From NCBI GenBank assembly GCA_963718045.1, contig OY970350.1:300001-332000 (forward strand): a stretch of 32,000 nucleotides of DNA. Direction: 5' to 3'. A model generated the notes under the pieces. The model was given only the letters and a program-made list of their open reading frames with translations. It was not told the origin of the DNA and made no database searches. Origin of the DNA: Candidatus Saccharimonadota bacterium (lineage in GTDB: Bacteria; Patescibacteriota; Saccharimonadia; Saccharimonadales; UBA4665). A program made the translations under genes and the position numbers. This document shows positions 1 to 32,000 of the stretch, piece after piece (position 1 is the first letter of the stretch; each line of letters opens with the position of its first letter).

Positions 1-1249
<1,249 letters not shown>

Positions 1250-1250
<1 letters not shown>

Positions 1251-1684
1251 TGATTCGTTTTCAGCTTATATCAATTACCGGAAAAAAGTTTGATAGCGAC
1301 GTCTATGAAGTTGTCCTGCCTACTGCCGACGGCCAGATAGGCGTGCTGCCAAAGCATATGCCCCTATTTAGTGTCGTTACTAATGGGGTAATCATGGTTA
1401 GGCTAAATAGAACCGACCCAGACTATGCCCGTGAGTTCTTTGCCACCAATGGCGGCGTTATAGACGTTAACGGCAATGTCCTGCGCGTTTTAGTTGATGA
1501 AGCGGATAAAGCCGAGGATATTAACTTAGCTGAGGCTCAGGCGGCTTTAGAGCGGGCTAAAACAATGAAAGCTGAAGCCAAGGATCAAATTAGTCTGGCT
1601 CATGCCCAAAGCCTAATTGACCGCCATGAAGTCAGGCTTCATGTAGCCAGCCTAAAGCACCACCACCAAAGACCATCTAGCTAG
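1250..1684 (+). CDS. atpC: F0F1 ATP synthase subunit epsilon
   Basis: Its ATG overlaps the atpD TAA by 1 nt (TAATG). The N-terminal beta-sandwich pattern (VVLPTADGQIGVLPKHMPL) and C-terminal helical region fit epsilon, as does the canonical position after atpD. Confidence 0.85.
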
Positions 1685-2093
1685 CAGTAGGCTTAAGTTT
1701 AACCGTACAAAAAGCACATCGGGTTGCTTTAACTGGAATACTACTTAAACATTCCGGGCACTGCTTTTCTGTGGGTTCAATTGGTTTATTTCTTTTTGAG
1801 AATGCTACCAGCGAGTTAACAGGTTTTACTATCAGGAAGAAGACAATTAAGGCAATTAAAATAAATGAGACGGCGGCGTTAACCACTTCACCGTAAGAGA
1901 AAGTTGAGCCGTGGACTTTAAAGTAGTAAGTTGCGAAATTGGCCTTACCGCCGGTAATTAAAGTTATGAGCGGGGTGATCATATCTTTTGTGAGCGACTG
2001 CACAATGGCATTAAAAGATGTGCCTATTAAAACGGCGATAGCCAGATCAACAACATTCCCGCGCAGTATAAATTTCTTAAAATCTTTCCACAT
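1677..2093 (-). CDS. mscL: Large-conductance mechanosensitive channel MscL with a C-terminal CxxC...CxxC zinc-ribbon tail
   Basis: N-terminus MWKDFKKFILRGNVVDLAIAVLIGTSFNAIV is classic MscL, followed by a second TM helix. The tail reads CPECLSSIPVKATRCAFC (about 1707-1760). Convergent 8-nt overlap with atpC. Confidence 0.9.
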   Translation of the reverse strand: MWKDFKKFILRGNVVDLAIAVLIGTSFNAIVQSLTKDMITPLITLITGGKANFATYYFKVHGSTFSYGEVVNAAVSFILIALIVFFLIVKPVNSLVAFSKRNKPIEPTEKQCPECLSSIPVKATRCAFCTVKLKPTAS

Positions 2094-2297
2094 ATATAAG
2101 TCCTCTTAATATATAAATAGTAGCACTCTAGCGGCGGACAAATATGTCTTTTACGCCCAGGAACTTAACGGTGCCAAATTATATGATCCTTAGACCGATA
2201 TAGCAAATAATAGTACCTATCCATTTTTCGTCTTACTTTACAAATAGGTTATTTAAAGTTATTCTGAGGTCATAATTATATAATGGAGGTGACAAAA

Positions 2298-3023
2298 ATG
2301 TTAGGAAAACGGAAAATAGCTACCGTCGTAGCTGAGTTTCTGGGTACAGGCTTTTTAACACTGCTTGTATTAAGTGTGCAGCGTTCAACAATAGGCGTGC
2401 CATTCTTCGTGGCTCTAATTGCCGGACTGACGGCCATTGCCATGATCTTTACGTTTGGCGATTTGTCCGGTGCTTATTTAAACCCAGCTATTGCCATAGG
2501 TTTATGGACAGCAAGGCGTTTATCTACACTAAAGACAATTGTCCTAGTTGCTGCTGAGCTGCTAGGCGCTTGGGTTGCTTACTATGTTTACACCTATTTT
2601 GTTAACAGTAAGCTGACAAACATTGGTGGACACTTTAGCGGCCGAACTTTAGCTGCTGAAGCTGTTGCAACTGGTGTTCTAGGTCTGGTATGGGCAGCTG
2701 CATCATTCAGGAAATGGCCTCGAAGCATTACCGCTCCGGCAGTTGGTCTTGGCATTGTTATCGCCATGATTGCTGCTTCAACAGCCGGTATTGGACTTGC
2801 TAACCCAGCCTTAGCACTAGGTGTCAGAGCATGGGTATGGGGTACATACGTACTAGGACCAGTTATCGGTGCTGTAGTCGGCGTAAACCTTTACGGCATA
2901 CTATTTACTGACGGCAACAAGTTTGATTTTGCCAGCCTAGTAGCCATGCCAAAGACTAGCAGTTCAAAGTCTTCGGTTGTCTCTGCTCCAGCTAAGAAAG
3001 CTAAGCGAAGTGCTAAAAAATAA
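2298..3023 (+). CDS. MIP-family channel (aquaporin or glycerol facilitator-like)
   Basis: Two NPA boxes (NPAIAIGLW and NPALALGVR) and six hydrophobic segments. I prefer the ATG at 2298 because GGAGGTG at 2285-2291 sits 6 nt upstream. The ORF-track start at 2283 lies inside that Shine-Dalgarno sequence. Confidence 0.85.
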   Translation: MLGKRKIATVVAEFLGTGFLTLLVLSVQRSTIGVPFFVALIAGLTAIAMIFTFGDLSGAYLNPAIAIGLWTARRLSTLKTIVLVAAELLGAWVAYYVYTYFVNSKLTNIGGHFSGRTLAAEAVATGVLGLVWAAASFRKWPRSITAPAVGLGIVIAMIAASTAGIGLANPALALGVRAWVWGTYVLGPVIGAVVGVNLYGILFTDGNKFDFASLVAMPKTSSSKSSVVSAPAKKAKRSAKK

Positions 3024-3055
3024 CGTTAATTAGTTAACTTATTTAGCTTAAAAAG

Positions 3056-3077
3056 TGCCGCCTATAAAAGGGCGGCA
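3056..3077. terminator. Bidirectional intrinsic terminator between the MIP channel gene and the helicase gene
   Basis: Stem TGCCGCC (3056-3062) pairs with GGCGGCA (3071-3077) around an 8-nt loop. An A-run lies upstream and a T-run downstream, so it reads as a hairpin followed by a U-tract on both strands. Confidence 0.6.
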
Positions 3078-3080
3078 TTT

Positions 3081-6000
3081 TTATATCCTGTCTTCTATTA
3101 AATCCTTCTCAAATTTCTTAATGCCAGTCAGATTAGTTGGATATGCTGAAACATCCGGAAAATTAAGATCAGTAATATGCGCCCAGACGGCTTCAATGAG
3201 ACGGGTTAAGAATTCCTGGTCTTTATCTGTAAAATCAAGCGGCAGGACACTACTTGCCTTAATTTCGGGCTCAATAAATTCCAGTTGGCTAGACACTACC
3301 TTATAGTTTTTAAACCTAGTAGATCTTTCAACCAGGAGCTTATAGAAATACAGCTGGTGGCTATTTAGGTACATGCTGTCACCCTCGTTCCACTTGGTTT
3401 TAGCTTTACTGGTTTTATAGTCGACAATAGTAATTTGTTTTAGGTTATTATCTATAACTAGTTTGTCTATCTTACCGCCAATTCTAAGGCCGTTTAAAAC
3501 CGCCCCTTCGCTTCTATACTCACTTATATCTTTAAGCGATAAAATTGCCTTATTTTGGTTGTAGTAATTAGTTAGGGCGTTAATACCCTGCTCTTTTAAG
3601 AGCTTAAAGTCAGTTGGCAGTATGCGCCGTTTAGTCAGAGCTGATTCAAATTGCTCTAGCAGCTGTTTTAATGACGGCAGGCTGGCAGCTTGACTTAGGT
3701 TTTTCTGGAGCCAATCTAGACTAGCGTGTATAGCTATACCATAGTCTTGCTTTGGTGTAATCGGGGTTGCATAACCTAAGATTACTGACTTTAGAAAAGT
3801 TTCGGGACCGTCATAACTAATACCTACGAAAGTATTAAGATCAGTCGGACTTAACGAGTAGTTGCTTAGCCGGTCTTTAAGGAGAGTTTTAAGTTCAGGC
3901 GTAAGGTCTGGAATATGCTCATAGCTTTGCCATAGCGGTACAAGATTAATTGGGGTTTTGGATTCTACTGGTTTAGGTATAAGAGTTGAGTATTTAAGAG
4001 GTGTAGTTAGTTTGCCTCTTGTATCTTGGTTATAACTTAAAGTAAAGACGTTATTTTTAGCTCTGGTTAAGGCAACGTAAAGCATTCTTAGTCTTTCATC
4101 GTCACGGTCTTCAGCACCTTCTTTAATGAACTCAAGGTTTAAGGGCAAACCTATCTGATTATGAGAGGAGCGTTTAGCAGCCCAGACCTCGTTTGTATAC
4201 GAAGGTAAAATTACAGTGTCAAATTCTAGGCCCTTTGAGCCGTGAACGGTCATCAGTTTAACTTTAGCTTCGCTGCTGCCAATGTTTATATTGCTGGTGA
4301 GCTTAACAGCTGAGAGAGTCAGCTGATCAACAAACCGAATTAGGTCAGATACTAAAAGAGCTTTTGTATTATCTAAGTTAAAGTCAATAAACTGTTCTCT
4401 TAAAACAATTAGGTTTTGCAGTAATCTAGGAATAGGATCATCTTCAAGATGGCTATGGTAGTTAAGAAACGGGGATCTTGTAACTTTCTTTTTAGAATCA
4501 TTTATAACGATGTCACTCAAGCCAATTACCTGGTCAATCAAGGTGTCATAGCGGTCAATCTTAGAACTTGCTGCCAGTTTAATAAACATTAAGGCAATAT
4601 CTTTAGTTTTCGGGCTTTCAAACAGCAGTTCTAGCCATGGCGTATGTGTATCCCAGGCCTGCCAGGATAGCCGCCAGATGTCTTCTGTCGGCAGGCCAAA
4701 AAAGTCATAGTTTAATACTTGTGATAGATAAGAATCGGTTAGGTTGTTGTTTTGATCTGCTATTGCCTGGACTACTCTTAGCATGGTTATTATCTGGCTG
4801 ACTAGCGGGTCTTCTAAGATATTCTCTTTACGCTCATAGCTTATTGGTATGTTTTCGCTTGCTAAATAGGCTGAAGCTCTTTCCAGGTACTTATGTTCTG
4901 GAGCTATAACTGCTATTTCTTTATCTGGCGCATTTTTTGCCTCCTGGGCTATCCAGTCGTATTGCTCTAGCTCGTTATTACATATAAGGCTAGAAATACT
5001 GCCTGTTTCTTTTCTGACCGATTTAAAGTGCTTATTTACACCGCTCAGCAGATTAGTTAAGCGTTCCTTGATTTGCTCGGCAGTTCCAGCCGATAAGTCG
5101 ATAATATCTTGAGTAGAGCGGTAGTTATTTTTAAGCGTTATCTGCTTAACATTTTTATACTGGCTGACAAAGTTCAGCATATTAAAGTGTTTAGCTCCCT
5201 GGAAGGCAAAAATAGCCTGATCGTCATCACCAACGGCCATAACATTCGGCCGGCCTTCAAAGATATCGTTATCCGTTAATAGAGTTACCAGTTCGGCCTG
5301 GGCAGCGTTAGTGTCCTGGTATTCATCAAGCATGATGTATTGGTATTTTTCCTGCAGGTTATATTTAAGATCATTGTGATTTTTCATGGCTTCAATTGAC
5401 ATTAAGACCATATCGTCAAAGTCATATAGACCGTCTTTAGCTAGTCTTTTGATATAGCTTGAATAAAAGCCAGCGAACTTGATTGAGGTCTCATTAGTTT
5501 TTTTGCCTTTTGGAACATATAGCCCGTCTTCATCCTTTTCTAAGAACTTTAATTTCCATTTAGACAGGCTAGACGATTTTTTAGTCTCCAAACATTCGAC
5601 GATTACTTCCTCTAACTCCTGGTTCCACATGGAGGCTATAGATTCGACGCCGCCTGGCAAATTGGCTGTTTTGTCTCCTAAGATCAGCTTTTTAAAGTTA
5701 TTCAGGTACTTATTAACTGCTCGAAGTTCGTCACTTGTTAGGGAGCGTGTAATCTCACTAGTCTTATAAATAAAGTCCAGATTAGATCTAGCTACTTTAA
5801 ATATATCTTCTGGGCTAAGCAAGGCTCTTTTAGACCAGCTGATGAGATCGGCTAAATTGGTAACTAGATCAACATTTTTTAGTTCGTTGGTATACGGAAG
5901 ATCATCTAACAGTTCACGGATAATTGTTTCTGACTTTAATTTGTTTATTGGTCTTAAGTTTATGCCTGCAAAGGATTCCGGAAACTCCCGGATTATTTCA

Positions 6001-6290
6001 CTGCCGAAACTGTGATATGTACTAATGGTAATTTTGTATGCCTCATCTCCAATCATTTTAATTAAGCGGTCACGCATTTCTTGTGCACCAACTTCAGTAA
6101 ATGTTAGACAAAGGATATTGTCTGGCAGTGTGTCAGTCACTCTAAGAATATTTGCTGCTCGAAGGCTTAATAGCTGGGTTTTACCTGTTCCGGGACCGGC
6201 AATAACTAGAAGCGGACCGTCAATATAGTCAACAGCTGCCTTTTGGTCCACGTTAAGCTTTTTATACTCTTGGTTAAAGTCTGCTTGCAT
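3081..6290 (-). CDS. UvrD/PcrA/AddA-like SF1 helicase fused to a C-terminal RecB-family PD-(D/E)xK nuclease domain
   Basis: Helicase motifs: AGPGTGKT (6177-6197), MLDEYQDTN, VGDDDQAIFAFQGA, NYRS, TVHGSKGLEFDTV, LYVALTRAK. C-terminal nuclease motifs: GGKIDKL...IVDYK (DYK at 3414-3422) and QLYFYKLL. No Cys cluster is visible. Confidence 0.85.
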   Translation of the reverse strand: MQADFNQEYKKLNVDQKAAVDYIDGPLLVIAGPGTGKTQLLSLRAANILRVTDTLPDNILCLTFTEVGAQEMRDRLIKMIGDEAYKITISTYHSFGSEIIREFPESFAGINLRPINKLKSETIIRELLDDLPYTNELKNVDLVTNLADLISWSKRALLSPEDIFKVARSNLDFIYKTSEITRSLTSDELRAVNKYLNNFKKLILGDKTANLPGGVESIASMWNQELEEVIVECLETKKSSSLSKWKLKFLEKDEDGLYVPKGKKTNETSIKFAGFYSSYIKRLAKDGLYDFDDMVLMSIEAMKNHNDLKYNLQEKYQYIMLDEYQDTNAAQAELVTLLTDNDIFEGRPNVMAVGDDDQAIFAFQGAKHFNMLNFVSQYKNVKQITLKNNYRSTQDIIDLSAGTAEQIKERLTNLLSGVNKHFKSVRKETGSISSLICNNELEQYDWIAQEAKNAPDKEIAVIAPEHKYLERASAYLASENIPISYERKENILEDPLVSQIITMLRVVQAIADQNNNLTDSYLSQVLNYDFFGLPTEDIWRLSWQAWDTHTPWLELLFESPKTKDIALMFIKLAASSKIDRYDTLIDQVIGLSDIVINDSKKKVTRSPFLNYHSHLEDDPIPRLLQNLIVLREQFIDFNLDNTKALLVSDLIRFVDQLTLSAVKLTSNINIGSSEAKVKLMTVHGSKGLEFDTVILPSYTNEVWAAKRSSHNQIGLPLNLEFIKEGAEDRDDERLRMLYVALTRAKNNVFTLSYNQDTRGKLTTPLKYSTLIPKPVESKTPINLVPLWQSYEHIPDLTPELKTLLKDRLSNYSLSPTDLNTFVGISYDGPETFLKSVILGYATPITPKQDYGIAIHASLDWLQKNLSQAASLPSLKQLLEQFESALTKRRILPTDFKLLKEQGINALTNYYNQNKAILSLKDISEYRSEGAVLNGLRIGGKIDKLVIDNNLKQITIVDYKTSKAKTKWNEGDSMYLNSHQLYFYKLLVERSTRFKNYKVVSSQLEFIEPEIKASSVLPLDFTDKDQEFLTRLIEAVWAHITDLNFPDVSAYPTNLTGIKKFEKDLIEDRI

Positions 6291-6453
6291 TTATACCTAT
6301 TGTATATTGTGAGTTTAGGGTAAGCGAGTTCTTATCCGATACACGCTATTAATTCAAGTTGGCATTAGACCAGGCATTGGTTTTAATACGAGTCTTAGCT
6401 TTGCCTGATTATTTAGAAGATTTTCTGAAAATATTATTGAGTAATGTGCCCAT

Positions 6454-7029
6454 TCAACTACCTATTTGTCTGAGCCAATCTCTTATGTACATACCAACAC
6501 GTTCGGTGTCAGTTTTTTTTAAGGCACCCCCATGCATTAAGACGTTTCTCGATTTTTCAATCGTGCTAATTATTTCTTTAGCCCAATCTATATTGCTAAT
6601 ATGCGCTTCAAATAGTGGCCAGTTTCCCGAAATTATTGATACTAAATCACCAAATTCCGTGTAGTCTATCAAATTTTCGCCTCTTGCTGAATGCCATCTA
6701 ATGGATTGTTCAGAGTCCCTTCTATTCTCAGCTCTTGTACGAACTTCTTTTTTGACAGATTTTTCCCACCATCCTGTACCTTTTTCTTCCTGCATTTTCT
6801 GACTTATAAAGCCACGGACGGTATTTTCGAACGCATGGATAGCTGTGTAGACAATTGCCATTGTTTCTGCCACACCAACAATATTAGGATCCATATCGTT
6901 TAAGCCAAGTTGCACATACTGCATCTCTAGCTCTTCTGATCGCTGTTTTCGCTTATTTAGTCTACCTGCATTATCTAGTGACTCCTCGGTCACAAGAGCT
7001 CTGAAAACGTAAGAGTATAGATCAATCAT
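6454..7029 (-). CDS. Swt1-like HEPN domain protein (predicted RNase-type effector)
   Basis: Rx4H motif RNVLMH (R161-H166, bases 6532-6549). It is preceded by GWWEK and LIDYTEFGDLVSIISGNWPLF, which match my recollection of the Swt1-like HEPN family. The start ATG overlaps the upstream gene's TGA (ATGA at 7026-7029). Confidence 0.7.
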   Translation of the reverse strand: MIDLYSYVFRALVTEESLDNAGRLNKRKQRSEELEMQYVQLGLNDMDPNIVGVAETMAIVYTAIHAFENTVRGFISQKMQEEKGTGWWEKSVKKEVRTRAENRRDSEQSIRWHSARGENLIDYTEFGDLVSIISGNWPLFEAHISNIDWAKEIISTIEKSRNVLMHGGALKKTDTERVGMYIRDWLRQIGS

Positions 7030-7670
7030 AATAGGTGATCTCGCAAGCTCTTAAAAAGTGCATCAAACACTGCAGGATCTCTCGTGTCGGGCAGATGTAT
7101 CTGAATATTGTAATGTAGGCCCATTCTCCCAGCTAATTCGATATCGTTAGTCAAATTCGACTTGCTGGAATTTGTTGTCTTAACCTCATCTTTTTCTGTA
7201 TCTGCTTTTGGTGTGGCTTGTGTTGAAGGTTGATTAGATTTTTTTGCACTCCAAGATGCATAGGCCGAGAGTGCTTTAAATGTCTTTGCCATCATTGCCA
7301 GGACGTTATCTGTATATTTACCCTGCGTTAGCGTTCTAAGCTTGTTTTTGACCTCATCATCAGTTAGCCTGTAAGCCTCCACATTGACATTGAATAAATC
7401 TTCATAAGCTTCCATGATGGCTTCTGATAAAACACTTTTAGAACGTGTTTGATCCATAAAATCATAGTAGCGCTTAGTCGGCACCCCCCCCTCGTCAATA
7501 AAACCTAGACCCTTCAGTAAGCCAATATAAAGTCGATCATTTGTACTCTTGAATTCAAGGCTTTCCAGAAATTTCTGTGTAAATCGCTCAGGGGCTCTTG
7601 CGCTAATTATGCCATTAAAAAATGGTTCAAGATTTTTTGTTGTTATAAGATATGATGTTGTTAATGCCAT
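7026..7670 (-). CDS. DUF5343-like protein with an S/T/K-rich linker and a conserved-looking C-terminal module; partner of the HEPN gene
   Basis: N-terminal block APERFTQKFLESLEFKSTNDRLYIGLLKGLGFIDEGGVPTKRYYDF resembles DUF5343 as I remember it. The linker is low-complexity (SAKKSNQPSTQATPKADTEKDEVKTTNSSKSN). The C-terminus reads LHYNIQIHLPDTRDPAVFDALFKSLRDHLL. A GAGGG Shine-Dalgarno lies 4 nt before the ATG. That this is a real CDS is likely; the family call rests on recall only. Confidence 0.6.
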   Translation of the reverse strand: MALTTSYLITTKNLEPFFNGIISARAPERFTQKFLESLEFKSTNDRLYIGLLKGLGFIDEGGVPTKRYYDFMDQTRSKSVLSEAIMEAYEDLFNVNVEAYRLTDDEVKNKLRTLTQGKYTDNVLAMMAKTFKALSAYASWSAKKSNQPSTQATPKADTEKDEVKTTNSSKSNLTNDIELAGRMGLHYNIQIHLPDTRDPAVFDALFKSLRDHLL

Positions 7671-7697
7671 GATTCCCTCACTTAATTATAGTTAATT

Positions 7698-7726
7698 ATT
7701 ATATACCCATAAGGCAAACGCCACAA
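7698..7726 (-). promoter_or_regulatory. Candidate sigma70-type promoter for the DUF5343-like/HEPN pair
   Basis: On the minus strand: TTGTGG (7721-7726), a 17-nt spacer, then TATAAT (7698-7703), about 30 nt upstream of the ATG at 7670. The region is AT-rich, so a chance match is possible. Confidence 0.3.
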
Positions 7727-7924
7727 CTAGTAACCGTTATTTGATGCGTCAAACATCACAGAACTATAATATAAAGTTACCGATCTACTTCGGATATAGA
7801 AGGTCAGTTGTAGGTTTACCCGGTAAACTATCGTGCCCAATCTGACTCCAAAAACTGAATTCTTACCGACCACTCATTAATCGATATAAATTGATATATT
7901 CTAGCCAAAAGCTAGGCTAAATCT

Positions 7925-8929
7925 CTACTTATTTATGGGGAAAGACACTTCTACTTCGGTGCCTTTATCTACCTGACTTTTAACCGTTATAACTGCATCA
8001 TGGACATCGGCTATCATTTTAGCGATAGATAATCCTAGGCCATAACCTTCTTTTTCACTTTGTTTATTTCTTGAATCTTCCTCACGGTAAAACCTGTCAA
8101 AGATGTGATCAAGTGCTTCCTTGCTTATGCCGGAGCCGTCATCTTTTACCTTAAAGACCAACTTGTTGTCTTTGGCTCTAGCCTCAATCTTAACTTCTGA
8201 ACCCGATGGGCTATATTTAATGGAGTTATCTAGTAGTATGACTAGCAGCTGAGTTACGCTATCTTTATCTCCCATAAAGTGCTGGTCGACTACCTCTTTT
8301 TCAATAGTTATCTTTCTCTGTTCAGCTGACAAGGCAACTTGTTTAACTGCCAAATCAACAACCTGTTTGGAGTTAATGGGTGTAAAGTTTTGTTTTAATT
8401 CATCAGCCTCCAGACGGGATAACCTAAGCAGATTGTTAATTAGACTTTCTAGCTTATCTACTTCCTCTAAGCTACTCTGCAGTGTTGCCTTGAGCTCTTT
8501 AGATGAAGCTTTAGGGTTAAGTAGCGCTACTTCACTCTCCATTCTGAGGGCGGTTAAAGGTGTCCTAAGTTCATGGCTAACATCTGAGGTAAATCTTTTC
8601 TGCTGTTCATGGGCTTCCTCAATTGGTTCCAGCGTCCTTTTCGCTAGCCAATAGCTGGCAAGACCAGCTAGGATTAGAACTAAGATATTTAGAAAGATTA
8701 GCCTAAACAAGAGATCATGATCACTGCTAGATATATATGGTCTCGGATGAAAGAGATCGTCGTTATCAAAAACCGGGAACTGGTTATATATACTGGCCGA
8801 TTGAAGATGCAGGCTTCTAGCTATTTCATTAGACCCAATATGATAAACAACAAAACTAAACAGCAGGCTAATAAACATAACTATGCCTAAGTACCAGGCG
8901 GTTAGTTTTAAGGTTGCAGAACGAAACAT
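7925..8929 (-). CDS. Membrane sensor histidine kinase (two TM helices, short external loop, HisKA plus HATPase_c)
   Basis: H-box SHELRTPL, N-box LLDNSIKYS, G1 DDGSGIS, G2 GYGLGLS. Two N-terminal hydrophobic helices. Confidence 0.9.
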   Translation of the reverse strand: MFRSATLKLTAWYLGIVMFISLLFSFVVYHIGSNEIARSLHLQSASIYNQFPVFDNDDLFHPRPYISSSDHDLLFRLIFLNILVLILAGLASYWLAKRTLEPIEEAHEQQKRFTSDVSHELRTPLTALRMESEVALLNPKASSKELKATLQSSLEEVDKLESLINNLLRLSRLEADELKQNFTPINSKQVVDLAVKQVALSAEQRKITIEKEVVDQHFMGDKDSVTQLLVILLDNSIKYSPSGSEVKIEARAKDNKLVFKVKDDGSGISKEALDHIFDRFYREEDSRNKQSEKEGYGLGLSIAKMIADVHDAVITVKSQVDKGTEVEVSFPINK

Positions 8930-8943
8930 GGTTTCTCTTTCTC

Positions 8944-9621
8944 TTAAGTGCTTAATTTATATCCAAATCCTCTTAAAGTATGTATTAGCGGCTTCTTATC
9001 GGGGAATGGCCGGTCTATCTTGTTTCTTAAATAACCAATATATACCTCAATTGTGTTAGGCAGTATGTCTGCGTCTTCATCCCAAATATGACTGACAATC
9101 ATTTCCTTGGTTATTACCTGCCCTTGGTGATGCATTAAGTATTCTAGCAGCGAGAACTCTTTTTTAGATAGCTTAACCGGCTTATTGCCTCTTGTCACTT
9201 CATAACTTTGAGGATTAAGACTTAAATCATCAAGCGTTACAACTGAGCCAACGTTAACTGGCGGTCTTCGAAGCAGTGCTCTCGCCCTAGCCGTTAACTC
9301 ATCAAAAGAGAATGGTTTAACTAAATAATCATCAGCACCGCTGTTTAGGCCTTCAACTCTGTCGCCTATGGTGCCTCTGGCAGTCAGCATAATTACAGGT
9401 GTTTGAATGCCGCCGGCTCTAAGTTCACTGCATAGCGCAACTCCGTCCATTTTGCCAGGCAGCATACGGTCTAAAACGATAAGATCATAATCTGGATCCT
9501 GGGCATAAGCAAGGCCGCTGTCTGAATCATAAACAGTATCGACTGCGTAACCTTTAAGCTCCAGACCTTTCTTAACGGCCTGGGCTATCTTAGGCTCATC
9601 TTCAATCACCAGTATTCTCAT
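8944..9621 (-). CDS. OmpR/PhoB-family response regulator
   Basis: Receiver domain (ILVIEDE, LIVLDRMLPGKMDG, KPF) followed by a winged-helix output domain (LSKKEFSLLEYLM...TLRGFGYKL). Confidence 0.9.
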   Translation of the reverse strand: MRILVIEDEPKIAQAVKKGLELKGYAVDTVYDSDSGLAYAQDPDYDLIVLDRMLPGKMDGVALCSELRAGGIQTPVIMLTARGTIGDRVEGLNSGADDYLVKPFSFDELTARARALLRRPPVNVGSVVTLDDLSLNPQSYEVTRGNKPVKLSKKEFSLLEYLMHHQGQVITKEMIVSHIWDEDADILPNTIEVYIGYLRNKIDRPFPDKKPLIHTLRGFGYKLST

Positions 9622-9672
9622 ACGTTTAAGTATAATCTGTTAAATGAGAAATAGCTTAATAAAGAGCGGAAG

Positions 9673-10344
9673 CTATTTCTTGACCAGCTTACCGTCATTA
9701 AGCGTGAAGGTTACATCCGTCTTGCCGGCAATAGCGAGATCATGGGTAACAACAATAATGGTTGTGTTCTCTTTCTTGGCTAGCTGATGAAGCAAATCAA
9801 AGATCATCTTGCCTGTTTGGGAATCTAGATTACCAGTCGGCTCGTCAGCCAGGATTAGTTTTGGCTTGTTGGCCAGGGCTCTGGCTATAGCTACTCTCTG
9901 CTGCTGGCCGCCGCTTAAACGGCTGGGCTTTCTTTCCATTTGTTCGGGACTTAAGAATACTTCTTCCAGTACAGCTTTGGCTCTTTTTAGCCTTTCATCT
10001 TTACTAACACCGGCAAATTCCATTGGCAAACAGACATTTTCAATAGCCGTTAGGTTTGGTACAAGGTTATAGTTTTGGAAAACAAAGCCAATTTTCTGAC
10101 CGCGGTAGTGAATCAGTGAGTGATCGGTCATATTTGTTATATCCTGGTTGTCAACAACTATGGAGCCGGCAGTCGGTTTGTCCAGGCCGCCAAGAAGGCA
10201 CAGAAGCGTAGTCTTGCCGCTGCCGCTTCGGCCAATGACACTGGCGAACATGCCGTCAGATATTTCAAGGCTGACATTATCTACGGCATTAACTTCACCG
10301 GCGCTTGTTCTAAATATTTTGCTAATTTTATCTACTTTAAGCAT
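9673..10344 (-). CDS. ABC transporter ATP-binding protein (MacB/LolD/FtsE-like)
   Basis: Walker [10 protein letters not shown], signature [15 protein letters not shown], Walker [14 protein letters not shown]-loop VTHD. Confidence 0.9.
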
Positions 10345-10352
10345 GTATTCTC

Positions 10353-11813
10353 CTATTCAACCCTCATGACTTCAGCTGGGCGGATCTTAGAAATAAGCAG
10401 TGACGAAGCTGTGCTGCCGATGATGGCAATAACTAAGGCCGCACCGACACCGTATAGAACTATTGACCAGCCGACTACTGTCTGAACATTACCCAGGCTG
10501 TTTCTGATGCCTCCAAAAGCGCCTCTGTTAACATCTCTTACTGTGAAGTTGCCGCTGCCTCTTGATATGCCGCCAAAACCTCCACCGCCTGAGAATCCGC
10601 CGGTACGCGTTACTGGGCCTCCCGGAGTAACTTGAGTAGATGTGCTTGTTTCATTAGTTACCAGAAGATGGGTAATTGGGCTAGAGGCTGCGACGCCAAT
10701 AATAATGCCGATAATTGAGCCGGCTATAGTCAAGGTAATAGCTTCACTCATGAACTGAAGGACTACTTTAATATTAGATGCGCCGATAGCTTTTAGGACG
10801 CCAATCTCTCTTCTTCTTTCCCTGACAATCATGATCATGATGAGGAAGATAATAACTATGGCGGCAATTAAAGCACCAATCAGGCTATATAGAGTAATGG
10901 TCTTAATGTTATTAAGCGGTGAAACGGTAGCTTGAGCTTCCTCTAGTGAGCTGGTGACTGTAGCTGAAGAACCTAGAGAGCTTTTAATATTGTTAGTGGC
11001 CGAGGTTAAGTTGGTCAGTGAATCAATAGTAGCTACGGCGCTAGTAACATCACCGCTTTGACCGCTCAAACTTTGCTCTAGCGGCAAGGAAACAATTATG
11101 TCGTCAGCTGCGATGTTGGTAGATGAGCCATTAAATATGGCTGAAACAGTTAAGTTTTGGCTGTAGGCGGTGAAGGTTGAGCCGACTTTTAAGTTGTTCT
11201 TGCTGGCCATAGATGTGCTAACCATGGCGTCGTCTGCAGTTGACGACCCGCTAATAGCCTTGCCGCTTGATATGGTCAGACTAGTGCCGTTTATAGATAA
11301 TGGATCGTTTGTGCCAATAATAGTTATTGGTGGGCTGAAGTTGGTTGGCAAAGTAAAGCCGCTGCTGCTGCCACCACTGACAAACAGGCTGGGACCGCTG
11401 CCGTTAGATTGGTTAACTTTAATGGTAACTGGCGAGGTTAAGCTGGTTTGGTTAGTACTGCTGCTTGAACTGCTGCCTGTACTGCCAAATGGTGAAGATG
11501 CCGAGCCGATGGTTGTCAATCGGTCTGTCAGAGTTTCATTAAGCGCAGTTACATGGGGCAAAGCGGCTACTTTAGCCAGTTCAGAAGTTGTCAGAGCATT
11601 ATTAACTGATGAAAAGCTGCTGAAGCCGGCTGGGGTAATATTAATCGTGTTGCCGACTGAACTGTTAACAGAGTTTATTTTATTTGATACTGCCTGGCGG
11701 GCTATAACCATTACCAGGCTTAAGCCAATAGCCAGGCCTAAAATAACAATAATTGAGGCGCTTCTTGTTATATTTCTGAAGGCATTACGGATACCCCGGC
11801 TAACTACGTTCAT
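10353..11813 (-). CDS. ABC transporter permease, FtsX/MacB type, with an S/T-rich ectodomain and a Gly-rich external loop
   Basis: N-terminal TM helix, a roughly 290-aa Ser/Thr-rich extracytoplasmic region, the FtsX signature RRREIGVLKAIGAS, and three C-terminal TM helices. A loop reading GGFSGGGGFGGISRGSG sits before the last TM helix. The gene lies immediately upstream of its ATPase. Confidence 0.85.
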   Translation of the reverse strand: MNVVSRGIRNAFRNITRSASIIVILGLAIGLSLVMVIARQAVSNKINSVNSSVGNTINITPAGFSSFSSVNNALTTSELAKVAALPHVTALNETLTDRLTTIGSASSPFGSTGSSSSSSTNQTSLTSPVTIKVNQSNGSGPSLFVSGGSSSGFTLPTNFSPPITIIGTNDPLSINGTSLTISSGKAISGSSTADDAMVSTSMASKNNLKVGSTFTAYSQNLTVSAIFNGSSTNIAADDIIVSLPLEQSLSGQSGDVTSAVATIDSLTNLTSATNNIKSSLGSSATVTSSLEEAQATVSPLNNIKTITLYSLIGALIAAIVIIFLIMIMIVRERRREIGVLKAIGASNIKVVLQFMSEAITLTIAGSIIGIIIGVAASSPITHLLVTNETSTSTQVTPGGPVTRTGGFSGGGGFGGISRGSGNFTVRDVNRGAFGGIRNSLGNVQTVVGWSIVLYGVGAALVIAIIGSTASSLLISKIRPAEVMRVE

Positions 11814-11982
11814 TTTTTATAATTCCTTTTTCAGCTACTAATCCAGATTTAAGTGCCTCTTGCTTAAATTAAGCTGTGACATTCTTACTAATACTACCAG
11901 CCTATCTTATACTTTAGTATTGTTAAAATATGTCAGGAACTGATACGGGAAGCGATTTCCAAGCGTCTTATCTACCTAATGC

Positions 11983-12354
11983 CTAAGGTTCAGCCAGAGC
12001 TTCGCTAACTAGTTTGTTTAGATTCTGGGGCACAGCCCAAGACTTAATAACGCAGTTTTGAACACCTAATACGTTGGCTTCTCTAATTTCGGGAGCGTCT
12101 TCCAGGTTAGTAAAGATAACTACCTTAGCCTTATTTTTAGGGTCTTTTTTAAATACTCTTAAAAACTCCAGGCCGCCCATGACGGGCATAAGAAGATCAA
12201 GCAGGATTATATCGGGCGCAAATTGCTTACTTTTCTTTAAAGCCTCCTGGCCGTTAAAGGCTGATTCAACCTGGTAATCAAAGTGATTAAGTATTAAGCG
12301 GTAGGCCCTGTTAAGATCTTTATCGTCTTCAACAATTAATACTTTTGATTTCAT
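11983..12354 (-). CDS. Single-domain (CheY-like) response regulator receiver
   Basis: KVLIVEDD, the phosphoacceptor context IILLDLLMPVMGG, and a conserved T/K region. 123 aa with no output domain. AAGGAGAG Shine-Dalgarno upstream. Confidence 0.85.
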   Translation of the reverse strand: MKSKVLIVEDDKDLNRAYRLILNHFDYQVESAFNGQEALKKSKQFAPDIILLDLLMPVMGGLEFLRVFKKDPKNKAKVVIFTNLEDAPEIREANVLGVQNCVIKSWAVPQNLNKLVSEALAEP

Positions 12355-12419
12355 AAATCTCTCCTTGAATGGGTCAGATTATATGCTGCCTATATAAGGC
12401 AAGAATATAATAATTATTA

Positions 12420-13520
12420 CTAAATTGGTTTAAATTTACGGGGTAAACTAAACCTAAAGGTTGATCCCTTATCTTCTTGAGAAGTAAAGGAAATATGTCC
12501 GCCTAGTTCATCAACCAGACCTTTTACTAGGTAAAGTCCCAGACCGGTACCATTAGTTTCTATCCGCGTGACATTAGTTGCTCTAAAAAACTTAGAAAAT
12601 ATCTGTTTTTTAGCTTCAGCTGGTATACCTAGCCCATTATCTTTGATGGTTACCGTTACCTTGTCTTTTAGCGCTGTAACAGTTATGGTGACTATGCCGT
12701 CTTGTTTGGAGTATTTAATAGCGTTTGATACAAGGTTAGACATTACTTCTTGAATAAGCGGACCGTCAGATCGTATCTTGGTAGATTCTTTGCATTTTAC
12801 AACCAGCTTTAATTTTATTGATTTATATTTGGTAAATATCTCCATTTCATCTAGGATTTCCTGGATAATCTGGATCATATCGACTGGTTTCTTTTCGATC
12901 ACAATAGTGCCGCTTTCTAATCTAGTGATATGAAGCAGCGTGCCAATTAGTTCATTCATTCGGTTTGTAGCAGCCACGATAGTTTCCAGAGCCGGTTTCT
13001 TTTGTTCATCAATCTCACCCATATAGCCATCAAGCAGCATATGTGAATATGTTTTAATTGATGAAAGAGGTGTTCTGAGCTGGTGTGAAGCGAGCGCAAT
13101 AAACTCACTTTTCATTTTATCGACGGCTTCTTCCATCGATATGTCCCTGAATACTAGAATAAGGCCAATTGGTTTGTCGTTATTAATGATCGGTGCAGCA
13201 CTGACAAATAGCGGGATAGTTTTTTTGTCTCTGGTTTCGTAGTAGACGTAATCATAAGCCGGACGGCCAGATAAAATAGCTCGAACCATTGGCCGGTTAA
13301 TCTTATCAATAGATTTTTTGTCGACATTTAAAATTTTAGCTTTAGACATAAACCTTTGCCCCATTAGTTCTTTTTCTTTATATCCAAGGAGATTAAGGGC
13401 TAATTTGTTGGCTCTAATAACAAGACCATGCTGGTCGATAATAACAGCGCTCTCACCCATTGATTCAATAACTGTCTCTAGCTCATCTTTAGTTAAGTTC
13501 GGTTTTGTAAAATTAACCAT
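12420..13520 (-). CDS. Cytoplasmic PAS-domain sensor histidine kinase
   Basis: PAS-like N-terminus (SAVIIDQHGLVIRANKLALNLLGYKEKELMGQRF), H-box ASHQLRTPL, N-box LVSNAIKYS, G-boxes DNGLGIP and GTGLGL. No TM segments. Confidence 0.85.
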   Translation of the reverse strand: MVNFTKPNLTKDELETVIESMGESAVIIDQHGLVIRANKLALNLLGYKEKELMGQRFMSKAKILNVDKKSIDKINRPMVRAILSGRPAYDYVYYETRDKKTIPLFVSAAPIINNDKPIGLILVFRDISMEEAVDKMKSEFIALASHQLRTPLSSIKTYSHMLLDGYMGEIDEQKKPALETIVAATNRMNELIGTLLHITRLESGTIVIEKKPVDMIQIIQEILDEMEIFTKYKSIKLKLVVKCKESTKIRSDGPLIQEVMSNLVSNAIKYSKQDGIVTITVTALKDKVTVTIKDNGLGIPAEAKKQIFSKFFRATNVTRIETNGTGLGLYLVKGLVDELGGHISFTSQEDKGSTFRFSLPRKFKPI

Positions 13521-13803
13521 TTGCCCCTGCCAACTTATTTACACTAGTAAGGTAATTCCTGGCTGTTTTTTGGTTATCGCTTAAGAGGTAGACGGTTATC
13601 TCTAGCCAATCAATTATCTTATTAAGTTCAACCTTGGATAAATCTTCGGGCTTTATTCCTAGCTGGCGGTCTATTATATCATCAACAAAAATGTGTGAAT
13701 TAAAGTAGTGGTCTGTCAGTTCCTGCAGCTGGCGGTAAATACTTTTGGCCAAATTAGACCTACTTTCAGGGTTGTTATATCTAACAACACTTATATTATA
13801 CAT
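13513..13803 (-). CDS. Hypothetical 96-aa protein whose end overlaps the PAS kinase start by 8 nt
   Basis: Open frame packed tightly between two co-directional genes. I recognise no motif. Coding status is inferred from operon packing only. Confidence 0.5.
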   Translation of the reverse strand: MYNISVVRYNNPESRSNLAKSIYRQLQELTDHYFNSHIFVDDIIDRQLGIKPEDLSKVELNKIIDWLEITVYLLSDNQKTARNYLTSVNKLAGANG

Positions 13804-13808
13804 AGTTT

Positions 13809-14408
13809 TTAAAGTGATTCTAAAAGGAGGCCTCTTTTTATGGCTTCTTCGCCCACCTTGATCATAGCATTATGTAATATGGCGTTGACTTCATTTACTG
13901 TCATATTATGGCTCCGGGCTATTTGTTCTGGCGATAGTTCATCCTTATAGCTTAATTCCAACAGACTGCGCTGTTCGGGAGTTAATACAGCTGCTAATAT
14001 TCCATTGATACATATGCTTGTGTCACATTGTTCCTGGCTTGGAGGTAATACGAACAGACCAACTAGTGCATCTGGGTTATCTTCAATTAATCCCTCTAAA
14101 GCATCTTGGTCGAATGGAGTCTCAGCACCTGAAGGCCCTATGTCTTGGCTATCGGCATAGAATGCGGCAGCCAGTCGCTTAGCTTCTATAGGGTCGGATA
14201 TTGGTTCTGCGTCAGGGTATCCTAAATATTTAGATAATTGTTCTACGTCAGCAATCGGAGTGTAGATATAAGGGGCAAGCTGTGGTCCGGCACTAAACAA
14301 GCTAATAACATCGGCAGCTACAGGATATTCTTGGCCTATAACTGGCTGGCCGCCAATTGGAAATTGGTAGAGGTTTTTATTAAACTCCGTCATTACAATA
14401 TTAAACAT
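13809..14408 (-). CDS. Protein with an acidic N-terminal region and a C-terminal sigma-70 region-4-like HTH
   Basis: C-terminus LTPEQRSLLELSYKDELSPEQIARSHNMTVNEVNAILHNAMIKV matches the ECF sigma region 4.2 pattern. I see no sigma region 2 in the N-terminal roughly 130 aa. The start is uncertain: ATG at 14408 or at 14393. Confidence 0.55.
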   Translation of the reverse strand: MFNIVMTEFNKNLYQFPIGGQPVIGQEYPVAADVISLFSAGPQLAPYIYTPIADVEQLSKYLGYPDAEPISDPIEAKRLAAAFYADSQDIGPSGAETPFDQDALEGLIEDNPDALVGLFVLPPSQEQCDTSICINGILAAVLTPEQRSLLELSYKDELSPEQIARSHNMTVNEVNAILHNAMIKVGEEAIKRGLLLESL

Positions 14409-14482
14409 TATTATAGAGTAAAAAGCAAGCAGTTTAAGATAGATGCTTGTGGTTAAGCAGTATTAAATAGATAATATTTATT

Positions 14483-15430
14483 ATGCTTCCCAGGACCAAA
14501 CCACGTGTTAGCTGGTTTAAGATTGCTTATTTAATACTAGCGGCCGTCGCTATGTATCTGCTTGTAAGCCAGCTATCTGATCTTAGGGGCGGCTTAAAGG
14601 ATGTTGCCTCAAGCCATTCTAAAGATGACGCCGTAGTACTGGTCTTCGTTGCCGGCACATATTTTATAGCTGCCTTAACCTATTTCTTCTTATCTCTAAA
14701 GCCAATTAAATACTTTGTAACAGTAGCCATCCAGCTTGCTATCAGCACTTTGAATAAGCTGCTGCCGGCTGGTATCGGCGGTATGAGCGCTAACTATATT
14801 TATTTAACCAATAACCATCACACCAAGCCTCAGGCAGCAGTAGTGGTTGCCGCTAACACTATTACCGGCGTGGTAGCTAATTTACTGATGATTGCTATTT
14901 TAGTGATGTTTGTACCTGTTAAGTCATTTAAGTTTAAGTCGGCTAGTCCAAAGCTTGCTATTATTGCCTGTTTAATTGTCGGTTTGGTGGCAGTAATTGC
15001 CCTTGTCTATCCAAAACTCCGCCGCTATTTACTCCATAATATAAGGTTAATCTTTAGGAGTTTAGCTGAGTATAGGTCTCATCTATCTAAGCTCGGCTAC
15101 GCTATTCTTAGCCAGATGACATTGACCCTATTTTATGTTTTAGCTTTAGATTATAGTCTGAAGGCAATTGGCGGCTCCTTGCCTCTTAGCTCAGTCATGC
15201 TGGTCTATAGTTTTGGCGTTTGGATAGGAGCGGCTATACCGGCGCCCGGTGGTGTTGGGTCGGTTGAAGCCGGCTTGGCAGGCGGGCTGATAGCTTTTAA
15301 AACTAGTTTGGCCCATGCTGTAGCGGCTGTTTTAGTCTTCCGTTTAATTAGTCTTTGGCTGCCGCTGTTTATTGGTTTTATACCCCTGGTATGGTCGTAC
15401 AGACGGGGTTATTTAGCTACAAATAAATAA
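14483..15430 (+). CDS. Polytopic membrane protein, flippase-like / lysyl-PG-synthase TM-region family (UPF0104-like)
   Basis: About 8 TM helices, with LLPAGIGG and PAPGGVGSVEAGL motifs that I associate with the LPG_synthase_TM family. Confidence 0.6.
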   Translation: MLPRTKPRVSWFKIAYLILAAVAMYLLVSQLSDLRGGLKDVASSHSKDDAVVLVFVAGTYFIAALTYFFLSLKPIKYFVTVAIQLAISTLNKLLPAGIGGMSANYIYLTNNHHTKPQAAVVVAANTITGVVANLLMIAILVMFVPVKSFKFKSASPKLAIIACLIVGLVAVIALVYPKLRRYLLHNIRLIFRSLAEYRSHLSKLGYAILSQMTLTLFYVLALDYSLKAIGGSLPLSSVMLVYSFGVWIGAAIPAPGGVGSVEAGLAGGLIAFKTSLAHAVAAVLVFRLISLWLPLFIGFIPLVWSYRRGYLATNK

Positions 15431-15450
15431 ACTAAAAAAGATTTTATTTA

Positions 15451-15480
15451 ATGACACAGCTCGTCTTTGGATGATATAAT
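15451..15480 (+). promoter_or_regulatory. Candidate extended -10 promoter upstream of the 88-aa ORF / Y-family polymerase operon
   Basis: ATGACA (15451-15456), an 18-nt spacer, then TGaTATAAT (TG at 15472-15473, TATAAT at 15475-15480). This would give a roughly 280-nt leader before the ATG at 15766. Confidence 0.4.
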
Positions 15481-15765
15481 ACTTATGGCAATGCGTGAGC
15501 TAATCCATTTGTTTTCGGGATTTTCTTTCTCGCAGGCTATATAAAGTTTGCTGGATATTTCTGGCAAATCCTCTCAAACAAACCACCTCATTTACCAAAG
15601 CCCAAAAAAAACTGGGTTTTGACCCTTCTTCAAGGAGTTTTTACTCCTCGAATTATATAAAAGTTAGCCCCTATATCTAAATTAAAAAGGGTTAGCTGTC
15701 TTTTACTTGAGCTAAGTAAATTAGCCCTTGTTAGTTATTAATTTGAACCTGAAGGAGGATCTTAC

Positions 15766-16032
15766 ATGCGCGAGGTTATTGATGAAGAAGTCAGTGTAGT
15801 TATGTATTATTCAGCCAAAAAGAAAATGGCTGTGCCCCATATTATGAGCTGGCGGGGCGTGGAATATGACATTGGTGAAATCGGCTATCACCACAAGATT
15901 ACCAGCGGTAAATGTCTGCATCATATCTTTGAGTTTATAGATAAGACCGGCAGCTACTGGTTTCGGCTCAATATGGATACGGACAGTCTTCATTGGACGC
16001 TGGAGGTGGTTAGTGATGGGCTTGCCAATTAG
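15766..16032 (+). CDS. Hypothetical 88-aa protein translationally coupled to the Y-family polymerase
   Basis: Strong Shine-Dalgarno GGAGG (15754-15758) 7 nt before the ATG. Its 3' end contains the GGAGGTG Shine-Dalgarno (16002-16008) for the polymerase and overlaps the polymerase start by about 20 nt. No motif recognised. Confidence 0.65.
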   Translation: MREVIDEEVSVVMYYSAKKKMAVPHIMSWRGVEYDIGEIGYHHKITSGKCLHHIFEFIDKTGSYWFRLNMDTDSLHWTLEVVSDGLAN

Positions 16033-17251
16033 CCGGGCTGAACCCCAAATAATGCACATCGATCTTAACAGCTGTTTTGCCATGATGGAACAGCAGGCTA
16101 ATCCCCTAATTAGGCATAAGCCGGTGGCTGTGGCTGCCTATGATACGCCTGGCGGCATAATTCTAGCCGCTTCTTACGAGGCTAAGGCTAAAGGTATTGG
16201 TTTAGGTTTAAATGTCCGCGAGGGACGCCAGATAGATCCTGGTCTCATTGTTATGATGCCCGATCCGGATAAATATTTTGATGCCCATGACAGGCTTAAA
16301 CGACTGCTTCTTAGATATACGCCCGAGGTTGTTTCTAAGTCTGTTGATGAATACGTGGTGGATTTCCGCGGTTCACCGGCTATTAGAGCCGGCCTAAGTC
16401 TAAGAGAGATTGGCCTGGCTGTTAAAAAAGACGTTAAAGAAAACCTGGGGGATTATGCAACGGTTAACATTGGTTTTGGTTCTAATAGGTTTTTAGCTAA
16501 ATTAGCCGCTGGTTTTGATAAGCCTGACGGCCTGACCATAATTAATGCCGATAATCTTACTCCAATGTACTCAAGGCTTAAATTAACTGATCTGCCCGGT
16601 ATTAATGTCCGCTACGGGGCAAGGCTTAATTTAGCCGGCATATATACTCCCCGGCAGTTTTTGGATGCTGAAATAGATACTCTGCGCCAGGAAGTCTTTA
16701 AAAGTATTGTCGGCTATTACTGGTATTTAAGGCTAAGGGGTTACGAGGTAGACACCGTTGACTTTAAGAGGAGAAGCTTTGGCCATCAGTATGCCCTAGG
16801 CCAGAAGACTAAAGATATTCTTGAAATTAAAAGGCTAATTATGAAGCTGGCCGAAAAGACCGGCCGGAGATTAAGACGCAGTCACTACTCAGCTGGCGGC
16901 ATTAGATTATCTTTAGGCATGGAAGACCACTGCTACTACTCTAAAAGTGCCAAGTGTGCTGAACTTTATTCTACTTTAGACATATATACGGCGGCCATTA
17001 AGCTCTTAGATAGAGCACCCATTACGGCCAGGGTAACTGATCTGGCTATTAGTGTTTACTCCTTAAATGTAGCTAAGGATGACCAGCTAAGCCTATTCAG
17101 CGGCACTAAGTATGATGTCTTAAGCTTAGCCCGGGCCAGCGATATGGTTAATGACCGTTACGGTGAATTCAGCCTAGTGCCAGCATTAATGGCCAATATG
17201 CAGGACGTTATTTTAAAAAGAGTAGCTTTTGGCAAGGTTAATGACGAATAG
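16013..17251 (+). CDS. Y-family (DinB/UmuC-like) translesion DNA polymerase
   Basis: HIDLNSCFAMMEQ...KPVAV...ILAASYEAKAKGI, and the catalytic SVDEY block. Little-finger-length C-terminus. Start at GTG 16013 or ATG 16016, both behind the GGAGG at 16002-16006. Confidence 0.85.
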   Translation: MMGLPISRAEPQIMHIDLNSCFAMMEQQANPLIRHKPVAVAAYDTPGGIILAASYEAKAKGIGLGLNVREGRQIDPGLIVMMPDPDKYFDAHDRLKRLLLRYTPEVVSKSVDEYVVDFRGSPAIRAGLSLREIGLAVKKDVKENLGDYATVNIGFGSNRFLAKLAAGFDKPDGLTIINADNLTPMYSRLKLTDLPGINVRYGARLNLAGIYTPRQFLDAEIDTLRQEVFKSIVGYYWYLRLRGYEVDTVDFKRRSFGHQYALGQKTKDILEIKRLIMKLAEKTGRRLRRSHYSAGGIRLSLGMEDHCYYSKSAKCAELYSTLDIYTAAIKLLDRAPITARVTDLAISVYSLNVAKDDQLSLFSGTKYDVLSLARASDMVNDRYGEFSLVPALMANMQDVILKRVAFGKVNDE

Positions 17252-17311
17252 CACTTAAAGCTTCCAACCTATATAGTTGTAATTAACTAACCTAGAAGTT
17301 CATAGTTGAAC

Positions 17312-17887
17312 TTAATTTGTCTCGGTAGGTTCTTCTTGTTTGAGTCTTTCGGCTACAAAACCGCGCAGAAAATCTATGGAGGTAGACTCTGTATTTACAC
17401 CCACAATATCCTTATAGGCTCGGGGGCCGCGTCTTCCAACTTCGTTATCGATAGTTTTCACTAGGTCAACAAGGCTGTCAAAATGCAGGTCGGCAAGTCC
17501 ACGCCTGAAAAGATGAGACGTGTCTGGTGTTACCGCTGGTACGCTACCAAAAACAAGATGTACCTTGTCATAATTCCTACCCCTATAGAGACGCCATTTA
17601 TCGGGGTTGACTGTATAATCGTATAATCTTGTAAGCAAAGCCCAAGCTTTTCCAGCTACACTTCTGTCTATTTCATGATCACCGGCAAACTCATAGAAAT
17701 CTACTTTGTTTGCCACTGAACCTTCGTATTGCTCCTGCTCATCTACGGATAATGGGTTAGGCTGCATTCCCTCAGTAGATATTTGGCTAGCCACACCAAG
17801 GGACGCAAGATGGTCAATGACAGATTGCAATTGTTCTTGGTCTAGCTTGGCTCGGATATTGTACTCATGCGATTCAGGATCAATCAT
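17312..17887 (-). CDS. Hypothetical protein (about 191 aa from the ATG at 17887; the ORF-track TTG at 17923 is less likely)
   Basis: Long open frame with no recognisable motif. The first 12 codons from the TTG (MTFCYTCVIILL) look non-native. No obvious Shine-Dalgarno. Confidence 0.5.
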   Translation of the reverse strand: MIDPESHEYNIRAKLDQEQLQSVIDHLASLGVASQISTEGMQPNPLSVDEQEQYEGSVANKVDFYEFAGDHEIDRSVAGKAWALLTRLYDYTVNPDKWRLYRGRNYDKVHLVFGSVPAVTPDTSHLFRRGLADLHFDSLVDLVKTIDNEVGRRGPRAYKDIVGVNTESTSIDFLRGFVAERLKQEEPTETN

Positions 17888-17952
17888 TAATAATATAATG
17901 ACACAAGTATAACAGAAAGTCAATTAGCCAATCACGATGGATGAGTATTGGG

Positions 17953-18213
17953 CTACCTAGGCAAGGTTACGCCAACTTGCCTAGCAGCTTCTAGTAATTC
18001 AGCGTTCAATGTTAGAAGCTTCTTTTCAATTGATAGTTTTTTGAACTTCTTGTCTGTTATAGCCGAATGTTGCAACTGAGCAATCATCTTATATATTTCT
18101 TTGATATCATTGCTTAAGGCTTTAAGTTCACCTTTTATAGGATCAAGTTCTTGTCTTAGCTCTTCTCTAATAATACTTCTTATATCTGATAGATCCGTTG
18201 TAGTTAAACTCAT
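17953..18213 (-). CDS. Hypothetical 86-aa coiled-coil protein
   Basis: AGAGG Shine-Dalgarno 8 nt upstream of the ATG. Heptad-like, charged helical sequence (IRSIIREELRQELDPIKGELKALSNDIKEIYKMIAQL). Confidence 0.55.
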   Translation of the reverse strand: MSLTTTDLSDIRSIIREELRQELDPIKGELKALSNDIKEIYKMIAQLQHSAITDKKFKKLSIEKKLLTLNAELLEAARQVGVTLPR

Positions 18214-18389
18214 AAAATAACCTCTAAGTTTTGTACATCTATTTTACCCTGAATGTCCGACAAGATCTATGGATTATTAATGAGATTTAATAATTCAAAT
18301 TCGACTTCCCTAGCGGACGAGTCTCGGACCAATTTAGAAATAACCCTTAACCTTTGATTTTTATCGGATTATGATGTAATATAGGTTAA

Positions 18390-18929
18390 ATGTATCGCTA
18401 TGTGAGTCCTGCAGAAAGAGACCCTATCAAGTCTATTTCTAGTTTAGTAGGCCAAGAATATCCTGGTATTTTTGTGCCTATTAATGGCGTAAAGCCACAT
18501 GTGAGTATTCTCCCCAGGAACACAGTCCTTAATTTTCTTCGATTTAAACGTGCATCCATAGATAATCCTTATAGAACAGCCAGACAACTGTATGATGAAG
18601 TTTACAGAGATTTGCGGCCCTTAGCCTTAGATTCTGTTAAAGATTCACGGCGCGCAGATCTTAAATATGTCGGTAGATCGCTTGCTATCGTCTTAAAATC
18701 ACCACAGGTTACTTCTGAAATAGATTACGCTTACGGCGCGCTAGAACAGGTTGTAGGCATGGATATTTATAGAGAGACTTCACCGCATATTACAATTGGC
18801 AGGCTTGTATCTTTACCAAGACCTGAATTAAGCAGTAGAATTCTACACTCCGCAGAGGATATTTGCGGTACTTATCTGCCAAAAGATATGGTCATGACCT
18901 TGGGCGCCATAACATTGCATCGTCCGTAG
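18390..18929 (+). CDS. 2H-phosphoesterase superfamily protein (LigT / cyclic phosphodiesterase-like)
   Basis: Two HxS/T motifs at the expected spacing: PHVSIL (His codon at 18498-18500) and PHITIGRL (His codon at 18786-18788). The length of about 180 aa is typical for this family. Confidence 0.55.
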   Translation: MYRYVSPAERDPIKSISSLVGQEYPGIFVPINGVKPHVSILPRNTVLNFLRFKRASIDNPYRTARQLYDEVYRDLRPLALDSVKDSRRADLKYVGRSLAIVLKSPQVTSEIDYAYGALEQVVGMDIYRETSPHITIGRLVSLPRPELSSRILHSAEDICGTYLPKDMVMTLGAITLHRP

Positions 18930-18957
18930 GGATTACGGTCACCTTTGTTGATCAGCT

Positions 18958-18982
18958 TGGCTAGGGCGGCGGGATTCGAACC
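18958..18982 (-). repeat. Orphan copy of the tRNA-Gln 3' end (acceptor plus T-arm), a direct repeat of 19671-19695
   Basis: TGGCTAGGGCGGcGGGATTCGAACC against TGGCTAGGGCGGaGGGATTCGAACC: 24 of 25 identical, in the same orientation. No remainder of a tRNA follows. Confidence 0.75.
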
Positions 18983-18987
18983 TGAAA

Positions 18988-19656
18988 TTATTCTATCTCT
19001 TCAGAACTTGTTCTCCGAGATGAGATATTTTCTATCAAATTAAGCCATACCTTCTCGCGGTGAGTTAGAAGTCTCTTTCGTTTATCTAGGGGCATGCCAT
19101 GAATTTGATAAAGCATTTTGTGTAATTGGGGAATATAGAACAATGCCCTGTAAGGCATCCCCTCCATGAATCCCTCCAAGTCAGGTTCCTCAAGTAAAAC
19201 ACCGGCTAATTCGCCCCTTATGGTTTGCATGGCTTGTCCCGAGCCGCCAAATGCAATAACAGATACAAATTTGGCAGTACGATCTTTTTTACCTTTCATT
19301 TCGTCGAGTATTTTATGCAATGACTCGGTATCAGTCATTTCTTTTCCGCCAGCTTTCCATCTCCGGGAATAAACGCCGGGAGCTCCATCTAAAGCATCAA
19401 CTTCAAGACCAGAGTCCTCTACGGCCAGGATATAGTTATTAGGTACGAGTGGTCGCAGGGCTTTATATTTGATTATGGCGTTTTCTTCAAATGTTTTGCC
19501 GCTTTCATCGATAATCGGAACTTCTACGCCAATATCCGGCAGTGACAGAACACTTACATCACAGTCAGATAGTATTTTTTTAACATCATTTAACTTACCT
19601 TGATTAGAGGTTCCATAAACAACTTCCACAGATAAAATTATACGCCGAGGAGTCAT
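18988..19656 (-). CDS. RdgB/HAM1-family non-canonical purine NTP pyrophosphatase
   Basis: GTSNQGKLNDV, VEDSGLEVDALDGAPGVYSRRW, and LTHREKV (in place of the usual SHR). It has an atypical Ser-rich C-terminal tail that ends 5 nt from the tRNA fragment. Confidence 0.8.
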   Translation of the reverse strand: MTPRRIILSVEVVYGTSNQGKLNDVKKILSDCDVSVLSLPDIGVEVPIIDESGKTFEENAIIKYKALRPLVPNNYILAVEDSGLEVDALDGAPGVYSRRWKAGGKEMTDTESLHKILDEMKGKKDRTAKFVSVIAFGGSGQAMQTIRGELAGVLLEEPDLEGFMEGMPYRALFYIPQLHKMLYQIHGMPLDKRKRLLTHREKVWLNLIENISSRRTSSEEIE

Positions 19657-19670
19657 AATTTCGGGCTATA

Positions 19671-19745
19671 TGGCTAGGGCGGAGGGATTCGAACCCCCGA
19701 ATGCCAGGACCAAAACCTGGTGCCTTACCACTTGGCGACGCCCTA
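19671..19745 (-). tRNA. tRNA-Gln (anticodon UUG), with encoded CCA
   Basis: The reverse complement folds by hand. Acceptor stem UAGGGCG/CGCCCUA. D-arm GCC-AAGUGGUAA-GGC. Anticodon stem CCAGG/CCUGG with loop UUUUGGU (anticodon UUG). T-arm GGGGG-UUCGAAU-CCCUC. Discriminator G followed by CCA. It closely resembles canonical bacterial tRNA-Gln. Confidence 0.9.
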
Positions 19746-19842
19746 ATAAACAGCTTGATTCTATATTACATCACTTAAGCTAACAAGTTTTTAAATAATG
19801 TTATTGAGGTTAAAAAACAAATAATGTAATATTTATGTACTT

Positions 19843-20766
19843 ATGTCTAAAAAGTTTGTTAATCCTTCTGATTTTATATTACCCATAGATATTAACGGTA
19901 TGGATGGCCGGTATTTACGCATTGAGGGTGTGAACAGACACACTAAAAAAGAGATACTGTTTATTTATGATCTTGAAGCAAATCTAGAAAAATGGTGGGG
20001 CTTGGCTGTGGCTTTGGCTAATTACGGCAATCTGACAATGGTCGATTTACCCGGGCTTGGCGGTATGGATAGTTTTTATTCTATTGGTCTTAAACCAACG
20101 CTTAATAATATGGCCGATTACATAGCTTCTTTTATTAAGCTCAAGTATAAGAGAAAGAGACTGTCTATTGTTGGTGTCGGTTTCGGCTTTGTGCTGGTAA
20201 CCAGAATGCTGCAGAGAAACCCTGATTTAACAGGTAAGGTCAATCTGCTTATTTGTCTTAATGGTTATGCCCATAAGGATGATTTTATAGTCAAGCCACT
20301 GGATAAGAAGATAATGCAGCTATACAGCACGTTATTTTCAGACAGACTGCTGGCCGGCATATTAAAGATTTCGCTCTACAACACACCTGCCCTTTTAGTC
20401 CGTTATCCGCTTAAGAACTTTAAGTCCGGCAAGAATGGTCCATCTAAGGAGTTTATGCGACAGTTTAAGGTTGATCTGATTAAGAACAGCGACTTAAGGA
20501 CTAGGATGTTCTTAAAACGGGAGCTACTCAAGCTGGATAACTGCAATCTTAAGCTTAATATTCCTTTGTGGCACATTACGACTTCAAATTCAGATAAGAA
20601 AACTGACAGAAGACTGGCTGAACAGCATTTTAGGGTTATTTTTAAGGATTATCATCAGATGCCGGCAAAGGTTGGCCGGACTATCCCGCTTGTCTTAAAT
20701 GACCCGAAAACAGCTGTTAAATATTTGCCTGGAAAAGTCAGACGAGAAATTAAAGCTCACGGCTAA
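19843..20766 (+). CDS. Alpha/beta-hydrolase-fold protein lacking the nucleophile serine (possible pseudoenzyme)
   Basis: Strand-helix pattern LFIYDLE...MVDLPGLGGMD...LSIVGVGFGFVLV...LLICLNG. The nucleophile elbow reads G-V-G-F-G (20173-20187) instead of GxSxG. Confidence 0.5.
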   Translation: MSKKFVNPSDFILPIDINGMDGRYLRIEGVNRHTKKEILFIYDLEANLEKWWGLAVALANYGNLTMVDLPGLGGMDSFYSIGLKPTLNNMADYIASFIKLKYKRKRLSIVGVGFGFVLVTRMLQRNPDLTGKVNLLICLNGYAHKDDFIVKPLDKKIMQLYSTLFSDRLLAGILKISLYNTPALLVRYPLKNFKSGKNGPSKEFMRQFKVDLIKNSDLRTRMFLKRELLKLDNCNLKLNIPLWHITTSNSDKKTDRRLAEQHFRVIFKDYHQMPAKVGRTIPLVLNDPKTAVKYLPGKVRREIKAHG

Positions 20767-20801
20767 TTGCCAAAACAGCGTTATAGATAGATAATTATCT
20801 C

Positions 20802-21944
20802 ATGCCTAAACTAGTCAAGAAAGATGACGGACATTCGGTAGTTGAACTAACAGTTTCCAACAGAACAATTCTGAAAGTTGCACTTTTAGTTGTCAGCATA
20901 TTAATTGTTGTATGGGCTGCAGATGTTGCCAGGCATTCGCTGCTGCTTATCTTTATTTCTTTCTTCTTAGCACTAGCCTTAAATGCGCCAGTCCATTTTA
21001 TATCCCGGCATTTACCCTGGAAACTTAAGGGCCGAAGAGGGTTCGGTACGGCTATTTCTTATCTTATAGTAATTATCATATTAGGTGGGTTTATTGCCTA
21101 CTTGGCACCACCGCTTGCTAGGCAGACGGATAATTTCGTCAAGGCTGCTCCAAGATTAGTGTCCGAATTCAGGAACCAAAGCGGCGGCGTTGGTAAGGTT
21201 ATCCGTAAGTATCATCTGGGGAAAGAGGTCACTACCTTATCTAATCAGCTGTCTTCCAAGCTGCATAATGCCGGTGGTAAGGCCTTCTCGACACTTGTCA
21301 GTATAGGTAAAAGTATCTTCGACGTTTTGGTAGTTATTGTTCTGACCTTCATGATGCTAGTGGAGGGTCCCAGATGGGTCAGCGCCGCCAGAAGATTGAT
21401 TCCTGAACGGCGCCATCAGCTGGCCGACAGATTAGCCAGCGATATGTATAGAGTAATAAAAGGTTTTGTTAATGGCCGGGTAATAATGGGCTTAATAGCC
21501 ATGGCCTTTCTTGCGCCAGCCTTATATATCTTACATATTGGCTACCCGATAGCACTACTTGTCGTTATCTTTATTTGTGCTCTTATTCCTCTAATCGGCC
21601 ATCCTATTGCGGCGGTAATTGTGACTGTTGTAGCTCTATTTCATTCCGTGCCCGCAGGTATCGCCATATTTATCTACTACATTCTCTATATCCAGTTTGA
21701 GAATTACATAATCCAGCCAAAACTCCAGGCTAACGCCACTAAGATGAGTCCGCTGTTAGTCTTTGCCGCTTTAATTATCGGCATTAACTTCGGAGGTATA
21801 TTTGGCGGAATAATAGCCATTCCGCTTGCCGGCTGTCTCAGAATTGCCATCCTGGAATTCTTAAGGACCAGGAACCTAATATCTACGCCTCAATTTGAGA
21901 AAGCTGTTAAGCGTGATCATTCCAGCGCCACTGAGGACCACTAG
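20802..21944 (+). CDS. AI-2E family transporter (PerM/UPF0118-like)
   Basis: About 8 TM helices, with the central MLVEGPRW...RLIPERR...IKGFVNGRVIMGLI block typical of this family. Confidence 0.8.
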   Translation: MPKLVKKDDGHSVVELTVSNRTILKVALLVVSILIVVWAADVARHSLLLIFISFFLALALNAPVHFISRHLPWKLKGRRGFGTAISYLIVIIILGGFIAYLAPPLARQTDNFVKAAPRLVSEFRNQSGGVGKVIRKYHLGKEVTTLSNQLSSKLHNAGGKAFSTLVSIGKSIFDVLVVIVLTFMMLVEGPRWVSAARRLIPERRHQLADRLASDMYRVIKGFVNGRVIMGLIAMAFLAPALYILHIGYPIALLVVIFICALIPLIGHPIAAVIVTVVALFHSVPAGIAIFIYYILYIQFENYIIQPKLQANATKMSPLLVFAALIIGINFGGIFGGIIAIPLAGCLRIAILEFLRTRNLISTPQFEKAVKRDHSSATEDH

Positions 21945-23319
21945 ACTTATCTTCAAGGGCAATATTCATTTTATCTAACTGATTACGTATTTTGTCCGCC
22001 GCGTCCCATTCTTTGTTATTTCTAAATTCTTCACGTTTTTTGATCAGCTCTTTGGCTTCTGGCGTAATGTCTTCAACTTCGGATAGCTTAAGGCCCAGCA
22101 GATTATCCAGCTGGCTAAGCATGTCGGTAAATTGATCCAGATTGTCATTTTCTATGCCCACCGCCAGCAGCTGGGTTGAAATGTCACTTAGGTAGGCGAC
22201 AACGCCCGGTGTGTTTAAATCATTATTTAATAAAGTAAGAAGTTCTTTAGATACATCCGATAGCGCAAAGTTAACGCTGTCATTAATTTTTGCCTGTGCC
22301 TGGTAACGCAAAACTGCCATAGCCTGAAGCTCATTTAGTCTTTGTTTGGCAGCTATTAAACTCTGCCAGCTAAATTTAGACTGAGTTCGATAGTGCGATT
22401 CAAGAACGTGCAGCCTAAATACCATAGGGCTAAACCCCAGCCCTTCTATCTGGTTAAGCGTAATACTATTGCCAAGAGACTTAGATATTTTTTGGCCGTC
22501 GATAGTTATATGGTTGGTATGCAGCCAGTAGTTGGCAAAATGCTTGCCGGTAGCAGCTTCGCTTTGAGCAATTTCATTAGTGTGATGAACTGGGATATGG
22601 TCGATACCGCCGGAGTGAATATCTAGTGTCTCGCCCAGATATTTCATGCTCATAGCCGAACATTCTATATGCCAACCGGGAAATCCCTTGCCCCAGGGAC
22701 TGTCCCATTCCATGTCTCTTTTTGAGTCCTTTGGACTGAATTTCCAAAGAGCAAAGTCGGTGGGATTTCTTTTCTCAGGGTTAAAATCTACTCTTTTACC
22801 TGGCTGCTGCTCGTCGATGTCCAGACGGGCAAAATCACCGTAGTGAGGAAACTTTGAAGTGTCGTAGTATACACCGTCGTTGATAATATATGTGTACCCT
22901 TTATCTTCCAGAGTCTTAATTAAGGCTACCTGATCGGCTATGTGGTCGGTCGCTTTAGGCAGGTAGTCGGGGTCTAGGATGTTTAGCTTTTTCATTGATG
23001 ACACAAATTCATCAGTGTAGAAGGCGGCTACTTCCCAGGCAGTCTTGCCTTCCCGTCTGGCTCCTTTTTCCAGTTTGTCTTCACCTTCATCAGCATCTGA
23101 GGTTAAATGACCGACATCGGTTATGTTCATGACCCATTTAGTGCTAAGACCATCGGCCTTTAAAGTTCTAATCATTAAATCCTGACGTATATAAGTAAAC
23201 CAGTGGCCAATATGGGCATGATCGTAAACGGTTGGGCCACAGGTATAGACAGTAACCAGCGGCGGGTTTAAGGGTTTTATTTCTTCTATTTGACGGCTGG
23301 CGGTGTTAAATATTTTCAT
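21907..23319 (-). CDS. cysS: Cysteine--tRNA ligase
   Basis: VYTCGPTVYDHAHIGH (HIGH motif), KISKSLGN (KMSKS motif), and the WHIECSAM zinc-site region. Convergent 38-nt overlap with the AI-2E gene. Confidence 0.95.
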   Translation of the reverse strand: MKIFNTASRQIEEIKPLNPPLVTVYTCGPTVYDHAHIGHWFTYIRQDLMIRTLKADGLSTKWVMNITDVGHLTSDADEGEDKLEKGARREGKTAWEVAAFYTDEFVSSMKKLNILDPDYLPKATDHIADQVALIKTLEDKGYTYIINDGVYYDTSKFPHYGDFARLDIDEQQPGKRVDFNPEKRNPTDFALWKFSPKDSKRDMEWDSPWGKGFPGWHIECSAMSMKYLGETLDIHSGGIDHIPVHHTNEIAQSEAATGKHFANYWLHTNHITIDGQKISKSLGNSITLNQIEGLGFSPMVFRLHVLESHYRTQSKFSWQSLIAAKQRLNELQAMAVLRYQAQAKINDSVNFALSDVSKELLTLLNNDLNTPGVVAYLSDISTQLLAVGIENDNLDQFTDMLSQLDNLLGLKLSEVEDITPEAKELIKKREEFRNNKEWDAADKIRNQLDKMNIALEDKSSGPQWRWNDHA

Positions 23320-24301
23320 TGTTTTTTAGCAGTTCACTAACTACCGTTATTATTTCCTTTTTAAGGTCATCCGGCAAATATTTGCTTGTTTTAAAGCCGG
23401 CCGCATATTCATGTCCGCCGCCGCCAAAATGTTCAGCTAATTCAGCGGACAATGGAAAGCCTTCGTTAGATCTGATTTTTCCGGTAATGTGACCGTCATC
23501 GTAGTGCTTAATAACAACGGTGATAGCGTTATCTTCAATGAGACGCATATCTTCAATAACCAGCATTGGCGGGTTATACAGTGGGCTATACTTTTCTATT
23601 TCGGCCCACGGTATATAGAGATAGGCCAGTTTACTGTCCAGGAAAGTTTCAATCCTTTTTAGCAGTTCTCCTTTATATTTGGTTAGTTCTAGGCTTTTTC
23701 GGAAAGTTTCTTTCCTTAAGTTATCTATATGGGTTAAATTAACGCCGCCTTCAACCAGCTCGGCTACTATATGGATAGAGTGGGCAGTTGTAGAGGCGCT
23801 CATAAGTCCCAAACTATCAGATAAAATACTGACCGCCAGCATATCCTTGGCTTCAGGGCTTAATTCGAAGTTAAACGTTTTAGCCAGGTCGTATATTATT
23901 TCACCGGTCGATACTGCCTGGCGGTTTATAACAACCTTAGCGAAATCGATTGTAGCTTCGGTTTGGTGGTGGTCAATTATTGCTACTGGTTTAGACTTCA
24001 GTTTTTTTAAATTAGTTTCAGACATCTTTTCGAGCAGACTGATTGAAGACGTATCGACAATTATGGCCATATCGAAGTTGTCCGGCAGTTCGTTTGTTAC
24101 CCGGCTCCAGCCCGGCAGATATTTAAGATGAACTGGTGTTTGGACGGCGCAGAACATGGTGACGTCTTTATTTAGGCGAGTTAAGATTTGCTCTAGGGCA
24201 ATGGAGCTTCCCAGGCTGTCGCCGTCAGGGTTGTCGGCCTGGATCAAGACAATGTGGTCAGAGCTTTTAATCAGCCCGTCAAGTTGTTCTTCGCTACTCA
24301 T
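23306..24301 (-). CDS. DHH/DHHA1 phosphoesterase (NrnA-like nanoRNase / pAp phosphatase)
   Basis: DNPDGDSLGS, IIDHHQT (DHH motif), GGGHEYAAGF (DHHA1 motif). Overlaps the cysS start by 14 nt. Confidence 0.85.
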   Translation of the reverse strand: MSSEEQLDGLIKSSDHIVLIQADNPDGDSLGSSIALEQILTRLNKDVTMFCAVQTPVHLKYLPGWSRVTNELPDNFDMAIIVDTSSISLLEKMSETNLKKLKSKPVAIIDHHQTEATIDFAKVVINRQAVSTGEIIYDLAKTFNFELSPEAKDMLAVSILSDSLGLMSASTTAHSIHIVAELVEGGVNLTHIDNLRKETFRKSLELTKYKGELLKRIETFLDSKLAYLYIPWAEIEKYSPLYNPPMLVIEDMRLIEDNAITVVIKHYDDGHITGKIRSNEGFPLSAELAEHFGGGGHEYAAGFKTSKYLPDDLKKEIITVVSELLKNNENI

Positions 24302-24345
24302 CTTCTTATAGATTATATCGGGACAGGAGCAACTAAACTAGTATC

Positions 24346-24951
24346 TTATAGAAGCTGACGGCCTTCCAGTGCCCTGGACAGGGTTATTTGGTCGGCATAT
24401 TCAAGATCGGCGCCGATTGGCAGGCCGCGGGCTAGTCTGGTTATCTTTACCTTCCGTTTGCCTATCTGCTGCTGGATATACAGTGCGGTACTCTCGCCCT
24501 CAACCGAGGCGTTGGTAGCCAGGATTATTTCCGTCACTTTATCGTCATCAATCCGTTTAACCAGCTCTTTAATCTTAAGCTGGTCCGGTGAGACATTGTC
24601 TATTGGCGAGACCAGGCCGCCAAGAACATGGTAGGTGCCTGAAAAAACGTTAGTCTTTTCAAGAGCCAGGATATCAAAAGGGTCAGCAACAACTGCTACA
24701 GTCTGTTTATCTCTGCTTGGATCGGTATATAGACGGCTGTAATGCTGGCCGGCCGGAATTAGAGCAAATGTCTTTTTACATAAGGTAATGCTGCCGTGGA
24801 GATTATTTAGGGCGTTAGCTAATCTTTTAGCACTCCCCTGGTCTCTTTTAAGCATGGCGTAGGCGTAGCGTTCAGCCGTTCTCGGGCCAACACCAGGCAG
24901 CAGGCCAAAAGCCTCAATTAGCTCTTCTAATGCTGGCGGCAAAGTGCTCAT
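24346..24951 (-). CDS. recR: Recombination protein RecR (zinc-finger region degenerate)
   Basis: HhH LPGVGPRTAERYA. Toprim block YHVLGGLVSPIDNVSPDQL...ILATNASVEGESTALYI. C-terminal RLARGLPIGADLEYAD. Only one Cys remains where the C4 finger is expected. Confidence 0.9.
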   Translation of the reverse strand: MSTLPPALEELIEAFGLLPGVGPRTAERYAYAMLKRDQGSAKRLANALNNLHGSITLCKKTFALIPAGQHYSRLYTDPSRDKQTVAVVADPFDILALEKTNVFSGTYHVLGGLVSPIDNVSPDQLKIKELVKRIDDDKVTEIILATNASVEGESTALYIQQQIGKRKVKITRLARGLPIGADLEYADQITLSRALEGRQLL

Positions 24952-24965
24952 TTAATCCTTCTTTT

Positions 24966-25253
24966 TTATAGACCTAGATCGCCGAGGGCTCCCATCATGG
25001 GCTGCATTTTCTCGGCGGCAATCTTTTGCGAAGAAGAGATGGCTTCTTTGACAGCTTCTTCCAGCCACATCTCAAGCTGCTCAATGTCGTCGACAGCGTC
25101 CTTAGATATATGTATTTTTTTAATCTTTTGCTCACCGGTAATCTCGACACTGACAGCACCGTCACCTTTTTCAATTGTTATAACTTCCTTTTCAAGCTGC
25201 CTTTGGATCTTCTTAACCTGCATCAACGTTTTAGCCTGATCGAATCGACTCAT
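24966..25253 (-). CDS. ybaB: YbaB/EbfC-family nucleoid-associated protein
   Basis: 95 aa with the pattern ...MQVKKIQRQLEKEV...GDGAVSVEITGEQKIKKIHI. It sits in the canonical position directly upstream of recR. Confidence 0.85.
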   Translation of the reverse strand: MSRFDQAKTLMQVKKIQRQLEKEVITIEKGDGAVSVEITGEQKIKKIHISKDAVDDIEQLEMWLEEAVKEAISSSQKIAAEKMQPMMGALGDLGL

Positions 25254-25285
25254 TGTTTATCTCCTTAAATACTAGTTATATTGTA

Positions 25286-26491
25286 TCAATCCTTGTCCTT
25301 GACATCAAAGACGCTGATTGAAGCACTGTTATGAGGCCAGGCTACAAAATATGATCTTAGGTTATAGACAACGCTCATAGCTATAGCCAGGGAGATAAGA
25401 ATGTAGCCTAAAGATCTGGCTATTGGGTTTTTAGGAAAGACGCTTAGCCACTGGTTTAACAGGTAAGCCAGGCCGGCGGCAATAAAGATATAGATGATCG
25501 GTATAACAATACTTAAGGAAACTGGCCCCTCGAGGGCTATTAGAATAGCGCCAATTAAAAAGCTGACAAAAAGAAGATGGGTACGTGTAGCTTTAATATG
25601 AACGGCGTAGAAATATATGCCGGTTAAGGCGGCAATTACGCCGAATATATCGAGGATTGGCAGCCGGCCAAGCCAGAGATTCGGCAGCAGCGGTCCGCGG
25701 ATAAAGATGTGGTAAAAGACGGCGCCAAATTCCTTAACTATATGAAGCGGGCTGGCAAAATGCTGAGGCAGCCCTAGCCAGTTAAGAATATTCTTTGGAC
25801 TTCTAACTAGGTAGCGGCCGATTAGCGGCAGCCAAATTAAGGCGCTAAAGACATAAGCCAGTTTAGACTTAAAGTCATCTTGAATCTTCATACCATAACC
25901 GACATCAGCTCTTTGTCTATAGACGTTGTAGGCAATTAAAAAGACCATACCCGGAACATATAGGAGGAGGCTCCAGGCCAGGTTAATTAACCAGTAGACG
26001 TAGCGAGAATTAAGCTTCTTTTGAAGAATTGCCGTCGACAAGAAAAAGAACGTAATAGCGGCTAGGTATTCAACGTTAAAGTCGGCCAGCCGGCTGACAT
26101 GCAGTGTCCAGGCGGAAGCGGCAAATAAAATACTGCCAAATATGGCTGTTCTCTGCCCATACCAAAGATGCAGTAAAACGTAGAGGGCGATAATTGTTGC
26201 GGCACCGGTTATTGCGGACGGAACTCGAAGAAGAGTCATGCTGACCGGCGATAAGAACTTAAAGATAATCGAATAGAGAACGTTTATAGGCAGGTTCAAG
26301 GGGTTTTGGTACAAGCCGTGCCAGCCTAATTTAAGGCCGTAAAAACTGCTTTCACCGGATGTTATGCCGGGCATAATGCTGCCTAAATGGTAGGTTAGCA
26401 AAAAGAATATGGCGGCCAGTCCAACAATGACACTAATAATTACCCATAAATTAACTCTAGAGGATTTTGCTACCTGTTTTTTAGGTGCCAT
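25286..26491 (-). CDS. Polytopic membrane protein, possibly a GT-C-type (ArnT/PMT-like) glycosyltransferase
   Basis: About 11 hydrophobic segments, with overall resemblance to family 39/83-like glycosyltransferases. I did not see a clear catalytic Asp motif. The start is 1 nt after the dnaB stop. Confidence 0.4.
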   Translation of the reverse strand: MAPKKQVAKSSRVNLWVIISVIVGLAAIFFLLTYHLGSIMPGITSGESSFYGLKLGWHGLYQNPLNLPINVLYSIIFKFLSPVSMTLLRVPSAITGAATIIALYVLLHLWYGQRTAIFGSILFAASAWTLHVSRLADFNVEYLAAITFFFLSTAILQKKLNSRYVYWLINLAWSLLLYVPGMVFLIAYNVYRQRADVGYGMKIQDDFKSKLAYVFSALIWLPLIGRYLVRSPKNILNWLGLPQHFASPLHIVKEFGAVFYHIFIRGPLLPNLWLGRLPILDIFGVIAALTGIYFYAVHIKATRTHLLFVSFLIGAILIALEGPVSLSIVIPIIYIFIAAGLAYLLNQWLSVFPKNPIARSLGYILISLAIAMSVVYNLRSYFVAWPHNSASISVFDVKDKD

Positions 26492-26492
26492 A

Positions 26493-27869
26493 TTATTCCC
26501 TTGGTTCTGAATGTTTAGTATCTACAGAGCGGAATCGTTGCTTGTCAGTATCAAAGTATAACTCAACTCCGCCTGTAGGACCATTGCGATGTTTCTTTAT
26601 AAGGATGTCAGTCAGCTTCTTTCGATCTGTTTCCGGATTGTAATATTCCTCTCGGTATATAAACATTACAACGTCAGAATCTTGCTCTATCGATCCGGAA
26701 TCTTTGAGGTCAGCTAGCTGCGGTATCTGCGGGGACCGGTTCTCAACCAACCGGTTTAACTGGCTTAGAGCCAGAACCGGAGTGTTGAGTTCTCGGGCTA
26801 CTCCCTTAAGTCCCCTGGATATTTCACTGATCTCTTGGACCCGGTTACCATCGTTGCTGAATCTGCTACTTCCCGTCATTAATTGTATATAGTCAACAAT
26901 AATTAACCCCAAGGGATGCTTGTGTGCTTCTCTTCTGGCTTTGGTGCGGATATCGCTTACCGTAATACCAGGACTGTCATCTATGTATATAGGTGACTCA
27001 GACAAGACGCCCATTGCTCGGCCAATTTTCTCAAAGTCACTGTCGGTTAAGTTTCCCGTTCTAAGTGCCCAGGCATCAACACCTGATTCCATAGAGAGTA
27101 ATCTGTCTACCAGCTGCTCTTTGCTCATTTCAAGACTGAAGATTAATACCGGTTCTTTGGACTGGGCAGTGATGTTATGAGCAAAGTTTAAGGCCAAACT
27201 CGTCTTTCCCATACTCGGTCTGGCAGCTAGAACCACAAGGTCGGATTTTTGGAAACCGGCAAGAGTATTATCCAGATCCTTATAGCCGGTTGGCAGACCT
27301 CTAATCTTTTGCTTGTCTTTATGCAAATCATCAAGACGGTCAAAACTTTCAGCTAGTATGGCTTCAAGGCTGACTATATTCTGCTTAATGTGCTGTTGGG
27401 AGACGTTAAACAGGCGTAACTCAGCGTCTTCTATGAGCTCTCTAAGCTGTTTAGATTCGTCTTGGCCTAGTTCTGCTATTTCCTTTGATGTGGCTATTAA
27501 GCGCCTTCTGAGTGCTTTCTGAGCCACAATATCGGCATATTGCTCAACATGGGCAGCAGTTGGCACGAAATTTGTTAGTTCGGTTAGATAAGACGGGCCG
27601 CCAATTATTTCTAAGTGGCCATCACCAGACAGCCGGTCGGATAAGGTTAGAACGTCAATGGCGCTGTGATCGTTATATAGGTCGATTATTGCCTGATAAA
27701 TATACTGATGCCGACGGTCGTAGAAATCCGAGGGGTTTAAAGTATCGGCTATTTTAACAATTGCTTCAGAATCAATTAGCAGCGCACCTAGTAAACTAGC
27801 TTCCGCTTCCAGGTTCTGCGGCGGATTGGTGCTTCTTAGGCTCCCCTCTTTTAAGTCTGATTGTGCCAT
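26493..27869 (-). CDS. dnaB: Replicative DNA helicase DnaB
   Basis: PQNLEAEASLLGALL, Walker A ARPSMGKTS, LIIVDYIQLM, and LSQLNR...P.L.DL.DSGSIEQDSD. Confidence 0.95.
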   Translation of the reverse strand: MAQSDLKEGSLRSTNPPQNLEAEASLLGALLIDSEAIVKIADTLNPSDFYDRRHQYIYQAIIDLYNDHSAIDVLTLSDRLSGDGHLEIIGGPSYLTELTNFVPTAAHVEQYADIVAQKALRRRLIATSKEIAELGQDESKQLRELIEDAELRLFNVSQQHIKQNIVSLEAILAESFDRLDDLHKDKQKIRGLPTGYKDLDNTLAGFQKSDLVVLAARPSMGKTSLALNFAHNITAQSKEPVLIFSLEMSKEQLVDRLLSMESGVDAWALRTGNLTDSDFEKIGRAMGVLSESPIYIDDSPGITVSDIRTKARREAHKHPLGLIIVDYIQLMTGSSRFSNDGNRVQEISEISRGLKGVARELNTPVLALSQLNRLVENRSPQIPQLADLKDSGSIEQDSDVVMFIYREEYYNPETDRKKLTDILIKKHRNGPTGGVELYFDTDKQRFRSVDTKHSEPRE

Positions 27870-27941
27870 AAAGTGAACTTATTATATAAGGTTTGGCTCG
27901 TGTTATAAAGCTAAGTCTGCCAGGTAGAACGCCTGGTTGTA

Positions 27942-29378
27942 CTACTGCGAATCAACAAGTTCTCCACCACCAAATATTTTATTGATGGCGTCTAGATCCT
28001 TGCTCTTTGGTTTTTCTGGCAACCCTAAGCCCTCTTTTTTTAAATCCGAGCCAGATTCATTTAAATAACATTCAATAACAAAGTCCTGGTCAGTAAGTTC
28101 CAGGATAATGTTAGATATTAACTGCTTGTTCTTTGTTTCAGAAACCTGTTTTTTATGGAATGGGAAGTCAAAGATTAAATCTAGCTGGTTATTGTCCTTA
28201 AAAACTGGCTGGGCCATCCTAACTATGCCGTACAGGGTATTATATCTATTCTTAAGCTCGTTTAGGATCTGCGGCCAGGTCTCTTCGCTGGCTATAGGCT
28301 TAGTGGATTTTTGAGGCATAACGTTTGCTGCCGCGGCTACCTTTTTAGGCAGTACTTCTTCTTTACCTTTTTCCGGCTTTACTTCTTTTACAGGGGTACT
28401 TTCAGCTTCATTGGGCGCTGGGAGTGCCTTAATTAACGTTAAAAGCAGGTATGAGTTTGGGTCAGCTGCGCCGTTAATATCTAAAAGATCTTTAAGCAGG
28501 TCTATGGCTCTTGTCGGTTCAAGGTTTAAACTGCCGTCGATTAACTTGTCTCTTAGATCATTCATTAGCCTTTTAGCCAGTAACTGGGCACTGAAGCCTT
28601 GATCGGATAAGTCTTTTAACTCATCGGCTATTTCCTTATATGTGCCCTTTTGGCTGTTTATTGTGGCTACAAGTTTATCTATGGCTAATGAAGGCGGTAT
28701 GCCTAAGATCCTTCTGACATCGTCTTCGGTTACTTCTTGTCCGCTGCTGCCCACCTGATCCAGCAGGCTGATACTGTCCCTGAAACTGCCGTCGCCGTGT
28801 TCAGCTATTAACTCAAGCGCCGGGTCAGTAATCTTAATCTTTTCTTTTCTGGCAATTTCCTTTAGGTGTGATACAGCGCTTAAATTATCTATTGGCTTAA
28901 AGCTGAACCTTTGAGTCCGGCTAATGATTGTTTCCGGCAGTTTATTGGGATCGGTAGTAGCCAGGATGAATATTACGTGGGCTGGCGGTTCCTCCAGTGT
29001 TTTTAAAAGGGCGTTAAAAGCTTCCTTAGTAAGCATGTGGACTTCATCGATGATATATACCTTATATTTAGCGCTGGACGGCATAGTATGGACTTTTTCT
29101 CTCAAGTCCCTGATTTCGTCAATCCGTCTGTTTGAGGCTGCATCTATTTCAATAATGTCGATATGAGGCTTGTCGTCGGTATAAGGAAGACCGTTTACCT
29201 CGTGGGCTAATATTCTGGCAACTGAAGTCTTGCCTACTCCTCTTGGACCGGTAAATAGATAAGCATGGCTAAGACGGTCAGACTTTAACGCTTCACCAAG
29301 CGTCTTAGTGATATGTTCCTGTCCGACTATCTCAGACAAATTCTTAGACCGGTACTTTCGGTATAACACCTGTGCCAT
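27942..29378 (-). CDS. dnaX: DNA polymerase III subunit gamma/tau
   Basis: YRKYRSKNLSEIVGQEH, Walker A GPRGVGKTS, YIIDEVHMLT, and sensor SRTQRF. Confidence 0.9.
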   Translation of the reverse strand: MAQVLYRKYRSKNLSEIVGQEHITKTLGEALKSDRLSHAYLFTGPRGVGKTSVARILAHEVNGLPYTDDKPHIDIIEIDAASNRRIDEIRDLREKVHTMPSSAKYKVYIIDEVHMLTKEAFNALLKTLEEPPAHVIFILATTDPNKLPETIISRTQRFSFKPIDNLSAVSHLKEIARKEKIKITDPALELIAEHGDGSFRDSISLLDQVGSSGQEVTEDDVRRILGIPPSLAIDKLVATINSQKGTYKEIADELKDLSDQGFSAQLLAKRLMNDLRDKLIDGSLNLEPTRAIDLLKDLLDINGAADPNSYLLLTLIKALPAPNEAESTPVKEVKPEKGKEEVLPKKVAAAANVMPQKSTKPIASEETWPQILNELKNRYNTLYGIVRMAQPVFKDNNQLDLIFDFPFHKKQVSETKNKQLISNIILELTDQDFVIECYLNESGSDLKKEGLGLPEKPKSKDLDAINKIFGGGELVDSQ

Positions 29379-29430
29379 TGTTGCCTTTATTATACGCTTT
29401 TAGATGTTTAAATATTGTTGTCTAATATAA

Positions 29431-29940
29431 CTAGAGAGCTGCTTCAAGGGCTGCCCATTCGGCAATACTGTCGTCTTCTGGAATATTGACACTAACCTGA
29501 TCGCCCGGCTTGGCCTTAAAGTATGTTACGCTGGCCAGCAGAATACGGTAGTTCTTGCCGTTTACATCTACAAAATAGTGGCCGTTCTCCAGTTTAAGAG
29601 TACCAACGACCTGCTTTCTAGGAATTGGACCGATCTGCTTATATAGGAAGGCACCATCTTCAGCAATAGTTAGTTTTAAAATATCACCCTGGACTAATTT
29701 AGACTTTGAAGCGTAGTTAGCCGGTACGGGATAGGTCTTGCCGTCGCTGCCAACCATGTTCTGACCGTCAAAGACGCCTTCAATTATCTTGCCCAAAGTT
29801 TCTTCTCTGGCAACAGGGGCAATCTTCTGGTCATCACCAACTAAACTAAGCAAAAGCTCAGTAGCGGCTGCTAGGTTTGTTTCAGCTTCCTGTATTAGTG
29901 TTCGTAAGCGTTTGACTTGCTTTTCAGGTACGTCAGCCAT
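29431..29940 (-). CDS. Hypothetical 169-aa protein between rplL and dnaX
   Basis: Clean open frame with an N-terminal helix and a C-terminal beta-rich region (GKTYPVPANYASKSKLVQGDILKL). No family recognised. Confidence 0.5.
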   Translation of the reverse strand: MADVPEKQVKRLRTLIQEAETNLAAATELLLSLVGDDQKIAPVAREETLGKIIEGVFDGQNMVGSDGKTYPVPANYASKSKLVQGDILKLTIAEDGAFLYKQIGPIPRKQVVGTLKLENGHYFVDVNGKNYRILLASVTYFKAKPGDQVSVNIPEDDSIAEWAALEAAL

Positions 29941-30085
29941 TTATTTCTCGTTTAATATATACTTTGGTTTATTTACTTCTTTACTCACCACATATAGTCA
30001 AGTGCATTTTAATGCACTCGGCAACTAAAAAGTACCATTTTTAAGCCGTGTCGTCAAAGTTTGTTAGTAGCTTGTGGAAAAGTGA

Positions 30086-30502
30086 CTAAGCAAGTTCGAC
30101 TGTTGCGCCAGCCTCTTCAAGGGCTTTCTTAGCGTTCTCAGCGTCTTCTTTCTTAGCCTTTTCTAGGATAGTTTTAGGAGCTGCGTCAACTAATGCCTTA
30201 GCTTCACCCAGTCCTAGACCAGTGATGTCTTTAACAGCCTTAATTATGGCTACTTTCTGAGCACCGGGGTCTTTAAGAACAACGTCGAACTCTGCCTTTT
30301 CTTCTTCAGCCGGAGCAGCGGCTTCGCCGCCATTAGCTGGAGCTACCATAGCTACAGCCGGTGCTGCCGCACTTACGCCCCAGTATTCCTCTAGGAATTT
30401 AACAAATTTGCTAATTTCTAGAGCACTTAGTTTGTCTAATTCTTTGACTAAACTTTCAAATTCTTTAGGTACAGTTACCTTTCCTTTATCACTATCTGCC
30501 AT
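30086..30502 (-). CDS. rplL: 50S ribosomal protein L7/L12
   Basis: An Ala-rich hinge followed by [39 protein letters not shown]...[14 protein letters not shown]. Confidence 0.95.
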
Positions 30503-30513
30503 TTTAATTCTCC

Positions 30514-31050
30514 TTAATTACTATTTAACTGCTCACTGCGAGCATTTAGGACGTTCAATATTCCGCGTACATTGCCGCTTAATACGCTCGCAAAACCACT
30601 AAGCGGAGCGGCCAGCGTGCCAACCAGCATAGATCTTAACTGATCCTTTGACGGCAAGCTGGCTAGGACTTTAACGTCTTCTGATGGCAAGAAAATGCCA
30701 TCGAACGTTAGTGCGCCGACAAATTCTATTGTCGGACTGGTTTTAGCGAAGTTTGCCAGTGTTTGGGCTGGGGCTACCTCATCTTCGTTGTTAAAGGCAT
30801 ATAAGAGCATGTCGGAAAGTACCGAAGTGTCGACATCCTTAAATTTAGGGCTGTTTTTAAGAGCCTTTATTACCAGGCGGTTTTTAACAACCTTAATTAC
30901 GGTGCCGTTATCCCGGCCATTTCGTCTTAGCTCCTGCATAGCCTTAACACTTGTGCCTGAGTATTTGGCAGCCACAGTTAGTTTAGAAGTATTCAGTAAA
31001 CCAGATACCTCTTCTACCACCTGGGCTTTCTTATCTTTAGTTAATGCCAT
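30514..31050 (-). CDS. rplJ: 50S ribosomal protein L10
   Basis: [13 protein letters not shown]...[19 protein letters not shown]...VVKNRL. Canonical position immediately upstream of rplL. Confidence 0.9.
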
Positions 31051-31125
31051 TTATTCTCACTTTATTTAATTAGTTTAAAGGCAATGTATCGACCACTGTA
31101 CGTGCCTTAAAATATCGTTGCCTAA

Positions 31126-31155
31126 ATAAAAAGCCTTTGGCTGTTTGCGCCAAAG
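31126..31155 (-). terminator. Intrinsic terminator or attenuator hairpin between the ThyX-like gene and rplJ
   Basis: On the minus strand: CTTTGGC (31155-31149), a 7-nt loop, GCCAAAG (31141-31135), then GCTTTTTATTT. It lies about 140 nt after the ThyX-like stop and about 85 nt before the rplJ ATG, so it could also belong to an L10 leader. Confidence 0.45.
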
Positions 31156-31293
31156 ACTAAAATAGATCTTTACCTCGGCGACATTATCAAGGAAAGTTGA
31201 TTCCCGTCGCTGTCTCTGGCAACGCTCAATGTATTATACTAAAAAACTTCCCTGAAGCCAAGTAATATTATGAAATAAATGTCGATCTACCGG

Positions 31294-32000
31294 CTATTTA
31301 AGATGTTTGAGCTTGAACTGAGTGTATCTTTCGGCTGCCAACCTGGTTAGTTCTGGATCTTCATCTTTGTTAACAAACTTCATTGATTCAGCAATTAAGG
31401 GGTGAACTTCGGCTAATTTGTCGTGCATTTGTTTGACAAGTTTTCTATATCCTGGGTGTCCCTGCGGGCTGGTTCGAAGTTCGTGTAGATGCATTGCTTC
31501 CCGGGCGTTATATGTTACCTTCCAGCGCATCTTGTGTCCTAGAAGCGTAGCGTATTGAGCTTCAAGGTCATAACCGGCTTTCTGCATCTTGCTAAATAAG
31601 CTAAGGCTTATATCAAAACAGGCGTCAAATTTGTCACCTAAGCCAGCCTGCTCGACGAGTTTTGGAGTTTCATAGCCGTATATAGGAGTTAATTGCTGCC
31701 ATTCAAGGTCGTCTACCATACGGTGTCTCTGTAGATCGCGGAAGATGCCGTAGTCACTAAGAAGGTCGAAAGAATAATGGGCTTTTTCCAGCGCTCTGCC
31801 CGGTCGGTGACGTCTGTTCAGCCTTTCGCCGATGTAAGTGTTAAATATCTCCAGCTTTTGCTCATAGGATAGCTTAAACAGCTCCTTTTTTATTTGTTCC
31901 AAGCTTAAAGCCGATGAGCTATAGAGCATATCGGCTATTAAATCCAGTTCGTTCTTAGGAAAGTAGTCGGTTAGAGTCACGTCTTCCAGTTCTTCTTCCA
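31294..32000 (-). CDS. ThyX-like (flavin-dependent thymidylate synthase family) protein; the frame is open to the window edge
   Basis: HYSFDLLSDYGIFRDLQRHRM (an RHR motif) and MHLHELRTSPQGHPGYR (resembles the ThyX LR...AQ.EIR block). The GTG at 31980 is only the first start candidate. Codons upstream of it (EEELED) remain open, so the gene may be longer. Confidence 0.5.
   Translation of the reverse strand, partial: EEELEDVTLTDYFPKNELDLIADMLYSSSALSLEQIKKELFKLSYEQKLEIFNTYIGERLNRRHRPGRALEKAHYSFDLLSDYGIFRDLQRHRMVDDLEWQQLTPIYGYETPKLVEQAGLGDKFDACFDISLSLFSKMQKAGYDLEAQYATLLGHKMRWKVTYNAREAMHLHELRTSPQGHPGYRKLVKQMHDKLAEVHPLIAESMKFVNKDEDPELTRLAAERYTQFKLKHLK

Follow-up and report, generated by a model that had tools for sequence, protein, structure and literature searches.

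A DUF5343-HEPN gene pair in a Saccharibacteria genome belongs to the catalogued PDC-M34 cassette and is a candidate RNase-based conflict module

The window, a 32,000-nucleotide stretch of a Candidatus Saccharimonadota genome, carries two small genes on its minus strand, here called A and B (Table 1). Both open reading frames and the ATGA that they have in common at 7026-7029 are present as described in the first-pass annotation, and the translational coupling read from this overlap is accepted. The peptides quoted there (GWWEK, LIDYTEFGDLVSIISGNWPLF, APERFTQKFLESLEFKS and the C-terminal LHYNIQIHLPDTRDPAVFDALFKSLRDHLL) are all found. Upstream of A, that annotation had proposed a Shine-Dalgarno sequence and a promoter of the pair's own. 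The former stands, with GAGGG in place at 7679-7675. The promoter, recognized by eye, is weak evidence: a consensus promoter scan of the window yields no qualifying site on the minus strand just upstream of A, because TTGTGG matches at only 3/6 positions, and promoter-like sites in the region are no more numerous than in shuffled sequence. A terminator scan of the window found none after B, and its counts equaled those in shuffled sequence. Signals of regulation were also sought in 79 upstream regions. An operator search by 6-mer enrichment brought up nothing beyond AT-rich words and words of promoter type (TTGACT, for example), and an inverted-repeat survey revealed no palindrome common to the loci. 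Inverted repeats span the promoter in a few CPR loci; in the window, no 7-nt inverted repeat lies within 120 nt of the A start. Because no operator motif is common across loci, autoregulation of A/B is unsupported.

Table 1. Features of the gene pair, in coordinates of the window.
Feature	Position	Strand	Basis
Gene A, DUF5343 protein, PADLOC PDC-M34A	7026..7670	-	214 aa ORF
Gene B, Swt1-like HEPN protein, PADLOC PDC-M34B, predicted RNase effector	6454..7029	-	191 aa ORF
A/B stop/start overlap, ATGA	7026..7029	-	Read from ORFs and sequence
Shine-Dalgarno sequence of A, GAGGG	7679-7675	-	Read from sequence, 4 nt before ATG
Putative promoter of A, TTGTGG and TATAAT with a 17-nt spacer	7726-7721 and 7703-7698	-	By eye
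A, DUF5343 N-terminal helical domain, residues 6-144	7239..7655	-	Pfam span and AlphaFold2 model
A, S/T/K/E/P-rich disordered linker, about residues 143-188	7107..7244	-	AlphaFold2 model
A, conserved C-terminal motif, residues 185-214, LHYNIQIHLPxxRDxAVYDAxFxSLxxHL	7029..7118	-	Alignment
B, N-terminal helix, residues 4-20	6970..7020	-	Conserved sequence, low-confidence model
B, second HEPN-core patch, E68-N69-x-x-R72	6814..6828	-	Alignment
B, HEPN Rx4H motif, R161-N-V-L-M-H166	6532..6549	-	Alignment

The product of gene A belongs to the Pfam family DUF5343 (PF17278), as had been called by eye; the Pfam profile search places the match at residues 6-144 with an E-value of 6.7e-45. A sequence search found 1895 homologues of A, and the DUF5343 family comprises 2303 clusters at 50% identity. 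In an AlphaFold2 model, the N-terminal domain is helical, with pLDDT values of 83-92. When the A family profile was compared with the PDB, a marginal match to 1ku9 (MJ223; E 0.0054, residues 33-126) was obtained and nothing else. This MarR-like structure points to a possible winged-helix core in the N-terminal domain, around residues 33-72. A Foldseek search of the A model against the PDB gave weak matches only, none below E 0.5; judged from the model, DUF5343 appears to lack a solved structural analogue. The linker that follows (pLDDT <50) is unconserved in sequence, yet present in every one of 30 homologues. It leads to a C-terminal motif in which Y187, N188, I189, H192, L193, P194, R197, D198, A200, D203, F206, L209 and H212 are invariant across 30 sequences. 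The model assigns this motif pLDDT values of 62-74, with a DSSP helix at residues 199-213 and no secondary structure at residues 183-198. In having a folded N-terminal domain, a disordered linker and a short conserved C-terminal peptide, A is like many type II antitoxins.

Gene B encodes a Swt1-like HEPN protein, and here, too, the profile search agrees with the identification by eye. HEPN_Swt1 (PF18731) matches residues 63-190 over profile positions 2-115 of 115 (E 4.5e-16; 59.6 bits against a Pfam gathering cut-off of 27.5). A match to Abi_2 is absent, because only HEPN_Swt1 scored at Pfam E <= 1. The catalytic motif RNVLMH, previously reported as intact at bases 6549-6532, is indeed so, and among 29 homologues R161, N162 and H166 are invariant, as are E68, N69 and R72 of a second patch in the HEPN core. 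The same 29 homologues share an invariant Y5 and L18 and a nearly invariant T14 at the N-terminus, where the first 30 residues are modeled with pLDDT values of 51-57 vs. >89 for the core. The helix at residues 4-20 may be a docking site for A. Overall, the AlphaFold2 model of B consists of helices throughout (mean pLDDT 87). A Foldseek search with it returned no solved structure at a significant level, HepT structures appearing only at E about 5, and a sequence-profile search of the PDB with B returned nothing meaningful. The profile match and the intact motif mark B as a probable small HEPN RNase of the Swt1/Abi2 clade, its RNase activity being predicted.

According to the first-pass annotation, no named defence system corresponds to the pair, which would make it a candidate new one. 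This claim is wrong, because both proteins correspond over their full length to PADLOC models of PDC-M34. Gene A matches PDC-M34A (PDLC04589; E 2e-78) at residues 1-213 and profile positions 1-207 of 208, and gene B matches PDC-M34B (PDLC04592; E 1.3e-71) at residues 3-190 and profile positions 5-191 of 192. Moreover, Payne et al. (bioRxiv 10.1101/2024.01.29.577857) enter the cassette FAM_01148>>FAM_01657 in their Table S8 with a count of 97 and the remark "Assign as candidate PDC-M34". The genes of the window lie in that arrangement, A then B on one strand with a 4-nt overlap, provided that, as we infer, the two families map onto A and B. A match to a described system had been named at the outset as grounds for giving up the claim of novelty, and PDC-M34 is such a match. 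From these sequence comparisons, the pair is identified as a member of the two-gene PDC-M34 cassette, already catalogued rather than new.

PDC-M34 is one of 145 anti-phage candidates that came to light because they lay within other defence systems (Payne et al., bioRxiv 10.1101/2024.01.29.577857; PADLOC-DB v2.0.0), and the cassettes on which it was founded sat inside BREX, DISARM or type I R-M systems. For discovery, such embedding had to hold for one member at least and was not demanded of every member. The pair in the window shares the A and B models, the gene order and the strand with PDC-M34, and nothing structural differs. In contrast to the discovery context, it lies outside any BREX, DISARM or type I R-M system, has no R-M genes among its neighbors and sits among housekeeping genes. 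A literature search found no experiments on any member of PDC-M34 or on DUF5343, and no publications on PDC-M34, DUF5343 (PF17278) or HEPN_Swt1 (PF18731). For anti-phage Swt1 HEPN proteins, it retrieved only the 2013 HEPN survey, whose text on the Swt1/Abi2 clade names no DUF5343-type partner. No NCBIfam model, toxin-antitoxin models included, scored above cut-off for either protein.

The linkage of A and B extends far beyond the window. Homologues of A were confirmed in 346 places in a scan of representative genomes of 185,579 species, and the best 80 of these loci, all from other species and covering about 11 phyla, were compared. In 79 of the 80, B is the next gene after A and has the same orientation; at the sole exception, the contig ends 53 bp past A. 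A proteobacterial homologue of the pair occurs in Collimonas. The gap between the genes is -8 to +18 nt in 77/79 of these loci, and the 4-nt overlap recurs in 22/79. In the most distant B relatives sampled, too, A precedes B and the two genes overlap by 4 nt, and B stands beside A in 8/8 contexts looked up for distant B homologues and for the window's own B. Within the relatives reached, B was never found without A (79/79 informative loci and 8/8 contexts), so that the proposed linkage of the two families across phyla is strongly confirmed. A-like genes do occur alone, and the linkage is therefore asymmetric, as expected of a toxin and its antidote. Both proteins retain about 50-75% identity across phyla, and B is the more conserved of the two in the closest relative (87% vs. 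76%). By these alignments, both are unusually conserved for an arms-race system. Disrupted copies were also encountered. At one locus (L057), decay has affected A and B alike, and at two others B is apparently intact beside an A that is interrupted by TAA at an invariant Tyr (L009) or frameshifted (L099). The sequences of the latter two, one taken from a MAG and one from a short-read contig, may contain errors that account for the disruptions; if real, the disruptions would be predicted to be lethal by a simple antitoxin model.

The distribution of the pair is patchy and horizontally spread, and occasionally the pair resides in a defence or mobile island. In the window, its neighbors are those given in the first-pass annotation: a helicase-nuclease gene (UvrD and PD-(D/E)XK) at 3081-6290 and, at 7925-9621, a HisKA/OmpR two-component pair, from which A is separated by a 254-nt spacer (7671-7924). 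Neither neighbor is conserved beside the pair elsewhere. The pair lies outside any defence island, and its G+C content (0.38-0.41) equals that of its neighbors, leaving no foreign-DNA signature. The only tRNA in the window is 12 kb away. Gabija was considered and rejected, since no GajA-like gene (OLD-family ATPase/TOPRIM nuclease) occurs in the flanks; the generic UvrD core of the 1069-aa helicase-nuclease neighbor accounts for its matches to GajB HMMs, and this protein has a PD-(D/E)XK nuclease domain of its own.

Among the best 80 of the 346 loci, flanking genes vary from genome to genome, and a minority of loci are flanked by large serine recombinases, integrases, transposases, or restriction, DRT or PDC genes. 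The commonest immediate neighbor is a large serine recombinase (7/149 flanking genes), and such a gene falls within the 8-kb flanks of 11/80 loci. The seven loci with a directly adjacent serine recombinase all belong to uncultured lineages, six of them named Saccharibacteria or other CPR bacteria. Tyrosine integrases and transposases are also found beside the pair. In Tara marine contigs, the pair has a McrBC/C5-methylase/AlwI-like block on one side and an M78-peptidase/DUF4411 pair on the other, in an island bounded by a serine recombinase. A tblastn search with A found no homologue in 50,697 phage records or 72,556 plasmid records. A pattern scan of IMG/VR also found nothing, and PHROGs gave no significant family.

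Stand-alone DUF5343 genes, with no HEPN gene within 6 kb, occur in Desulfovibrionaceae. These relatives keep the DUF5343 N-terminal domain and the C-terminal motif, joined by a linker of well over 100 and up to about 400 residues. In two genomes, the gene lies between FAD/Fe-S oxidoreductase and PNP_UDP_1/Pribosyltran genes, and this one conserved chromosomal position suggests vertical inheritance. Because the C-terminal motif is retained without a HEPN gene nearby, it has, or also has, another role.

Several known HEPN systems offer points of comparison. HEPN-MNT modules (HepT/MntA, type II/VII) likewise consist of a small Rx4-6H HEPN RNase tightly coupled to a partner gene that comes first. 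However, their partner is a minimal nucleotidyltransferase and their HEPN belongs to the HepT clade, whereas B is of the Swt1/Abi2 clade and A has DUF5343 as its only significant Pfam family. No nucleotidyltransferase family is detected in A even at E <= 1, which agrees with the first reading that the partner is not an MNT protein and rejects the HEPN-MNT assignment. Consequently, neutralization by AMPylation is not expected. In RnlA-RnlB and LsoA-LsoB, which have an anti-phage role, a HEPN RNase toxin is bound and neutralized by an unrelated small protein. These proteins have no sequence relationship to A or B, and their gene order and partner architecture differ. The lactococcal AbiD, AbiD1 and AbiF proteins come from the same Abi2/Swt1 branch by the classification in PMC3710099 and are predicted RNases of abortive infection; they are single-gene systems, in contrast to the obligate second gene here. 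Two HEPN candidates from the same guilt-by-embedding study as PDC-M34 were later demonstrated to be protective. HEC-08 defence needs the histidine of its Rx4-6H motif (Payne et al., bioRxiv 10.1101/2024.01.29.577857), and PDC-M05, a nucleotidyltransferase and HEPN pair, protected E. coli (PMC12881386). HEC-08 has a DUF3644 with zinc ribbons, the partner in PDC-M05 is an MNT-like nucleotidyltransferase, and both differ from PDC-M34 in HEPN clade; their validation is not transferable to it.

The pair has the layout of type II toxin-antitoxin systems, namely two small genes that are co-oriented and closely coupled, the putative antitoxin gene leading, and a putative toxin gene that, among the relatives reached, is absent wherever the antitoxin gene is absent. 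The favored reading, given a probability of roughly 0.5, is that it forms a toxin-antitoxin-like or abortive-infection RNase module in which B is the effector and A its obligate partner or inhibitor. A and B would be made from one transcript by coupled translation, A first, and would form a complex in which A keeps B inactive. The likeliest contact would be the C-terminal motif of A docked on the HEPN dimer. A trigger, be it phage infection, a stop of A synthesis or the loss of A, would free the RNase B, which could then cut cellular and/or phage RNA and thereby bring about growth arrest.

The same linkage would be seen if A were an activator or sensor, with B inert until the N-terminal domain of A recognizes a signal such as foreign nucleic acid. 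That B is never alone is equally expected if B needs A to work, and such a sensor-effector defence would tolerate the two loci at which A is disrupted and B intact, provided that these are not errors of their MAG and short-read sources. A is also very strongly conserved, with many invariant polar residues, unlike typical fast-evolving antitoxins, and may have a nucleic-acid-binding winged-helix core. However, the A-first order and the stop/start overlap are the usual type II antitoxin-toxin arrangement, and small single-domain Rx4-6H HEPN proteins are usually active toxins in need of neutralization, as is established for HepT, RnlA and AbiD1 (reviewed in PMC3710099). An activating role for A is thus considered unlikely. 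The pair might instead be a plain addiction module, acting by post-segregational killing to stabilize integrative elements or islands and having no direct anti-phage role. The prominence of large serine recombinases among immediate neighbors, the integrases and transposases and the recombinase-bounded Tara marine island would all fit. Nevertheless, addiction modules are common on plasmids and phage genomes, where no homologue was found, and many loci, including that of the window, have no mobility gene nearby. The cassette was, in addition, first discovered within BREX, DISARM or type I R-M operons. Pure addiction is judged quite unlikely.

It is also conceivable that the pair is no conflict system at all, DUF5343 having a cellular role of its own and, in this lineage, having gained a dedicated RNase as a subunit that serves RNA processing or a stress response. 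The syntenic stand-alone genes of the two Desulfovibrionaceae genomes, the large size of the family, the high conservation of both proteins, and the housekeeping neighbors and native composition in the window are in keeping with such a role. In contrast, the pair was found in only 346 places among the genomes of 185,579 species, dispersed across about 11 phyla, and this pattern indicates an accessory cassette that is passed on horizontally. Its neighborhood, moreover, changes between genomes and includes restriction, McrBC and recombinase genes, and pseudogenized copies exist. A purely cellular function is therefore very unlikely. Somewhat less doubtful, and still tentative, is that DUF5343 represents an unrecognized kind of HEPN regulator, which has a fold lacking a solved analogue and its own cellular function and was co-opted in PDC-M34 as a tethered sensor and inhibitor. 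If true, this would explain the stand-alone syntenic genes of Desulfovibrionaceae.

As a discovery, the pair matters little, because PADLOC-DB already has PDC-M34. Its value lies in characterization: it is a compact two-gene module with strict linkage over about 11 phyla and an intact HEPN active site, and the partner A, for which neither a solved structural analogue nor a publication was found, adds to its worth as a target. Saccharibacteria and other CPR lineages are known for small genomes, and the PDC-M34 pair occurs in both. If DUF5343 does regulate HEPN proteins as proposed, it would couple a conserved cellular or phage cue to the release of an RNase, and this control would differ from AMPylation by MNT proteins, RnlB-type binding and CARF ligand sensing while operating in genome-reduced CPR bacteria, among others. 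Once explained, DUF5343 control of an RNase would add a mode of regulation to the HEPN repertoire, and an explanation of the lone Desulfovibrionaceae genes would assign a function to a family of >2000 sequence clusters.

The best-supported interpretation of genes A (a DUF5343 protein) and B (a Swt1-like HEPN protein) is that of a toxin-antitoxin-like or abortive-infection module. The first-pass annotation had called both domains by eye in two minus-strand genes joined by an ATGA overlap. ORF calling recovers both genes with this junction, all of the peptides quoted at the time are found in the ORFs, and the RNVLMH motif of B lies where it had been placed (bases 6549-6532). Pfam profiles bear out the domain calls, with A matching PF17278 (DUF5343; E 6.7e-45, residues 6-144) and B matching PF18731 (HEPN_Swt1; E 4.5e-16, residues 63-190). 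The proposal that the pair has its own expression signals stands in part. A GAGGG Shine-Dalgarno sequence is present 4 nt 5' of the A start codon, but the evidence for an own promoter is weaker: TTGTGG and TATAAT separated by a 17-nt spacer can be read by eye 5' of A (7726-7698), but the site was not reported by the consensus scan, and promoter-like sites in the region are no commoner than in shuffled sequence. A 7+1+7 palindrome (GTTTACC-G-GGTAAAC) lies at window 7814-7828, ~145 nt upstream of A.

Positions of features in the window and at the loci of relatives (L-numbers)
Feature	Position	Strand	Source or host
Gene A, 214 aa	7026..7670	-	ORF
Gene B, 191 aa	6454..7029	-	ORF
ATGA, A stop and B start in common	7026-7029	-	Read from sequence
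UvrD helicase fused to C-terminal PD-(D/E)XK nuclease, 1069 aa	3081-6290	-	Domain matches
FtsX-family permease, 486 aa, long Ser/Thr/Gly-rich low-complexity insert	10353-11813	-	Gene call
tRNA-Gln(TTG)	19671-19745	-	Rfam
Ribosomal protein L10 leader	31118-31237	-	Rfam RF00557, 45.3 bits vs gathering score 44
Stand-alone DUF5343 genes, 382-576 aa	L092:3611-4759, L093:6001-7731, L094:3258-4988, L095:6001-7167		Desulfovibrionaceae
Large serine recombinase adjoining pair	L001:3829-5100, L004:6638-7921, L008:9302-11002, L011:1-1376, L012:1-1493, L029:6341-7921, L065:6539-7840		

The first-pass annotation erred in placing the pair outside all described systems: it is already catalogued as PDC-M34. 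In PADLOC-DB v2.0.0, A and B match, over their full lengths, the models PDC-M34A (PDLC04589, 2e-78) and PDC-M34B (PDLC04592, 1.3e-71), respectively. PDC-M34 belongs to a set of 145 'phage defence candidates' identified from cassettes embedded within BREX, DISARM and type I R-M systems, followed by a RefSeq homologue search; its source entry is CAS_00130 (FAM_01148>>FAM_01657, count 97), marked 'Assign as candidate PDC-M34' in Table S8 (Payne et al., bioRxiv 10.1101/2024.01.29.577857). Each testable feature of PDC-M34 is found in the pair; embedding in R-M, BREX or DISARM, a discovery criterion and not a requirement, is not seen in the window. Our literature search found no paper naming PDC-M34, DUF5343, PF17278 or PF18731 in its main text. 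Eight PDC/HEC candidates were tested in one study, M34 not among them (PMC12881386), and the Swt1/Abi2 clade passages of the 2013 HEPN survey list no DUF5343-type partner (PMC3710099).

The proposed pairing of the two families holds outside this genome. Scanning one genome per species (185,579 species) with the A profile confirmed 346 places encoding a relative of A. The best 80 of these span Patescibacteria/CPR, Bacillota, Bacteroidota, Acidobacteriota, Verrucomicrobiota, Chloroflexota, Actinomycetota, Pseudomonadota, Planctomycetota, Ignavibacteriota and Dormiibacterota. In 79 of these 80, the B HMM places a HEPN gene directly 3' of A and in the same orientation; the sole exception is a locus whose contig ends 53 bp past A. 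At 77 of the 79 loci, A stop and B start are separated by -8 to +18 nt; 22 loci have a 4-base and seven a 1-base overlap. Even the most distant retrievable relatives of B (43-48% identity) have A upstream with a 4-nt overlap. By mean column identity in the homologue alignments (64% for A, 59% for B), both proteins are strongly conserved, and R161, N162 and H166 of B are invariant together with E68, N69 and R72.

AlphaFold2 predicts a three-part A protein: a helical N-domain (residues ~5-140, pLDDT 83-92), a disordered linker (143-188, where pLDDT falls below 50) and a conserved C-terminal segment ending in a helix (199-213, pLDDT 62-74). The linker sequence is not conserved among homologues, and the C-terminal motif LHYNIQIHLPxxRDxAVYDAxFxSLxxHL is almost invariant. 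Foldseek found no solved or viral structural analogue of the A model. A profile search of PDB sequences gave one marginal match, across A residues 33-126 (E 0.0054), to 1ku9 (MJ223), a MarR-like winged-helix protein. The alignment agrees with the predicted helices 32-37 and 44-55 and with short beta bridges at residues 58 and 64; a winged-helix fold in the N-domain is likely but not established. The model of B is all-helical (pLDDT 87), with a conserved N-terminal helix (residues 4-20) modelled at low confidence. Since Foldseek returned no significant PDB match for B, its HEPN assignment is based on the Pfam match together with the catalytic motif.

DUF5343 proteins also occur on their own. 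Relatives of A found by an exhaustive profile search fall into 2303 clusters (50% identity), of which 207 reach E <= 1e-30. Among the best matches is a subfamily of 318-606 aa from Solidesulfovibrio and Desulfovibrio with the same N-domain and C-terminal motif (here PIQIVLPESRDxAVYDAIFxSLKRHLF), joined by P/A/E-rich linkers of well over 100 to about 400 residues. These linkers carry repeated 'PLVLELEPE'-like motifs. No HEPN gene was detected by HMM within 6 kb in the four loci fetched for three of the stand-alone proteins. Two of these genomes have the same neighbourhood (L093 and L095), the gene lying between an FAD/Fe-S oxidoreductase and PNP_UDP_1/Pribosyltran genes, which points to vertical inheritance of the stand-alone gene. 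In one variant, P0348 (450 aa), an acidic linker connects the DUF5343 N-domain to TPR repeats instead of to the usual C-terminal motif, so the N-domain can be combined with other C-terminal modules.

Linkage in the loci sampled is thus asymmetric, B never being found without A whereas A can occur without B, as would be expected for a toxin-antidote pair. The working of the pair would most resemble that of type II HEPN toxin-antitoxin or Abi modules: B would be a constitutively competent HEPN RNase, held in check by A, which would be translated first from the common mRNA, until a trigger releases the RNase. HEPN-MNT was rejected because, in contrast to the partner in those systems, A is not a nucleotidyltransferase by Pfam.

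Several observations count against the toxin-antitoxin or Abi reading, and rival explanations need to be weighed beside it: A as an activator or sensor, the pair as a non-conflict RNA-processing complex, or the pair as a pure addiction module for integrative islands. The very high conservation of both proteins is a real objection, as is the stand-alone clade; because the C-terminal motif is kept there, it cannot be solely a HEPN-docking peptide, and the simplest antitoxin model is weakened. Decayed copies bear on the same question. At L009:8001-9211, TAA replaces the invariant Tyr of HYNIQIHLP in A, and at L099:1100-2339 A is frameshifted; B looks intact in both, which again counts against the reading, although these disruptions may be assembly errors. 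At L057:7968-9300, A is cut short after HLP and B carries a frameshift in its N-terminal half; this may likewise be an assembly error, but if real, such a double decay would fit selection for loss of B once A is lost. Upstream regions yielded no operator motif common to the family, a further real objection. In some CPR relatives, inverted repeats bracket a TTGACT -35 box, namely TTTGACT...AGTCAAA (L004, L007) and GGTAAA...TTTACC (L010, L056).

Neighbours of the pair are not conserved across loci. Of the 149 genes directly adjoining the pair, large serine recombinases account for the commonest families (seven genes; Resolvase, Recombinase and Zn ribbon domains); four transposases and three tyrosine integrases also occur. 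The seven recombinase-adjoined loci all belong to uncultured lineages (six are named as Saccharibacteria or as other CPR groups), and in these lineages recombinase, A and B may travel together as a small integrative unit. Scattered defence genes also adjoin the pair, including type II and type IV restriction enzymes, methyltransferases, Drt2 and several PDC-S families; a Mrr-type nuclease does so in L001, the genome locus closest to the window's pair. In Tara Oceans contigs (L085:1-16645; also L086-L091), the pair lies within a defence island. One flank carries a C5 DNA methylase, McrC, McrB (AAA_5) and an AlwI-like restriction enzyme; the other encodes a CYTH protein, an M78 peptidase paired with DUF4411, and a zeta-toxin-like kinase; a serine recombinase sits at the island edge. 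No homologue of A was found in 50,697 phage records, 72,556 plasmid records or IMG/VR.

In the window itself, the pair is bordered, as first described, by a UvrD/PD-(D/E)XK helicase-nuclease gene at one end and a HisKA/OmpR two-component pair at the opposite end. All other window genes are of housekeeping type, among them those for ATP synthase, MscL, an ABC/FtsX transporter, CysS and a Y-family polymerase, and the L10 leader and tRNA-Gln are the only Rfam matches. No mobility or defence genes were found near the pair, no recombinase flanks it, and its G+C content is that of the surrounding sequence. The helicase-nuclease matches many PADLOC GajB models through its helicase core (best 4.5e-69); Gabija was rejected despite these matches because a GajA-like neighbour is absent, and the product looks like an AddA/PcrA-type repair enzyme. 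The FtsX-family permease is a single 486-aa gene in the window and in L083, and is split into two or three genes in other contigs of the same gene order (L081, L082, L084), which suggests frameshift errors or real variation in its repeat-rich part. The exact B protein is encoded on 12 metagenome contigs, the longest of 832 kb, with the window's gene context in the four places shown, and the closest relatives of the pair are Saccharibacteria MAGs; together these suggest a Saccharibacteria/CPR genome as host.

The pair is therefore not new as a system, being already known as a catalogued candidate. To that entry, the present analysis adds the lack of an A homologue in the phage, plasmid and IMG/VR collections examined, the obligate linkage in numbers with its junction statistics, the three-part architecture of DUF5343 and the stand-alone Desulfovibrionaceae DUF5343 clade.
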